From contig JASGHG010000001.1 in NCBI GenBank assembly GCA_047602425.1, positions 4,096,001 through 4,160,000 on the forward strand: a stretch of DNA of 64,000 nucleotides. Reading direction: 5' to 3'. Position 1 is the stretch's first letter. Each line of letters begins with the position of its first letter. Under the pieces are notes generated by a model, which was given only the letters and a program-made list of their open reading frames with translations, was not told the DNA's origin and searched no databases. Both the position numbers and the translations under genes were made by a program. The stretch is from Nibricoccus sp. Its GTDB lineage: Bacteria > Verrucomicrobiota > Verrucomicrobiia > Opitutales > Opitutaceae. Shown in pieces: positions 1-64,000 of this stretch.

Positions 1-843
1 CGGACGCTGGTCGGCGGGGCGTTTGCCGTAGCTTTCCCAAGCATTGATCAATACCTTCGAAAGCACGTCTTCAAAGACTTCGACGTGGGTTTCGATTTGG
101 AGGTCGGCAAGGGGGTTGTCGACCTGCACGGTGTGGACGATTTTGAAATCGGACTGGTAGCGGGCGACGCCGTCGGAAATGAGTTTGCCCAGAGCGTATT
201 TGGTCGTGGGCAGGCGGGATTTTACGACGAGCGAGCCGAGCTGCTTGATGATGCTGGCAATGCGCTGGACGGCATTTTCGACGGATTCGGCGTTCTTTTT
301 TACCGATTCCGGCTTGTTATAGTTGTTCTTGATCAGGTCGAGGTAACCGAGGACGACGCCGAGGAGATTGTTGAGATTATGTGCGATGCCCTGGGTGACG
401 GCGCCGATGGTGGCGGAGCGGCGTGCTTCTTGCAGGCGGCGCTGGAGGTCGAACATCTCGCGATTGATCGCGACGAAACGGAGCTGCGTTTGCACGCGCG
501 CGAGCGTTTCGTCGAGGTCGATGGGCTTGGTGATGTAATCGACGGCACCGACGGCAAGACCTTCGAGTTTGCTCTCCTTTGAACTGCGGGCGGTGATAAA
601 AATGACGGGGATGGAACGTGTTTCCTCAGTTTCCTGCAGGCGCTGGCAAACCTCCATGCCGTCCATGTCAGGCATCATGACATCGAGAAGGATGAGGTCG
701 GGTTTTTCCTTCACCACGACTTCGAGCGCTTCGCCGCCGGTGTACGCGGCGGCAACTTGGATGCCTTCGCGTTCAAGCTTCCGTTTGAGAAGCTGGACAT
801 TCACCGGTTGGTCGTCGACGACCAGAATTTTCGGGGAAGACAT
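1..843 (-). CDS. Response regulator receiver fused to HisKA-type histidine kinase (3' end truncated by window edge)
   Basis: Manual translation from ATG at 843: MSSPKILVVDDQ...PDLILLDVMMPDMDG...DYITKP receiver, then H-box GIAHNLNNLL and N-box VLINAWES; open to position 1. Confidence 0.9.
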   Translation of the reverse strand, partial: MSSPKILVVDDQPVNVQLLKRKLEREGIQVAAAYTGGEALEVVVKEKPDLILLDVMMPDMDGMEVCQRLQETEETRSIPVIFITARSSKESKLEGLAVGAVDYITKPIDLDETLARVQTQLRFVAINREMFDLQRRLQEARRSATIGAVTQGIAHNLNNLLGVVLGYLDLIKNNYNKPESVKKNAESVENAVQRIASIIKQLGSLVVKSRLPTTKYALGKLISDGVARYQSDFKIVHTVQVDNPLADLQIETHVEVFEDVLSKVLINAWESYGKRPADQRP

Positions 844-902
844 GTTAGGATTAGAATGGCTGAGGTTGGCCCTGCCGCAAGCTGCCGTGCTGTAAGTTCT
901 AG

Positions 903-1784
903 CTAAACTGACGGCGCAGTGGCGAGCCGAAAGGCCTTCACAGTGTTTTTCATCAACAGGGCCACGGTCATGGGCCCGACGCCGCCGGGGACAGGAGTGA
1001 TCTTGCTGCAGAGTGGCGAGACGGTGGGAAAATGCACGTCGCCAACCAGACGGTATCCAGTTTTCTTGGACGCATCGGGCACGCGGTTGATGCCGACATC
1101 GATCACGACGGCGCCGGGCTTTACCATGTCGGCGGTGACGAATTCGGCGCGACCGATGGCGGCGATCAAAACGTCAGCCTGACGGGTGATTGCGGGCAGG
1201 TCGCGAGTTTGGGAATGGCAGATGGTTACAGTGCCATTGGCACCGGCCTTTTTCTGAAGGGCGAGAAGGGCCACGGGTTTACCGACGATTAGGCTGCGGC
1301 CGAGGACGACAACATGCTTGCCCTTGAGGTCGACGTTGCTGCGCGCCAGGAGTTCCATGATGCCGGCGGGCGTGCAGGAGACGAAACCGGTTTCGTCCTC
1401 CTGGGCAATTTTGCCAAGATTGATGGTGTGGAAACCGTCGACGTCCTTTGTGGGCGAAACGCGGCGGAAGACCGCGAGTTCGTCGATATGTTTTGGCAAC
1501 GGAGATTGAACGAGGATGCCGTCGACGGTAGGATCGGCATTGAGCTGATCGATGAGTACGAAGAGCTCGGCCTGCGAGATGGTGACAGGAGGGAGGATGA
1601 CGCGGCCAGTGATGCCGATTTCGGCGGAAGTTTTCTCCTTTTTGGTGACGTAGGAAACGGATGCGGGATCGTCGCCGACGCGGACGAGCGCAAGGCAGGG
1701 CTTGCGGCCGGCAATGGTGGCGACTTCAGCCTTCAATTCGGAGATGAGGGAGGCGGCGATTTTGTTGCCGTCGATGAGTTCCAT
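903..1784 (-). CDS. folD: Bifunctional methylenetetrahydrofolate dehydrogenase/cyclohydrolase
   Basis: [41 protein letters not shown] motifs. Confidence 0.97.
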
Positions 1785-1841
1785 GGGAAAAGGCGGGAAG
1801 GGCGAAAGGCGTGAAGTATAAACGAGGGACGACGTGGGGAC

Positions 1842-1871
1842 AAAAAAGGCGCATGGGATGAACCATGCGCC
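1842..1871 (-). terminator. Rho-independent terminator
   Basis: GGCGCATGG/CCATGCGCC stem with A6 on + strand (U tract on -), just downstream of the SH3-domain gene. Confidence 0.7.
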
Positions 1872-1885
1872 AGAGGTAAAGAGTT

Positions 1886-2752
1886 TTAGTGAATCTGGAT
1901 ACTGTCGACCTCGATCACAATGTCCTTTGTATTTTCGATGGCCTTGGCGGTGCCATAGACGGTGACGACGCGGTTCATGTATTTGTCGACTGGGTCGGCC
2001 TTGGAGAGGCGGCTGACGTCGAGGAAGGCATAGCGTTCGCCGACGCGGTCGTTGAGCTGATAGTCGTAAGGTTTGTAGGCGAGGAACCGTTTGGCCGGGA
2101 CAAAAGTGCCCTCAAACATGCGGGGCAGCGCGGCGGCTGCGGCGGGGCTGAGCGTGGAAGCGGCGCCAGCCGGGGCGGGAGTAGACTGAGCAGGACCGGA
2201 ATAGACTTGAACCGGAGAGGCCGCAACAGGCGAAGACGGACCAGAGGCGCCACCGGAACGGGGGGCGGGTGTCACAGGCGCGTTGAAGCCGGAGGACAGG
2301 TTGGAGTTGGCAACTGCGGGCCGGGCGATGGGCGAGTCAACCGTGTCGTCGCCGATGTAACCAATGACTTTTTTCTGAAGTTTGATCTGGGTCCAGCGGC
2401 CATGGAGACCGGAAATTTCGGCGGAGTCGCCCTTGCTCATCGTGGTGAGGACGGCGGAGTCGATTTTTGGAGCGGTGTAGAAGGAGGCGCCCGGACGAAC
2501 GTCGAGGCTCTTCATGATATCCTTCGATTGCACATAGACCTCATGCGGTCCGGCGAGCTCGATGGCAGTCCAGCCCGAGGGGGCAGGTTCGCCGCTGGTG
2601 GCGAGCACTGGTTCGGCACCGGCGTTCAACACCGCGATCGCCGCGGAGGAGGCATTGGGCTTGGCGTGCACCGCGGTGGTCTTGGAAAGCGGTGCCGCAG
2701 CGAGGCTGGAAGCGGCGAGGAGTGCGAGGAGCAGACTCGTTTTAATCTTCAT
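1886..2752 (-). CDS. Secreted SH3b-domain protein with Pro/Ala/Ser linker
   Basis: Signal peptide [19 protein letters not shown]; two SH3b-like segments ([30 protein letters not shown]); start trimmed to ATG 2752. Confidence 0.7.
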
Positions 2753-3530
2753 GGATATCAGCAGGTTTTTCGTCGGTGTGGCCACGACGGTGGGGGACTT
2801 TGAATAAAAGTGCGATCTCTTTGTTAGAAAGTTGTTTGACGGCTCGCAAAGGAATTCCTTTCAGGGCGAATGCCCCGATCTGATAACGCTTGAGGCGCTT
2901 CACGTCAAACCCTAGCGCGGTGAAGAGCACGCGGATTTCGCGTTTTTTGCCATGGTGCATCTGCACGTCGACAACCTTGGAGGAGCCGTCGACGGCCGGC
3001 GAGAGCAGGGTGGCATGCTCGACCTTGAGGCGTTCGCCCTCGGCAATGATGCCGCGGAGCAGGGCGGCTTTTTTACCGGGAGGAAATGGTTGTTCGAGTT
3101 TCACGAGGTAATGTTTGACCACGATATTGCTCGGATGCATGAGGCGGTTGGCGAGCTCGCCATCGGTGGTCAGGATCACGAGGCCTTCGCTGTCCTTGTC
3201 GAGGCGGCCGGCGCAAAAAAACCGGAAGCGGGCGAATTCTCGCGGAAGCACGGTGAAGACCGTGTCGGCGTTGAATGGATCGTCATTGGAGCAAACGAGA
3301 CCGCGCGGCTTGTGCATCGCGAGGGTGATGCGGGGCTGCGCGGTGGCGCGGACGGTTTTGCCGCTGACTGTGACTTTATCGATGCCGGGCGTTATTTTTT
3401 GTCCGGGGGTGGCGCGCTCGCCGTTGATCCAGACTTCGCCCTCAGCGACAAGTGCTTCGGCGGCACGACGGGAACACAGACCGGAATCGGCCAGGAATTT
3501 TTGCACGCGTACCGGTTGCGAATCGCTCAT
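2742..3530 (-). CDS. rluB: rRNA pseudouridine synthase (RsuA/RluB family) with S4 domain
   Basis: RVQKFLADSGLCSRR S4 domain, HKPRG, GRLDKDSEGLVILTTDG catalytic motif; start ATG 3530; exact paralog uncertain. Confidence 0.85.
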   Translation of the reverse strand: MSDSQPVRVQKFLADSGLCSRRAAEALVAEGEVWINGERATPGQKITPGIDKVTVSGKTVRATAQPRITLAMHKPRGLVCSNDDPFNADTVFTVLPREFARFRFFCAGRLDKDSEGLVILTTDGELANRLMHPSNIVVKHYLVKLEQPFPPGKKAALLRGIIAEGERLKVEHATLLSPAVDGSSKVVDVQMHHGKKREIRVLFTALGFDVKRLKRYQIGAFALKGIPLRAVKQLSNKEIALLFKVPHRRGHTDEKPADIHED

Positions 3531-3583
3531 TTGCGATTCAGTTGGGGTGAAAATTCCCAGCGAAGCAAGCTCGCCCTGCCAAC

Positions 3584-4759
3584 ATGTCCATACCAGCCGC
3601 CACCGATGCGTCCGTCTACAACAAGGACAATCCATTTCACGCGCTCATCACCGAAAACCGGTTGTTGAGCAAAGACGGTTCGCTGAAAGAAACGCGCCAT
3701 TTTGTCGTGAACATTGCAGGCAGCGGTCTGACCTACAAGGCGGGCGATTCGCTCGGCGTGTACCCAACGAACCATCCGGCCGACGTGGACCAGATTCTGC
3801 ATTTCCTCGGCGCAGACGGTGACGAACCAGTTTCCCCGGCGATCTTGAAACTCGCCGAACCGATTTCGTTGCACGAAGCGCTGCTTTCGCGTCTGGCGTT
3901 GAACGGGCCGACCGTAAAGATCCTCAACACGCTTTACTCCAAGGCTACGGCGCCGACGGATGTGGCGAGACTGACAGCGCTCCTTGCACCGGAAGCAAAG
4001 GCCGAATTGGCCGCCTATCTCGAACACCGCGAGTACATCGATATTCTTACCGAGTTTTCGAGTGCAAAGCTGACGCCGCAGGAATTCGTCGATCATCTCC
4101 GCAAGCTCGTGCCCCGGCTCTATTCCATCGCGTCGTCGCCCTTGGAATATCCCAACGAAATCCATCTCACGGTTGCAGTTGTGCGCTATGAGACGAACCA
4201 ACGTCAACGTTTCGGCGTGTGCACGACGTTCATGGCCGATCGCACGCCGGTTGGCAGCGCTGCGCTGCCGGTGTTTGTGTCGCATTCGCATTTCGGGCCT
4301 CCCGAAGATCTGACGGAAGACGTGATCATGGTCGGCCCCGGCACGGGGATCGCGCCATTCCGCGCCTTTGTTCAGGACCGCGCAGCTTCGGGCGCGACGG
4401 GCCGCAACTGGCTTTTTTTCGGCGATCATCACCGTGATCGGGATTTCTTGTATGAAGAGGAGTGGAGCGAACTCCTGGTGCGAGGCCATCTTGCCCGACT
4501 CGATACGGCCTGGTCACGCGATCAGGAAAAAAAGATCTACGTGCAGGACAAAATGCGTGAAAGCGCCGCCGAGCTTTGGCTCTGGCTGAAGGGTGGGGCG
4601 TATTTCTATGTTTGCGGAGATGCCAAAGCCATGGCCAAGGACGTCGACGTGGCGCTCCATGAAATTATCGCCCAGCAAGGCGGCATGACACCGGAACAAG
4701 CCGCCGAGTACGTGAAGCAGTTGAAAAAAGAAAAACGCTACCAGCGCGACGTATACTAA
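3584..4759 (+). CDS. cysJ: Sulfite reductase flavoprotein alpha-like (FAD/NADPH-binding module, no flavodoxin domain)
   Basis: PRLYSIASS, GVCT, MVGPGTGIAPFR, YVQD, YVCGDAK, C-terminal RYQRDVY. Confidence 0.8.
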   Translation: MSIPAATDASVYNKDNPFHALITENRLLSKDGSLKETRHFVVNIAGSGLTYKAGDSLGVYPTNHPADVDQILHFLGADGDEPVSPAILKLAEPISLHEALLSRLALNGPTVKILNTLYSKATAPTDVARLTALLAPEAKAELAAYLEHREYIDILTEFSSAKLTPQEFVDHLRKLVPRLYSIASSPLEYPNEIHLTVAVVRYETNQRQRFGVCTTFMADRTPVGSAALPVFVSHSHFGPPEDLTEDVIMVGPGTGIAPFRAFVQDRAASGATGRNWLFFGDHHRDRDFLYEEEWSELLVRGHLARLDTAWSRDQEKKIYVQDKMRESAAELWLWLKGGAYFYVCGDAKAMAKDVDVALHEIIAQQGGMTPEQAAEYVKQLKKEKRYQRDVY

Positions 4760-4785
4760 CGTAATGGCGGTAAGTGTTAGTAATG

Positions 4786-4852
4786 TGGAGGGTCGACTTC
4801 CACGTCGACCGCTGGATTGCCCAGTCTGACCGACGTGGAAGTCGGCCCTCCA
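4786..4852. repeat. 67-bp palindromic REP/MITE-like element (TGGAG family), copy 1
   Basis: 22-bp arms TGGAGGGTCGACTTCCACGTCG / CGACGTGGAAGTCGGCCCTCCA (1 mismatch); same arms at 29673-29739. Confidence 0.85.
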
Positions 4853-4923
4853 TTTCAGCCGCCACGCGTTCAAAATTTTTCTGCTCGCCCCGCGTCGGCC
4901 GGTTCGCCCAACCTAGCCGCCCT

Positions 4924-5664
4924 ATGACATTTAATAATCGTACCGCCCTCGTCACCGGTGCCGGCCGTGGCATCGGCAAGGCCATCGCTGAGACGCTCGC
5001 CAAAAACGGCGTCAACGTCATCTGCGTTTCCAAGTCCGCTGAGAGCTGCGGTGCGGTTGCGGCCGCGATCACCGCCGCCGGTGGCAAGGCCAAGGCTGTG
5101 CCGGTCGATGTCTCCGACGGCGCTGCTGTCACGAAAGCCGCCGAAGAACTGCTCAAGGAATACGGCAAAATCGACATTCTCGTGAACAATGCCGGCATCA
5201 CTCGCGACGGCCTTATTGCCCGCATGTCAGAGGACGATTGGAACGCTGTCATCCAAACCAATCTTACCAGCGCCTTCCACTGGAGCAAAGCCATCGGTTG
5301 GCCGATGTGTCGCGCCCGCTACGGTCGCATCGTCAACATTGCCTCGGTCGTTGGCATCGTGGGCAACGCCGGTCAGGCCAACTATGCCGCCGCCAAAGGT
5401 GGCATGATCGCTTTCACCAAAGCCATCGCCAAGGAGTTCGCCAAACGCGGCGTCACCGCCAACGTCGTCGCTCCCGGTTTCATCAAGACCGACATGACCG
5501 CCGTTCTCGGCGAAGAAGTGCAAAAAGCCGCGTCCGCCATGATCCCGATGCAGCGTTTCGGCGAGCCTGCCGACATTGCGGCCGCCACCGCGTTTTTGTG
5601 CAGCGAAGAAGCAGGATATATCACAGGCCAAGTTTTTACCGTTGACGGCGGCATGGCGATGTGA
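4924..5664 (+). CDS. fabG: 3-oxoacyl-ACP reductase
   Basis: TGAGRGIG, NNAGITRD, GQANYAAAK SDR motifs; precedes acpP-fabF; start ATG 4924. Confidence 0.96.
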   Translation: MTFNNRTALVTGAGRGIGKAIAETLAKNGVNVICVSKSAESCGAVAAAITAAGGKAKAVPVDVSDGAAVTKAAEELLKEYGKIDILVNNAGITRDGLIARMSEDDWNAVIQTNLTSAFHWSKAIGWPMCRARYGRIVNIASVVGIVGNAGQANYAAAKGGMIAFTKAIAKEFAKRGVTANVVAPGFIKTDMTAVLGEEVQKAASAMIPMQRFGEPADIAAATAFLCSEEAGYITGQVFTVDGGMAM

Positions 5665-5694
5665 CCCTTTCATCACGCAAGACAAACACCCAAC

Positions 5695-5958
5695 ATGGCT
5701 GATCAAAAAACCATCGAACAACGCGTCAAAGAAATCATCGTTAACCAACTCAACGTTAACGAAGAGCAGATCACCCCGCAGGCATCGTTTCTCGACGATC
5801 TTGGCGCTGATTCTCTCGACACTGTCGAGCTCATCATGGCTTTCGAAGAAGAGTTTAAGGACGAGATCAAGGGCGAAATCCCTGAGTCCGATGCCGAGAA
5901 GCTCACGACGGTCGGCCAGGTGATCGACTACATCAGGTCGAAGGCCGCGGCTAAATAA
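5695..5958 (+). CDS. acpP: Acyl carrier protein
   Basis: [12 protein letters not shown] phosphopantetheine motif. Confidence 0.97.
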
Positions 5959-5975
5959 GCCACGATTTTTCTTTT

Positions 5976-6030
5976 GGCGTTCTACCGAGCCTCGCTCCAC
6001 GAGACTGACGGTAGGACGCCTTTTTGTTTT
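5976..6030 (+). terminator. Probable Rho-independent terminator/attenuating hairpin after acpP
   Basis: GGCGTTCTACCG...CGGTAGGACGCC stem followed by TTTTTGTTTTT. Confidence 0.6.
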
Positions 6031-6152
6031 TCGGCAAACGCTTGCGACGCCATCAAAACTGCTAAACGGCCTGCTGGCCCCGCTACTACCCGCCGAATAC
6101 TTTTGATTGTGTGCTTCGCAATAACTCGGAAAGCTCTCAACTTTTAGAACGC

Positions 6153-7406
6153 ATGTCCACCACGCTCCCTCCCTCTCAACGTGTCGTAGTCACCGGCCTC
6201 GGCGCCATCGCCTCGATCGGCCACGACGTCGATACGTTCTGGAAAAACATCCTTGCTGGCCAATGCGGCATCGATCGCGTCACGCAGTTCGATCCGACCA
6301 ACTACGCCTGCCAGATCGGTGCCGAAGTGCGCGACTGGCAGCCGGAGCAGTTCATGGACCCGAAGGAAGCGCGCCGCAACGACCGATACACGCAGTTCGG
6401 TTTCATCGCCGCCAAGCAGGCTTTCAAGGACAGCGGCCTCGACATGGCCAAGGAAGACGGTGACCGCGTCGGTGTCATCATCGGTTCCGGCATCGGCGGC
6501 ATGTACACTTATGAGAGCCAGCTCAAAAACCTTTTCGAAAAAGGCCCGCGCAAAGTCTCGCCCTTCACGATTCCCTCACTGATTGGCAACATCTGCTCCG
6601 GTCTCTACGCGATCGAAATCGGTGCCCGCGGTCCGAACTTCGGCGTCGTTTCCGCCTGCGCCACCGCCACGCACGCCCTCGGTGAAGCCATGCACGTCAT
6701 CCGCCGCGGCGATGCCGACGTCATGATCGCCGGTGGCGCCGAAGCCGCCATCACGCCCTTTGCCTACGCCAGCTTCTGCTCGATGAAAGCCATGAGTACG
6801 CGCAACGACGACCCGAAGACTGCCAGCCGCCCGTTCTCGCTCGGCCGCGACGGCTTCATCATGGGTGAAGGCGCCGGCATCATGGTCCTCGAATCGCTCG
6901 AACACGCCCAAAAACGCGGCGCGAAAATCTACTGCGAAATCGCTGGTTACGGTGCGAGCTGCGATGCTTTCCATATCACGCAACCCGATCCCGACGGCAA
7001 AGGTCTGGCCCTCGCCATGCGCAGCGCGCTCAAGTCCGCCGGCGTCGCCCCCGAAGCGATCGATTACCTCAACGCCCACGGCACCTCGACTCCGTACAAC
7101 GACAAGTTCGAGACCCTCGCGATCAAGAAAGTCTTTGGCGACCACGCGAAGAAGATGGCGATTAGTTCGACCAAGTCGATGACCGGCCACCTCCTCGGCG
7201 CGGCTGGCGGCATCGAATCGATCATCTGCGTGAAGGCCTTGGAAAACCAGATCATGCCTGCGACGATCAACCTTCACGAACCCGATCCGGAGTGCGACCT
7301 CGACTACGTCCCGAACACCGCCCGCCCGGCCAAACTCACGACCGTGCAGAGCAACAACCTCGGCTTCGGCGGCCAAAACTCCTCAGTCGTCTTCCGCAAA
7401 CTCTAA
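6153..7406 (+). CDS. fabF: 3-oxoacyl-ACP synthase II
   Basis: RVVVTGLG, SACAT catalytic Cys, NAHGTST, KSMTGHLLGAAG, NNLGFGG; start ATG 6153. Confidence 0.96.
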   Translation: MSTTLPPSQRVVVTGLGAIASIGHDVDTFWKNILAGQCGIDRVTQFDPTNYACQIGAEVRDWQPEQFMDPKEARRNDRYTQFGFIAAKQAFKDSGLDMAKEDGDRVGVIIGSGIGGMYTYESQLKNLFEKGPRKVSPFTIPSLIGNICSGLYAIEIGARGPNFGVVSACATATHALGEAMHVIRRGDADVMIAGGAEAAITPFAYASFCSMKAMSTRNDDPKTASRPFSLGRDGFIMGEGAGIMVLESLEHAQKRGAKIYCEIAGYGASCDAFHITQPDPDGKGLALAMRSALKSAGVAPEAIDYLNAHGTSTPYNDKFETLAIKKVFGDHAKKMAISSTKSMTGHLLGAAGGIESIICVKALENQIMPATINLHEPDPECDLDYVPNTARPAKLTTVQSNNLGFGGQNSSVVFRKL

Positions 7407-7431
7407 CCGCGAACGATCTACAACGTTTCCC

Positions 7432-7466
7432 AAAGCGCGCCAGCCGAAAGGCCGGCGCGCTTTTTT
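7432..7466 (+). terminator. Rho-independent terminator
   Basis: AAAGCGCGCCAGCC-GAAA-GGCCGGCGCGCTTTTTT. Confidence 0.85.
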
Positions 7467-7556
7467 GTTGTGCCGAAAGGTACTAATGACGTTGGTATGC
7501 AACATACAGCGTTCAATCCACTCGACTTTCATCCTTGAACGTAGTCCATAGCTTTG

Positions 7557-8051
7557 ATGACTCTAGCCCCACAGTCGTTACCTCTGAAACAGAGCACTTG
7601 GCTACAGCGGAACTGGAAGTGGTTTGTGCCGACTGCGTGTTTAGCTGGCGTTATCGTCTTTCTGGGGGCTATCGCGTTGTTCATGGCGCTCATCTTCGGC
7701 TTCATGAAGAAATCTGACGCCTATTCTGGTGCGCTAGTCCGGGTTAAAGAATCACCGGCGGTGATAGATCAACTGGGGACGCCTATCAGCGCAGGGTGGT
7801 TTGTTACCGGTAATATCCACGTGAGCGGCAGCAGCGGCCAAGCTGAGCTGGCTATCCCTGTTTCTGGTCCAAAAGCAAAGGCCACGGTTTACGTCGAAGC
7901 CCAAAAGAGACTGGGGCAGTGGCAGTTCGACGGTTTGGTGGTACAAATCGATAGCTCCAAAAAACGAATAGATCTTTTGAAAAAAGAGCCGAACCAGAGG
8001 ACAGATAGCACGACCGAGACTGTATCACCGTCAGTCCTCGCGCCAAAATGA
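7557..8051 (+). CDS. Coa1 (cytochrome c oxidase assembly factor 1)-like membrane protein
   Basis: WLQRNWKWFVP, TM helix, KSDAY, LGTPI.AGWFVTGNI..SGSSGQAELAIPVSGPK pattern; lower GC than flanks. Confidence 0.7.
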   Translation: MTLAPQSLPLKQSTWLQRNWKWFVPTACLAGVIVFLGAIALFMALIFGFMKKSDAYSGALVRVKESPAVIDQLGTPISAGWFVTGNIHVSGSSGQAELAIPVSGPKAKATVYVEAQKRLGQWQFDGLVVQIDSSKKRIDLLKKEPNQRTDSTTETVSPSVLAPK

Positions 8052-8407
8052 GTGAGCACGAAGCCAGTCGCCCTGATAAGGAACTGAAGTTAGGCGCCAA
8101 GAATTTCGACTGCGTTAATCGCCCGTCTGGTGAGGCGAATCCCGATCCATCGCCCGATGTGCATTCCATTCTGCGTGAGAATCTCAGGCAGGAGATGCAA
8201 CATGAGCAGCCGCTCGATCTCACAAAGCCGAACTCACGCAGAAAACGGGACTATTGGACGGTTTTAATTTTGGGCAATGCGCTGATCGCGGGTGTACTCG
8301 CGGTATTGCCGAAGAATCCGGTTGTATTACTCTTTGGTCTTTCCGGTTTGGTGATGTTCACCATCAGCATAACTTGGGTGATGTGGTTTGTGATGAGTGA
8401 CTATTAG
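8048..8407 (+). CDS. Small hypothetical membrane protein (two C-terminal TM helices)
   Basis: ATG overlaps upstream stop; SRRKRDYW followed by two hydrophobic helices. Confidence 0.7.
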   Translation: MSEHEASRPDKELKLGAKNFDCVNRPSGEANPDPSPDVHSILRENLRQEMQHEQPLDLTKPNSRRKRDYWTVLILGNALIAGVLAVLPKNPVVLLFGLSGLVMFTISITWVMWFVMSDY

Positions 8408-8512
8408 TCTAAAAATGCCGGACGATCAGGCGGAGGGAATACTTTCGCCTTGAATGGATCGGAGGACGATCGGTCAGATTCATTCTCTCAGGTTACTTGG
8501 AACGTCGTCCTC

Positions 8513-9952
8513 ATGACTCATCTTCGCAACGTACTACGAACTGCCCTGGCTTTGCTGGCTGGCTCTGCCGCCATCGGCGCGCAAAATCAAACTATTACTT
8601 ATGAGGAAGTCATCGCCAAGGCTCCCTTTCCGATGCCGCCGATCAAAGTCCCGGTGTTTCCCAAACGGGATTTTATCATCACGGATTTTGGCGCCGTTCC
8701 GAAGTCGCAGGCGAAGAATTCCGAGGCCATCCGCAAAGCCATCGACGCCTGTCATAAAGCGGGCGGCGGGCGTGTGGTGATTCCCGCCGGAGAATGGCTG
8801 ACCGGCCCGATTCACCTGAAGAGCAATGTGAACTTGTATCTGGCAAAAGATTCGGTGCTTAGTTTCAGCGGTGACCCGAAGGATTACCTGCCCGCTGTCC
8901 AGTCGAGTTGGGAGGGCTGGGAATGTTTCAACTATTCGCCGCTCATCTATGCGTTCAAATGCGAAAACGTGGCCGTGACCGGCGAGGGCAAGCTTCAGCC
9001 TAAAATGGAAACTTGGGAGCATTGGTTCAAGCGATCGCCGGCCCATATGGAGGCACTCAAGAGGCTTTACACGATGGGCTCGACCGGCGTGCCGGTGGAG
9101 CAACGTCAGATGGCTGAGGGCGAAAACAATCTTCGTCCACAGTTGATCCAGTTTAACCGCTGTCGGAACGTGCTCATCGAAGGCGTTACAATTCGCAACA
9201 GTCCATTTTGGACGATTCATTTGTTGCTTTGTGACTCGGTCGTGGTTCGGCACGTGGATATTTCCGCGCACGGTCACAACAACGACGGCATCGATCCGGA
9301 GTCCACGCGCAATCTTCTCGTTGAGGACTGTCAGTTTGATCAGGGCGACGACGCCATCGTCATCAAGTCCGGCACGAATCACGACGGCTGGCGGTTGGGC
9401 ACGCCGTCCGAAAACATTGTCGTCCGAAACTGCACCGTCATCAATGGACACCAACTCGTTGCCATCGGCAGCGAACTCTCCGGCGGCGTGCGCAACGTTT
9501 ACGTGCACGACTGTCGTTTCGATTTCAGCGCGCCGCAGTTTGATCCCTACAACGTGCTTTATATAAAAACGAACCGGCGCCGAGGTGGTTTTGTGGAAAA
9601 TATTACAATGGAGAATATCGATGCCTCTGGCGCCAGGTTCAAGATGGGCGTATTTGGCATCGAAACGGATGTGCTTTATCAATGGCGCACCTTGGTGCCC
9701 ACCTACGAGGAGCGACTCACGCCGATCCGCGGCGTCACGATGCGAAATGTTAAGGTGGGTACCACGTCCACGCCGTTCCGCATTCTCGGCGACAAGGACC
9801 TGCCAGTAAAAGACGTCGTGCTCGATAACATCATCATCGGCACCGTACGCGGGCAGAAAAATCGCTATGAAAATGTCGAAAACCTCAAGGAGTCGAACGT
9901 CGTAATCGGCACATTCATCGAGCAACCTGACCAGGTAAACAAGAACAGATGA
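8513..9952 (+). CDS. Glycoside hydrolase family 28 (polygalacturonase-like), secreted
   Basis: Signal peptide, ITDFGA, GPIHLKSNV, NNDGIDPES, GDDAIVIKSG, GH..AIGSE, YIK motifs; start ATG 8513. Confidence 0.92.
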   Translation: MTHLRNVLRTALALLAGSAAIGAQNQTITYEEVIAKAPFPMPPIKVPVFPKRDFIITDFGAVPKSQAKNSEAIRKAIDACHKAGGGRVVIPAGEWLTGPIHLKSNVNLYLAKDSVLSFSGDPKDYLPAVQSSWEGWECFNYSPLIYAFKCENVAVTGEGKLQPKMETWEHWFKRSPAHMEALKRLYTMGSTGVPVEQRQMAEGENNLRPQLIQFNRCRNVLIEGVTIRNSPFWTIHLLLCDSVVVRHVDISAHGHNNDGIDPESTRNLLVEDCQFDQGDDAIVIKSGTNHDGWRLGTPSENIVVRNCTVINGHQLVAIGSELSGGVRNVYVHDCRFDFSAPQFDPYNVLYIKTNRRRGGFVENITMENIDASGARFKMGVFGIETDVLYQWRTLVPTYEERLTPIRGVTMRNVKVGTTSTPFRILGDKDLPVKDVVLDNIIIGTVRGQKNRYENVENLKESNVVIGTFIEQPDQVNKNR

Positions 9953-10099
9953 ACGCCGGCACTGTGTGGAGGTGAAATTTCGAATCTTACGGACCAGGGT
10001 GTTCCAACAGATTAACCCCCAAATTTTTTCTCAAGCAAGGCGCGTGTCGTTGCCACCAATCCGCCGCGAGCATTTTGCCGGAAAGAATAGATGGCCCTG

Positions 10100-11281
10100 T
10101 TACGCCGTGATCGTGTCGAGCGAGCAGCTGTCGCCGGTGTGCGGGGTTTCGCAGTTGGGGCGGGCGATGACGCCGGGGTAGGGTTCGGGGGAAAATTCCT
10201 TGGTGGGCTCGGCGAGGAGATGGCGGTCGCAGATGGCGAAAAGTTCGGCTTCGGTCAGTGCGCGACGCATGTCGTGGATGAAGGCGCCGGTTGGGTCCAC
10301 ACTTTGGCCGACGAAGTTGAGGTACTTCTTCATTTTGGCGACGTGGAGTTTCTCAGGTAGCTCAGGCGTCTGCGTGGCACGGTAGAGGTGCTCGATATAG
10401 TCGCGGACGTTGGCGAGGGTAGGGCGGAAGACGGAAGGATGTAGCGCGGACTGGGATTCAGGGTAGGGCGCGACCGCCGGGCGCGCCGGGTTTTCGGACG
10501 GCCAGGGCTGGCCGTCCCTACCTGATGCAGGCGGATTTTTCACCTCCGCGGCGGCGAAATGTTCGCGGCACTGGCGGAAGATCCACGGGTTGCGGATGGC
10601 GTGGCGGTCGATCATCACGCCGGCGGCGCGGGTGGTGGCGAGGACACTGGAGGCTTTGGCGGCGGTGGCGATTTCACCGTTAGCAAGCACGGGGCAGCGG
10701 ACGCGGGCGACGGCGCGGGCGATTTCGTCGTAGTGAACGCCGCTGCGGTACATTTCTTTCACAGTGCGGCCGTGTACGGTGAGCAGGTCGACGCGGTGCT
10801 CATTGACGAGGTCGAGGATCTGTTCGAAGTGGCGTGTATCCTCGAAGCCGATACGCATCTTGACGGTGAAGAGTCCGGGGACGGCGGCGCGAAGAGCGCC
10901 GAAGATTTCGGCGATTTTATCGGGTTCCCGCAGGAGACCGCCACCGACGTTTTTTTTGTAAACTTTGGGCGCGGGGCAGCCGAGGTTGAGGTCGATGCCG
11001 GCCACGGGATGGCGGAGAAGTTCCTCGATGGTGCGCGTGAGGTAGGTGATATTCTCGCCGATGAGCTGGGCAAAAACGGGGCGGCCCGTTGTGTTCTCAT
11101 CGATGGAGCGAAGGATGTGTTTTTCCGGATGCGATTGGGCATGTACGCGGAGAAATTCGGTGACGTAATAATCGGGCGCGCCGTAGTGGGCGATCACACG
11201 CATGAACGCGAGGTCGGTGACGTCCTGCATCGGTGCAAGCGCGGTAAGCGGCTGGCCGGGGATGATGGGCGCGGGGAGCAT
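10100..11281 (-). CDS. dus: tRNA-dihydrouridine synthase (Dus family) with in-frame REP-derived insertion
   Basis: LAPMQDVTD, DLNLGCP, TVKMRIG, VHGRT, ANGEI, NPWIF; start ATG 11281. Confidence 0.88.
   Translation of the reverse strand: MLPAPIIPGQPLTALAPMQDVTDLAFMRVIAHYGAPDYYVTEFLRVHAQSHPEKHILRSIDENTTGRPVFAQLIGENITYLTRTIEELLRHPVAGIDLNLGCPAPKVYKKNVGGGLLREPDKIAEIFGALRAAVPGLFTVKMRIGFEDTRHFEQILDLVNEHRVDLLTVHGRTVKEMYRSGVHYDEIARAVARVRCPVLANGEIATAAKASSVLATTRAAGVMIDRHAIRNPWIFRQCREHFAAAEVKNPPASGRDGQPWPSENPARPAVAPYPESQSALHPSVFRPTLANVRDYIEHLYRATQTPELPEKLHVAKMKKYLNFVGQSVDPTGAFIHDMRRALTEAELFAICDRHLLAEPTKEFSPEPYPGVIARPNCETPHTGDSCSLDTITA
10462..10522. repeat. GTAG-type REP doublet (REPIN-like) inside dus coding sequence
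   Basis: GGTAG-GGCGCG-accgc-cgggCGCGCC...CGGACGGCCAG-gg-CTGGCCGTCC-CTACC: two inverted GTAG-headed hairpins; related unit at 13027-13051. Confidence 0.75.
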
Positions 11282-11286
11282 GGGAA

Positions 11287-11409
11287 CCAGAGGGCAGAAG
11301 CCAGATGCCAGAAGCCGGAGGCCGGATTCGGAGGGCAGAGGTGAAGACAGATTGTCGTTGCGAAGACGTTTTAGATTCTGGCTTCTGGCCTCTGTCCTCT
11401 GGCTTCTGG
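11287..11409. repeat. Inverted pair of degenerate heptamer tandem repeats (CCAGAAG)n ... (CTTCTGG)n
   Basis: Six units at 11287-11328 and five complementary units at 11375-11409 in the intergenic space. Confidence 0.8.
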
Positions 11410-11411
11410 TT

Positions 11412-11927
11412 TTACTTGTCCTCTTCTTCCTCCTCGGGGTCGGGATCGATATCATCGTCGTCCTCGGTGGCTTCCTCGGTTTCGGCGGCTTGCTGCTTGA
11501 GCACGCGTTCGAGGATCTCGGACATGTCTTCAGAGGAGTCGAAAACTTTTCGGGCGACGTAGATCGGGCGTTTTTGCTGAAGTGCGAGCACAGTGGCGTC
11601 GCTTGGGCGGGCGTCGAGTTCGACGAGTTTTTTGCTCACTTCGTTTTCCATCCGCAGGAGGATGCGCGCGAAAAAGGTGCCGGCGTTGACGTCGTTGATG
11701 ACGATGTGGTCGAGCTTCACGTCGAGCCCGAGGAAAATATGGCCGATGAGATCGTGAGTGAGCGGACGTTCTTTTTTGACGCCGTCGAGGGTCATCTGAA
11801 TCGCGTTGCCCACGGAGTGGTCAACGTAGATGACGAAGGTTTTGTCGTCATTGCCCAGGAACACGGCACAGCCGTTGGCAGTGGGCATCACGCCTTTGAC
11901 GTCGACTGTGACTACATCATGTTTCAT
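11412..11927 (-). CDS. Bifunctional nuclease family (DUF151) protein
   Basis: RPLTHDL, TFFARI, LDARPSDA motifs; acidic tail. Confidence 0.9.
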   Translation of the reverse strand: MKHDVVTVDVKGVMPTANGCAVFLGNDDKTFVIYVDHSVGNAIQMTLDGVKKERPLTHDLIGHIFLGLDVKLDHIVINDVNAGTFFARILLRMENEVSKKLVELDARPSDATVLALQQKRPIYVARKVFDSSEDMSEILERVLKQQAAETEEATEDDDDIDPDPEEEEEDK

Positions 11928-12034
11928 GGGTGCGAAACTTGGGCGGGGCGCCGACGAAGCGCAAGTCTGGGAAGGACGAAGCTGACGGCGGAAGGAGAGA
12001 AAGATAAAGAGAACGAGAAAGATCAGGACGGTGC

Positions 12035-12877
12035 TTACTCGAAGCCAAGGAGGGAGATGCCCCAGGATTTGGCTTGGGCAAGGACGGCAGGTTTATCGAT
12101 CATGATGACTTTGCCGGCTTCAAGCGCCGCGGTTTGCAGGCCGGCTTCGCGCATCGTTTCGAGGGTGCGCAAGCCGAAGCAGGGAACATCGAAACGGTAG
12201 TCTTGATTGGCCTTCACGGTTTTCACAAAAAGGGCGTTATCGGTTTTAAATTCGCCAGCGCGCCGAATCATGGCGTCCGTGCCTTCGAAGGCTTCCACGG
12301 CGAGGACCGTGCCTTTGCGCACCACGCAGCCCTGTCCGATGTCGAGACGGGCGGACTCGCGGGCGATGTGGATGCCGTGGTCGACATAGTCTTTTTCGAT
12401 CGGGAACTTACCGCCGGTCATGACGCCGGGACTCGCCATGTGATCGTCGATGAAGGCGCGCGCATCCAACATGTGGATACCAAGTTTTTCGATTTCGGCG
12501 ACGAGCGCGCCGAAGATGGTCTCGGCATTGCGACGCTTGAGGGAAAAGAGAATGCGGGCGGCTTTGAGATCGGGATGCAAACCCTTGAAAAGGCGGCGCG
12601 GAGTGATCTGGCCAGCCATGAGAGCGTAGCCGGCCTTGAATTGTTCGAGGGTTTTCAGCGCTTTGCCGAGTTGGCCGACAAGAAGGGTGCGGCGCTCATC
12701 GTCCGGTACGGAATTGACGAGGTCGGGACGGGTTTCCTCTTCGAAGGCGATGAGGCGAAGCGGCACCCCGGCGCGACGAATGGCATTGGCGATGAGGATT
12801 GGATAGACACCCTGGCCGGCGATGAGGGCGACGGGTTTCTTCGGATCAAAGTCTTTCGGAAGAAAGGCGGAGAGCAC
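12035..12877 (-). CDS. lpxI: UDP-2,3-diacylglucosamine diphosphatase
   Basis: LIAGQGVYP, LDIGQGCVV, AVEAFEGTD, QDYRFDVPCFG motifs. Confidence 0.9.
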   Translation of the reverse strand: MLSAFLPKDFDPKKPVALIAGQGVYPILIANAIRRAGVPLRLIAFEEETRPDLVNSVPDDERRTLLVGQLGKALKTLEQFKAGYALMAGQITPRRLFKGLHPDLKAARILFSLKRRNAETIFGALVAEIEKLGIHMLDARAFIDDHMASPGVMTGGKFPIEKDYVDHGIHIARESARLDIGQGCVVRKGTVLAVEAFEGTDAMIRRAGEFKTDNALFVKTVKANQDYRFDVPCFGLRTLETMREAGLQTAALEAGKVIMIDKPAVLAQAKSWGISLLGFE

Positions 12878-13026
12878 GGAAAGAGAAAGGCTGAAAGACG
12901 GAAGGGCTGAAAGGCTGAAATTCTGGAACCGCTAATTGTCACTAATGGATGCTGATTCGGAGGTAGGATTTTTTAACCACTGATGATCGCTTAGGGACAC
13001 TGATTTTTTGGAACCACGCCGAGTGG

Positions 13027-13051
13027 CGGACGGCCCGGCGGTCCGTCTACC
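13027..13051 (-). repeat. Single GTAG-type REP unit
   Basis: Reverse complement GGTAGACGGACCGCCGGGCCGTCCG resembles both halves of the doublet at 10462-10522. Confidence 0.65.
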
Positions 13052-13054
13052 TTT

Positions 13055-15208
13055 TCACGTCTGCGTCCCGTAGTATTTTTTGTAGCTCCGGTAGTAGCGG
13101 TAGTTGGAATAATACTCGATGCGGCGGGTGGAGAGGCCGTTGAGGACGATGCCGAGGATTTCGTTTTTGCCAGTTTGGAGCGAACGGATGTAGAGCTTGA
13201 TGTGCTTGCGGAGGGCTTTGCCGAACCGGCAGACATAAATAACCTCGTCGGCGCGTTCGGCGATAAGTTGCGAATCGGTGACGGCACCCATCGGAGGCGA
13301 ATCGATGACGACGAGATCGAAGTTCTTTTTGAGATGTTCGATGAGCTGGCCGAACGCGGGGCTTTCAAGCAGTTGGGTCGGACTCTTCGAGCGACCGCCC
13401 GAGCAAAGGAGAAACAGATTGTCGCCGATTTTGGTGATGCCGAGGTTGGAGTTTTTTATGACGTCGCCCTCGAGCGTGCCACCTTTGTCATACCAAGCCA
13501 TGATGCCATTATCATTGGGCTGGTTGTAGTGGCGGTGGAGCATGGGTCGGCGCAGATCGCAATCGACGAGGAGCGTCTTGCGTCCATGGCGGGCGAAGCC
13601 GGCGGCGACGTTGCAGGAGACCAGACTTTTGCCTTCCCCGGGGATGGTGCTGGTGACGAGAAGGGACTTTGGGAAGTCGAGCTTGGAGTGGATTTTGACC
13701 GAGCTGTAGATGCTAAGGAACGCCTCGACGCCGGGAGCTTCGTTGTTTTTCAGGACAAGCGAATATTTTTCGTCGTCCTTCAAGTGACCGAGGTCGGGCA
13801 CGATGCCGAGGAGCGGCACGCCGATGAAGTGTTCGACGTCCCACGAACTTTTAATGCGGTCGTCGATGAAGCTGAGGCCGAGCGCGACGCCGAAAAACAC
13901 AGCGAGACCCACACCGATGCAGGTCTGGATGATGTTGCCCATTCTTGGGGTAAAAGGAGCGCCGACGGGCGTGGCGCGGTCGAGAACATGGACGGGAATT
14001 TTTTCGATGCCGCGACTGGTGTTGGCCTGGCTGAGCCGGTCGAGGATCTGTGCGTAATTGCTTTTGGCGACGGCGGCCTGGTTTTCGAGGCTTTTGAAAT
14101 CGACGGCGAGATCGCGCAGGCGAATTTGCTCCTGTTCGTTGGTTGAGAACTCGGCTTCGAGATTTTTCTCGTCAGCGCGGGTTTTTTCGAGGCTGGCACG
14201 GAGATCGGCGATGGCGAGATCAATGGCGCGGTTCATTTGCTCGCGGGAAGCGGCAATGGCGTTGGCGATATCGATCATCTTGGGATGACGCTCGAAGTAG
14301 CGTTCGCCGAGGACGGTTTGCTGGCGGGAGAGCTCCGCGAGCTGGGTGCGAAGTGCAGGAATGTTGCCGTGGCTGGAGATGAAACCCAACTCCAGCAGAT
14401 TCTGGGAATTGGCTTTGTAGGTATCGACTTGTTTGACGGCTTCCTCGATTTTATAACGCTCCTGGCGACAGGCCACCAAGGCGTTGTTCACGGATTTGAG
14501 GCGGTCGGCGACGATATTGACACTGTTGTCGAGCGAAACGAGGCGATGCTCCTTCATGTAGACCTGAAGCTTTTGGTCGGCGGCCTCGGCCTCCTTGCGG
14601 AGGCGTTCTGCGATTTTCCCGAGATTTTCGACGGCGAAATCGTTTTTGCCTCCGACGGTGTCGAGGAGGTATTGCATGAACTGATCGACGACGCGGTTGG
14701 CGATGAGGGCGGCGGCCTCCGGATCGCGGTGCGCGGCGTTGACGATGATCATGAAGCTGCGGGGAACCGGCGAGATGGTGACGTTGCCGAGGATGGCGCT
14801 GGGGTGGGGCAGGGATTGGCCGGGTTGGATTTCCGCAAGGTAGGGGCGCTGGAGAATTTTTATTTCGTCGGGAGTGAGCGATTCGATGACCTTGGTACGG
14901 AGTTTATTGCTGCGGAGGATTTGGAGATAGGTATTGAGATCGGCATCGCTGGTGATGCTCTGGTCGACGATTTCCTGGCTGATGACGACGCGTTCGGGTT
15001 TTTCGATCTGCATCGTGGCCGTGCTCTGAAACTGGGGCTTGGCGCGGGCCTGCCAGTAGCCCAGCCCTATAGAAACGAGGAGAGCGAGGGGAAGGGCGAT
15101 CCAGAGCCGTTCGCGCAGGATGATGAGATAATCGCGCAAGGTGCGGCGCTCGGTGACGGAATCGCCATGGGAGGGGGAGGCGGAGGGGCTCAGCGACGCG
15201 TCGGACAT
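13055..15208 (-). CDS. wzc: Polysaccharide co-polymerase / BY-kinase (Wzc/GumC family)
   Basis: N-terminal TM, coiled coil, second TM, Walker A PGEGKS, DCDLRRP, IDSPP, Tyr cluster YYSNYRYYRSYKKYY. Confidence 0.9.
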   Translation of the reverse strand: MSDASLSPSASPSHGDSVTERRTLRDYLIILRERLWIALPLALLVSIGLGYWQARAKPQFQSTATMQIEKPERVVISQEIVDQSITSDADLNTYLQILRSNKLRTKVIESLTPDEIKILQRPYLAEIQPGQSLPHPSAILGNVTISPVPRSFMIIVNAAHRDPEAAALIANRVVDQFMQYLLDTVGGKNDFAVENLGKIAERLRKEAEAADQKLQVYMKEHRLVSLDNSVNIVADRLKSVNNALVACRQERYKIEEAVKQVDTYKANSQNLLELGFISSHGNIPALRTQLAELSRQQTVLGERYFERHPKMIDIANAIAASREQMNRAIDLAIADLRASLEKTRADEKNLEAEFSTNEQEQIRLRDLAVDFKSLENQAAVAKSNYAQILDRLSQANTSRGIEKIPVHVLDRATPVGAPFTPRMGNIIQTCIGVGLAVFFGVALGLSFIDDRIKSSWDVEHFIGVPLLGIVPDLGHLKDDEKYSLVLKNNEAPGVEAFLSIYSSVKIHSKLDFPKSLLVTSTIPGEGKSLVSCNVAAGFARHGRKTLLVDCDLRRPMLHRHYNQPNDNGIMAWYDKGGTLEGDVIKNSNLGITKIGDNLFLLCSGGRSKSPTQLLESPAFGQLIEHLKKNFDLVVIDSPPMGAVTDSQLIAERADEVIYVCRFGKALRKHIKLYIRSLQTGKNEILGIVLNGLSTRRIEYYSNYRYYRSYKKYYGTQT

Positions 15209-15217
15209 GGTTTTAGT

Positions 15218-15844
15218 TCAAATGATGCGTTCGGGAACGTAGACGATGTCACCGGGGAGAAGGAGAAGCGAATTGTCGGTGGCCTTGGCTTTGTCGCGTC
15301 CTCTGATGAGACTTTCGATGTCGATCGTGAAAACGGATTTCTTTCCGTCCGGGGAAATGCGGGTGACCGTGATGGCGGTGCCGCGCGCGGTATCGGTGAG
15401 GCCGCCGGCTTTGGTGACGAGTTCGAGCACCGTCATGCTCGCCTCGATCGGAAGTGGGTAGCGGCCGGGGTTTCGCACCATGCCTTGAATTGAAACCTCA
15501 CGAGGGGCGTATTCCTCAATGTTGATCGTGACCTGCGGGTTCTTCAGATAGCGACCGTTGCGGTAGGCGGTTTCGATGGATTTTTGGGCCTCGCTGACGG
15601 TTTGGCCGAGTACGTTGACTTCGCCGACGAGAGGAAGATTGACCGTGCCCTTGGCGTCGACGCGGGCGATGACCGAAAGATCCTCCTCCTGATACACGGC
15701 GATACGAAGGCGGTCGGTGCAGGCGATGGTGTAGGAAAGCGCCGGGCGGGCGGCTGATTCCTCCGCACGGAGCGAAGTGGACGCGTGCAAAAGGAGAGCG
15801 AAAATTGCGGCGAACCAGATGAGGGGTGAGCGGAGCAGGCTCAT
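15218..15844 (-). CDS. Polysaccharide export protein (Wza/GumB family, SLBB domain)
   Basis: DRLRIAVYQEEDL, VNLPLVGEV, GMVRNPGRY, AGGLT, LLPGDIVYVPERI; start ATG 15844 assumed. Confidence 0.88.
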   Translation of the reverse strand: MSLLRSPLIWFAAIFALLLHASTSLRAEESAARPALSYTIACTDRLRIAVYQEEDLSVIARVDAKGTVNLPLVGEVNVLGQTVSEAQKSIETAYRNGRYLKNPQVTINIEEYAPREVSIQGMVRNPGRYPLPIEASMTVLELVTKAGGLTDTARGTAITVTRISPDGKKSVFTIDIESLIRGRDKAKATDNSLLLLPGDIVYVPERII

Positions 15845-15860
15845 ATCACGTGCGAAGTGT

Positions 15861-17021
15861 TTACCAACGCGAAGTGACAAGCAATGAAATCGTGCGGCGG
15901 ATAAAGTCGGCCTGGTCGAGCTTTGACCAGTTTTTATACCAGAGGCCGGTGAAAGTGATTTTCAGATGATCGTTGAGTGTGTAGGCGAAACCTAGATTGG
16001 CGGTGGCGTAGGTGTCGCGCCGACCATCGCTGAGGGAACCAAGGTAGCGGAGATGCCCGCCTCCGCCTCCACCGAAAAGCGCAATCCGGCCGGTGGTGGC
16101 GAAGCTGGTGCTCAACGCGGCAGCGGTGTTGTCGACGTTGATATCGGTAGCGAGCGTGGTGAAGTCGCGCGAGGCGATGCCTGTCACGGTGAAGCGTTTC
16201 GAAACCGTCCACGTGGCCGAAGTCGCAGTGGTGAAAGCGGAGAAAGTTTCGTCGTTGCGACCGAGATTATTGCGATCGGTCTGGCGAAATTGATAACCGA
16301 GGCGGACGGTGCCGTTGAGTTTGGGAAGGAGTTTGCCGGTGGTGCCGAGGGTAAACGCGTGGTCGTAGCTGCGAGTGCTGTTGGTCGTATCCGTTATCCG
16401 GAGACGGTAGCCGCCAAGGATGTCGCGTTGGGAGGTATAGACGTAGAAAAGGTCGGCGCCGGCGGTGGCCGTGCGGATGTCGAAAAGGTTAGGGTTGTTG
16501 ACGTAATCCTGATAGTTGTAGGCGAGTTGGCCGGAAATCGAGTAGCGCTCAATGACGGGGTACTTGACGTTCAGGCCGGTGTCGTAGTCCCACGAAACGG
16601 TGCGGAGATTGAGGGCATATTCCGTGCGGCTCTGGCGCTGGGCGCCGAGCGTCAGCGAACCGGTGGTGCGGCCGGTGCCTTTGGTGATCTCGGCGCGAGC
16701 GTAGGGATCAGCGTAACTTTCAGACGTGTTGCTGGCAAACTGGCCGAAATTCCAACCAAGGTTGGCATTGACGCCGAGGATGCCGGCTTTGCGCTGATAT
16801 TCGAGGGCAAGCGATTCGGTGAAAATCGTATCACTTTGGGCGTTGGCATCGGCGTAGATGTTGGAGTCGTAAGTGATTCCCGCGGTGCCGGTGATGAAAA
16901 TTTCGTCATGGCCATCGTTGAACTTCACGATGGCGCGGGCCGGGCCGGCGAGGGCTGCAAAAAGCAGCAATCCGGCTATGGCGGTTTTGACTGGTTTGGC
17001 GAAGGCGTGTGGTCTCATCAA
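15861..17021 (-). CDS. Outer-membrane beta-barrel protein associated with polysaccharide export
   Basis: Signal peptide, YDSNIY motif, alternating amphipathic strands, terminal aromatic residue; operonic with wza/wzc. Confidence 0.8.
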   Translation of the reverse strand: MMRPHAFAKPVKTAIAGLLLFAALAGPARAIVKFNDGHDEIFITGTAGITYDSNIYADANAQSDTIFTESLALEYQRKAGILGVNANLGWNFGQFASNTSESYADPYARAEITKGTGRTTGSLTLGAQRQSRTEYALNLRTVSWDYDTGLNVKYPVIERYSISGQLAYNYQDYVNNPNLFDIRTATAGADLFYVYTSQRDILGGYRLRITDTTNSTRSYDHAFTLGTTGKLLPKLNGTVRLGYQFRQTDRNNLGRNDETFSAFTTATSATWTVSKRFTVTGIASRDFTTLATDINVDNTAAALSTSFATTGRIALFGGGGGGHLRYLGSLSDGRRDTYATANLGFAYTLNDHLKITFTGLWYKNWSKLDQADFIRRTISLLVTSRW

Positions 17022-17043
17022 AAAATCGCGCGCCCCGCGCTGC

Positions 17044-17867
17044 TCACCGGTTGATCCGGGACGGGCTCACGGTGAATTGTGTCGGCAGGTCGGCCGGCTT
17101 GATCTGGACGGGGCGGATTTCGTCGCGTTCGGCCGTCTCAAAATAAACGGTGCGACGGGCCATGCATGCGACGGAAACTTGATCGTCGGCCTTTGCGGTG
17201 GCTTCGGGCGAAAGGGTGCGGACGGTGACAGCCGACGGTTGGTTGGCCCGGCTTTGCGGAGGACGGCCTGCTGTCCGGCCTTGAGCGTCTGGCTGCTGCC
17301 GGTGGTTGGATCTATTGCAGTGATGTCGCCGTCGAGCACGGAAACGACCGTTTCGTTGTCGGCGGTTTCAACGAGGACCTTGCGACCGCGGATGTTGAAG
17401 GTGCCGTGCGGAGTCAGAAAAGTGAGAGAGCTGCCGGCGACCATGCGGCTGCCGCATGCGCTGAAGGATCCCTGTGAAATGTTCAGGACCGTTTGGGAGA
17501 TCGACGGCTCGACATCGAGGTCGTTGCGATTGGGCGTGAACGGTTCCTGCAGGAACTTTTTAACTTCGAGGCGGCTATTCGGGTTGAGCGTGACCGAGTT
17601 GCCGTTTGAGAACACCAGCGTCGCTGTCGCATCGGCCTTGGTTTCGATCGTGGAGCCCTCGATGGAATAGGCGGATTTGACGGTGAGCGGCTCGATCTTG
17701 TCGCCGTTGTTGATCAACGTTTCGCCTTTGGCATCTGCGATGAAAACCTTGCTGGTCGGATTTTTCCGGCCGGCAGCGTGGGCGGCTCCCACAAAAATGA
17801 AACTCACGGCGAGGGTGGCGACGCAGGCAAAAACTGGGGAAACACGGCTCGTTTTCATGGCGCCCAT
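17044..17867 (-). CDS. FecR-domain periplasmic protein, apparently frameshifted near 17245
   Basis: IETKADATATLVFSNG..LNPNSRLEV, TPHGTFNIRG, VSVLDG, LKAGQQA FecR pattern; a more protein-like C-terminus continues in another frame to TGA at 17044-17046. Confidence 0.7.
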
Positions 17868-17989
17868 GGTGATTTAGCGGGGGTGCGATGCCAATGATAA
17901 TGCAAGATAAATGCAATTTTTACAAGTTACCCACTCGGAATGGGCAACTTGGTCTGATTTAAGCCGTAACGTAGGGAAATCCCCTTAAT

Positions 17990-20566
<2,577 letters not shown>

Positions 20567-20671
20567 CGGAAAATAGAAACCGCCACAATGAAGGAAGCCC
20601 ACCCCGTGCGTCAATGGCGGCATACGAAGGGAAATTTGCCTGCGGAAAGCCTGCCCGTGTTGTGGCGGGCC

Positions 20672-22489
20672 TTATTTTTTAACCTCTGAAATATGACAAT
20701 GCCATCCCGCAGGATTGATGGGCATCCAGACGTCTTTGCCTTGATCAACCAAAGGCGCATATTCGCTCCACCGATAGTCCACCAATGGCTCCAGTCGGAA
20801 CGTGCAGAGGGTCGTGACCAAAAAAGCGTAGAGCGCAATCGCGGCAACCGCACGACGATAGAAATGGGAGTACAGTTCGAAAACGATAAGCCAGACGAAA
20901 AGCAACTGGCTCATATAAAAGTAACGACTATAACCGACTTTGAGATACAACGGCAGCATGTCCTTGTACCGATAAAGCGCGGCGGCGGCAAAGACACCGA
21001 TGATAGCCAGAAACAACCAACGGGGATGAGCCTCCGCGGATTGTCCCTTCGCTGGCCGACACAGAAAAACCGCCCAACCCGCGACCAAAATTGCAAAATA
21101 GGGCAGCACGAATTTCCAAGGATGAACCAGCCACGGACCGCCAAAAGTCAGGCAGAACATACGGAGTCCAATGATGCTGGGAATGGTCAGTAGCGAACCG
21201 GGTATGGGCTCCAGTTTGGCGGGAGGAGCTTGGACGACCAACCATACCTGAACGAGTGCGGTGAGGCCCACGATGACGGTGAGCGCGAGACTGGCTTTTG
21301 TCCTGCGCTGAAAGGCCCGCCACACAAAAAAGGGTAGCAGCAGCGCGGAAAAAACGCCTGTGAGTCCAATTGCTAACGCCGCAAGGCAATCGTAGATGTA
21401 CTGACGCGGACGGCTCGCATCTTTTGAGAGGAGGAGAAGCACCAGCGCCAGGGCGAGAACCCATTGGATATTCGTGATGGTTAAAAAAATATCCTGAGGA
21501 CGGGGAAGAAGCACCACCATTAGGACGAGAAGCGGCTTGCCAGGCAAAGTGATGCGGGCGGAAAAAACCCGGCTGAGAACGACCAACAGGACAAGCAATG
21601 CCGCACCATTGAAAAAGGCGGGTGCGTAGAGTGCCTGCAGTCTGACTCCGACGGCGGCAATCAAGCGATCGGCAGTAAGCAGATAGCCGCCGTAAGGCAT
21701 GAGAAACGCTTTTGCTCCATGCTCGATGGCGCAGGCGTAGAAGTAACCGTCTTCGGCGTAGAATTGTGGCTGCAAAAAACGGTCGGGCATGCGGGCGAAC
21801 AGAATAAGTGCGGCAGCCGCTAGCGTCGCCCAAGGTACCCAATGACCAAATGCGTTCGAGGGATGGCTCGGAGTAGCTATAGATGCTGGTTGCGTCCCGG
21901 ATGATCCAGCGAAGTGGCTGGAGCTTTTTTGGCCAGCGATGCGAAGCAGAAGCAGCCAACCCAATGCGAACGCTCCCAAAAACCACGGAGCAGATATAAA
22001 CAACCGCCTGCTGAAATTGTAGGCCGTTGGCAGGCGGAGAGGCTTTTCAAAATGCATGTAGATGCTGGAGGTTGTGCCGCCCGCGGCTGGGACAAGCTCC
22101 ATCGTGTCGGATTGTGGCGACAGGGTGACCTGATCCTTGGACTGAAGTTGGTCCAACGGGAAGGACTGAACCACTGCGCCACCCGCGGAGACAATTCTCA
22201 GCCGTTCGATTGTCACGCGGCTGGCGACGTCGATGAAATCTAGGCGCAACCCTTTGAGTTTTCCCGACGGAAGCGCGAAGCGGTGCATACTGGCGCGCTC
22301 TTGTGCCTTAAGTGTGGTTGTTGACTGGTCGTCGTCGTTAAAACCTCGTCCGAGATTTGCGTAAAAAACAAGAGCGGCGTGCTGGTCCGACTTGATCGTG
22401 CATTCGAAAAAATAGCTGTCGTGCGGAATAATGAAGCAGGGAAGGGCGACCGCCGCGGCGAAGAGAAGAACTTGGAGATATTTGTTCAA
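20672..22489 (-). CDS. Polytopic membrane protein with N-terminal extracytoplasmic domain, GT-C-like (possible surface glucosyl/glycosyl transferase)
   Basis: About 11-12 hydrophobic segments; PQFYAEDG, PYGGYL, ITNIQW, SRYFY, PINPAGW motifs; TTG start. Confidence 0.6.
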   Translation of the reverse strand: MNKYLQVLLFAAAVALPCFIIPHDSYFFECTIKSDQHAALVFYANLGRGFNDDDQSTTTLKAQERASMHRFALPSGKLKGLRLDFIDVASRVTIERLRIVSAGGAVVQSFPLDQLQSKDQVTLSPQSDTMELVPAAGGTTSSIYMHFEKPLRLPTAYNFSRRLFISAPWFLGAFALGWLLLLRIAGQKSSSHFAGSSGTQPASIATPSHPSNAFGHWVPWATLAAAALILFARMPDRFLQPQFYAEDGYFYACAIEHGAKAFLMPYGGYLLTADRLIAAVGVRLQALYAPAFFNGAALLVLLVVLSRVFSARITLPGKPLLVLMVVLLPRPQDIFLTITNIQWVLALALVLLLLSKDASRPRQYIYDCLAALAIGLTGVFSALLLPFFVWRAFQRRTKASLALTVIVGLTALVQVWLVVQAPPAKLEPIPGSLLTIPSIIGLRMFCLTFGGPWLVHPWKFVLPYFAILVAGWAVFLCRPAKGQSAEAHPRWLFLAIIGVFAAAALYRYKDMLPLYLKVGYSRYFYMSQLLFVWLIVFELYSHFYRRAVAAIALYAFLVTTLCTFRLEPLVDYRWSEYAPLVDQGKDVWMPINPAGWHCHISEVKK

Positions 22490-22674
22490 ATGGATCGACG
22501 AGATTGCAGGACAATTGGTTTAGGAGCCCAGAGGCATATCGCAAGGTCTCTTATGAGAGTACTGGTGGTGGAAAATGAGTCGGGCAGCGATCGAGCGAAA
22601 GTTTTTCAAAATATCGGGTAATAAACTTCATGCTGCGTCGTTTCCTTTTTGAACCAGCAACCAAAGGATACCCC

Positions 22675-23358
22675 ATGAACCGCACGTTTATCATTCCTGC
22701 TGCAATTGCCCTCGTTCTTCACGCAATGCTTTTTATTGGGTCAGGCAAACCGCCAACGCCCGGCGCTTCCAAGCCCAAGATCACCTGTGTACTGCCGGCC
22801 TTGCCGGAAAAACCGGAGGAGATTTTGTTGAAGAAATACGTAGAGTTGGTTGAGGACGAAAAACCCGTTGTGACGCCCGAGGAAAAGACCGGCTCGGGCA
22901 GTAATGAAGAGGCGCCGATCTCAGTGCTGGAAATGCCATCGCCGGGACCGATCAACCCGTTTCAGATCACTCAGGAGCGCATCACGGTAAAACCGGGCAC
23001 CGGCACCAAAATCCCAAACAGTTTTGCCGGTTTTGGCAAAGGCGACGGCGAAGGGCCTGGCACAGGTATCATTGGTTCGGCTTTTCTCGATAATGCGCCG
23101 GTTACGCGACGTCAGACGCCGCCGGCTTATCCGCATGCAATGAAAGTCGCGGGCGTCTCGGGAACCGTCTGGGTGGAATTTGTCGTGGATGAAAATGGCC
23201 GCGTGCATGACGTGCGCGTGGTGAAAACCACGAACGACAGTTTCAACGATGCGACCGTGACCGCAGTCTCCACCTGGCGCTTCGAGCCCGGTAAACGCAA
23301 AGGCATTCCCGTCCGCTTTCGCATGACCATTCCGATCGTTTTTAACCTGAGCGATTAA
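22675..23358 (+). CDS. tonB: Energy transducer TonB
   Basis: N-terminal TM with His (ALVLHAMLF), Pro-rich linker, YP..GTVWVEFVVDENGRV, WRFEPG..G.PV. Confidence 0.88.
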   Translation: MNRTFIIPAAIALVLHAMLFIGSGKPPTPGASKPKITCVLPALPEKPEEILLKKYVELVEDEKPVVTPEEKTGSGSNEEAPISVLEMPSPGPINPFQITQERITVKPGTGTKIPNSFAGFGKGDGEGPGTGIIGSAFLDNAPVTRRQTPPAYPHAMKVAGVSGTVWVEFVVDENGRVHDVRVVKTTNDSFNDATVTAVSTWRFEPGKRKGIPVRFRMTIPIVFNLSD

Positions 23359-23486
23359 ACGGCCAGCAAGGTGAGAATCGGCCGTTGCGCTCAGTCGCAC
23401 AGCCCGCACCGCCAAACGGTGTGGGCTGTTTTTTATGAGACGCCTGTAGTGGTCGCTCAACTACGCCGTCATGCGAAGTGGCCGCT

Positions 23487-25703
23487 TCATTCCCGCGGTT
23501 TGAATTCCGGAATCAAACCGGGACGATTCAACCAACTCCAGTTTCCGGAGCCTTCGCACGTCGAACAGGTTTCGCTGGTCCGTTTCCAGCCGCGTCCACT
23601 GCATGCCGAACATTTGATATAACCGGTGCCATCGCAGCGATTGCAGGTTCGTTGAAAAATCGTGTCTGTGCCGGTGTGGTCGCAGCGACTGCAACCGATC
23701 TTTCCGTTGCCGCCGCAATCCTCGCAATCCGCGCGCCCGGGAGTGCGGCCACTGCCATCGCACTTTTCACAGTTGTGCAGGGCGCGGAGGATAGACCGGT
23801 CAGCGGACGCGCCGCTGATCCGCCGCTGAACGAGGTCGGCAAACATGGCATCGGCCGCCAGGTGTTGTTCCATCGATTCCTGATAGGCGATAGTTTGGGC
23901 GAGCTCGAGTGCGCATTTCCCAAAATGCTCCGCTTCCTCGGGGTGGCGCTCAAGCGAGGCAATTGTGAGCGCGTAGCATTTTGCGGCGAGGTCGGAATCG
24001 TCGATCGGCGCCCGGGCGAGCAGCACGTCACAAATTTTGGCGGAGAGCGGTGGTTGGCGTTTTTTGACCTGGGCCAGCGCATAGGAATACGCCTTATTGT
24101 AATCTTTGATTCCGCTGAAAATCTCGGGTACGGCACGCTCTTCTCCGAGAGACTCGGCTTTGTAATAAAGTTTCAGCGCATCCTGCGGGCTGGACGTTGT
24201 GCCAATGCCTTTCTCGGTGAGCTGGGCGAGTTCGAAAATAAGGGCGGCGTTTTCAGGCGCGGCATCGAGCTTGGCGCGGAGGAGGGCGAAGGCGCGCGGG
24301 TCTTCATTTTGAAGATAGGCATTTAATAACTCGTTGCCTGCGGGCTCGTCGCCGAGGGCTGCGGCTTTTTCCAGCCACGGAAGCGCGGGTAACTCGTCGC
24401 GCGCCTTCCAACGAGCGAGCCAGACGCCGAGGCGTCGAATGGCGATTTCGTCGCCCGCGCGGGCGGCGACTGCCAACTGGTCTTCGGCGGCGAGTTTTCG
24501 CTCCCAAGCCTGTTGGGAGTAGTGCGTGGTTGTGGTCCCAGACTCGAAGGCGGCGAGAATGGCGAGCGCCTCCGTGCGTAGGAAGACTGGGCACGGAAGG
24601 CCTCCCATGGCGCGCACTTCGGAGGAAATTTCCCGAACTTTTTCGAAGTCGCGAGAACTATCCGCCTCGATGAGAGCATGAAGGAGCGGCCACGTTTTTG
24701 CATCGGGATTTTCAAGATAGGCAAAGGCGGGAACCGCTTTCGTCAGTTGCCGAATCTCTGGGTCATCGGCAGAAACGACTGCGGAAAGTACGAGGGCAGG
24801 TTTTAGCTGGTCCGCGGTGGGATGCGAATTTTTGGCGATTTCCGTGGTTTGTGCACGAAGCGACTTAAGCGCTTCCTCGGCCGCCTCCGGATTTACATCG
24901 CGGAGCAATTTCAACAGCTCGCCATCGCTCTGGCAAAACGTGATCAGGGGCTTTTCGTAAACGGTATTGTATGCCTCCACGATCTCCTCGTCGGAGGGAA
25001 GTTTGAGCGCGCGCAAACGGTGAAACAGGGCTGTGACTTCGCGTCGATCTCCACGGTCCAGGCATTGGCGGGCGGATTGCTGCTCGCGGGCGAGGTCGAA
25101 GCCAGCTGTCAGCTGGCGGGCCTTTGCCATGAAATGGGCGAAAAGCTCGATGCGTTTGGCGATCCAAGCATGTTCGGCAAGGGAGGCATCTGGCCTTTTT
25201 GTGATTTCGTCAGCCTCCTGACGAAGCGCGGTGACGACCTCCTTTTGAGTTTCGCACCAGTTTAGCTTTTCGGCGATGCCTGCCAGCAAGCGAGGGATTT
25301 CTTCGCGAGCCAGCGCCAGTTCCTTTTCTCCCTCAAGTCGCTCGGCGTCTTGCTGTCGTTGAATTCGGTCGCGATAAACCTCGATTCCCTCCCAGGCAAA
25401 AAGGGCCAGCACGACCAATGTGAGCATGGCGGCGGCATAACGCCATTTCCTGGTAGATGGCGGTTTTGCTTTAACGTCCGTTGGTTTCGGGGCGGCCGTG
25501 GTCTGCGGGCCGGGTTGCAGCGCTTGCCAAGCTGTCTCCAGCAAGGCCCGGGACTGGGCGATCTTGGCGGAGAGATCGTCGTCAGGAGCCTGCGCGGCGA
25601 GGCGATCGAGCCGCGCTTTTTCCCGCGCGTAGGCTTCGAGTTGTTCGCCAGGCGTGGCGGATGTAGAAAGTCCTAGGGTTTGGAGAGCGGTGGAGCGTTC
25701 CAT
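23487..25703 (-). CDS. Membrane-anchored multidomain protein: J-domain-like N-terminus, TM, coiled coil, Sel1-like repeats, DnaJ-type zinc-finger C-terminus
   Basis: ALQTLGL..AY helix, TM YAAAMLTLVVLALFAW, WLEKAAALGD and GIGT..DALKLYYKAE Sel1-like repeats, six CxxCx(G)xG motifs; start ATG 25703. Confidence 0.75.
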   Translation of the reverse strand: MERSTALQTLGLSTSATPGEQLEAYAREKARLDRLAAQAPDDDLSAKIAQSRALLETAWQALQPGPQTTAAPKPTDVKAKPPSTRKWRYAAAMLTLVVLALFAWEGIEVYRDRIQRQQDAERLEGEKELALAREEIPRLLAGIAEKLNWCETQKEVVTALRQEADEITKRPDASLAEHAWIAKRIELFAHFMAKARQLTAGFDLAREQQSARQCLDRGDRREVTALFHRLRALKLPSDEEIVEAYNTVYEKPLITFCQSDGELLKLLRDVNPEAAEEALKSLRAQTTEIAKNSHPTADQLKPALVLSAVVSADDPEIRQLTKAVPAFAYLENPDAKTWPLLHALIEADSSRDFEKVREISSEVRAMGGLPCPVFLRTEALAILAAFESGTTTTHYSQQAWERKLAAEDQLAVAARAGDEIAIRRLGVWLARWKARDELPALPWLEKAAALGDEPAGNELLNAYLQNEDPRAFALLRAKLDAAPENAALIFELAQLTEKGIGTTSSPQDALKLYYKAESLGEERAVPEIFSGIKDYNKAYSYALAQVKKRQPPLSAKICDVLLARAPIDDSDLAAKCYALTIASLERHPEEAEHFGKCALELAQTIAYQESMEQHLAADAMFADLVQRRISGASADRSILRALHNCEKCDGSGRTPGRADCEDCGGNGKIGCSRCDHTGTDTIFQRTCNRCDGTGYIKCSACSGRGWKRTSETCSTCEGSGNWSWLNRPGLIPEFKPRE

Positions 25704-25781
25704 CAAGTTGAAGCGGAGCCGCGAATGAACCGTGCGCCGACGGTTTTGCAAGCGGTCGAAGCAAACTTTTAGGTCGCCGTC

Positions 25782-26810
25782 TTACTTGCGCAATTGCCAG
25801 ATCTGTTTCGCCTTTCGAATTGTCTCAGCGAGGACGTTTGGAGTGAGCGCTTGTTTCGGGTCATCGCCGATCCCGTGATTGGGCGAAACGTGGGCCTCGA
25901 TGCACAAACCATCCGCTCCATAGGCGACAGCGGCGAGTGCGCACGCGGGCACGTACGCAGCCTTGCCGACCGAATGCGAAGGATCGACGACGACCGGTGC
26001 CCAGGTTTTTTCCTTTAGCAAAGGAGTGATGCTTTCGTCGGGATGGTTGCGATATCCGTCGAGCGTGGGAGAGGTGCCGCGCGGACAGAGAACGATGTTG
26101 GGATTGCCAAAACTTACGATGTACTCGGCCGCGGAAATAAATTCGTTGAGCGGTCCCATGTGCAGGCTGCGTTTGAGCAATACCACGGTGCTGCGCTCGG
26201 CCACGGCGCGGCCGATGGAGCGCAGCAGCGAGTAATTGAGGGCGTTGCGCGCGCCGACCTGCAACATGTTCACTCCTGCATCGAGCGCGAGTTTGAGCTG
26301 CTGCTCGTCCATCACCTCGGCGTCGACGGGCAACCCGGTGCGGCGCTGGGCCTCCAGCAGGATTCCAAGCGACTTCACATCGCCTTGAAAAGCATATGGG
26401 TTGGTTCGTGGCTTCCATACGCCGCCGCGCAGCACATTCGCGCCAGCCTCCTTCACCGCCTGGGCCGTTTCATAAAACAACTGCGGATTTTTTGGATCGA
26501 TCGTGCATTGTCCGGCGATGACGAGCAGTTCCTTGCCCAGTATCACACCGCCAATTTCGATTTGATGCGAAGCGAGATCGGAACGCAGGTCCATGAGCTT
26601 GTGCGGCGACTGGATTTTGTCGACGCGATCGATATAGCTAAGTCCCTCGAGCCGGTTGATCATCAACTCATCGCGTTCGTCGCCCACGATCGCGTAGATC
26701 GAGCGCACAGCCCCGACGATGGTTTGAATGCGACAGCCGAACTCCCCAACGATTTGGGTGATCTCGGCGACTTGTTCCGGTGTCAAACGGTTGGCTTTCG
26801 GAAGGATCAT
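25782..26810 (-). CDS. aroF: 3-deoxy-7-phosphoheptulonate (DAHP) synthase, type I-beta with N-terminal regulatory domain
   Basis: LRGGVWKPRTNPY, QVGARN, LLKR, VDPSH, GADGL.IEAH. Confidence 0.88.
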   Translation of the reverse strand: MILPKANRLTPEQVAEITQIVGEFGCRIQTIVGAVRSIYAIVGDERDELMINRLEGLSYIDRVDKIQSPHKLMDLRSDLASHQIEIGGVILGKELLVIAGQCTIDPKNPQLFYETAQAVKEAGANVLRGGVWKPRTNPYAFQGDVKSLGILLEAQRRTGLPVDAEVMDEQQLKLALDAGVNMLQVGARNALNYSLLRSIGRAVAERSTVVLLKRSLHMGPLNEFISAAEYIVSFGNPNIVLCPRGTSPTLDGYRNHPDESITPLLKEKTWAPVVVDPSHSVGKAAYVPACALAAVAYGADGLCIEAHVSPNHGIGDDPKQALTPNVLAETIRKAKQIWQLRK

Positions 26811-26853
26811 GGAGGAAATTTCACCAACCGCCCGCCAACGGCAAGTCGCGCGG

Positions 26854-27726
26854 CTAATTTCCTGTCGCCAACGCAGGGTAGGTGAAGAGGAAAAAGTGCA
26901 CCGTGTTTAGCGCGAAATGGGCGAGGATGCTGGCTTCGATACGTCCAGTGCGTTGGTAGATCCAGCCGTAGCCAAAGCCGGCGACTATCGCCAAAGCCAC
27001 GTAAGCCCAGCCGCCCCAGAAATGCGCCAGCCCGAACAAAACCGACGCTATCGCCAAGGCGGTTGCGCGGCCCCCGCGCCAGCGTGACCACGATTTTTGC
27101 AGCTGAGTTTGGATAAAACCGCGAAACAGCGCTTCCTCGGCGGCGCAGACGAACAACAGATTAACTATCAGCCAGAGCCACGATTCCGCTGGAAACTTTG
27201 GCGCGAAACGAACGTAGCCCATGGCCAGCGACAATATCATCAACACGGCGACCAGCGCGGCCGTCCAGGGCAGCCAGGTGGCGAACAGCGTTTTCCAGTC
27301 GCGAAGCCGTGCGATGCGTGTGTGGCACCACCCGAGGACGAAAAGCCCAACGAGAGTCTTGTCGTAGTTGAGGTAAAGTGTGAAGGGCCGCGCGTCGGGT
27401 GTGAATCGCACCTTGTCGATAACGAGTGGATTATGAAAACCTGGGAGCTTATGCAGCATCAGACCGACCGCCATGGCCAGCAAGGCAGTCGCCGCCAGCC
27501 CAACTTGCCAGGGAGCCCGCGCTTTTTGAAACGCCAACACGATTCCGGCAAACGCGACAGCGATCGCGGCGCCGGCGGTTGTCACCACGCCCTCGCTGAA
27601 AGCAACAACCAACGACGACAGCCAAAGTCCCAGCCAAAGTTGTTGGCGGAATTTTGGGGAGTTTTCGTCGCCGCCGGCCCACAATGCGACGATGGCGGTG
27701 GCGAGGAGGATAAAGGTGAGGGTCAT
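26854..27726 (-). CDS. CPBP (Abi/CAAX) intramembrane metalloprotease
   Basis: EEALFRG, LFGLAH, HFALN motifs; multiple TM helices. Confidence 0.9.
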   Translation of the reverse strand: MTLTFILLATAIVALWAGGDENSPKFRQQLWLGLWLSSLVVAFSEGVVTTAGAAIAVAFAGIVLAFQKARAPWQVGLAATALLAMAVGLMLHKLPGFHNPLVIDKVRFTPDARPFTLYLNYDKTLVGLFVLGWCHTRIARLRDWKTLFATWLPWTAALVAVLMILSLAMGYVRFAPKFPAESWLWLIVNLLFVCAAEEALFRGFIQTQLQKSWSRWRGGRATALAIASVLFGLAHFWGGWAYVALAIVAGFGYGWIYQRTGRIEASILAHFALNTVHFFLFTYPALATGN

Positions 27727-27849
27727 GCTTCACGGTGGAGTTTATTGCCCGCGAGTGGCAATGGCGGTTTGTCACGCCCCTTGGGCATCGGATGCTTCTT
27801 TTACCTTATTCCCACTTAATTCCTCCGAGCGGCCTCCGATAAGTGACAG

Positions 27850-29598
27850 GTGAGTGGCACCTCCGTAAATACCCCTAGTCGAAGAGAATTCCAAAATCCG
27901 GCGGATCGGCCCGTTTTGGCGTTGGGTAAGGTGCGTCGACACTGGACCTTACGCAAAGGAGTGCTGGCGCTGGCCATTGGGGGTGTTGCACTTTCGATCA
28001 TGTTCATGGGGGCACTCGGCTGGTGGACGATGGAACGCATGTACGTCCGTGGTATGAATGAAAGTACTCGCGCACTGGAAACGATTCAGAAAGCGATCGG
28101 CGAGGAGGTGAACGATCTTCAGAAGGGGCTTCAGTTGATGGCGCAGGAGCAGGCAGACGTTTTTGAGGTCAAGGATCTCGGGGAAAAAATCGCGCCGGTG
28201 CTTGAGCTGCCTTTGCGAAGTTTGAAATGCCATGTGACCGCGACCATTCCTGATAAGGCTCAGACTGGCGCGACCTCTTGGATTTACGAATACCTGAAGA
28301 GCGGAGGAAAACCCGGCATCTATTTTTTCGGTCCGTCCATCTATCTGGTAAAAAGTGTGCCGAGTTCCTGGGCCGGTGGCCGGTATACGATTGTCAGCTG
28401 GATTGAGCTCACTGAAAACCATCAGTTCGTCGATTGGATCAAGGCTCGTTTTGAAAATGAAGCGACGCTCTTTATCGGCGATACCCAGGCGTCCACCACC
28501 ATCATGCGCGACGGCAGGCGGGCTATTGGCACGCGCGTTGCCAATCCCGAAGTGGAAGACATCGTTTTGGGACAGGGCAGTGAATTTCATACGATCAACC
28601 GGATCGGCCGTGATCGCTACAGTTCGGTCTACTGGCCAATTGAGGCCCAAAACGGAAAAGGCATGTACTTCACCGGACGCAACGCGGAGGAAATCATTTC
28701 CATGCGCGAAACCATCCGCTGGGCCTCGTCCGCAATTGCGGGATTGTTGCTTGTTATTGGATGTATTTTGGGGTTCGTGGTGGCGAATCAGATGGTTGGC
28801 CACATTCAGAAAAACGTCGCCATCGTAGCCGAAGCGGGCAGGGAGGTGAAAATCGCTTCCGCCCAGATGGTGGAGATCAGTCGCAACCTGGCCGATGGCG
28901 CCACCTCGCAGGCGGCCAGCGTGGAGGAAACGTCATCGTCGCTCGTCGAAATCGACGCCAGCAATCGCTCCAATATCGAAGCGGCGCAGCGAACCGATGT
29001 CACCACGCAATCCGTGGTGGGATCCGTCGGTTCCGGCATGGCGAAAATGCAAGAGCTCAGCCTGGCCATGAACCGGGCGGACGAACTGAACCAACACACG
29101 CGGGAAATCATCAAAACGATCGATGAAATCGCGTTCCAAACCAATATACTCGCCCTAAACGCCGCCATCGAAGCAGCGCGTGCCGGTGAAGCCGGCGCCG
29201 GTTTTGCCGTGGTCGCCGAGGAAGTCCGCACGCTCGCGAAACGCAGCGCCGAAGCCGCCCGCGAAACCGAAGCAAAAATGTCGGCCGCTTTGCAGGAACA
29301 GAAAACCGCCCAGACAGTGGGTGCCGACGCCGCGCAGGCTTTTACCACCATTCATCAGGACATTCAAAAAATGGCCGAGATGGTCAAAGGCATCGCATTG
29401 TCGACCCAGGAACAGGGCAGGGGTGTGGCGGGTTGCTCGCAGGCGATGCAATCGGTCGACCAAAAAGTACAAGCCGTCGCTTCCGCAGCCGAGGAAGTTT
29501 CCTCAACCGCTGGAAACCTCCAAGGGCACGCGGAATCGTTGCGCGAGGCTCTCGACGAATTGGAAAGCTTTGCCGGCGGATCGACTACGCTGGGTTAA
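27850..29598 (+). CDS. Methyl-accepting chemotaxis protein with Cache-type sensor
   Basis: Two TM helices; [19 protein letters not shown] Cache motif; [37 protein letters not shown]. Confidence 0.93.
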
Positions 29599-29672
29599 CG
29601 AACGGTCGGGAAATTTGTTGGGTGGGTGTTGCTTTACCTCGCGGCCGAACCAGTCCGTTGTGTCGGCACAAC

Positions 29673-29739
29673 TGGAGGGCCGACTTCCACGTCGGCCACA
29701 TTGCATGAGCCAACGATCGACGTGGAAGTCGACCCTCCA
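29673..29739. repeat. 67-bp palindromic REP/MITE-like element (TGGAG family), copy 2
   Basis: TGGAGGGCCGACTTCCACGTCG...CGACGTGGAAGTCGACCCTCCA; same length as and inverted relative to copy 1. Confidence 0.85.
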
Positions 29740-29762
29740 TCGCAAATACTTGGGGAATTTGG

Positions 29763-30974
29763 TTAGTGCAGCCGGTCCTTCAGGTAGCGGTCGATTGCTT
29801 CCAGAATTATGGGTTCACGGGCGACTTTATGGCCGCGAGGTTCCTGATCCAGATGGTAGATGAACGGACTTTTCAATTCGCTCAGGCGGCGGCGCAGGAT
29901 GTCCATTTGGTAAAGGGCCTCGGGGGCTTCGGTGCAATTAATGGTGAGAAAGAGCGGAAGAGTGGGATTTTGCAGGTAGTCGAGCGCACCGTGTTGTTTC
30001 CAAACGTCGGCCGACTTTTCCAGCGTGCCCCACGCTTTCTCGTAGCGTGGAATCATGTGGTCTTCGGGCAGCAGATCGAGGTACGTGAAACGGCCGGACA
30101 TGATCACGCCGCCTTGGACGGCGCTGTCGATGGAGAGTTGTTCGCCATGGCCTTCGAATTCCTGCATGCCCGCGGTGGTCACGAGCATGAGAGCCATGCC
30201 GCTGCCGCGGGAGAAGCCCACCGGCACGATCTTTTCGTCCAAGGCAAGGCCGCGGGCGGTGGCGCGAAGCGTGCGCACGGCGGCTTTGATTTTCCAGGCG
30301 CATTCCGGCATGGCGTCGATCCCCTTGTAGGGCGCGGCTACGGGATGATCGGCCATCGCGACGGCAAATCCTTCCGTGGCCTCGCCGTCGAGGATGGTGT
30401 CGTTGCACGCGGAGAGGGAGACGTTGCCCATGCGATCCTTGTTATCGCAGGAAAATTCCAGCACGATACCCGGAGCCTTGGCGGGGTTCGATGGATAGAT
30501 CAAGTCGAGGCAGAGCGTTCGCCCGGCATCGCGGTAGTAAACGATATCGCGCAGCAACCGATGGCCGGAAGGCACGATGTAAACGCGGCTTTGGTCGATG
30601 GCGATTGGTACGGAAAACTTGCCGACACGAATGTCGTCGCGAAGTTTGGCCAGATCGAGATTGAGGGCAGGGAGGCGAGTTTTAGGGTCCCGACCGAAGT
30701 CGATCGCGACCACCTGACAACCCTGTGCGAGCAGGTCACTGACGATGGCGTCGTCGGAATCCGTGCCTGCGCGCGGTGCCGCAAGATTTTGCAGGTAGAG
30801 AACGGTTGGAAGCGCGGAGGCTTCGGTTTTGTCGGCAGGGCGAGCCGGTACGTGCACAGTCAGGGGGAGCTCCTTGCCGGTGATGGCGCTTGTCCAGGTT
30901 GGAAGAGTGGATGCGGCAATGGACGAACCGGATGCGAGAACTAAGAATGAAACGAAAAACGCGCTGCGGCGCAT
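29763..30974 (-). CDS. Secreted alpha/beta-hydrolase-fold protein (esterase-like)
   Basis: Signal peptide, DIVYY..LCLDLIYP, IKAAVRTLR, GFSRGS nucleophile elbow, GHKV; start ATG 30974. Confidence 0.7.
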   Translation of the reverse strand: MRRSAFFVSFLVLASGSSIAASTLPTWTSAITGKELPLTVHVPARPADKTEASALPTVLYLQNLAAPRAGTDSDDAIVSDLLAQGCQVVAIDFGRDPKTRLPALNLDLAKLRDDIRVGKFSVPIAIDQSRVYIVPSGHRLLRDIVYYRDAGRTLCLDLIYPSNPAKAPGIVLEFSCDNKDRMGNVSLSACNDTILDGEATEGFAVAMADHPVAAPYKGIDAMPECAWKIKAAVRTLRATARGLALDEKIVPVGFSRGSGMALMLVTTAGMQEFEGHGEQLSIDSAVQGGVIMSGRFTYLDLLPEDHMIPRYEKAWGTLEKSADVWKQHGALDYLQNPTLPLFLTINCTEAPEALYQMDILRRRLSELKSPFIYHLDQEPRGHKVAREPIILEAIDRYLKDRLH

Positions 30975-31117
30975 GAATGATATCGGTGAACAAGTGTGGC
31001 ACATGCAGGAAATGTGACGCTACGTTCTCCGAGGAGATTTTGGGGTACAAGATGGAAGAATATGGCGCCGGCGATTTTTCGAATGTCGGAACGTTTGCAG
31101 AAAAGCCATGCTGACAG

Positions 31118-31651
31118 TCACCACTGGGAAGAGTTGCGTTTGGGCGACTGAGGCCTCGTGGAAGTTAATCTGCGCAGACGGGCAACGACCGACGCGGCGG
31201 GATCGGCTTTTGCCTGGAGCAGCATCGCGGCGACGGGTTTCCGATACTTCGGATCCTTTTGAAATTCGGATAACACCGAGATTGCCCATGCCCGAATCAT
31301 GGGACGCCGATTGGAAAAACATTCCACGAAGTAGGGATAGACTGCGTCGCGCACCGTGTGAGGACAGCCAGTCCCGGCGAAGAGCTGGCAGAGGTTCAAT
31401 CGCGACGCCCAATGTGTCATTTCCTCGGCGCAAAGCGCGAGGCGTTCGAGATCGGCTTCGCTTAATTTTCCCTCAAGAGCGTGTCGCTTGAGCAACCACA
31501 CCGCCCGCCATGCGATATCAGCATCCAGTTGTCGCATCGCACTAATCGCTCCGGTGACGAAATCTGAATCGTCGTGATGGACAGCGTAAATTCGTTCGAG
31601 CGCGCCGACTTTTAGAGAGTCTTTTGCTAGCAAATCGAGCAGGTTGTTCAT
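31118..31651 (-). CDS. Hypothetical HEAT/ARM-like helical protein
   Basis: AWRAVWLLK, MIRAWAISVL, DPAASVVARLR helical repeats; start ATG 31651. Confidence 0.65.
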   Translation of the reverse strand: MNNLLDLLAKDSLKVGALERIYAVHHDDSDFVTGAISAMRQLDADIAWRAVWLLKRHALEGKLSEADLERLALCAEEMTHWASRLNLCQLFAGTGCPHTVRDAVYPYFVECFSNRRPMIRAWAISVLSEFQKDPKYRKPVAAMLLQAKADPAASVVARLRRLTSTRPQSPKRNSSQW

Positions 31652-31798
31652 AGCCGTGAGCCTTGGTGCATGACCAAATGGTTGCAGCGTTGTGCTGCGA
31701 CCCTGCTTCTTTCGCGACGGCGGCGCAAGCAATCTCAAATCGGCTAACACGCATCACATGGTGTTTCACGGCGGAACCCGTTATTCTACCGACACCCT

Positions 31799-33832
31799 AT
31801 GCTCCACCAGCTTTCACGCTCCTGTTTCCGTCTCATTGTTCTCATGTCGCTCGTGGTCGTCCGACTGCCGGCACAGACGGCCACGTTGAGCATCGATGTC
31901 ACGCAATCCATCCGCGTTGTCGATGAACGCGTGTTCGGCATCAATGCCACGATGTGGGATGGTCAGGCCGGGAGCGCGCAAACCATCTCGCTGGTTGCAG
32001 CCGCGGGCATTCGCACGATTCGCATACCGGGTGGCTCCCTTTCCGACGAATATCATTGGCGGACGAATACCAATCTGGCCAATATGTGGACTTGGTCCTC
32101 GGGCTTCAACAATTTCTCAAACCTGATCACAGGAGTAAACGCCCGGACCTTCGTCACCGTCAACTACGGCACGGGCACACCGGAGGAAGCCGCCGCCTGG
32201 GTCGCTTACGCCAACGCCAGTTCGAGCCTTCTCGGCACCGCATCCGACGTGGCCCTCGGTACCGACTCGAAGGGATACAACTGGCAGACCGCCGGCTACT
32301 GGTCGAACCTGCGAAACTCCCCAATGCTCGGCGCGAACGACGGCATGAATTTTTTGCGTGTCAGTCGGGCTACGCCTTACGGTTTGAAATATTGGGAAAT
32401 CGGCAATGAATGCTACGGTACTTGGGAAACGGATCAACAGGCTGTCGCGCACGATCCCTACACCTACGCGACCCGTGCGAGGGACTACATTGCGAAAATG
32501 AAAGCCGTGGACCCGACGATCAAAGTCGGCGTCGTGGCCGTAGCGGGCGAGGATGAAAACGCCAACAACACCAATCATCCAGCGACAAATCCGCGCACCG
32601 GCGTCGTGCACAATGGCTGGACGCCCGTCATGCTCACCACGCTCAAGAACCTCGGCGTCACGCCCGATTTTCTGATCTACCACCGTTACGAACAGGCCCC
32701 CGCCGTGGATCAGCCCGGTAATCCCGAGGGCGACGCGAAGCTCCTGCAGTCCGCGCTGACCTGGCCGCAGGATGCGGCAAAATTGCGCCAGCAACTCACG
32801 GACTACCTCGGCGCCGCCGGCGCGAATGTGGAAATCGTCGTCACGGAAAACAACTCGGTCTACGCCAGTCCCGGCAAGCAGACCACGAGCCTCGTCAATG
32901 GATTGTTCCTTGCCGACAGCATCGGCAATGTATTGCAGACCGAATTCAACGCCCTCATCTGGTGGGCGCTTCGCAACGGTCCCTCGAATGGCAACAATAA
33001 CGCAGCCGCGCTGTATGGCTGGCGCAACTACGGCGACTACGGCATTCTCACCAATGTCCCCAGCCCCACCTTTGCAGGCGCTCCCACCACGGCTTACGAA
33101 CCATATCCTACCTACTATGTGATGAAGCTGCTCTCTTACTTTGCCCGTGGAGGCGACACGGTTGTGCGCGCGACGAGCACCAACACGCTTCTTTCGGCCT
33201 ACGCGGTCAAGGCCGCCGACGGTTCGCTGCGTCTGCTGGTGATCAACAAGGACCCGGTAAACACTTACACCGGCACGATCGGCCTCACGGGGTTTACGCC
33301 CGGCACGAATGCCACGCTCTACAGCTACGGCAAAACCCAGGATGACGCAGCCAAACCAACCGGCACCGGCTCGACCGACGTCTCAGTTTCGGCTCTGACC
33401 ATATCTGGCAGCAGTTTCAACACGACCTTCGCGTCCTACTCGGTCAACGTCATTTCCTTGCCGGCATCAACCGGTTCGTCGTCGAGCAGTTCCTCTTCGT
33501 CGAGTTCATCCTCCACCAGCAGTAGTTCGTCCTCTTCCAGTTCCTCATCGAGTTCTTCCAGTTCGTCGAGCAGTTCGTCATCCTCAGGTTCTTCCTCCGG
33601 CGTCGGGCCGAGCAGCGGTCCGACATCCGGCAGTGGCGGCGGCGGCGGACCGGGACTCTGGTATTTCGCCGCATTGGTTGCCGCGGCCGTGCGACACTTG
33701 AGGAAGTGCACATCTTCCCCGCGTAGCCCGGCAAGACGACCGGTCTCGAAACGAGAGCCACGGTCTCGCCGGTTTTCGTTGCTGGTTTATGTGGAAGAAT
33801 ATTGGCAGAAAAATCATCAAAACTGCCGTTAG
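31799..33832 (+). CDS. Secreted clan GH-A glycoside hydrolase (GH51-like arabinofuranosidase-related) with poly-Ser linker and Gly-rich sorting signal
   Basis: RIPGGSLSDEYHW, TVNYG, YWEIGNECYG, VTENN; Ser tract 33476-33598; GGGGGPGLWYFAALVAAAVRHLRK. Confidence 0.8.
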   Translation: MLHQLSRSCFRLIVLMSLVVVRLPAQTATLSIDVTQSIRVVDERVFGINATMWDGQAGSAQTISLVAAAGIRTIRIPGGSLSDEYHWRTNTNLANMWTWSSGFNNFSNLITGVNARTFVTVNYGTGTPEEAAAWVAYANASSSLLGTASDVALGTDSKGYNWQTAGYWSNLRNSPMLGANDGMNFLRVSRATPYGLKYWEIGNECYGTWETDQQAVAHDPYTYATRARDYIAKMKAVDPTIKVGVVAVAGEDENANNTNHPATNPRTGVVHNGWTPVMLTTLKNLGVTPDFLIYHRYEQAPAVDQPGNPEGDAKLLQSALTWPQDAAKLRQQLTDYLGAAGANVEIVVTENNSVYASPGKQTTSLVNGLFLADSIGNVLQTEFNALIWWALRNGPSNGNNNAAALYGWRNYGDYGILTNVPSPTFAGAPTTAYEPYPTYYVMKLLSYFARGGDTVVRATSTNTLLSAYAVKAADGSLRLLVINKDPVNTYTGTIGLTGFTPGTNATLYSYGKTQDDAAKPTGTGSTDVSVSALTISGSSFNTTFASYSVNVISLPASTGSSSSSSSSSSSSSTSSSSSSSSSSSSSSSSSSSSSSSGSSSGVGPSSGPTSGSGGGGGPGLWYFAALVAAAVRHLRKCTSSPRSPARRPVSKREPRSRRFSLLVYVEEYWQKNHQNCR

Positions 33833-33970
33833 GTCCAAAACCGCGATTGCCTAACTCACTGGAATCCCGTATCTCTAACGCCATCGCACCCCCTGGATCC
33901 GCCATGCGACCTCACAAAACTTCAATCCCTGATATGCCAACGCTTCGTCCGGCATAATACACTGTTCGGC
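33828..33970 (+). other. ORF-less integron-type mini-cassette / attC-like site
   Basis: Core GTTAGGT 33828-33834, complementary inverse core GCCTAAC 33849-33855, next core GTTCGGC 33964-33970; internal symmetry weak. Confidence 0.5.
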
Positions 33971-33972
33971 AA

Positions 33973-34305
33973 ATGAAAGGCGTCTCTATCGCGTCGCTAG
34001 TTTTCGCCGGGCTGCCGCTGGTCATTTATCCGGTAGTTGCGCTGGCGGATATTATGAGTCTCGCAGGACAGTCATCAGGCGCTGAATCTGTCATGTTGAG
34101 TGTCGTTGCTACGACCTGTCAGATCGGCTCGCTCCTGTATCCAGCCGTGTATTTCCTCTGCCTTGCATTGTACCGGAAGAAGATGAAGCAGGATGAGCAG
34201 AAAAGCGCTTTTTGGTTTAGCCTTACACCCATGGCAGTCCTCCTTTTTCTATTTGCGATGTTTTATCTGTGGTCACGCGTGGACCATACAGCATGGGCGC
34301 CTTAA
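33973..34305 (+). CDS. Gene-cassette-encoded small membrane protein (3 TM), unknown function
   Basis: ATG 2 nt after core GTTCGGC; stop 6 nt before exact inverse core GCCGAAC; low GC. Confidence 0.8.
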   Translation: MKGVSIASLVFAGLPLVIYPVVALADIMSLAGQSSGAESVMLSVVATTCQIGSLLYPAVYFLCLALYRKKMKQDEQKSAFWFSLTPMAVLLFLFAMFYLWSRVDHTAWAP

Positions 34306-34311
34306 GACGGA

Positions 34312-34326
34312 GCCGAACCAGGCGCT
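34312..34326 (+). other. attC site, left part (interrupted by IS110 element)
   Basis: GCCGAACCAGGCGCT; joins to 36085-36163 to give an imperfect hairpin. Confidence 0.8.
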
Positions 34327-34489
34327 CCCCTTTAGGTAAAATCAAGGGGTAAGTTTGATTTTGCCGTCAGGGGGGAGAGGGGCGAGTCCGAGAATGGGCC
34401 TCCAGCTCGTCGGAGGACGAGCCCCGGGGGGCAGGATGTAGCAGGTGGTTTTGGTTACATGAGATGGATATGGTTTTGGCGCTTTAACC

Positions 34490-34670
34490 AGGAGCCCGGT
34501 CCTCCGCGACGATCCCCATGAGTTGGTCCAGCTTTTGAGGGCTGGCCCGGACGATACTTAAAGGGCGGTAAGACCGGGAGGCCCGCCGTCGGGGCTTTAA
34601 AACATACAGTTGAGCATCAGCGAGGCTGTGCGGAACGGCTGGTGGCCCTCAAGCGGCGGGTTTCCCGGAA
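34490..34670 (-). ncRNA. Candidate bridge/seek RNA of the IS110 element
   Basis: Two stem-loops with similar scaffold; loop 1 segments match the attC target and loop 2 segments match the circle junction; ends approximate. Confidence 0.65.
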
Positions 34671-34712
34671 AAGCAAAAGTTAATGTCGGCTAAAATAGAT
34701 CAAGGAAGTGGT

Positions 34713-35978
34713 TTAGGCGGCGGAGCGGAAAACGCGCTTCGGGTCGAAGGGTTGGGGCGAGCGTTCAAGGCCGTGGAGCAGTTTGAGGAACTTGCGGGCG
34801 ACCGCGGTCATGGCTTTGCCGCCGCACATGCCGGTGTCGCGTTTGGCGTGGTAGTATTGCCCGTAGAGTTGTCCGTGCACGACGCGTTTGAGGACGGCTT
34901 GGGCGAGGACGTGGCGCAGGCGGGCGCGGCCGCGTTTGGCTTGGCGGAGCTGGCCTTGCATGGTGCCGCTTTGGCGGGGCCGCAGGTTGAGCCCGCCGTA
35001 GCGCCAGAGTTGGCGCACGTGGGCAAAGTCCCGGAGCGGTCCGGTCTCGGCGAGGACACGGGCGAGCATGAAGGGGCTGATCAGGTCGGGATGGGCTTGC
35101 AGGCGGGTGGCGCCGCGGGCGCGCAGGCGTTCGACCAGGGCGATCATTTGCTGGCGGGTGTTGGTTCGGCGGGTGCGCAGCACGGTGAGTTCGGCAAAGA
35201 GGGCGCGCAGGTCCTCGGCGAGCAGGGCCAGCCAGTCGGGGTCGGAGTCGATCAGGGCGCAGCGCTGGGCGTCGGCGAAGAGTCGCTGGATGGTCTTTGG
35301 GCCAACGTGGTGGTTGCGCAGTTTGGCGGTGCAGCGTTCCAGGCCGTCGGCGAGGATCGCGGCGGCGTTCAGGCCGTAGAGTGCGATCGTGGCTTGGGCG
35401 GCGCGGCCTTCGAAGAGCCAGTCGTTTTTAAAGCTCAATTCGGGGAAGAGCGAGAGGAGCAGTTTATGAATCCTGTTTTTACAGCGGGTGGAGTCGCGTT
35501 CGAGCCGGTCGTAGCGGGCGTTGAGTTCGCGCAGGAGCAGCCACTCGCCTTGGAGGGGACGATCGGTCAGGGTTTTGTTCCATTTGGCCAATAGTAAAAT
35601 CGTGCGGGGATCTTTGATGTCGCTTTTGCCGGTATCGTTGTTCTCGACCACTTGCATCTGGTGGACGGCTTCGCCGTTGACCAAGGCGGTGGCGCAGCCG
35701 AGTTGGCGGGCCGCGCGCAGCAGGCGCCGTTCGTATCCGCCGGTGGGTTCGCAGAGGATGCGCACGCCGCCAAGGCCGTGCTGGCGGGCGTGGGTGTTGA
35801 GTTGTTCCAGCCATGAGAGGATGGCCTCATTGCGATTGGCGATATGGCCTTGGTGCGCCTGGGCCCCGAGTTCACCGTACCAGTCCAGTGCTTTTTGCCC
35901 AACGTCGACGGCGATATCCCAGCGAGTTTCCGGTTGCCCGGAGTGCGTTCTGCCATTAAGTGCTTTGTTCGTTATCAT
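34713..35978 (-). CDS. IS110-family DEDD recombinase/transposase
   Basis: RuvC-like DIAVDV, CEPTGGY, KSDIKD; C-terminal LAETG..F, YGGL, RQSG catalytic Ser, KRG..LR, AVARK; ORF intact (421 aa). Confidence 0.95.
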   Translation of the reverse strand: MITNKALNGRTHSGQPETRWDIAVDVGQKALDWYGELGAQAHQGHIANRNEAILSWLEQLNTHARQHGLGGVRILCEPTGGYERRLLRAARQLGCATALVNGEAVHQMQVVENNDTGKSDIKDPRTILLLAKWNKTLTDRPLQGEWLLLRELNARYDRLERDSTRCKNRIHKLLLSLFPELSFKNDWLFEGRAAQATIALYGLNAAAILADGLERCTAKLRNHHVGPKTIQRLFADAQRCALIDSDPDWLALLAEDLRALFAELTVLRTRRTNTRQQMIALVERLRARGATRLQAHPDLISPFMLARVLAETGPLRDFAHVRQLWRYGGLNLRPRQSGTMQGQLRQAKRGRARLRHVLAQAVLKRVVHGQLYGQYYHAKRDTGMCGGKAMTAVARKFLKLLHGLERSPQPFDPKRVFRSAA

Positions 35979-36084
35979 TGTTAGATTGCGGCTCCGGCTA
36001 AGGAGTGCCGGTTACGTGCTTGTCACCGTCCAGTCCATGCCGGGGCCGCTTCCTTATGTTATCTCATCCGCCTATTAGTAGCAT

Positions 36085-36163
36085 ACAGCGCAACGCCTAT
36101 GATCGTCCATTTTCTTTTTATCCCTGCCCGCTGGTACGGCGTGGCTGACCTGTAACGTTGGCT
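36085..36163 (+). other. attC site, right part
   Basis: ACAGCGCAACGCC...GGCGTGGCTGACCTGTAACGTTGGCT; pairs ACGCC/GGCGT, CAGC/GCTG, CAGG/CCTG, AAC/GTT. Confidence 0.8.
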
Positions 36164-36175
36164 TAAAAACACGCT

Positions 36176-36457
36176 ATGCGCCTCGGACTGATTTTTATCG
36201 GTATCATACTTATCGTCGGGGGATTTTCCGGCATCAGGAACAACTCGACATATCGCTTATCCCGGACTTACAGCTCTCGTGAGCTTAGGAGTTTGCCGCG
36301 AGAAAAGTGGGGCGACCAGACGGACGATCCAGTGGTGAACTCGCAAGCGATAGGATGGTTAGCGATTGGGTCAGGATGCTTCATAGTGGTCGCGTCGGTT
36401 TCAGTAAGACGACTTCGTTTCCCGCGGGCCAACCAACAACGCTCCACTCGAGAATGA
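36176..36457 (+). CDS. Gene-cassette-encoded small membrane protein (2 TM), unknown function
   Basis: ATG 12 nt after core GTTGGCT; complementary GGCCAAC at 36427-36433 inside its 3' end. Confidence 0.65.
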   Translation: MRLGLIFIGIILIVGGFSGIRNNSTYRLSRTYSSRELRSLPREKWGDQTDDPVVNSQAIGWLAIGSGCFIVVASVSVRRLRFPRANQQRSTRE

Positions 36458-36601
36458 TCATGATGTCTTGTAGTAGCGGAAAGGGACGAACCAATGCCTG
36501 AGGCCAACGGGTAAGGGAAATAGTCGCGGAGAGGGCAGGCTTTGGCGAGCGAAGAGCGCTTACGGAAAGCGATGAGGTCAGGTTTTTTTTAACGGCTAAA
36601 T

Positions 36602-36640
36602 AAAGAAAAGGCCGCGGCTTCTGCCGCGGCCTTTCTTTTT
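36602..36640. terminator. Bidirectional Rho-independent terminator
   Basis: AAAGAAAAGGCCGCGGC-TTCT-GCCGCGGCCTTTCTTTTT. Confidence 0.88.
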
Positions 36641-36666
36641 GTTCCAAACCGAACGGTTTTGCCCGC

Positions 36667-39600
36667 TCAGAAATGACCTGAGTTTGTGTAGCTCACGCCT
36701 CCGGTCGTGTAGCTGATCGACCAGGTGTCTCCGGTGGAGATGTGCGTGGTTCCGTTGCCATTGGTCGCGGCGTGGAACTGTTTGTTCGTGCCGGCGCCCA
36801 GCGTCTGACCCGAGACGAGGGTGAAGGTATACACGAGACCGTTGTGCGCGTTCGTGATCTGCGAACCGATCGTGTTGTACATGCCGTTATAGACTACGCT
36901 TTGGGTGGGTTGAATGGTAATGGTCACGGTTAGGGCGGTGAGCGGCGACGTATTGGCCAGAACGAGTGATTGATCGTTGTACCAGCCGGAGAGGTTGTTG
37001 GTCACGGAGGCGGTGACACCTCCGCCGCCCGTGCCGCCGCTGCTGGAGGACGAACTCGACGAACTGGAGGAGGACGAACTGCTCGATGAGCTGGAGGAGC
37101 TTGATGACGAGGAACTGCTTGAAGAAGAACTGCTGCTGCTGCTTGATGAAGACGAGCTGCTGCTCGACGAGGAACTGCTCGAGGACGAGCCGCCCGAAGT
37201 ATTCACGGTGAGGGCAATCGTCGTCATGCGCGTGAGCGAGCCGCTGACGCCGGTGACCGTGACGTCGGCTGTGCCAAGGGTGGCGGTGCTACTGGCGGTG
37301 AAGGTGACGGTACTTGTACCTGTCGTTGGGTTCGTGCCGAAGGAGGCGGTGACACCGCTGGGAAGGCCGCTGGCGCTTAAGGTGACGCTGCTAGCGAAGC
37401 CATTCAATTTGTTCACCGTGATGGTCGACGTGGTGGTCGAACTGCGATTGACCGTTGCCGATGTCGGGTTGGCCGAAAGGGTGAAATCGGCGGTGGTGGT
37501 GGCGGTGGAGTAAACGATGCCGCGTCCGTTGGTACCGACGTAACAACGGCCATAGGTGTTGCGATCACCGGTGATGCAAAAGGAGAGGTTGCCGTACTGG
37601 TGAGCGTTGTCGTTGATGCGCGTCCACGAGGCGCCGGCGTTGTCGGATTGATAGATGCCCCAGACGCCGCCGATTTTGCCGGTCAGATAAATTGCCGGGT
37701 AGGTCTGTCCGGTCGCGGCTTTGCCGAACCCGATGGCGTAGGCAAGATCGACGTTGGAGAGCTTCGTAAAGCTCGCGCCAGAATTGGTCGAGTGCCAGAG
37801 ACCGCCCGTGGTGGGGGACGTCGCAACTTGTCCCGCCAGCCAGATATCGCCGGCGAGGCCGAAGACGGCTTTGAACTGTCCATAAGTTGGAAGACCGGTG
37901 GCGGCCGTGGCCGTGAAGGCTGCGCCATTGTTGGTGCTAACGTAGAACGTGCCGTTGAGGAAGCCATAGAACTTTCCGGCGGTGGCACGGTCGGAACGCA
38001 CGCTGGCGCTGGCGGGAATGCCGCTCGAAGCGGTCCAACTGGAGCCGCCCGTGGTGGTGTAGTAAACGCCGACACCGCCGGGGCTCCAGACGATGTTCTG
38101 GTTGTTGACGCAGGAAACGGCCGCCTGCCCGCCGCTGGTGATGCCGGAAGGTTGGGTGCTGGGCTCGTACCAGTTGGCGCCGCCGTCGTTGGAGAGGGCG
38201 ATGCTGCGACCGGGGTCGCCTAAAGTGGTGTTACCGCCATCGCCGGTGCGAACGAGGTTGGAAGGCGCGAGCTCCGAAAAGTCGATGCTGCGATTGGTGC
38301 CCCAAAGGAGTTTGTAGGTACTGGGTTGTACGGTAGTCAGGCTGGTGTGGTTGAAACCACCGATATCGGCGAGCGCGCTGAGCAAGGGAGAACCTGTGGG
38401 CGGACTGATCAGGTCGAGCACGGCGGTTTCCTCGATGCCGAGGACCATGGGCTTGACCGTGAATGTGGCCGTGGTGGCGGGATCCCAGTTGGTGAGATTC
38501 GTGCTGCCGTAGAGCGTGGCGCCGGTGCCGTAGAACATGCGGTTGGAGTTGAACGGATCGATTTGGATGTCGTCGACCATCCAACCGTATTTGAGCGCGG
38601 GCTCGGGGGCGGAGTAGTTGCCGGGTATGGTCAGCCAGGGAGTGACAGTGACGTCGAGAATGCCGCGACGCGACCAGTTGGGGTAACTCGTGTAGTCCCA
38701 AATCTGGCTCCAAGTGGTGCCGCCATTGGTGCTGCGCCAGATGCGGGTGTCGGGCCACCAAGAGTTGAGCGCGCTGACCATGACGGTGGTGGGGACTTGT
38801 TTATCGATGGTGAGGCCGCCGTAGCCGAAGTAGGCGTTGGACGTGTCGGTCGAAGGCACGGGGCTGATGCGTGTCCATACGCCCGTGGCGGTGGCGTACT
38901 TCCAAACATCGCCGAGGCTGCCGTCGTAGGGGCCGGCCTGATTATTGTAGGTCAGATAGAGAAAACCATTCACTGTATCTAAAACGCCGTGGTGCGGCAT
39001 GAAACCGGTGGGCTGACCGGCGACGCGGGTCCAGGACGTGCCGCCATTGGTGGACATGTAGAGGCCATTTTGCAGATCGGCGACGCCGACGTAGATCGTT
39101 TGGGTGGCGCCGCCGGCAGTGCCGGTGCGTTTGTCGAAGGTGACCCAGAGGACGCCGGGCGTGTGGTTGAGGTAGTCGTTGATGTCGCTGGCGGATTGCA
39201 CGTAATTGCCGGCGTTGGGGAAACTCGTGATCTTGCTCCACGTGACGGCGCCATCGGTGCTTTTCCAGAGTCCGTTGCCGTCGGAAGCGGCGTAATAAAG
39301 GATGTTGTCGTTGTTGGGATCGTATTGGAGACGTTCGCCCATGCCGCGGCCGGGCATGTTGCCGCCGATTTTGAATGGCATCTGCGTTTGTGACCACGTG
39401 GCGCCTTGATCGGAAGAGCGGAGCATCACGCCGTTGGAAGGATCCCACGTGTTGGTGTACATGCCGGCGGCAACAACGACCTTGTTGGCATTGAGCGGCG
39501 AGGCGGCGATGCTGGCGCAGCCGAGCAGATGCCAGTCGTCCCAACCGACCCAGTCCATGAGTGGGATCCAAGTGCTGGTGGCTTGATTCCAACGGTAAGC

Positions 39601-39801
39601 ACCGCCGATATCGGTGCGTGCGTAGATGACATTCGCGGAAGCCTGGCTGAACACGACGGCGGGAACATAACCGCCGCCACCGATCTGAACGTTCTGCCAG
39701 GTAGCGGCATGCGCGACGAAAGCGGTGAGGAAAAAGCAGAGCAGGGCGAGCAAGCGCGCGCAGGACGCGCGAAGCGAGGGAACGGCTTTGGGCAGTTGCA
39801 T
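36667..39801 (-). CDS. GH74 xyloglucanase with Ig-like module, 50-Ser linker and C-terminal putative CBM
   Basis: WQNVQIGGGGYV, YARTDIGGAYRW, GGNMPGRGMGERL, GIEET, LADIGGF, YVGTNGRGI; BNR repeats; start ATG 39801. Confidence 0.93.
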   Translation of the reverse strand: MQLPKAVPSLRASCARLLALLCFFLTAFVAHAATWQNVQIGGGGYVPAVVFSQASANVIYARTDIGGAYRWNQATSTWIPLMDWVGWDDWHLLGCASIAASPLNANKVVVAAGMYTNTWDPSNGVMLRSSDQGATWSQTQMPFKIGGNMPGRGMGERLQYDPNNDNILYYAASDGNGLWKSTDGAVTWSKITSFPNAGNYVQSASDINDYLNHTPGVLWVTFDKRTGTAGGATQTIYVGVADLQNGLYMSTNGGTSWTRVAGQPTGFMPHHGVLDTVNGFLYLTYNNQAGPYDGSLGDVWKYATATGVWTRISPVPSTDTSNAYFGYGGLTIDKQVPTTVMVSALNSWWPDTRIWRSTNGGTTWSQIWDYTSYPNWSRRGILDVTVTPWLTIPGNYSAPEPALKYGWMVDDIQIDPFNSNRMFYGTGATLYGSTNLTNWDPATTATFTVKPMVLGIEETAVLDLISPPTGSPLLSALADIGGFNHTSLTTVQPSTYKLLWGTNRSIDFSELAPSNLVRTGDGGNTTLGDPGRSIALSNDGGANWYEPSTQPSGITSGGQAAVSCVNNQNIVWSPGGVGVYYTTTGGSSWTASSGIPASASVRSDRATAGKFYGFLNGTFYVSTNNGAAFTATAATGLPTYGQFKAVFGLAGDIWLAGQVATSPTTGGLWHSTNSGASFTKLSNVDLAYAIGFGKAATGQTYPAIYLTGKIGGVWGIYQSDNAGASWTRINDNAHQYGNLSFCITGDRNTYGRCYVGTNGRGIVYSTATTTADFTLSANPTSATVNRSSTTTSTITVNKLNGFASSVTLSASGLPSGVTASFGTNPTTGTSTVTFTASSTATLGTADVTVTGVSGSLTRMTTIALTVNTSGGSSSSSSSSSSSSSSSSSSSSSSSSSSSSSSSSSSSSSSSSSSSSSSSSSSGGTGGGGVTASVTNNLSGWYNDQSLVLANTSPLTALTVTITIQPTQSVVYNGMYNTIGSQITNAHNGLVYTFTLVSGQTLGAGTNKQFHAATNGNGTTHISTGDTWSISYTTGGVSYTNSGHF
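37039..37188 (-). repeat. Poly-serine linker (50 codons, mixed Ser codons)
   Basis: 150 nt of uninterrupted TCN/AGY codons. Confidence 0.9.
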
Positions 39802-40588
39802 GATTTTGGGGGTATTTAAGGGTTCGACAGACGAACCGCGGGCCCTGACCTCGCGCCGGAAACAAGGGTAGAATCCGTGGAATGAGGCTCGAACAAAGCC
39901 CAGATTTAGCATTAAATCAAGGGCAAAGGGCGGAACTGGGGGCAGTCGCGCCGCCAGCGCGACGAGCGAGGAGACCGTTGAGGAATCCGTTCACTGGGCG
40001 CGAAAAATTTGTCCTCGGATTCCGCCTGTAATTCGAACTCAGCGAAGAATCTGTTGAGGCAGCGCGAAAGCTTCGCGCGACACGCTCCGTTGAAATTTTT
40101 GGGCAAGGCATTGTAGCGGGAACCGCGCACGTTCGATGGTGTCGGCAGGCGGACACATCACCTTCGCGACAGAGCTCGCGTTTTAAACGCGCGTTTTTTT
40201 GTGCCCGCGGGCGCCCGCTCGAATCGACGAGCGTGCGTGGAGCACGGACGATTTCGCGCGGCCTTTTCCAATTTGTGAGCTTGCTAATTCGTGCTCGCGA
40301 TTTCCATCGTGTGCAGAAATTTTTCGCGCCCAAATTTGGCGCTTGGCGGCTTTTTTAGCTGGGGGATTGCCCCGATTCGACGTTCGCGAACGCCCCATTC
40401 GAAAAACTTAAGAGCGTGTGAAGCGCGTCTACTCCCTTCGTCAAAAATATCTGTAGCAAAAATCCGAATACAAATTTTTAGCCGGGATTTTTTCAGCTCT
40501 TTGACACGTTCGGTAATTTTTCGCGAAACGTTCTGCGCGCGGAGAAAATGAGCTACTGCACAGTGGATTGCGTGTCGCTGAGGCCCGC

Positions 40589-43327
40589 ATGCAAACGCTC
40601 AAAAAAATTGTTGGCCCGTTAGTTTTAGTTTTTGCGACTCTTCTCGCACGAGTCCCTGCGCAGGCGGCCACGCAGACAGTCGAAGTTGGAAAGTCGGTGA
40701 CGATCTCCGTGTCGGCCGATGGTGCTGCTCCGTTCAGTTATCAGTGGAAAAAAGACGGCGTGAATATCACAGGCGCGACCAACGCCAGCTACACGATTGC
40801 CTCGGCGTCGACGTCGAGCGCGGGCGTTTACACGGCGACGGTTTCGAACTCCTATGGCTCGACCGTTTCCGATAATGCGGTGATTGCGATTGGCAGCGCC
40901 GCAGTCACGGCGCCGACGATCACGACGCAGCCGGTTGCATTGACGGTTGTGCAGGGCAGTGCAGCGACCTTCAGCGTGGCAGCGAGCGGCACTTCGCTCA
41001 GCTACCAGTGGAAGAAGAGTGGCGTCGCAATTTCTGGCGCGACGAACAGCAGCTATACTATTTCAAACACCACGCTCGCGGATGCCGGCAGTTACTCCGT
41101 GACGGTATCGAACACGGCGGGCACGGCGACCTCGCTGGCGGTTGCGCTGACGGTGAACGCGGTTGCCGTTGCGCCGACGATCACGACGCAGCCGACATCT
41201 CTGACGGTCGCGCCCGGCGCTTCCGCGAATTTCTCCGTCGTGGCGAGCGGTTCGTCGCTTTCTTATCAGTGGTCCAAGAACGGCGTAGCGATTTCCGGAG
41301 CCACCAACAGCAGTTGCACGATCGGGTCGGCCACAACCAGCGATGCGGCAAGTTATTCGGTGCGCGTGAGCAACTCTGCAGGCGCCGTCACTTCCTCGAC
41401 CGCCACGCTCACCGTGAGCGCGAGCGTCACTGCGCCGTCGATTACGACGCAACCGGCTCCGCTCACCGTCACGCAGGGCAGCGCGGCCACGTTCTCCGTC
41501 GCGGCAAGCGGCTCCTCACTCAATTATCAATGGTATAAGGGCAGCGTGCCAGTTGCCAACGGCACGGGCTCCAGCGTAACGCTTCCAGCCGTCACTTCAG
41601 CCGACGCGGGCAGCTATTACGTGATTGTGAGCAATTCCGCCGGTACCGCTGTTTCGCTCGTCGTTGGTCTCACGGTGAACGCCGCGGTGGTCACCGCCCC
41701 GACGATTGCAACGCAGCCGGCTTCGCTGACTGTGACGCAGGGCGCGGCCGCCACCTTCACCGTCGCGGCGAACGGCACGTCGTTGAACTATCAATGGTAT
41801 AAAAACGGCGTCGCGATTTCCGGCGCTACAACCATCTCCTACACCCTAGCTTCAACGGTGCTCTCCAGCGCGGGCAGTTACACGGTGGTCGTTTCGAATA
41901 CGGCCGGTTCCGTGACCTCGTCGGCGGCGACGCTCACCGTGAATGCGCCGGTGACCGCCCCGGCAATTACCGCGCAGCCCACGCCGCTGACGGTAGCGCA
42001 AGGCGGCTCTGCCTTGTTCTCCGTCACAGCAACCGGCTCCTCACTGAGCTATCAGTGGTATAAAGGCGGCACAGCGTTGAGCGGCGGCACCAGCAGCAGC
42101 TTCACGATTGGTGCCACGAGTCTGTCTGACGCGGGCAATTACTACGTGATGGTGAGCAATTCCGCCGGCACGGTCACGTCGTCTGTCGTCGGCCTGACGG
42201 TGAACGCCGCCGTGACGACCGCCCCGGCAATTACGAAACAGCCCACCGCGGTGACCGCAACCGCAGGCAGCGCAGCCACGTTCACCGTGACCGCCAGCGG
42301 CACTCCGCTCAACTATCAATGGTACAAAGGCGGCGCGGCACTCGCCGGCGCCACCAGCGCCACCTACACGATCGGAGCTACCGCTTCGTCTGACGCGGGC
42401 AACTATTACGTGATCGTGAGCAATTCCGCCGGCACCGCGGTGTCGCTGGTTGTTCCTCTCACCGTAAGCGCTGCTTCAGCCGCTTCGCCAGACTTTGCCG
42501 AACTCACGCCTACCTCCTACACCGCGCGTGGACAAAACAGCGCCGCGGAAGCAGTCAGCATGCTCTTCGACGGCAAGACCACGACAAAGTGGGTCGACAA
42601 CAGCGCATTCACCTGGGTGCAACTCACCTTCGCGTCACCGACCACACTCGAGGCTTACAGCCTCACGTCGGCCGCAGACACGCCGGGACGCGATCCGGTT
42701 TCATGGACACTTTCGGGTTCCAACGACGGTGTAACGTGGAACGTCATCGACACCCGCTCGGCCGAAACCTGGGCCACACGTCAGCTCACGCGCGACTTCG
42801 TCCTCGCGACAACCTCGGCGGCGTACACCCAGTTCCGATTCAACTTCAACGCGCTCTCGGCGACGGTCACGCAACTGGCTGAAATCGAAATGCACGGTTC
42901 CACCGTCGTCTCGGCCAAGCTCACGCCGTCCACCTATTCGGCGCGCGGTCAGGCGGGCGGCAATTATGCGGTCGCAAAACTCTTCGATGGCAGTGCCTCG
43001 ACGCGGTGGGCCGACTACAGTGCTGCGAGCTGGATCAAGGTTGGCACCTCTGCGCCAACCATCCTGCGCCGCTACACGCTGACTTCGAGCTCGGATAGCG
43101 CTAACTCCGACCCGATTGCCTGGACGCTGTATGGTTCGAACGATGGCACCAATTGGACCGTCATCGAGACGCGCACCGGCCAGTCTTGGAGCAGCCGGAA
43201 ATTGAAACGCGACTTCACGCTCACGACGGCATCGAACAAATACGTTTGGTTCCGCTTCGATTTCCAAGTCGCCTCCGGTTGGACCACCACGCAGCTGGCT
43301 GAAATGGAATTGTTCGGACAACAGTAA
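40589..43327 (+). CDS. Secreted protein with seven Ig-like (I-set) repeats and two discoidin/F5-8-like domains
   Basis: Signal peptide; repeats APxITTQP..F.V.A.G..L.YQW.K.G..DAG.Y.V.VSN.AG; two LFDG..TKW..Y.LTS..DP..WTL.GSNDG..W..QLAE domains; start ATG 40589. Confidence 0.88.
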   Translation: MQTLKKIVGPLVLVFATLLARVPAQAATQTVEVGKSVTISVSADGAAPFSYQWKKDGVNITGATNASYTIASASTSSAGVYTATVSNSYGSTVSDNAVIAIGSAAVTAPTITTQPVALTVVQGSAATFSVAASGTSLSYQWKKSGVAISGATNSSYTISNTTLADAGSYSVTVSNTAGTATSLAVALTVNAVAVAPTITTQPTSLTVAPGASANFSVVASGSSLSYQWSKNGVAISGATNSSCTIGSATTSDAASYSVRVSNSAGAVTSSTATLTVSASVTAPSITTQPAPLTVTQGSAATFSVAASGSSLNYQWYKGSVPVANGTGSSVTLPAVTSADAGSYYVIVSNSAGTAVSLVVGLTVNAAVVTAPTIATQPASLTVTQGAAATFTVAANGTSLNYQWYKNGVAISGATTISYTLASTVLSSAGSYTVVVSNTAGSVTSSAATLTVNAPVTAPAITAQPTPLTVAQGGSALFSVTATGSSLSYQWYKGGTALSGGTSSSFTIGATSLSDAGNYYVMVSNSAGTVTSSVVGLTVNAAVTTAPAITKQPTAVTATAGSAATFTVTASGTPLNYQWYKGGAALAGATSATYTIGATASSDAGNYYVIVSNSAGTAVSLVVPLTVSAASAASPDFAELTPTSYTARGQNSAAEAVSMLFDGKTTTKWVDNSAFTWVQLTFASPTTLEAYSLTSAADTPGRDPVSWTLSGSNDGVTWNVIDTRSAETWATRQLTRDFVLATTSAAYTQFRFNFNALSATVTQLAEIEMHGSTVVSAKLTPSTYSARGQAGGNYAVAKLFDGSASTRWADYSAASWIKVGTSAPTILRRYTLTSSSDSANSDPIAWTLYGSNDGTNWTVIETRTGQSWSSRKLKRDFTLTTASNKYVWFRFDFQVASGWTTTQLAEMELFGQQ

Positions 43328-43342
43328 GACCGAAATTCAGGT

Positions 43343-43376
43343 CGGCGCAGAAACTAAAAACACGTTTTCTGCGCCG
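43343..43376 (+). terminator. Hairpin, possible terminator
   Basis: CGGCGCAGAAA...TTTCTGCGCCG stem 15 nt after the stop; weak U tract. Confidence 0.5.
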
Positions 43377-43411
43377 GCTGTTCCTTTGTTAAGGCAAGTT
43401 TGGCTCTGTCA

Positions 43412-43444
43412 GGTAGTTTGTCGTTTAATAGATGACAAACTGCC
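43412..43444. repeat. TTGTCAT-CTATTA-ATGACAA palindrome family, copy 1
   Basis: GGTAGTTTGTCGTTTAATAGATGACAAACTGCC (reverse orientation). Confidence 0.7.
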
Positions 43445-43487
43445 GGCAGGGCTTTTTAGCAAACCAAGACCGAAGACGCCGAAAAGG

Positions 43488-43552
43488 GGAGGGCCGACTT
43501 CAACAACGGTCGGACGTCGCGAGTTAGTGGTCGGCGTGGGAATCGACCCTGC
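43488..43552. repeat. Degenerate TGGAG-family palindromic element, copy 3
   Basis: GGAGGGCCGACTTCAAC...CGGCGTGGGAATCGACCCTGC, similar arms and length to copies 1-2. Confidence 0.6.
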
Positions 43553-43621
43553 GGCGGAAGATTTCCAATGAAGAAGCGGCCTGCTGGTGCCCGGCCGCTT
43601 TTGATTCTGGCAGGAGGTTCG

Positions 43622-44686
43622 TTATTTTTTTGCCAGCTGCCGCATGAGGGTCTGCGCGATGGACTTGAAAATAACGGCGACTTCGCTGTTGGGATCCTTG
43701 ACCACAATGGGTTCGCCGGAGTCGCCACAGGCGCGGATGTCCTCGACGAGGGGAACTTTGCCGAGCAGAACCGTGCCGAGGTCTGCGGCGGTTTTGTCGC
43801 CACCGCCTTCGCCGAACACCGTGTGGCGGTTGCCAATTGGATCGACGAAGTAGCTCATGTTTTCGGCGACGCCGAGAAGCGGGACGTTCACTTTTTGGAA
43901 CATCAGTCCGCCTTTGCGCGCGATCTGCGCGGCGGCGAGCTGCGGCGTGGTGACGAGCACCGCACCGTCGAGCGGGATCGTCTGCACGAGCGAAAGCTGT
44001 GCGTCGCCGGTGCCGGGAGGCAGATCGATCAGAAGGATATCGAGTTCGCCCCAGCGCACATTCTGCACGAACTGTTGCACGGTCTTCATGATCATCGGAC
44101 CGCGCCAGACGACGGGCGTGTTTTCGTCGACGAGGAAACCCATGCTCATGACTTTCACGCCGTGTTTTTCGAGAGGAAGAAGATTGTCGCCATCGACCAT
44201 CGGACGGCTGTTGATGCCGATCATCAGCGGCACGGAAGGACCGTAGATATCGCAGTCCATAAGACCGACACGGCCGGATCGGCCTTGCGCTTCGAGAAGC
44301 TGGGCGAGGGCACAGGCGAGATTGACGGCGAAAGTGGATTTGCCGACGCCGCCTTTGCCGGACGCGATGGCGACGGAGCGCGCGATGCCCGCAGGTGCGG
44401 TGCCGCCACCGAGATTTTGCTGGCCGGGAGCGGGCGGCGTTTTGGCGGCGGAGACGGCGATGTCGACGATACTTGATTTCACGCCGGGCTGGGCGAGCAG
44501 GCATTTTTCAACCTCGGTTTTGAGGTGCAGCGGAATTTTCGGATCGGAAGTGGTGATCGCGAGCGCGACCTTCGCGACACCGTCGGCGAACGCGGCGGAG
44601 CGGACCAAACCGAACGACACGATGTCGCGGCTGAAACCGGGATACTTAACTTGCTTGAGGGCTTCTTTGATCTGGTCGGAGGTCAC
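43622..44686 (-). CDS. mrp: Mrp/ApbC (NBP35) Fe-S cluster carrier ATPase
   Basis: ASGKGGVGKST, DCDIYGPS, WRGPM, DLPPGTGD, VTTPQ, ENMS; GTG start. Confidence 0.93.
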   Translation of the reverse strand: MTSDQIKEALKQVKYPGFSRDIVSFGLVRSAAFADGVAKVALAITTSDPKIPLHLKTEVEKCLLAQPGVKSSIVDIAVSAAKTPPAPGQQNLGGGTAPAGIARSVAIASGKGGVGKSTFAVNLACALAQLLEAQGRSGRVGLMDCDIYGPSVPLMIGINSRPMVDGDNLLPLEKHGVKVMSMGFLVDENTPVVWRGPMIMKTVQQFVQNVRWGELDILLIDLPPGTGDAQLSLVQTIPLDGAVLVTTPQLAAAQIARKGGLMFQKVNVPLLGVAENMSYFVDPIGNRHTVFGEGGGDKTAADLGTVLLGKVPLVEDIRACGDSGEPIVVKDPNSEVAVIFKSIAQTLMRQLAKK

Positions 44687-44789
44687 GGTGGAGATTTTTG
44701 AATTGGAAATGTTTTAACGTTGTTAAGAGGGCGTGTCGTGTAAATAGAAATGGCCTGAACTTCTTCACACATACGCAGCAAATTTCTCC

Positions 44790-45971
44790 ATGCAAAAACT
44801 CCTACGCTTTTTTTCCGCCTTGGTTCTGGGTGTAGCAGCCCAATTCGCAGTCGCAGCCGATGATTCTGAATATATTGGAAAAGTCATTGTGCCAGGGGCA
44901 GGCGGCACTCCGATTCGTGTTTCCGGCAACACCGCTGAACTCGACGCGCTGGCCCGCACGGCTTTCGGCGCACACGGCGAGTACCGTCTGGTGGCTTCGG
45001 GCGGTCAATATGAGATTCGTTTTTCCGCCGTCAGCGGAAATTCGGTAAACGTGCAGGTGATTAAGGGTAGTTCGGTAGCGCTCAATCAAAACGTCACCGG
45101 CACCAGCTTGCGCAATGCCTTCTTCCGCGCGGGCGACGTGGCGGTCAAAGCGACGAGCGGCCTGAAGGGCTTTTTTGCCTCTAAGCTTGCGTTCGTCAGC
45201 AATCGCACCGGCAAGGACGAAATTTACGTTGGCGATCTTTTCATGGGCGAAGTCAGACAGCTGACTCGCGACAATGCGCACGCGATGACTCCGCGTTGGT
45301 CGCCGGATGGCACAAAGCTGATCTACACGAGTTATTTTCGGAATTTTCCCGATATCTATTTGATCAACTTGCAAAACAACGACCGCACGAAATTCGCCAG
45401 CTTCCAGGGCACCAACAGCGGCGCGCGCTTCAGCCCGAACGGCCAGCGTGTGGCAATGGTGTTGAGCGGCGAAGGAATACCGGAAATTTATTCGAGCCCG
45501 GCGAGCGGCAGACCGGTGACACGTCTCACGCGTTCGGACGCGGTCAAATCGTCACCGTGTTTTTCTCCTGATAGCAGCCGCATCGTTTACGCATCCGAAC
45601 CTGGTCCGAAGTTGTATATCATGTCGGCCGGTGGCGGCGGTGGGCAGATGATAGGCGGAGGACTGGCCACCACGTATTGCGCGGAGCCGGATTGGAGCGT
45701 GGGTGATCCCAACAAGATCGCTTACACGTTTCGCGAACAAGGAGGCCATTTCCAAATCGCCGTGCACGATCTCAGCACGGGCAAAAGCGAAAAAGTTTCC
45801 AAGGCGGCGTATGACGGTGTCGAACCCTGCTGGCTCGCGGATGGTCGCCATCTGATTTACACGGCGCGTGCAGCCGGCAGCCGGGCCTTGTTCCTGCTCG
45901 ATACCAAGAGCGGCCGGACGGTTCGCATCGGCAATATAACGGCGGAAAAGGCCAGCGTGCTGAACCCGTAA
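44790..45971 (+). CDS. tolB: TolB-like periplasmic beta-propeller protein
   Basis: Signal peptide; PD40 repeats PRWSPDG, ARFSPNG, PCFSPD. Confidence 0.8.
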   Translation: MQKLLRFFSALVLGVAAQFAVAADDSEYIGKVIVPGAGGTPIRVSGNTAELDALARTAFGAHGEYRLVASGGQYEIRFSAVSGNSVNVQVIKGSSVALNQNVTGTSLRNAFFRAGDVAVKATSGLKGFFASKLAFVSNRTGKDEIYVGDLFMGEVRQLTRDNAHAMTPRWSPDGTKLIYTSYFRNFPDIYLINLQNNDRTKFASFQGTNSGARFSPNGQRVAMVLSGEGIPEIYSSPASGRPVTRLTRSDAVKSSPCFSPDSSRIVYASEPGPKLYIMSAGGGGGQMIGGGLATTYCAEPDWSVGDPNKIAYTFREQGGHFQIAVHDLSTGKSEKVSKAAYDGVEPCWLADGRHLIYTARAAGSRALFLLDTKSGRTVRIGNITAEKASVLNP

Positions 45972-46004
45972 CCACCGGGAAATTATTTTAGGCGAGCGCC
46001 CGAC

Positions 46005-46042
46005 AAAAAGGCCGCACCGGATTCCGGTGCGGCCTTTCTCTT
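46005..46042. terminator. Bidirectional Rho-independent terminator
   Basis: AAAAAGGCCGCACCGG-ATT-CCGGTGCGGCCTTT between convergent genes. Confidence 0.88.
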
Positions 46043-46076
46043 ATGGTGAATAGCTGAAAAACGAAGCGCCCTGCGC

Positions 46077-46709
46077 TCAGGCGATGGCGGCGAGGTAATT
46101 CTTCTCGGCGGCGTCCCAATCGACGACGTTCCAGAAGGCGGCGATATAGTCGGGGCGACGGTTTTGATAATTCAAATAATAGGCGTGCTCCCAGACATCG
46201 AGGCCGATGACGGGCTTGCCTTCGATCCCGGAGACCGCCTTGCCCATGAGGGGGCTATCTTGGTTGGCGGTGGAACCGATCGCGAGTTTCTTGTCGGCTC
46301 CAACCACGAGCCAGGCCCAACCGGAGCCGAAGCGGGTGGCGCCGGCCTTGGCGAATTCTTCCTTAAACTTGTCGAAACCGCCAAAAGTGCTGTTGATGGC
46401 CTCGGCAAGCTTGCCCTTGGGGGCGCCGCCCTTGCCCGGGCCGAGAATGGTCCAGAAGAAGGAGTGGTTGCTGTGGCCGCCGGCATTATTGCGCACGCCG
46501 CCGCGGATGGCCTCGGGCACCTTCGAGAGATCGGCGATCAGGGCATTGACGTCGAGCGCGGCGAGGGCGGGGTGGTCCTTGAGAAAATTATTCGCGTTGG
46601 TGATATACGCTTGGTGGTGTTTGCCGTGATGGATTTCCATCGTCTTCGCGTCGATGTGCGGCTCGAGGGCGTTGGGAGCGTAAGGCAGTTTTGGAAGTTC
46701 GTAAGCCAT
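46077..46709 (-). CDS. sodA: Mn/Fe superoxide dismutase
   Basis: [36 protein letters not shown] and QD signatures favour Mn type; start ATG 46709. Confidence 0.93.
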
Positions 46710-46846
46710 GGTTGTTTTCTTTAGTTCGTTTTCTATCTGAGTGAGTAAGATCAACCAGTAGACGGGACCGCGGCGGCGTCAACTCGTCGGGCAAGAATCT
46801 TCATGGGCACGAGTTGCGCTAATTTTGGCGGTGGCGTCAGTATAAG

Positions 46847-47377
46847 TCAGGTTTCTTGGGACCGCTTCAATTTAAAAAACGCCTGGAGCAATTCGAGGCA
46901 CTCGGGTTCAAGCACACCGCCCGCCGTGAGTTCGAGGTGATGATTGACGCGCGGGAGATCGTTGAGATTGGTCGCGCCGCCGAGGCACCCCATCTTCGGA
47001 TCGGGCACGGCGTAGCACACGCGTTTTAGGCGCGACATCAGCGTGGCGCCCGAACACATCGGACAGGGCTCCTTCGTGACATAGAGGGTGGCGCCGTCGA
47101 GCCTCCAGTCGCCGATGCTGGCGGCGGCCTGAGTGAGGGCGAGCATCTCGGCGTGGGCAGTGGGATCGTGGGCGCCCTCGACGGTGTTGTGGGCGGAGGC
47201 AATCACTTCGCCGGCGAGTTCGATTACGCAACCGATGGGCACCTCGTCTTCGCGCCAGGCGTCGATGGCCTGATTGTACGCCAAGCTCATGAAAAACGTA
47301 TCGTCGCGGAGAAGTTGCGAGGGGAATCGTTTTTCAAAAGGGCAATCGAGCGGCAATTTTGATTCAGGAGAGCTCAT
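46847..47377 (-). CDS. tadA: tRNA adenosine deaminase
   Basis: EVPIG, DPTAHAE, EPCPMC motifs. Confidence 0.9.
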   Translation of the reverse strand: MSSPESKLPLDCPFEKRFPSQLLRDDTFFMSLAYNQAIDAWREDEVPIGCVIELAGEVIASAHNTVEGAHDPTAHAEMLALTQAAASIGDWRLDGATLYVTKEPCPMCSGATLMSRLKRVCYAVPDPKMGCLGGATNLNDLPRVNHHLELTAGGVLEPECLELLQAFFKLKRSQET

Positions 47378-47529
47378 GAAGATCGGCGAAATGGGCGAAG
47401 ACAGGCCGGTTCAACGGAAACCGCCCAGAGGAAAGCCTTGACTTAGGTGGGGAGCTCAAGTGTTACAAGGTGCTTTTATTGCGGACTTTTATTGCATGAA
47501 CCAAACCTCAGTTGTCACCCAAGCTTTGT

Positions 47530-47793
47530 ATGTCTGACGGCAAAGCGATCGAAGTAGAAGGAAAGATCGTGGCGGTACTTCCCGGCACGATGTTCAAAGT
47601 ACAACTCTCGAACGGCCACGTCGTTCTTGCCCATATCTCGGGCAAGCTGCGCAAGAACTTCATCAAGATCGCCGCAGGCGACAACGTGAAGATGGAGATG
47701 AGCCCCTACGATTTGGAAAAGGCGCGCATCACCTACCGCATGAAGGACGAGCGTCCGGCCAATTTCACGCGTCCGCCCTTGCGGCGTCGCTAA
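47530..47793 (+). CDS. infA: Translation initiation factor IF-1
   Basis: IEVEG..LP..F.V.L.NGH..LAHISGK.R..I.I..GD.V..SPYDL..ARITYR; start ATG 47530. Confidence 0.95.
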
Positions 47794-47820
47794 GTTGTCC
47801 GCGGGAGCGGCATTTTGGCC

Positions 47821-48774
47821 ATGGCCCGCCTCCGTCAAAAACACGCTGCGGATCTTGAGCGCAGCAAGGCGCCAGGAGGCTTCGTCGAGGACATCGACGG
47901 TTACATCGCGTTTCTGAAACTCGAACGCGGATTGTCGCGCCACACTCAGACAGGTTATCAAACCGATCTCGATCAATGCGCCAATTTTCTTGCGCGCAAA
48001 GGTGTGACAGATTGGCGAAACGTCACGCCGGCCGAAGTGGAAAGTTGGATTCTTTCATTGAGCGGCAAGGACTACTCGGCGACCAGCCTTGCGCGCAAAC
48101 TCACGGCGTTGCGCGGACTGGCGCGTCACTTGGTCCGCGAGAATTTGCGCAAGGACGATTTCACGCAGTTGCTCGCCGGCCCCAAGCTTCAGCGGCGCAT
48201 TCCTGGGACATTGACGGAACTCGAAGTGGAACGATTGCTGACAGCCCCCGCGGGCGGCGACGCGATGGCATTGCGCGACCGGGCGATTTTGGAGCTGTTT
48301 TATTCGAGCGGATTGCGCGTGTCGGAACTAAGCGGCCTCACGTTGCAACAGGTCGATTTGAAGGAAGGTTTTCTGCGCGTTTTTGGCAAAGGCTCAAAGG
48401 AACGCGTCGTGCCGATTGGCGGCCGGGCGGCGACGGCGTTGGAAACTTACCTTGTCGCCGGCCGCAGTCATTTTGTCAAACCGAAGACAGGCAGCGCGGT
48501 TTTCCTCAGCGAACGCGGCACGGCGATTTCGCGTAAGATGCTTTGGGTGCTCGTGAAAAAATACGCGCTGCGCGCTGGAATCACGAAGACGGTTAAACCG
48601 CATCTTTTGCGACATTCCTTTGCCACGCATCTACTGGGCGGCGGCGCGGATTTGAGGGCGATCCAAGAAATGCTCGGCCACGCGAATCTCGCGACGACAC
48701 AGATCTACACCGCCGTCGAAGAAAAACGCTTGGTCGACCACCACGCGAAATTTCACCCACGCAACAAAGGTTGA
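47821..48774 (+). CDS. xerD: Tyrosine recombinase XerD
   Basis: ERGLS..T..Y, RDRAILELFYSSGLRVSEL, GKGSKERVVP, PHLLRHSFATHLL.GGADLRAIQEMLGH, TTQIYT, HPR. Confidence 0.88.
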   Translation: MARLRQKHAADLERSKAPGGFVEDIDGYIAFLKLERGLSRHTQTGYQTDLDQCANFLARKGVTDWRNVTPAEVESWILSLSGKDYSATSLARKLTALRGLARHLVRENLRKDDFTQLLAGPKLQRRIPGTLTELEVERLLTAPAGGDAMALRDRAILELFYSSGLRVSELSGLTLQQVDLKEGFLRVFGKGSKERVVPIGGRAATALETYLVAGRSHFVKPKTGSAVFLSERGTAISRKMLWVLVKKYALRAGITKTVKPHLLRHSFATHLLGGGADLRAIQEMLGHANLATTQIYTAVEEKRLVDHHAKFHPRNKG

Positions 48775-48969
48775 AGCTTCGTCGGGGAGCACGTTTCATC
48801 AGGGAAAATGCACCTGTGGCCTGAATCTCCAGGTGCGATGCTTCTCTGAACCATCATTAAGAATTACTCCTACTGACTGACATCACATGACGTAGATCTT
48901 TCGAATCGAAGATTCTACGAACCTATGTTCAAAGATGATAGGGCAGTGCGTATACACCGGAGAAAAGAA

Positions 48970-49006
48970 GAATCCGTTTGTCATCTATTAAATGACAAAC
49001 GGATTC
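48970..49006. repeat. TTGTCAT-CTATTA-ATGACAA palindrome family, copy 2
   Basis: GAATCCGTTTGTCAT-CTATTAA-ATGACAAACGGATTC, perfect 15-bp arms. Confidence 0.8.
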
Positions 49007-49459
49007 GTGCTTCTAAAAGAAAGGCGCCGAGAAATTCCTGGAGTATGACATCAAACGGGGTCCGCGACCTCCGCTAAAATCAAAGTCAAAAGTGCAGTCT
49101 GGTGCTGTTGGCCCGAATGCGAGGACGGTGCGGATGTTGATGCGATCTGATAGAGGCAGAGTGACGAACGAGACGCACAATCCATAATGTCGATATCGCC
49201 CGTTTTTGGCCTACGGGTCAAAGACCGAACCAATGGCGAGAAGTTAATCGAGGTGAAGATGCGAGGGGAATACCGTTTCATTTTGCAGATCGGTAGGTGG
49301 AGCGAGAGTGGTTTTGCTTCCTATTGCGGTCCCTATGACGATTAGTTTCCGGCATTTGTGGGAACGGGCGGTGAGCGATGGTTATTCGCATCAGGCTCTG
49401 AGGAGATTGTGAGTAACTTGGACTAGCGTATGTGGATCGAGCGGGTACCAACACTCGGC

Positions 49460-49906
49460 ATGAATCTTCAACCCTCGGAAGAAGCGTATTCCGGAGCGGA
49501 CACTGAATGGCGTAGCCCGCGGCCCAAGGTTTTGGTGGTGGACGATGAACCCCTCGTATTGTCGGCAGTTTTTGAAATGCTTGAGCGGTCTGGTTATCAC
49601 GTGGTGTCGGCGCGGTCGGCCGAGGAAGCGGTGGCGAAAATGCTGTTTGAACGATTCGATATTGTACTGACCGATTACCGGCTGGGCGCGAAAGGGGGAG
49701 ATTTTGTGGCGTTGACGGCGCGACAATCCATTCCACCGCTTCCCGTGGTCATTATGACGGGTCTGATCGAGGAATTGCCGGAATGGCTCCGCGGCGGATC
49801 GTTGTCGGTGCCGATCATCCGCAAGCCCTTTCGGCTGGCCGATCTCCTCATGGTGCTGGACTGTGCAATAATGGAGACGGAAGTCGCCGCGTCGCTTCCC
49901 AACTAA
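49460..49906 (+). CDS. Single-domain response regulator (receiver only)
   Basis: KVLVVDDE, FDIVLTDY, VVIMTG, RKPF; start uncertain (49430 or 49460). Confidence 0.85.
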   Translation: MNLQPSEEAYSGADTEWRSPRPKVLVVDDEPLVLSAVFEMLERSGYHVVSARSAEEAVAKMLFERFDIVLTDYRLGAKGGDFVALTARQSIPPLPVVIMTGLIEELPEWLRGGSLSVPIIRKPFRLADLLMVLDCAIMETEVAASLPN

Positions 49907-50004
49907 GCGGAATTATAAGGCCCGCCCAGGACAACAGTTCTGTACCGTAGCTAAACATCATCGTTCTAGTTGCAAGGCATGTGCGGATTTTAGTCCTAGC
50001 AGAT

Positions 50005-50031
50005 AGTTTGTAGTCTATTAAATGACAAATT
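50005..50031. repeat. TTGTCAT-CTATTA-ATGACAA palindrome family, copy 3 (degenerate)
   Basis: AGTTTGTAGTCTATTAAATGACAAATT. Confidence 0.65.
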
Positions 50032-50132
50032 GGCTGGGGACGCCCGAAGGATGGGTGTGGCCACAAAAAAGCCAGCGAGAGCACTCGCTGGCTTGGAAAG
50101 GGAGGCAGAGCCTCAATCAGGAATCGGTGCGA

Positions 50133-51587
50133 TTAGAGATCGGTGATGGGTTTGTATACCGGGACGAGCGATTTCATGATCGTCCAGCCGATCAGATAAG
50201 CGACGGCGCAGATGCAGAAGATGATGAAGTAACCGGCTTCGCGGCCGTGGAATCCCATCAATGTCATTCCCGTGTTGTGAGCGTGATCGAAAAGGACGCC
50301 CGAACCTTTGTTAATGATAAACGAGCCCACGCCGCCGGCCATGCCGCCGAAGCCGGTGATGGTGGCGATCGCTTTCCGCGGGAACATGTCGCCGACGGTC
50401 GAGAAGATGTTTGCGGACCACGCTTGATGCGCGGCACAAGCGATGCCGATAATGATAATCGGGAGCCAGTAGGTGTGTTTACCGAGGGGTTGGGCGAAAA
50501 CCGCAACCAACGGAATGAAGGCAAAAATCAACATGGCCTTCATACGGCCGGCATAAGGATTCATGCCCTTTTTAACCACGAAGTAGGAGGGCAGCCAACC
50601 GCCGATGATGGAGAGCAGGGTGATCGCATAGAGAACGAAAACGGCGAATTGGCCTTTGGGATCGGACGACTTGATGCCATACACAGAACTGAGATACGCG
50701 GGAGTCCAGAAGAGGAAAAACCACCACACGCCATCGGTCATGAATTTGCCGACCGCGAACGCCCATGTCTGACGGTATTTCAAGCAGGCGGCGAACGACA
50801 TGCGGTCGTGAGTTGCGTTGCCGGAGGCGGCCTGCACGGCGGCGTCGGTGGCGTGATCTTGTTGGATGTAGGCGAGCTCCGCGGCATTCACACTGGGATG
50901 CTGGTTGGGCTTTTTGTACATGAAGATCCAGAAGCCCATCCAAAGAAAGCCGAGCGCACCGATGATAATAAACGAGGCTTCCCAGCCGTAAGCTGCGGCG
51001 AGCCGAGGAATCGTGATCGGCGCGGCAAGGGCGCCGACGGTGGCACCAGCGTTGAAGATACTGGTCGAGAACGCGCGGTCTTTCTTGGGGAAGTATTCCG
51101 CCGTGGCCTTGATGGCGGCCGGGAAGTTGCCGGCTTCGCCAACGGCGAGCACGAAGCGTGCGAAAATAAAGAGCGCGACGCTAACCGAGGCGATCCGAGC
51201 GACATTGTCGACTCCGCCGATAATGTGGCGGGCTTGCTCAAAACCGACGAACCATTCGCCAGCGAGAATACCCGAAGTGGCGATGCCGCAATAGGCGTGC
51301 AAGCAGGCGCCGATCGACCAGATACCAATGGCCCAGAGGAAACCTTTTTTGGTGTCCATCCAGTCAACGAAACGGCCGGCGAACGCCATGCTGATCGCAT
51401 AAAAAATCGAGAAGAGACCGGTGATCGTGCCGTAGTCGGAATCGGTCCAGTGGAATTCCGGAACGATGAAGTCCTTCCAGGTCAGGGAAAGTACCTGGCG
51501 ATCCAGATAGTTGATGGTTGTGGCGAAAAAGAGGAGTGAGCAGATATACCAACGGTAGTTGGTCTTCTTTTGGGTATCGGGTTGCAT
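50133..51587 (-). CDS. exuT: MFS hexuronate transporter (ExuT-like)
   Basis: YRW.I..LLFFATTINYLDRQ, GEAGNFP, HQAWSANI; downstream of pectinase gene. Confidence 0.85.
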   Translation of the reverse strand: MQPDTQKKTNYRWYICSLLFFATTINYLDRQVLSLTWKDFIVPEFHWTDSDYGTITGLFSIFYAISMAFAGRFVDWMDTKKGFLWAIGIWSIGACLHAYCGIATSGILAGEWFVGFEQARHIIGGVDNVARIASVSVALFIFARFVLAVGEAGNFPAAIKATAEYFPKKDRAFSTSIFNAGATVGALAAPITIPRLAAAYGWEASFIIIGALGFLWMGFWIFMYKKPNQHPSVNAAELAYIQQDHATDAAVQAASGNATHDRMSFAACLKYRQTWAFAVGKFMTDGVWWFFLFWTPAYLSSVYGIKSSDPKGQFAVFVLYAITLLSIIGGWLPSYFVVKKGMNPYAGRMKAMLIFAFIPLVAVFAQPLGKHTYWLPIIIIGIACAAHQAWSANIFSTVGDMFPRKAIATITGFGGMAGGVGSFIINKGSGVLFDHAHNTGMTLMGFHGREAGYFIIFCICAVAYLIGWTIMKSLVPVYKPITDL

Positions 51588-51646
51588 GGATTATCGGATT
51601 TTGAGGGAGGCGGTCGGTTGGGGGAGATGATGCGTTTGGGGAGGCG

Positions 51647-54172
51647 TTATGGTTGGGATTTTTTTTCAACCTTCACGTTAATTCGTTCGAGGCCCTCGAC
51701 GTTCTTGACGATATCATCCCCTTCAACGCCGGCGAAAGAGCAGTTAATAAGGCGGATGTTTTTGACGGGGGACTTTTCGAAGCCTTGCAAATTGAGCACA
51801 CGGGGCGACGAAGTGCCGGTGACGTTTTCGACTTCGACATTGCGGACCTGCGGGAGCCAGGGACCTTTGGCGCCTTCCTCGTAGTTGAAGTCGACGATCA
51901 CGACGGACTTGGCGACCCGGCCGACCTGGACGTTGCGGAAATAAACGTCCTCGATGTAGGCGCCGCGCACGGCGTTGGTCTTGAGGCGGAGCGCGTGATC
52001 GAGCTGGGGGCTGTCCATGCGGCAGTTTTCGGTGAAGACGTTTCGGCAGCCGCCGGAGATTTCACTGCCGATCACGGTGCCGCCGTGGCCATCTTTCATG
52101 ACACAATCGCGAATGATGAGATTTTCCGACGGCATGAGCAGACGGCGTCCGTCGTTGTTGCGGCCGGACTTGATGGCGATGCAATCGTCACCGGTATCGA
52201 AGGTGGTTTTTTCGATCAGGACATCGCGGCAGGATTCGGGGTCGCAACCATCGTTATTGGAGCCGTGGCTGACGATCGTGAGCCCGCGCACGGTGACGTT
52301 GGTGCAAAGCACCGGGTGGACTTCCCACATGGGCGAACGGTTGATGGTCACGCCCTCGATGAGAACGTTTTTGCAGCGGTAGGGCTGGATGAAATTGGGC
52401 CGAAGGTAACTGCCTTCGCCGAAGACACGCTCCGAGACGGGAATATTTTTGGCGGCCATTTCGACGAGCTTGTTGCGGGCCTCATTTTGCAGACTCGGTT
52501 TGCCGGTTTTGGATTGTTTAAGATTCCAGCTCCACCAGGTCTCGGTCGTGGCACCGCCGTCGAGCGTGCCCTTGCCGGTCACAGCGATGTTTTCCTGACC
52601 GTAGGCATAAATGAGCGCGGAGTGGCTCATGAGCTCGGTGCCTTCCCAGCGGGTGAGGACGACGGGATACTTGGACGTGTCGAAGCTGAATTGCAGCGTG
52701 GCTCCCTCGGAGACGTGGAGATTGACGTTGCTCTTGAGGTGAATTGCGCCGGTGACGAACACGCCCTTAGGAACAACAACGCGGCCGCCGCCGGCCTTGT
52801 TACAAGCCTCGATGGCCTTCGCGATGGCAGCGGTGCTGTCGGAGGTTCCATCGGTGGGCGCTCCGAATTCGGTGATAAGGAAATCGCGGGCGGGGAAGAC
52901 CGGATCCTTGATGCGGCTGAGGATGCCTGCGACCTTGGCCCAGCCGGTCGGTTCGAGCTTGAAAAGTTTTTCCAGTTCGATGCCGGCGAGGATGAAGGGG
53001 CCGACACCTTTGAGATCGTTCGAGATGACGTTTTCGCTTACGTAGTACTCGAAGGTTCCAGGACGGTCGGCGCTGAGGCCGGCGACCTCGCAGCATTGGT
53101 TGAGATTAGTTAAACCGTCTTTGCCGGTGGAAATCAGTTTGGCAATGAGGCTCGTGTAGGCCTTGCGGATGGCTGGCACATAACTTTCGGGGAGGTAGCC
53201 CTGGTTCACGCCCTTGGCGAAGCTGTAGATGAACATCGAGGAGCAGGTGGCTTCGAGGTAGTTGCCCTTGCGTTTGCCCTGGTCCATGACCTGGTACCAA
53301 AGACCGGTTTCGGGATCGGCGTGTTTAAAAACGCCCTCGGCCAGTTGGTTGAAGATGGCGATGAGTTCGGGACGGCGCGGATGGTCGACGGGATAGCAAT
53401 CGAGCGCGTCGACAATGCCCATGGCGTACCAACCGATGGCGCGGCCCCAGAAATTGGGGGACTGGCCGGTTTCCTTGTTGGCCCAGTTTTGGACCTTTTT
53501 TTCGTCCCAACCGTGATAAAAGAGTCCGGTTTTTGCGTCGTAGGTGTGTTTGGCTACCGTCGTAATGTGAAGGGCGATGTCGTCGAAGGCGGCGGGATCG
53601 TTGAAACGCAGGGCGTATTCGGAATAAAACGGCTGCGCCATGTAGAGACCGTCGAGCCACATTTGCCACGGGTAACGTTTTTTGTGCCAGAAACCGCCCT
53701 CGCTGGTGCGCGGATGAGTCGCAAGCTGGGAGCGGAGCAGGGCGGCGGCTTTGCGATAGCGTTCATCGCCGGTCAGGCTGTAAAGACGAAGGATGGCTTT
53801 GCCGGGAGCGACATGGTCGATATTGTAGGTTTCGACTTGGTATTTATGGATCGTGCCGTCGTTTTTGACGAAAGAACCGATGAGTTTTTCGACGAACGGC
53901 TGATATTGTTCGGCGCTGAGGCGTTCATCGAGTTTGAGCAAAGAGTAGGCGAGGAGGCCGCTGGTGTAGTCCCACTTTGCACCCTTTTCACCGCGGTAAA
54001 ACAAGGAGTCGCCGGAACGTTTGACCTCGGAATCGGCCATGCGAACGGACCATTGGAGAGGGGAGACACCGCCAAAGTCCTGCAACGGGTCGGCGCCGCG
54101 CAGCAAACTGGCCAGGGTAAAAAGGCTGCTGAACGTCAGCAGATATTTTGTTTTTAACGGGTTACGGATCAT
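51647..54172 (-). CDS. GH105 unsaturated rhamnogalacturonyl hydrolase fused to GH28 polygalacturonase-like domain
   Basis: N-half WDY, GGFWHK..YP.QMWLDGLYM, YHGWDE, FWGRAIGW; C-half GAIHLKSNV, NNDGCDPES, GDDCIAIKSG, HGG..IGSE. Confidence 0.92.
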   Translation of the reverse strand: MIRNPLKTKYLLTFSSLFTLASLLRGADPLQDFGGVSPLQWSVRMADSEVKRSGDSLFYRGEKGAKWDYTSGLLAYSLLKLDERLSAEQYQPFVEKLIGSFVKNDGTIHKYQVETYNIDHVAPGKAILRLYSLTGDERYRKAAALLRSQLATHPRTSEGGFWHKKRYPWQMWLDGLYMAQPFYSEYALRFNDPAAFDDIALHITTVAKHTYDAKTGLFYHGWDEKKVQNWANKETGQSPNFWGRAIGWYAMGIVDALDCYPVDHPRRPELIAIFNQLAEGVFKHADPETGLWYQVMDQGKRKGNYLEATCSSMFIYSFAKGVNQGYLPESYVPAIRKAYTSLIAKLISTGKDGLTNLNQCCEVAGLSADRPGTFEYYVSENVISNDLKGVGPFILAGIELEKLFKLEPTGWAKVAGILSRIKDPVFPARDFLITEFGAPTDGTSDSTAAIAKAIEACNKAGGGRVVVPKGVFVTGAIHLKSNVNLHVSEGATLQFSFDTSKYPVVLTRWEGTELMSHSALIYAYGQENIAVTGKGTLDGGATTETWWSWNLKQSKTGKPSLQNEARNKLVEMAAKNIPVSERVFGEGSYLRPNFIQPYRCKNVLIEGVTINRSPMWEVHPVLCTNVTVRGLTIVSHGSNNDGCDPESCRDVLIEKTTFDTGDDCIAIKSGRNNDGRRLLMPSENLIIRDCVMKDGHGGTVIGSEISGGCRNVFTENCRMDSPQLDHALRLKTNAVRGAYIEDVYFRNVQVGRVAKSVVIVDFNYEEGAKGPWLPQVRNVEVENVTGTSSPRVLNLQGFEKSPVKNIRLINCSFAGVEGDDIVKNVEGLERINVKVEKKSQP

Positions 54173-54433
54173 TTGGGGGTGTGACGGTGGTGATGGTACA
54201 AACTACCGGGCAAGACGTCGTCGCTGGGGAAACCGTTTCAGCCAACAAAGTCTAATTCGCGGTTCGTGCGGGAGAACTACTTTACGCGAAAGGAGAAACT
54301 TCGTTGACCCCGGGACTACGATTTGGGGAAGCTGTGTGATCGAAAGGTTCGTTGGTAGCCTATAAAAGGATTCCGTCAACTTTAAGATACGTGTCCGCAG
54401 AAATCGTTTTGTTCTTTTCCGCCCCCTAGTCCG

Positions 54434-55492
54434 GTGAGTATCTCCCAGCCCAAAAAAACTACCCCACAAATCCGCTCTTCGACCGAGTTTGCCCGCTATG
54501 TCGGCCTTGCTCGGACGACGGTCTCTCGCGTGCTTAACGGCCAGCCCGGCCTCAAGCCCAAGACCATCGAGCGTGTACGCCGCGCAATCGAGGAAACCGG
54601 TTTCGTGCCGAACGCCTATGCCCTTCATCTCAAGGGCAAACGCACCGCCACGATCGGCATCTGCGTGGAAAATCTTCTTACGCCGCCCGTCGTGCGCAAA
54701 CTCGCCGCCCTCCAGCATCAGTTGCGCGAGAAAAATTACACGTCACTGATCGAGGTGATCGAGGCCGGCCATGGCGACAAAGTGATCCGTCACTTCCTAT
54801 CCATGCGCGTCGAGGCCGTGGTCTTCATCGGGCATTTCAACGAAGACGAACTCACCCGCCACATTGCTGAGCTCGTCCAGCGCGAGACGCCGCACCTGAT
54901 CATCGACCATTTCGGTATCAAAGGAGCGAATACCGTGACGCTGGATCGTCCGCGCGCCATGCAGATGGTGATGGATCACCTATTCGACCTTGGCCACCGC
55001 CGCTTCGGACTCCTGGCCTTTAACAGTCAGGCGCGCAGCGTGCGCGACCGCCTGCGGGCCACTCAGGAGGCCTTGCTCGCCCGTGGTTTGGTGCTGGAGC
55101 AGGCTATCGAGATGTTCGACGGTGCTTTTCCGCGCACCAACGACTTTGAAGAAGGTCGACGCATCGCCCGCACCGCCGTGGAGCGCGGTAATCTTCCCAC
55201 CGCTTTCATCGCCGTGAACGACGAAGTTGCCATCGGCGCCATGCGTGGTTTGCAGGAAACGGGCGTCCGCGTGCCCGAGGATGTTTCGATCGCCGGTTTC
55301 AACAACCTCGACGTCTGCCTGATGCCCACGCCCGCCCTTACCAGTGTCGATCAACGCATTGAGGAAACGGTGCAATTGGCCGTCGAGGCGCTGTTGCCTC
55401 AACTCGGCCAACCGCCGGCGGCAAAAGCCTCGGTGAAAATGATCGAACCTTTGCTGGTCGTCCGCGGTTCGACCGCGCCGGCGAAAACCTAA
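54434..55492 (+). CDS. LacI-family transcriptional regulator
   Basis: TTVSRVLNG HTH, PNAYA hinge, NDEVAIG, VPEDVSIAGF, LTSVDQ, LVVRGST. Confidence 0.92.
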   Translation: MSISQPKKTTPQIRSSTEFARYVGLARTTVSRVLNGQPGLKPKTIERVRRAIEETGFVPNAYALHLKGKRTATIGICVENLLTPPVVRKLAALQHQLREKNYTSLIEVIEAGHGDKVIRHFLSMRVEAVVFIGHFNEDELTRHIAELVQRETPHLIIDHFGIKGANTVTLDRPRAMQMVMDHLFDLGHRRFGLLAFNSQARSVRDRLRATQEALLARGLVLEQAIEMFDGAFPRTNDFEEGRRIARTAVERGNLPTAFIAVNDEVAIGAMRGLQETGVRVPEDVSIAGFNNLDVCLMPTPALTSVDQRIEETVQLAVEALLPQLGQPPAAKASVKMIEPLLVVRGSTAPAKT

Positions 55493-55512
55493 AACTCGCC
55501 CCTAGGCGGTTT

Positions 55513-55809
55513 ATGGAGATAGCCGATTTCGCAAGGATTACTTACAATGTGCTCGATGGTACGCCCTTCGACGACTACATCCCAACGTTATGCCTGCCCG
55601 CGCAAAGTAAGCTACTGGCTCTTGAGGGCATTCCGAAAGAAGAAGCGAATGTCAGGGAGATTGTCTTTGATTGGGCGTGTAGAACCGCAGTTAACGGAGA
55701 AGAGTTTCTCGTCGCGTTCCGAGATGGCACGGCGCACTTTCGGATTATTCGGCGTTTTGAAGGAGAAATTCGTGAGGCCTTATATCCGGCGAAAAGACCC
55801 AAATCCTGA
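55513..55809 (+). CDS. Small hypothetical protein
   Basis: 98-aa ATG ORF filling the gap, lower GC, globular composition. Confidence 0.6.
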   Translation: MEIADFARITYNVLDGTPFDDYIPTLCLPAQSKLLALEGIPKEEANVREIVFDWACRTAVNGEEFLVAFRDGTAHFRIIRRFEGEIREALYPAKRPKS

Positions 55810-55909
55810 AAGTGGTTGGTGAGTGACGAGTTGATGGCTAAGCACTAGGTCAAATCTCCGCGCTTGCGCTTTTCGCGGGCTTCCCGACAGACTCGCGACC
55901 AAATTTCCT

Positions 55910-57238
55910 ATGAAGCAACGCACTCTCGCGAGAGAGGTCTCTGTCCAAGGCACCGGTCTCCACACCGGTGAATCTGTCACTCTCACCATGAAGCCGGCGC
56001 CCACGGGCCACGGCATCGTGTTCAAACGCGTCGATCTCAGCGGCCAGCCCGAGATCAAGCCGCGCGTCGACATGATCACCGACCTCGTTCGCAACACCGC
56101 GATCACCTCCGGTCACGCGAAGCTCAACCAAGTCGAACACGTCCTCAGCGCCCTCCACGGCTGCGGCATCGACAACGTCACGATCGAGATCAACGCCAAC
56201 GAGCCGCCCGTGCTCGATGGCTCGGCGAAGTCCTTCGTCGACATGATCATCAAGGGCGAGCCCGTCGAACAGGACAAGGAACGCGAATATTTTGTCCTCG
56301 AAGAAGCCGTTTCCGTCACCGACGGCAATCGCTCCATCATCGCGCTGCCCTGCGACACGCTCCGCATTTCCTGCACGTCGGCCGACGACCGCGGCATCCA
56401 CACCCAGCATCTGTCGATCGACATCGATCCCGACACTTACATGACGCAGATCGCCGCATCGCGCACCTTCACCGTTTACGAGGACATCGAGCACCTCGTG
56501 AAAATGGGCAAGATTAAGGGCGGCAGCCTCGACTGCGCCGTCGTGATCAAAGGCGACAAAATCCTCTCCAAGGAACCGCTCCGCTTCCCCGACGAGTTCG
56601 TTCGCCACAAGATCCTCGATATTATTGGCGATATCATGTTGCTCGGTCTTCCGGTCAAAGCCCACATCATCGCCGTGCGCCCTGGCCACGCGATCAATTC
56701 GCAGCTCACCAAGAAGCTCGCGGAAAAACTCGAAGAGAAGAAAAAAGGCCCGAAGAAAAAGCCGCGCCCTGCGCACGTCCTCCCGACCGAGACGTCGCTC
56801 GACATCCGCCGCGTGCTCGACACGCTGCCGCACCGTTATCCCTTTGTGATGGTTGACCGCGTGGTCGAATTCATCGGCGCTGAGGAACTCGTCGCGATCA
56901 AGAACGTGACGATCAACGAACCGTATTTCGTCGGCCATTTCCCGGGTGAACCCGTCATGCCCGGCGTGCTCCAGATCGAAGCGATGGCGCAGGCGGCCGG
57001 CATTCTGATGCTCCGCAAAATTTCCAGCGAAGGAAAACGCGCGTTCTTCATGAGCTGCGACAAGGTCAAATTCCGCAAGGCCGTTCGTCCCGGTGACCAA
57101 CTCGTGATCAACGCCAAGCTCACCAAGAGCCGTGGCAACAAGATTGGCGTCGCCGAGTGCAACTGCACCGTCGACGGCATGCTCGTTTCTTCCGCCGAAC
57201 TCATGTTCGCCGTGATGGACGAGGGCGACGAAGCCTGA
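55910..57238 (+). CDS. lpxC: Bifunctional LpxC deacetylase / FabZ dehydratase
   Basis: QRTL..G.GLHTG, VEH.LSAL, E.P.LDGSA, RHKILD; then [25 protein letters not shown]. Confidence 0.96.
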
Positions 57239-57248
57239 CCTCAACGCC

Positions 57249-58034
57249 ATGGGCGCAAACATCCATCCCACCGCATACGTCGACAAAACCGCCGTGCTCG
57301 GCGAAGGCGTCGAAATCGGCCCGCTCGCCTACGTCGGCCCCGGCGTGAAGCTCGGCGACCGAACCAAGCTGCATCACCACGCCGCTGTCGAGGGCAATAC
57401 CGAGCTCGGACGCGAGTGCGAGGTTTTTGCCTTCGCCAACATCGGCGGCAAAACGCAGGACTTGAAGTACAAGGGAGGCAACCCCGGTGTGCGCATCGGC
57501 GACCGCAACGTTTTCCGCGAGTACGTCACGGTACACAGCGCGACCTTCGACGGCGACCACACCGTAATTGGCTCTGACAACTTGTTTCTCGCCTACACGC
57601 ACATCGCCCACGAGTGCGTGCTAGGAAATCACATCATCATGAGCAACTACGCTGGTCTCGCCGGCCACGTGCATGTGGAAGATCACGCGTTGATCGCCGC
57701 GTACGGTGGTGTGCATCAGTTTTGCCGCATCGGCAAACATGCGATGATTGGCGGTTGCGCCAAGGTCGTGCAGGACGTTCCTCCATTTTTCATCATCGAC
57801 GGTTCACCCGCGACCGTGCGCACGATCAACAAAGTCGGCCTCGAACGCCATGGCTATACGCCCGAGCAGATGAACAACATCCGCCAGATCTTTCGCATCC
57901 TCTATCGCGACGGTCTCAACCGCTCGCAGGCAATGGAAAAACTCCTCGCGCATCCCGCGGTGAGCTCGGCGGAGTTCCAGCACATGATCGCGTTCATCAA
58001 CAAGAGCGAACGCGGCCTGGCCCCGGCGAATTGA
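57249..58034 (+). CDS. lpxA: UDP-N-acetylglucosamine acyltransferase
   Basis: IHPTA, QDLKY, HIAHEC, LAGHV, VHQFCRIG, DVPPF hexapeptide repeats. Confidence 0.96.
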   Translation: MGANIHPTAYVDKTAVLGEGVEIGPLAYVGPGVKLGDRTKLHHHAAVEGNTELGRECEVFAFANIGGKTQDLKYKGGNPGVRIGDRNVFREYVTVHSATFDGDHTVIGSDNLFLAYTHIAHECVLGNHIIMSNYAGLAGHVHVEDHALIAAYGGVHQFCRIGKHAMIGGCAKVVQDVPPFFIIDGSPATVRTINKVGLERHGYTPEQMNNIRQIFRILYRDGLNRSQAMEKLLAHPAVSSAEFQHMIAFINKSERGLAPAN

Positions 58035-58044
58035 AATAGGAGAG

Positions 58045-58132
58045 GCGATGGGTTTGAGGTCATGGGTTATGGGGAGAAATAAATCGTGTTTCCGCTCCCA
58101 TCACCTATCACCCATGACCTATAACCGATAAC
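58045..58132. repeat. Inverted pair of degenerate heptamer tandem repeats (GTYATGG)n ... (CCATRAC)n
   Basis: Four units at 58045-58072 and five complementary units at 58098-58132 between convergent lpxA and hisI. Confidence 0.75.
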
Positions 58133-58597
58133 TTACTTCTTCTTATACACCGTGGCTGGGTCGAAAAGGCGTTCGGACGTGTAGGCGAGCTTGAAGCTCG
58201 TGCCGGCGGCGGCTTCGTCGAGGTTTTCGAGTTTGCGGTAGAAGCAGGATTTGTAGCCGTTGTGGCAGGAGGCGTTGGCGCTGCCGGTTTGTTCGACTTT
58301 GATGAGGAGCACGTCTTGGTCGCAATCGGTGTAGAGTTCTTTCACCCATTGGACGTTGCCGGACTCTTCGCCTTTTACCCAGAGCTTGTTGCGCGAACGG
58401 CTCCAGTAGGTGGCTTTTTTCGTCTTCAACGTGTGCCCGAGCGACTCGGCGTTCATGAAGGCGAACATCAACACCTGGCCTGTGGCGACATCTTGCGTGA
58501 TGCAAGGGATGAGGCCGTCAGCGCCGAATTTCGGTTGGAGCGTAGTGCCGAGTTCGATCTCGGATCGTGTTCGTGCGGGCGGGGAATGACATGCCAC
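58133..58597 (-). CDS. hisI: Phosphoribosyl-AMP cyclohydrolase
   Basis: [41 protein letters not shown]; start uncertain. Confidence 0.93.
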
Positions 58598-58698
58598 GAA
58601 TCACGCCGCCTCGCCGGGTGATGACAATCCAGAAAACGCCCGTGCTACTGTACCGTCACACGACGCCATTGCCTGTGCATCTCTTGAAGCGCCACCCG

Positions 58699-58745
58699 CG
58701 TGACAAACCGCTTGTCATCTATTAGATGACAAGCGGTTTGTCACG
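58699..58745. repeat. TTGTCAT-CTATTA-ATGACAA palindrome family, copy 4 (perfect 47-bp palindrome)
   Basis: CGTGACAAACCGCTTGTCATCTA-T-TAGATGACAAGCGGTTTGTCACG; related TTGTCACG-N5-CGTGACAA at 58784-58804. Confidence 0.85.
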
Positions 58746-58971
58746 GACGTGAAGTTCAAACGGGGACGTTCGCAGGGCTGAGTTTGTCACGTATTTCGTG
58801 ACAAGTGTTTGGGTCTACCTACGGGAAAAGGACGTTTTGGGGCGGAAGAGTAGTACGTGACAAACGTGTGGAGTCGGTATTCGCGTGGGCGTTTTTAAGG
58901 GCGCACGGGGGTGTCCAAGCACCGGCTTTTTTGGGGGTAGGCCTGTGCGGCTGTGCGCTTCCAGCATGGCG

Positions 58972-59280
58972 TTAGGTGGCTAGGCGGTCGGCGAGGGCGA
59001 GGAGGTACTCGTAACTGTAGAGACCGGTGCGGTGGCCGTCGCTGAAGTCGAAGCGGATCGCGTAGTTGCCGACTTGTTCCCAGCCAGTGACTTCGACGCC
59101 GGCGAAACTGGTGCGATCGCTGCCGCCGTGCAATTGGCCGAGGATGTCGCGTTCGCCACGCTGCTCCGCGCTGGGGGAGGCGGCGCGGAGTTTGTCGAAC
59201 GGAAAATAAGTCTCGGTGCCGTCGCTCCACGCGATGGCGACTTCATGTCCGATCAATTGGATGTTTCGCGGTGTTTGCAC
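58972..59280 (-). CDS. DUF971 / gamma-butyrobetaine hydroxylase-like N-terminal domain protein
   Basis: I.WSDG, LRAASPSAE, VGNYAIR..FSDGH.TGLYS..YL; GTG start 59280. Confidence 0.85.
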   Translation of the reverse strand: MQTPRNIQLIGHEVAIAWSDGTETYFPFDKLRAASPSAEQRGERDILGQLHGGSDRTSFAGVEVTGWEQVGNYAIRFDFSDGHRTGLYSYEYLLALADRLAT

Positions 59281-59385
59281 GGGCGGCAACGGTGCCCAGG
59301 TGCAGTCGTTTTGCAAGCGGAGTCAACCTAACTTATTGAGACGCTATAATATCAAGTGGCCGGCAAATGTGCCGATAGAAAGGAG

Positions 59386-61959
<2,574 letters not shown>

Positions 61960-62121
61960 CGGTCCCGCATTGCCTCGCAGGTGCGAGATGTTTTGTTCGG
62001 AGACATGGCTTCGTCTGCATCGCGGCGTAAAACCGCTCGTACAATTTGGCCGCAAGGCCGGGCTTATTCCAGGGGCTCTTTCCCTAAAATTTTCACCTTC
62101 CTATCGATCTAGTTAATCACC

Positions 62122-62703
62122 ATGGCGCGCATGTCGGTCAGGCAAATGTGGGCGGCGAAAATTGCGGGGAAACTCGCGTCACCTGTGTCGCCAGATACTG
62201 GATACACGTTGAACCGGCCCGCGTTTGCAGGGCAGGTGTTGGGTATCGATCCGAGTTTGCGCGGTACCGGACTCGCATTGATCGAATTTGCCGCGGGCCG
62301 GCAGCCGGTTTTGTTGCGTTGCAAAACGGTGAACGTGCAGGCGAAGCATCCGATGCCCTTTGCGCTGGCGGAAATTCACCGGGCGGTGACGGCATTTCTG
62401 GCCGATTTCGACGTGCGGCATGTTGCGCTCGAACAGACGATTTATGTGCAGAATTTTCAGACCGCGCAAATTCTGGGTGCGGCGCGGGGCGCGGCGATTG
62501 CGGCGGCGGCATTGCGGGAGAAACCTATTTTCGAATACCCGCCGTTGCGGGTGAAACAGGCGGTCGTCGGCGCGGGTCGCGCGAGCAAGGAACAAATGGC
62601 GCGCACGGTGATGGGCCTGCTCGGCCACGGACGTACTTTGGAATTCGACGAAGCGGACGCGGCGGGCGTGGCGCTGTGTCACGCCTTCACTTGGCGCGGT
62701 TGA
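62122..62703 (+). CDS. ruvC: Holliday junction resolvase
   Basis: LGIDP, ALE, LGAARG, EY.P..VKQAVVG.GRASKEQ, DEADA. Confidence 0.92.
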   Translation: MARMSVRQMWAAKIAGKLASPVSPDTGYTLNRPAFAGQVLGIDPSLRGTGLALIEFAAGRQPVLLRCKTVNVQAKHPMPFALAEIHRAVTAFLADFDVRHVALEQTIYVQNFQTAQILGAARGAAIAAAALREKPIFEYPPLRVKQAVVGAGRASKEQMARTVMGLLGHGRTLEFDEADAAGVALCHAFTWRG

Positions 62704-62795
62704 GCGGTTTTGCATGCGGGGACTGCGCGTGGCGAAAGGCAAGACCCGATCTTGCGCTGTGGCATGCCGGCTCGCAGTATTGGGTTTCCTGAGAC

Positions 62796-64000
62796 ATGAA
62801 ACTCGCCGGCGAATATTTCACGTTTCGTCCCAAGCTCCTTGAATCGCTCAAGGATTATACGAGGGAGCGGTTTATGGCCGATCTCATGGCGGGTCTCACC
62901 GTGGGCATCGTGGCGTTGTCGTTGTGTATTGGTTTGGGCATCGCCTCGGGCGTAACGCCGGTGGCCGGACTCTACACCGGCATCATCGGCGGTTTCATCG
63001 TGTCGGCCTTGGGAGGCTCGCGGGTGCAGATTGGAGGACCGGCCGGGGCATTTGTGGGCTTGGTGGCTTTGATTGGTTCGCAATACGGTCTGCAAAACCT
63101 GCTCGTCTGCACCATGCTGGCGGGCGCGATGATGTTCGCGATGGGCGCTTTTCGACTGGGCTCGCTCATTCGTTTCATTCCGCAACCGGTGACCATGGGT
63201 TTCACTTGTGGCATCGCGATCACGATCATGAGCACGGTCGTGCGGGAATTTTGTGGGCTTCAGCTGGATCACGAACCGTCGGAATTTCTGCCCAAGGTGA
63301 TTGCGCTGGTGCGGGCGGCGCCAACAACCAACTGGCACGCTTTGGTGCTGGGAATTGTATCCTTGGGTATAGTTTGGCTTTGGCCGGCGAAATACAGCCG
63401 GCGCGTGCCGGGCTCGATCGTCGCCGTCGTCCTCGGCACGGTTTTTGTATCGCTCGCCGGTTGGCCGGTAGAGACGATTGCGAGCAAGTTTGGCGGTATT
63501 CCGCGGGGGCTCCCGGGATTTACCTTTCCGGCTTTTGATTGGCGCGCGATCGACAAGTTGATCGCACCGGCCTTCACGATTGCAATGTTGGGATCCATTG
63601 AATCGTTGCTGTCGGCGGTCGTGGCGGACGGGCTGATCGATGACCGGCATGATTCCAACCAGGAACTGATAGCGCAGGGCGCTGCGAATTTTATCGTGCC
63701 GTTTTTCGGCGGCATCCCAGTGACGGGCGTCATCGCGCGCACCGCCACGAACATTCGGAATGGAGCAAATTCTCCGGTCGCGGGCATCGTGCACGCGCTT
63801 TTCTTGCTGCTGGTCCTTCTCGTTGCCGCACCGCTGGCGGCCAACGTGCCGTTGGTGACATTGTCCGCCGTGCTTATTGTAGTGGCGATCCGGATGGGCG
63901 AGTGGGACGAGTTTCGCCTGCTGTCGAGGCGGCCGAAGAGTGACGGATTGGTTTTTCTGGTGACCTTTGGCATGACTGTTTGCTTCGATCTGACGAAGGC
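62796..64000 (+). CDS. SulP/SLC26 anion transporter (3' end truncated by window edge)
   Basis: Manual translation from ATG 62796: DLMAGLTVGIVAL, GLYTGIIGGF..LGGSRVQIGGPAGAF, IESLLSA, NQELIAQG.AN, G.IART..N. Confidence 0.92.
   Translation, partial: MKLAGEYFTFRPKLLESLKDYTRERFMADLMAGLTVGIVALSLCIGLGIASGVTPVAGLYTGIIGGFIVSALGGSRVQIGGPAGAFVGLVALIGSQYGLQNLLVCTMLAGAMMFAMGAFRLGSLIRFIPQPVTMGFTCGIAITIMSTVVREFCGLQLDHEPSEFLPKVIALVRAAPTTNWHALVLGIVSLGIVWLWPAKYSRRVPGSIVAVVLGTVFVSLAGWPVETIASKFGGIPRGLPGFTFPAFDWRAIDKLIAPAFTIAMLGSIESLLSAVVADGLIDDRHDSNQELIAQGAANFIVPFFGGIPVTGVIARTATNIRNGANSPVAGIVHALFLLLVLLVAAPLAANVPLVTLSAVLIVVAIRMGEWDEFRLLSRRPKSDGLVFLVTFGMTVCFDLTK

Follow-up and report, generated by a model that had tools for sequence, protein, structure and literature searches.

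Integron attC sites are described by their R'', L'', L' and R' boxes, and these names, like the requirements of IntI, are established knowledge. RNA-guided insertion by IS110-family elements is already known, as is the targeting of attC by IS1111 elements; Tetu & Holmes 2008 and Post & Hall 2009 are reportedly the references for the latter, IS1111-attC group. According to the available part of PMC11187229, its members ISKpn4, ISPst6, ISPa21, ISPa25 and ISPa62 enter the R''/L'' arm of attC, antiparallel and without duplication, as does the element described here, and in both the guide RNA is placed downstream of the recombinase gene, with the top-strand match 5' of the bottom-strand match. The same portion of that source gives this order as the IS1111 order and describes a downstream region for some IS110-family elements; the downstream region alone is therefore not new. 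Group IIC-attC introns are likewise mobile elements specialised on attC (described in part of PMC3001079), but their ribozyme/reverse-transcriptase mechanism is unrelated to the DNA recombinase considered here.

IS621 and ISCro4 resemble the present element in their RuvC-DEDD plus serine fold, in a short sub-terminal repeat around the donor window and in a junction promoter. Along the top strand of attC, the IS621 arrangement of a 9-nt left guide, a 4-nt right guide and handshake bases recurs here, as does a crossover just 3' of a T (from sections of PMC11208160 and PMC13626964). In contrast to IS621 and ISCro4, the RNA of the clade described below lies downstream and reads the junction opposite to the gene orientation, one base instead of a CT pair is shared by donor and target, attC instead of REP is the target, and the protein is ~95 aa longer.

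The DNA analysed, hereafter the window, is a stretch of 64,000 nt from Nibricoccus sp. (GCA_047602425.1, contig JASGHG010000001.1, 4,096,001 to 4,160,000, forward strand), and all evidence on the IS110-family element within it is computational. We read this element, with a probability of roughly 0.85, as a recently spreading bridge-recombinase element from a separate clade of long recombinases whose guide RNA is set on attC, a reading carried by its position, copy number, RNA conservation, guide–target covariation and place in the tree. What is new here is a second lineage of RNA-guided elements that invade attC, apparently independent and widespread, with readable guides and a predicted one-base core. 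Attack on attC by a clade outside IS1111 was not found among titles and abstract openings of the open-access literature, where an earlier record is possible.

An IS110-family element inside an integron attC site

The element occupies window positions 34327–36084 (1,758 bp, minus strand), antiparallel to the cassettes of the integron attC site that it interrupts. Its recombinase gene runs from 35978 to 34713 on the minus strand (421 aa), and the flanking ORFs lie on the plus strand: cassette ORF 1 (33973–34305; 110 aa, hydrophobic) is immediately preceded by a GTTRRRY-like sequence (33964–33970, plus strand), presumably an R'-type core, and cassette ORF 2 (36176–36457; 93 aa) follows on the other side, both ORFs being without a Pfam family. 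To the left of the element, the plus strand retains R'' (34312–34318), a 5-nt spacer and the first three L'' bases (34312–34326 in all); to its right follow the rest of L'' (36085–36089), a variable middle, L' (36144–36150), a spacer and the R' core (36157–36163), together 36085–36163. Deleting 34327–36084 from the sequence joins these parts into a 94-nt site. The insertion point is 8 nt past the R'' inverse core and a target duplication is absent, with one A/T pair assignable to either side of the element; the boundaries thus bear out an earlier note on this DNA, which had placed an antiparallel insertion 8 nt past the inverse core without duplication.

Over 90 nt the rejoined site shares 93% identity (E 1e-31) with an uninterrupted site in an array next to an integrase (G000:5144673-5144762), and similar sites recur in the arrays of the genome. 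Its boxes (row L010) pair at 6/7 positions for L and 4/7 for R, the L boxes pairing around one extrahelical base located exactly where the element has inserted. For the 94-mer, the minimum-energy DNA fold (~-11.4 kcal/mol) does not form the full attC stem, and because this fold is weak and incomplete, the attC call rests on the boxes and on homology, not on fold energy. The 94-nt sequence obtained by deletion is the one described in the earlier note. The 68-bit score of the window site is not counted as evidence, since the attC profile was built with rejoined sites.

Pfam matches, fold and catalytic alignment agree on a DEDD/serine recombinase. The DEDD domain (PF01548) scores 58.6 bits against a cut-off of 29, and the C-terminal domain (PF02371) 52 bits against 21.3. 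D25, E77, D120, D123 and S337 fall in the catalytic columns of the IS110/IS1111 proteins used as references, as expected from the DEDD set and SG serine noted previously, and S337, the SG serine, is invariant across 47 homologues. An AlphaFold model (pLDDT 86.5) has IS621 and ISCro4 as its top Foldseek matches (E 3e-14). The protein falls below the curated cut-off of NCBIfam NF033542 (111 vs 140 bits, E 7e-32) because it has diverged from that model.

The non-coding ends measure 106 bp on the left (35979–36084, minus strand) and 386 bp on the right, or downstream, side (34327–34712, minus strand). Each holds one copy of a short sub-terminal repeat (34332–34336 and 36071–36075). A long sub-terminal repeat is absent, the best 12-nt window matching at 6/12 positions compared with 12/12 in the ISPa25-like control L181; that the element has a long downstream end but lacks proper sub-terminal repeats was thus correctly recognised before. 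Rfam models gave only chance-level matches over the interrupted region, most of them with a terminator at 36.6 kb.

The genome contains nine copies of the recombinase, seven with identical proteins (the window copy included) and two with one change. Both ends of all nine elements lie at one same attC base in the same orientation, which answers the earlier suggestion to look for further copies at this position and shows that placement at attC is not a matter of chance. The DNA of the seven other uninterrupted copies is 98.9–99.6% identical to that of the window copy, and in one copy an IS3-family element splits the donor loop. A search profile derived from attC sites of this genome finds 52 attC-like matches above 20 bits, of which the element occupies nine. 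Most of the matches belong to three arrays; two of these, near G000 0.92 Mb and 5.13–5.146 Mb, adjoin the two genes that exceed the integron-integrase cut-off (TIGR02249). The window attC is an outlier; its two cassette-type ORFs match no known family, and no integrase is adjacent. In contigs of three sequencing runs, which are uninformative on circles and expression, the element is patchy, and one empty attC with other flanks is present.

A predicted bridge RNA and the choice of target

The right end, in which a guide RNA had been overlooked by the earlier note, folds into two arms with internal loops (fold z -2.4). In a consensus fold of 35 non-redundant sequences (<85% alike) both arms are retained, with numerous compensatory pairs, and the loops measure 12+14 and 15+15 nt. 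The 169 loci compiled in total comprise 150 with a readable downstream region, 134 with guides, 94 with a left end, 92 with a right end and 65 with both; a profile recovers the RNA motif in 137 of the 150. In the window, the core of the predicted bridge RNA, consisting of two hairpin arms that both contain a large internal loop, spans approximately 34495–34660 (minus strand, as are all four guides). The target loop carries a 9-nt guide 1 (34634–34642), which covaries with and reads the R''-side half of attC, and a guide 2 (34603–34609) of 4 nt plus the shared base, followed by donor-matching handshake bases. The donor loop carries a guide 1 (34551–34559) that partially matches the left end of the element, and a guide 2 (34510–34517) that matches the right end at its final bases and continues into target-matching handshake bases. 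We thus interpret the right end as encoding a predicted bridge RNA whose two loops match target and donor. A target-like motif near 34480 was dropped as a guide candidate, as it is not conserved in relatives.

Across the clade, target guide 2 matches the left flank at 4.35 of 6 positions against 2.36 after shuffling (43 distinct guides), and target guide 1 the right flank at 6.64 of 9 against 4.71 (39 distinct guides). None of 5,000 shuffles attains either observed match, although these tests, like the p-values given below, overstate significance because the sequences are related and hence not independent. The second loop matches the ends of the element. Three bases of donor guide 2 served to place the right end, and only the fourth is a test (0.59 vs 0.33 shuffled); donor guide 1, the weakest of the four guides, matches only 4–6 bases.

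Within the Nibricoccus genome, the 13-base site predicted from the guides (one position two-fold degenerate for two guide variants, one for wobble) occurs 10 times once the copies are removed, each time within attC. Perfectly matching attC sites are occupied in 7 of 10 cases and other attC sites in 2 of 42 (Fisher p 3e-5, with the above reservation on significance). The common form of guide 1 is carried by eight copies, four of which, the window copy among them, sit at a site with one mismatch to it; either this guide position is tolerant, or the RNA of the variant copy acts in trans. We ascribe the attC specificity of the element to this RNA.

A guide-RNA module might instead have been acquired anciently from an IS1111-attC-like element by an otherwise independent recombinase, such that attC targeting arose once. 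The two RNAs agree in their downstream position, in guide order and in the L'' dinucleotide that they address, yet they share no detectable sequence similarity (the clade's RNA profile has no match at E<=10 in three IS1111-attC downstream regions), the geometry of the element ends differs, and the simple internal donor loop here stands against the multi-loop form of many IS1111 RNAs in the accessible part of PMC11208160. We regard such a transfer as unlikely, though the most probable of the alternatives.

Somewhat less probable again is a target choice made mainly by the folded attC hairpin or by the protein, with the RNA match secondary. The clade is almost never off attC even though its RNA could take on new guides, the insertion adjoins the extrahelical base, and within the genome 8 of 9 occupied sites belong to a shorter class, compared with 11 of 35 empty ones. 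This length bias is accounted for by sequence, however, and occupancy tracks guide match; site choice by shorter attC length was accordingly dropped, guide match being the better predictor. Guides moreover change base by base with their targets, and one locus (L126) combines an altered guide with a matching target that is not attC. These observations argue for guidance by the bridge RNA.

Core base, handshake bases and the predicted direction of exchange

Of the usual two-base core, donor and target share only the final base, a sharing that is partly imposed by our rules for finding the ends (a left-end A; A or G after the right end) and independently seen only in multi-copy genomes. The neighbouring base is equal in 9 of 47 element types and differs between donor and target in all nine copies of the Nibricoccus genome. 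This unshared core position is predicted to behave like an extra handshake base. The handshake bases proper, two after each short guide, match the incoming rather than the resident partner: those of the target loop match the donor in 47/47 and 44/47 element types, and those of the donor loop match the target in 28/47 and 30/47. Summed over all positions, 149 of 188 fit the post-exchange pairing and 46 the pre-exchange pairing; by type, 44 of 47 favour the product, three are even and none favours the reverse.

From these comparisons we infer expression, circle formation, strand chemistry, directionality and the effect on IntI, as follows. The ends of the element would be joined into a circle, creating a promoter across the junction. 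A sigma-70-like consensus is matched at >=8/12 positions in 43 of 47 such junctions, against 12.5 after shuffling; in the window element the predicted promoter is weak (only 8/12), combining a -35 box in the right end (34340–34345) with a weak -10 box in the left end. The downstream RNA would then fold into its target and donor loops, of which the former may pair with ~13 bases spanning the R''–L'' arm of attC and the latter with the circle junction. The exchange would involve one strand and take place on the top strand of attC, just past the T in L''. Exchange at that point would account for an antiparallel landing beside the extrahelical base without duplication, and the involvement of a single strand may be why a mismatched core position is tolerated.

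As handshake pairing appears to favour insertion over excision, the invaded attC probably stays broken, in which case IntI could not excise the cassette there and the element would spread by copy-out. Lasting loss of that attC is the likely effect of insertion. Related elements offer parallels: part of PMC13626964 attributes to handshake asymmetry in IS621 a drive towards insertion and against excision; mainly top-strand insertion with copy-out is described for CazIS110 in the accessible portion of 10.1101/2025.10.25.684509, and copy-out for IS621 in that of 10.64898/2026.08.31.748434. The donor reportedly stays in place during copy-out of ISEc11, IS621 and CazIS110, and a restored target was undetected for ISEc11. 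Lasting attC loss has likewise been inferred for ISPa21, on scant experimental evidence as far as the available part of PMC11616780 goes.

The insertion could alternatively act as a reversible switch, in which regulated precise excision restores attC and the host unlocks its cassettes. The boundaries are scarless, and IS621 post-excision junctions have been detected in E. coli (in the same part of PMC13626964). The handshake bases nevertheless oppose excision in those 44 of 47 types, copy-out prevails in the relatives just mentioned, and no sign of host regulation was seen in our analysis. A host-operated switch is thus quite improbable, and the earlier expectation that the cassette is frozen until excision restores attC is doubtful: it has a parallel in the restored site of the one IS621 paper and runs against the handshake bias and copy-out.

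A clade of long recombinases and its relation to IS1111

A word-indexed search (8,000 scored) returned 195 homologues at E<=1e-10. In a profile search of 1.84 billion representatives, full-length members of the clade score 267–655 bits, followed by a gap down to ~190. The loci sampled were 76 from genomes (out of the best 80 of 88) and 80 from metagenomes (the best 80 of 296), the genome contigs having been retrieved by an alignment-based scan after a scan with a single protein yielded no relatives. Clade recombinases measure 420–435 aa and are spread over many phyla, and among the 65 loci with both ends the right non-coding end has a median of 367 bp and the left one ~102 bp.

An attC core GTT stands at +9 to +11 in 62 of 74 distinct right flanks and within one base of that place in 68, leaving six where it is lacking; by locus, the count within one base is 85 of 91, seven copies from the Nibricoccus genome included. 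The rebuilt sites, again with seven such copies, pass a box-pairing test in 35 of 53 distinct cases and fail in 18, compared with 4.6 passes (maximum 11) with shuffled flanks. GTT-flanked loci bear the labels Verrucomicrobiota, Thermodesulfobacteriota, Nitrospirota, Myxococcota, Bacteroidota and, for one bin, Halobacteriota, and flanks of attC type are present in all 15 Thermodesulfobacteriota-labelled records with a mapped right end. Since attC-flanked members occur in several phyla, the clade is not specific to the PVC lineage, contrary to what had been supposed.

For comparison with the IS1111-attC group we used ISPa25, ISPa62 and a related element in class 1 integrons, obtained by a plasmid search; the available parts of PMC11322120, PMC5001619 and PMC9229058 held no usable reference. 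A motif search of 401 genomes gave six matches, including two intact ISPa25-like elements with attC-type flanks; the control L181 is 55% identical to ISPa25. The recombinases of the group are 347–352 aa long, against 421 aa here, and the window protein is 19–22% identical to ISPa25 and ISPa62, not above its 20–25% identity to IS621-like or Firmicute IS110 proteins. In IS1111-attC elements the GTT lies at +7 to +9; their crossover is 2 nt away from that of the clade, so that the two flank one L'' dinucleotide on opposite sides. Those elements of the group whose repeat was measured have perfect 12–14-bp repeats with 7- and 3-bp extensions. In the clade, 11–13-bp repeats are absent and only a short repeat is conserved: across the 65 loci the best 12-nt window matches at 6–10 positions, with nine loci reaching 10 and none 11 or 12. 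The RNA sequences are unrelated and the host phyla are different.

Phylogenetic trees came from 'quick' IQ-TREE runs; they include few references and have long branches, ISPa25 and ISPa62 themselves being compared pairwise only. In a tree of 30 proteins the clade stands on a stem of 1.21 substitutions (SH-aLRT 100), and in one of 71 proteins without IS1111 references on a stem of 1.45 (support 94); forcing it together with the ISPa25-like L181 and L182 is rejected (p-AU 2e-53). These results uphold the earlier surmise of a distinct clade and do not support its companion, a PVC-lineage equivalent of the IS1111-attC group, to which the clade is unrelated. With shared targeting but a separate protein, separate ends and a separate RNA, the element works like IS1111-attC elements without being one of them. 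That it is a very divergent member of their group (ISKpn4, ISPst6, ISPa21, ISPa25), with attC targeting from a common ancestor, is largely refuted and highly improbable on the protein length and identity, the rejected common clade, the missing repeats, the shifted crossover and the unmatched RNA profile, even though orientation and attC arm are those of ISPa25 and ISPa62 and the long downstream end and top-strand-first guide order are IS1111 traits in the portion of PMC11187229 cited above.

We lean, with some reserve, towards an origin of attC targeting by RNA-guided recombinases on at least two occasions, in which a multi-phylum clade converged on the L'' dinucleotide that IS1111-attC elements address, with the crossover on its opposite side and a one-base core, and kept this target for a very long time while its guides tracked the attC sites of the hosts. 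By eye, the clade motifs have no look-alike row in the ISfinder-derived set of PMC11187229, where a positive control was found, and none is recognisable in part of supplement file 3 of PMC11208160. The nearest annotated relatives are long 'IS110 family transposase' proteins of Bacillota and Alphaproteobacteria (24–29% identity, 410–432 aa), which, judged by eye from supplement rows, resemble IS650 and ISMex12/ISRel25; a long branch separates the clade from them, and in three plasmid loci of these relatives its RNA profile finds no full-length match and one weak 44-nt match.

For integrons, the clade would represent a second parasite of attC, predicted to be hard to remove, that would shape the freezing and decay of arrays in many environmental phyla; if this is true, it would act in environmental integrons as a general lock on the movement of cassettes. 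For bridge recombinases it offers a natural series of covarying sequences from which the four guides and the handshake bases can all be read. It also splits the traits grouped under 'IS1111', setting a downstream RNA and reversed guide order apart from long repeats and the protein clade. The predicted one-base core bears on programmability: if true, there are recombinases that natively join donors and targets without a shared dinucleotide, and the core constraint of bridge editors would be relaxed. Per genome, members of the clade are rare, with 2/200 in the same family and 2/400 in the same phylum.

Guide RNAs and truncation among copies of the element

In one copy of the attC-targeting element in the source genome (G000), the donor loop of the guide RNA, the predicted bridge RNA of the downstream end, is interrupted by an IS3-family element (G000:C1:290760-292064), which has three near-identical copies in this genome and shows an apparent 3-bp duplication at this insertion. 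The insertion should disable the interrupted copy's own guide RNA. Among relatives in other genomes, a clade member at locus L126 (L126:2300-2700) carries differing target guides that match its own non-attC flank, a natural retargeting. A relative's copy at a further locus (L006:1050-1500, genome G038) is truncated at its 5' end, and a fragment resembling a tyrosine recombinase gene lies upstream of it.

Surroundings of the window cassette pair

After the 93-aa ORF, window positions 36484-36510 are similar to the left half of an attC in a decayed state, and this stretch received no score from the attC profile built on the source genome's own sites. The cassette pair is flanked by two large genes (window 31799-33832 and 36667-39912) whose products look secreted and carbohydrate-enzyme-like, with long poly-serine linkers; neither matched a Pfam family at E<=0.001.

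Cassette arrays and integrases of the source genome

An array at G000:C1:287000-302500 comprises about 20 attC-like sites together with three copies of the attC-targeting element. No adjoining integron integrase was found for this array; the tyrosine recombinase closest to it, at 320.5 kb, is XerC-like as judged by eye. A second IS110-family element, unrelated to the attC-targeting one, is located within an integrase-linked cassette array (locus L173, G000:C1:5137500-5138900). Present as one copy in the genome, it encodes a 370-aa recombinase scoring above the cut-off of the NCBIfam IS110 model NF033542; its left flank is similar to the R' end of an attC, the remainder of which is not evident. 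Both integron integrases of the genome (G000:C1:5146532-5147998 and 919151-920488) bear N-terminal extensions of approximately 130-150 aa ahead of the match to the integron-integrase model TIGR02249.

What the first reader, a model, noticed from the sequence alone, without database searches (positions are those of the whole stretch)
34490..34670. Readable bridge/seek RNA: two twin loops encode the attC target and the element's own junction
Seen in sequence (minus strand, just downstream of the recombinase stop): two hairpins share a scaffold, guide-CCG..CAGCC(C)UC..GCUG..AACU. Loop 1 is closed by CCCGCCG/CGGCGGG. It has ACCAGCCGUU (+34634-34643), an 8/10 match to the left target flank ACCAGGCGCT (34317-34326), and CUGUA(U) (+34604-34609), the reverse complement of T-ACAG at the right flank. 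Loop 2 is closed by CCCGGUC/GACCGGG. It has AGUAUCGU (+34551-34558), a 6/8 match to the element end AGTAGCAT (36077-36084), and GGGGAU (+34512-34517), the exact reverse complement of the circle junction AT-CCCC. In both long guides the penultimate mismatch is a G-U/G-T wobble only if the RNA is the minus strand. Established: IS110/IS1111 recombinases use a non-coding RNA with target- and donor-binding loops. Inference: this is a programmable RNA-guided recombinase from Verrucomicrobia aimed at attC, with guides reading the strand opposite to the recombinase gene and an effective core of only 1-2 nt. The matches are short and were found by eye.
Basis: partly seen in the sequence, partly recalled or inferred. 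Interest (0 to 1): 0.93.

Follow-up and report, generated by a model that had tools for sequence, protein, structure and literature searches.

The report
Bridge RNA of attC-targeting jumping gene
This stretch very probably encodes the guide RNA of a jumping gene: its four short guides spell out the integron sites it lands in and its own two ends, so it is a known kind of RNA-guided recombinase, here from a separate lineage whose donor and target need share only one base.

Summary
The region lies downstream of a 421-aa IS110-family recombinase, in a 1,758-bp element present 9 times in the genome, each copy at the same base of an integron attC site. In this copy alone each guide match is chance-level. 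Across 39 related elements all four guides change with their own targets and ends (p ≤ 1e-4, also on 11 clusters), and 32 of 35 stem pairs show compensatory changes. The principle, attC targeting and the 'reversed' guide order are all published for IS1111 elements (PMC11187229). What differs: the protein forms its own long-branched clade apart from the IS1111 proteins tested (AU p = 0.054, so a sister relation is not excluded). The inverted repeats are short (4 bp here), the junction lies 2 nt from the ISKpn4/ISPa25 site, and target and donor share only one base (T9; position 8 shared in 5 of 24). The target loop's 3' guide continues into the donor, like IS621 handshake guides. The shared sequence scaffold between the loops is not above chance. 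Expression and activity are untested. Verdict: new variant of a known kind.

The parts
34327..36084 (-). Whole insertion sequence, 1,758 bp, counting one copy of the 1-nt core (36084); the other copy is 34326
   Evidence: Identical ends and different flanks in 9 genomic copies; empty attC sites carry the core base once
34713..35978 (-). IS110-family recombinase, 421 aa; D25, E77, D120, D123 and S337
   Evidence: PF01548 + PF02371; E77, D120, D123, S337 invariant and D25 in at least 90% of 42 aligned homologs; model pLDDT 86, best PDB matches IS621 and ISCro4
34491..34677 (-). Predicted bridge/seek RNA: two stem-internal loop-hairpin modules; true 5' and 3' ends unknown
   Evidence: Consensus fold and pair counts; covariance model span
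34582..34660 (-). Target-binding loop module (outer helix 34654-34660 with 34582-34588; inner helix 34645-34650 with 34591-34595; apical hairpin 34618-34629)
34634..34642 (-). Left target guide, 9 nt, ending at core T9; same sense as the attC top strand 34318-34326
   Evidence: Match 0.76 cognate vs 0.47 permuted, n = 28
34603..34609 (-). Right target guide (34606-34609), core A (34605) and two handshake-like bases (34603-34604) that match the element's own end
   Evidence: 0.83 vs 0.43 (n = 31); following two bases vs donor 0.91 vs 0.48 (n = 32), vs target 0.18 vs 0.22
34495..34578 (-). Donor-binding loop module (helix 34565-34578 with 34495-34507; apical hairpin 34528-34545)
34551..34558 (-). 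Left donor guide, against element end 36077-36084
   Evidence: 0.95 vs 0.68 (n = 32); only 6/8 in this element
34511..34517 (-). Right donor guide (34514-34517), core A (34513) and two following bases; the second tracks target position 7
   Evidence: 0.99 vs 0.53 (n = 28); second base vs target 0.64 vs 0.32, p = 0.067 at the coarsest clustering
34333..34336 (+). 4-bp subterminal inverted repeat, right end
36071..36074 (-). 4-bp subterminal inverted repeat, left end
34340..34345 (-). -35-like hexamer; in the circle it lies 17 nt from a weak -10-like hexamer at 36075-36080 (3 of 6)
   Evidence: inference that it is the junction promoter
34312..34326 (+). attC, proximal part (R'' box 34312-34318, spacer, first 3 nt of L''); left target 34318-34326
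   Evidence: nhmmer attC profile E = 3e-20 on the IS-free sequence; box names from my own knowledge of attC
36085..36163 (+). attC, distal part (rest of L'', loop, L', R' box at 36157-36163); right target 36085-36088
33973..34305 (+). Cassette-like ORF (110 aa) ending just before R''
   Evidence: no Pfam family
36176..36457 (+). Cassette-like ORF (93 aa) starting just after R'
   Evidence: no Pfam family

Best explanation
The stretch encodes the bispecific bridge RNA of an IS110-family element. [quoted passage not shown] Inferred from IS621: the element circularises, a junction promoter drives the gene and the downstream RNA, two recombinase dimers bind the loops, and the DEDD/serine site cuts target and donor 3' of an invariant T9. 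After strand exchange the 3' guide of each loop re-pairs with the incoming strand. Here target and donor share only T9. In the target loop, position 8 is written for the donor, so it acts as an extra handshake base that should favour insertion. Insertion splits the attC L'' box, an intergenic and abundant site, and probably blocks cassette excision at that site (inferred).
For: Guide-DNA covariation for all four guides at three levels of dereplication, with cross-controls at chance. Relatives with the same scaffold but different left target guides each match their own site 9/9: L024, L026, L028. 32 of 35 pairs compensatory, score 0.674 vs 0.233 shuffled and at most 0.114 slid. In the host genome, 9 of 52 attC sites are occupied; occupied sites have 1-2 guide mismatches (Mann-Whitney p = 3e-5) and the base read by the right guide at position 11 in 8 of 9 vs 12 of 43 empty sites (Fisher p = 0.001). 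Catalytic residues are conserved and the fold matches IS621/ISCro4. The 9-nt left guide, invariant T9 and position-7 handshake match the IS621 rules (PMC11208158).
Against: No transcript, pull-down, circle or activity was observed. This element's left donor guide is only 6/8. 8 empty attC sites have as few mismatches as occupied ones. The -10 box is weak in this element, and no promoter-like site was found in 34250-34900. Donor-loop handshake support is weaker (p = 0.067 on 8 clusters), and donor-loop position 8 follows neither partner cleanly. Homolog ends were placed by motif, with hand choices. L052 and L059 have the RNA but no attC box at the right end. Two occupied sites share 398 identical bases on one side, so the 9 copies are not all independent insertions.
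Confidence: 0.88

Rival explanations
1. Only the target loop works, as a short processed seekRNA; the ends are recognised by protein and loop 2 is dispensable.
For: Short 70-100 nt target-only RNAs dominate IS1111 pull-downs (PMC11187229). A target-loop-only pathway is reported for another IS110 element (bioRxiv 2025.10.25.684509). The left donor guide has drifted in this element.
Against: Both donor guides track the ends across the family (0.95 and 0.99) and the loop 2 helices are fully compensated. The inverted repeats are short, median 5 bp. A processed target-loop RNA may well exist alongside the full RNA.
Confidence: 0.06
2. An ordinary member of the published IS1111-attC group (ISKpn4, ISPst6, ISPa25).
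For: Same attC arm, downstream RNA and guide order. AU test does not reject a sister relation with IS1111 proteins (p = 0.054). No ISKpn4-group protein was in my tree.
Against: 421 aa vs 330-350 aa. 4-bp vs 7-17 bp repeats. IS4321 aligns at E = 0.026 only. No plasmid relative with high identity: the 30 best of 166 records are 24-30%. The clade sits on a stem of about 2 changes per site and groups with Bacillota proteins at SH-aLRT 98. The RNA model finds nothing in the four IS1111-type loci searched or next to them.
Confidence: 0.03
3. The guide matches reflect chance plus shared ancestry, and the hairpins are a terminator or other structure.
For: Each match alone is common in shuffles. Kin share both RNA and ends.
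Against: The signal persists on 8-10 clusters at 60% identity, while wrong-partner controls stay at chance. Flanks are host DNA, not inherited with the element. Site choice within one genome follows the guide. No terminator-like site was found.
Confidence: 0.02

Closest known systems
IS621 / ISCro4 bridge RNA systems (PMC11208160, PMC11208158)
   Same: RuvC-DEDD plus serine domain; target loop then donor loop, each a simple internal loop with two guides; 9-nt left target guide; invariant T9; position-7 handshake; short inverted repeats; junction promoter.
   Different: RNA is downstream of the gene, not upstream; guide polarity is reversed relative to the gene; protein is about 100 aa longer and 16-20% identical; core is one shared base rather than CT; target is attC rather than REP.
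IS1111-attC elements ISKpn4, ISPst6, ISPa25 and their seekRNAs (PMC11187229; Table 1 of PMC13604230)
   Same: Downstream non-coding region; top-strand complement precedes bottom-strand match; insertion into the same arm of attC, with the R'' box downstream of the element's right end.
   Different: Different protein clade and length; 4-bp instead of 7-17 bp repeats; junction 8 nt from the R'' GTT versus 6 nt in the published table (core-assignment conventions could shift this); donor loop is a simple internal loop, whereas many IS1111 RNAs are described with a multi-loop.
IS110-type elements with a 3' non-coding region (the exceptions noted in PMC11187229, section 6)
   Same: No or short inverted repeats, downstream non-coding region, long transposase class (395-455 aa).
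   Different: Members, targets and guide order of that group were not given in the text I saw, and the figures are not held; I could not test whether this clade is that group.
CazIS110-1 (bioRxiv 10.1101/2025.10.25.684509)
   Same: Top-strand-dominated integration would explain why both junctions of all 9 copies follow one strand.
   Different: Relationship of the proteins not tested; the strand bias here is inferred from junction sequences only.

Membership tests
IS110 family bridge recombinase | PF01548 + PF02371 with DEDD and catalytic serine | tested here: met
   NCBIfam NF033542 scores 110.5, below its cut-off of 140.
IS110 family bridge recombinase | Non-coding RNA with target and donor loops whose guides covary with both DNA strands | tested here: met
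IS110 family bridge recombinase | Handshake guides pairing with the non-cognate DNA | tested here: met
   Target loop 0.91 vs 0.48; donor loop position 7 0.64 vs 0.32, weaker after clustering
IS110 family bridge recombinase | Core dinucleotide shared by target and donor (IS621 type) | tested here: not met
   Position 8 shared in 5 of 24, position 10 in 3 of 23; only T9 is shared
IS110 family bridge recombinase | Sigma-70-like promoter across the circle junction | tested here: inconclusive
   A -35-like TTGA hexamer is seen in most right ends with a 3-5 of 6 hexamer 17-18 nt on; 3 of 6 in this element; no control run
IS110 family bridge recombinase | RNA is expressed, bound by the protein and needed for movement; circular intermediate | not testable with these tools
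   No RNA holder listed; contigs only, no joint seen
IS1111 group | Long non-coding region downstream of the gene | tested here: met
   386 nt here; 248-459 nt in 27 homologs
IS1111 group | Top-strand complement 5' of bottom-strand match | tested here: met
IS1111 group | Subterminal inverted repeats of 7-17 bp | tested here: not met
   4 bp here; median 5 bp, at least 7 bp in 5 of 24
IS1111 group | Transposase of 330-350 aa related over its full length to IS1111 proteins | tested here: not met
   421 aa; E = 0.026 to IS4321; separate clade, though AU p = 0.054 does not reject sisterhood
IS1111-attC subgroup | Same insertion point as ISKpn4/ISPst6/ISPa25 | tested here: not met
   8 nt from the R'' GTT in 26 of 33 ends vs 6 nt in the review table; conventions may differ
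IS1111-attC subgroup | Protein related to TnpKpn4/TnpPa25 | not tested
   No such protein was obtained from the collections; other IS1111-type proteins served as proxies
Integron attC site (target) | R''-L''-L'-R' palindrome after a gene, with an integron integrase in the genome | tested here: met
   52 sites, mostly in arrays; two integrases over cut-off in the host and at least one in 5 of 5 homolog genomes checked

The most novel reading that the evidence does not exclude
An undescribed clade of bridge recombinases with a third layout (long IS110-type protein, short repeats, downstream IS621-shaped RNA with IS1111 polarity) that reached attC independently and has stayed on one attC base across several phyla by rewriting its guides. 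It needs only one shared T between donor and target, uses position 8 as a third handshake base, and resolves products on one strand. That would make it a natural bridge recombinase without a dinucleotide core constraint.
Probability: 0.5. Interest if true: 0.65.

Novelty: new variant of a known kind. Interest (0 to 1): 0.47.

Why it matters
The core dinucleotide is named as a limit on bridge-recombinase targeting (PMC13604230). A natural family in which target and donor differ at position 8 in 19 of 24 elements shows how that limit may be relaxed and gives ready candidates to test. It is also comparative evidence for a true donor loop and handshake pairing in an element with IS1111-type polarity, which bears on the seekRNA-versus-bridgeRNA question. 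It suggests attC sites were colonised more than once by RNA-guided elements; here 9 of 52 sites in one genome are occupied.

Tried and rejected
Twin sequence scaffold: not above chance. Penultimate wobble as a family rule: rejected. Rfam: no family matches the RNA region. Promoter/terminator scan of 34250-34900: nothing. Expression: no RNA holder listed; one DNA run laid as contigs gave partial cover and no joint. My hairpin-fold test of reconstituted homolog attC sites was badly built and closed the correct ends in few cases, so I do not use it (second half). The careful tree did not finish; both trees are quick trees. Metagenome scan with the single protein gave only 3 full loci. Phylum-wide search found 2 of 400 other genomes. 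Motif searches of the Durrant supplement found no row from this clade, only one unnamed relative resembling the Bacillota group; that file was cut when stored and holds representatives only. Tetu & Holmes 2008 is not held. No solo RNA copies in the host: 9 model hits, all in the 9 elements, with 150 of 789 candidates scored. No complex prediction was sent.

Full report
Observation. The minus strand folds better than shuffles (z -2.59 and -2.26). Taken alone, each match occurs in 11-37% of 3,000 dinucleotide shuffles, all four in 0.2%, and all four in order in none (thresholds chosen after the fact). The claimed common sequence scaffold is not above chance: 1,277 of 2,000 shuffles align as well, and 1 of 28 family members reaches p < 0.05. 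No Rfam family covers the region.

The element. The ORF at 34713-35978 (minus) is a 421-aa IS110-family protein (PF01548, PF02371), below the NCBIfam cut-off for the generic model (110.5 vs 140). E77, D120, D123 and S337 are invariant and D25 nearly so in 42 aligned homologs, picked by hand from 120 listed. The predicted structure (pLDDT 86) matches IS621 and ISCro4 best, at 16-20% identity. The genome holds 9 copies, about 99% identical, with the same ends and different flanks, which fixes the element at 34327-36084. One copy is interrupted inside its left donor guide by a 1,305-bp IS3-type element with a 3-bp duplication (family name from the Pfam set and my own knowledge).

The target. After removing the copies in silico, a profile seeded on the occupied sites found 52 attC sites, 9 of them occupied, all at the same base and orientation (divergent sites may be missed). 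Two integron integrases pass the cut-off, both far from this window, where the site stands alone between two cassette-like ORFs. Empty sites carry the junction T once, and both junctions of every copy carry it, so the shared core is one base. Occupied sites have 1-2 mismatches to the 13-nt guide-predicted target, empty ones 1-9 (p = 3e-5). The base read at position 11 is C in 8 of 9 occupied and 12 of 43 empty sites (Fisher p = 0.001). Against this: 8 empty sites match as well as occupied ones, position 5 shows only a trend (4 of 9 vs 7 of 43, p = 0.08), and two occupied sites share 398 identical bases on one side, so they are not independent. The cut lies after the third base of the L'' box, next to what I take to be the extrahelical base (box names from my own knowledge).

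Homologs. I gathered 83 loci: 2 from the phylum search, 4 from metagenomes and 77 from genomes, the last being the best 80 of 345 stretches. 38 of them plus this element went into the guide table. Left out by hand were 14 distant loci under 30% identity (mostly Bacillota), partial genes without a usable downstream end, 10 repeats or near-copies of elements already in the table, and loci where my anchor motif failed or the RNA was truncated or expanded (L017, L027, L054, L065, L075, L077, L079). Of 39, 28 had a readable right junction, 32 a left end and 24 both. Ends were placed from DNA motifs, with hand choices where two adjacent A's allowed either; guides were read from fixed alignment columns.

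Covariation (20,000 permutations, floor p = 5e-5). Cognate versus permuted match: left target guide 0.76 vs 0.47; right target guide 0.83 vs 0.43; left donor guide 0.95 vs 0.68; right donor guide 0.99 vs 0.53. All four stay at p ≤ 1e-4 with 26 clusters (80% identity) and 11 clusters (60%; 8-10 usable). Wrong-partner controls sit at chance (0.25 vs 0.26; 0.18 vs 0.22). L024, L026 and L028 have one scaffold and three different left guides, each matching its own flank 9/9; L025, L029 and L038 match poorly. The two bases after the core in the right target guide match the element's own end (0.91 vs 0.48). In the right donor guide the second base matches the target (0.64 vs 0.32; p = 0.067 on 8 clusters), while the first follows neither partner cleanly (target 0.46 vs 0.35; donor 0.38 vs 0.17). 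The core letter is invariant in the three guide columns checked in 39 of 39. Target and donor share position 8 in 5 of 24 and position 10 in 3 of 23; T9 in homolog targets is partly built into my end motif, so the direct proof of the one-base core comes from the host genome.

Structure. The consensus of 28 sequences gives two stem-internal loop-hairpin modules with the guides in the loops. 32 of 35 pairs have changes on both sides, 91.6% of cells pair, and the score is 0.674 against 0.233 shuffled and at most 0.114 slid (the structure was derived from this alignment). G-U pairs in the stems favour the gene strand as the RNA. A covariance model built from it also finds loci outside the training set, including L017, L079 and L065, and nothing in the Bacillota or reference IS loci (27 matches in 69 sources). 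In held-out L017 the right target guide with its handshake bases matches the left junction over 9 nt; its right end I could not place. In run X1 one contig, nearly identical to this element, has a change at 34638 that converts the left guide to the commoner attC variant; it is a single contig at depth 4 and may be an error.

Family target. With right ends placed without any attC motif, 26 of 33 have the R'' GTT exactly 8 nt on and 29 of 33 within 7-10 nt (background 5.8%); 4 loci gave no end and 2 were too short. Misses: L043 has a 4-nt repeat at the junction, L072 was mis-picked (one search gives 8 nt), and L052 and L059 lack the box. 5 of 5 homolog genomes checked have an integron integrase over cut-off. 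Titles include Verrucomicrobiota, Desulfobacterota-type Deltaproteobacteria, Nitrospirota and Bacteroidota.

Mechanism. In IS621 the left guides pair with 9 bases of the bottom strand, the top strands are cut 3' of an almost invariant T9, the first core base is less conserved, and handshake bases pair with the other DNA at position 7 after exchange (PMC11208158; passages; section 12). Read on the strand opposite the gene, this family follows those rules, except that position 8 differs between partners and is written for the donor in the target loop. As both IS621 cuts lie 3' of the core (PMC13626964 methods passage), a mismatch at position 8 needs no new chemistry (inference). All 9 copies show the same strand's version at both junctions, which fits top-strand-only integration as reported for CazIS110-1 (bioRxiv passages) or biased repair. 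A -35-like hexamer in the right end and a weak -10-like hexamer 17 nt on in the left end would form a promoter in the circle (no control). Transcription, processing, binding and activity are all inferred.

Comparison. seekRNAs of attC-targeting ISKpn4, ISPst6 and ISPa25 are published, and the guide order seen here is the IS1111 order (PMC11187229: passages, sections 6 and 9, parts of supplements 1 and 3). So the 'opposite strand' feature is known. Membership of IS1111 fails on repeat length (4 bp here, median 5, at least 7 in 5 of 24, vs 7-17) and on protein length and similarity. In quick trees the clade has SH-aLRT 100 on a long stem; with long branches and near-copies left out (22 of 38 rows kept) it groups with about 430-aa Bacillota proteins at 98, but the AU test does not reject sisterhood with the four IS1111-type proteins (p = 0.054). 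No ISKpn4-group protein was in the tree; the IS1111 label of ISKpn2 and two unnamed references rests on similarity to IS4321 and recall. The published ISKpn4 and ISPa25 junctions lie 6 nt from the R'' GTT (PMC13604230 Table 1, passage), 2 nt nearer than here, if conventions agree. PMC11208160 (passages; supplement searches; one PDF unreadable, one file cut, figures not held) predicts RNAs in 93% of IS1111 elements and notes multi-loop donor modules in many. The ISPpu10 preprint (listing and passages) raises a role for target hairpins, untested here. Tetu & Holmes 2008, Post & Hall 2009, Perry 2025 and Pelea 2026 I saw only as citations; they, and preprint supplements, could bear on novelty.

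Novelty. Seven literature searches listed no paper describing this clade or a one-base core; the terms 'single-nucleotide core' and '1-bp core' had no occurrences in the 7 papers listed. The library lacks most subscription papers. Earlier notes of this scan describe several attC-targeting IS110/IS1111 elements in other genomes, so the theme is recurrent; a sequence look-up found none like this protein. Verdict: real, well supported by comparison, works like an IS621-type bridge system, not a member of IS1111 by its defining features; new variant of a known kind; interest 0.47.

Noticed in passing
G000:C1:290760-292064 (L113); also C1:329777-331081 and C1:5019982-5021286: A 1,305-bp IS3-type element in three near-identical copies; one sits inside the left donor guide of an IS110 copy with a 3-bp duplication and breaks that copy's donor loop.
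   Followed up: yes
G000:C1:293183 and C1:924317, attC-distal flanks: Two IS copies in different arrays are followed by the same 398 bases (distal attC plus next cassette) but preceded by different cassettes; IS plus cassette may have moved or recombined as a unit.
   Followed up: partly
L084-L088, L090-L098 (25-27% identical relatives, mostly Bacillota): By eye these have a long downstream non-coding region and end in a Shine-Dalgarno-like GGAGG just before start codons, suggesting a group that targets ribosome-binding sites; their RNA does not match this family's model.
   Followed up: no
L054, L065, L075, L079, downstream of the gene: Rhodothermota/Bacteroidota members have expanded loops with extra hairpins; the RNA model scores them weakly or not at all.
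   Followed up: partly
L043, L051, L068, L089 right junctions: Imprecise-looking junctions: a 4-nt repeat of the end in L043 and a 1-nt shorter distance to R'' in the other three.
   Followed up: no
L052 and L059 right ends: Same RNA and donor guides but no attC box in the flank; possibly a branch retargeted away from attC.
   Followed up: no
L027:1404-1528 and 2160-2341: Two RNA-model hits in one locus, the first truncated after the target loop.
   Followed up: no
G000:C1 about 287-303 kb, 919-930 kb, 5,131-5,148 kb: Three attC arrays, two beside an integron integrase and one without, plus scattered single or paired sites including this window's.
   Followed up: partly
window 34327-34490: About 160 nt between the donor loop and the right end hold a further hairpin with partial counterparts in the 80% relatives; role unknown.
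   Followed up: no
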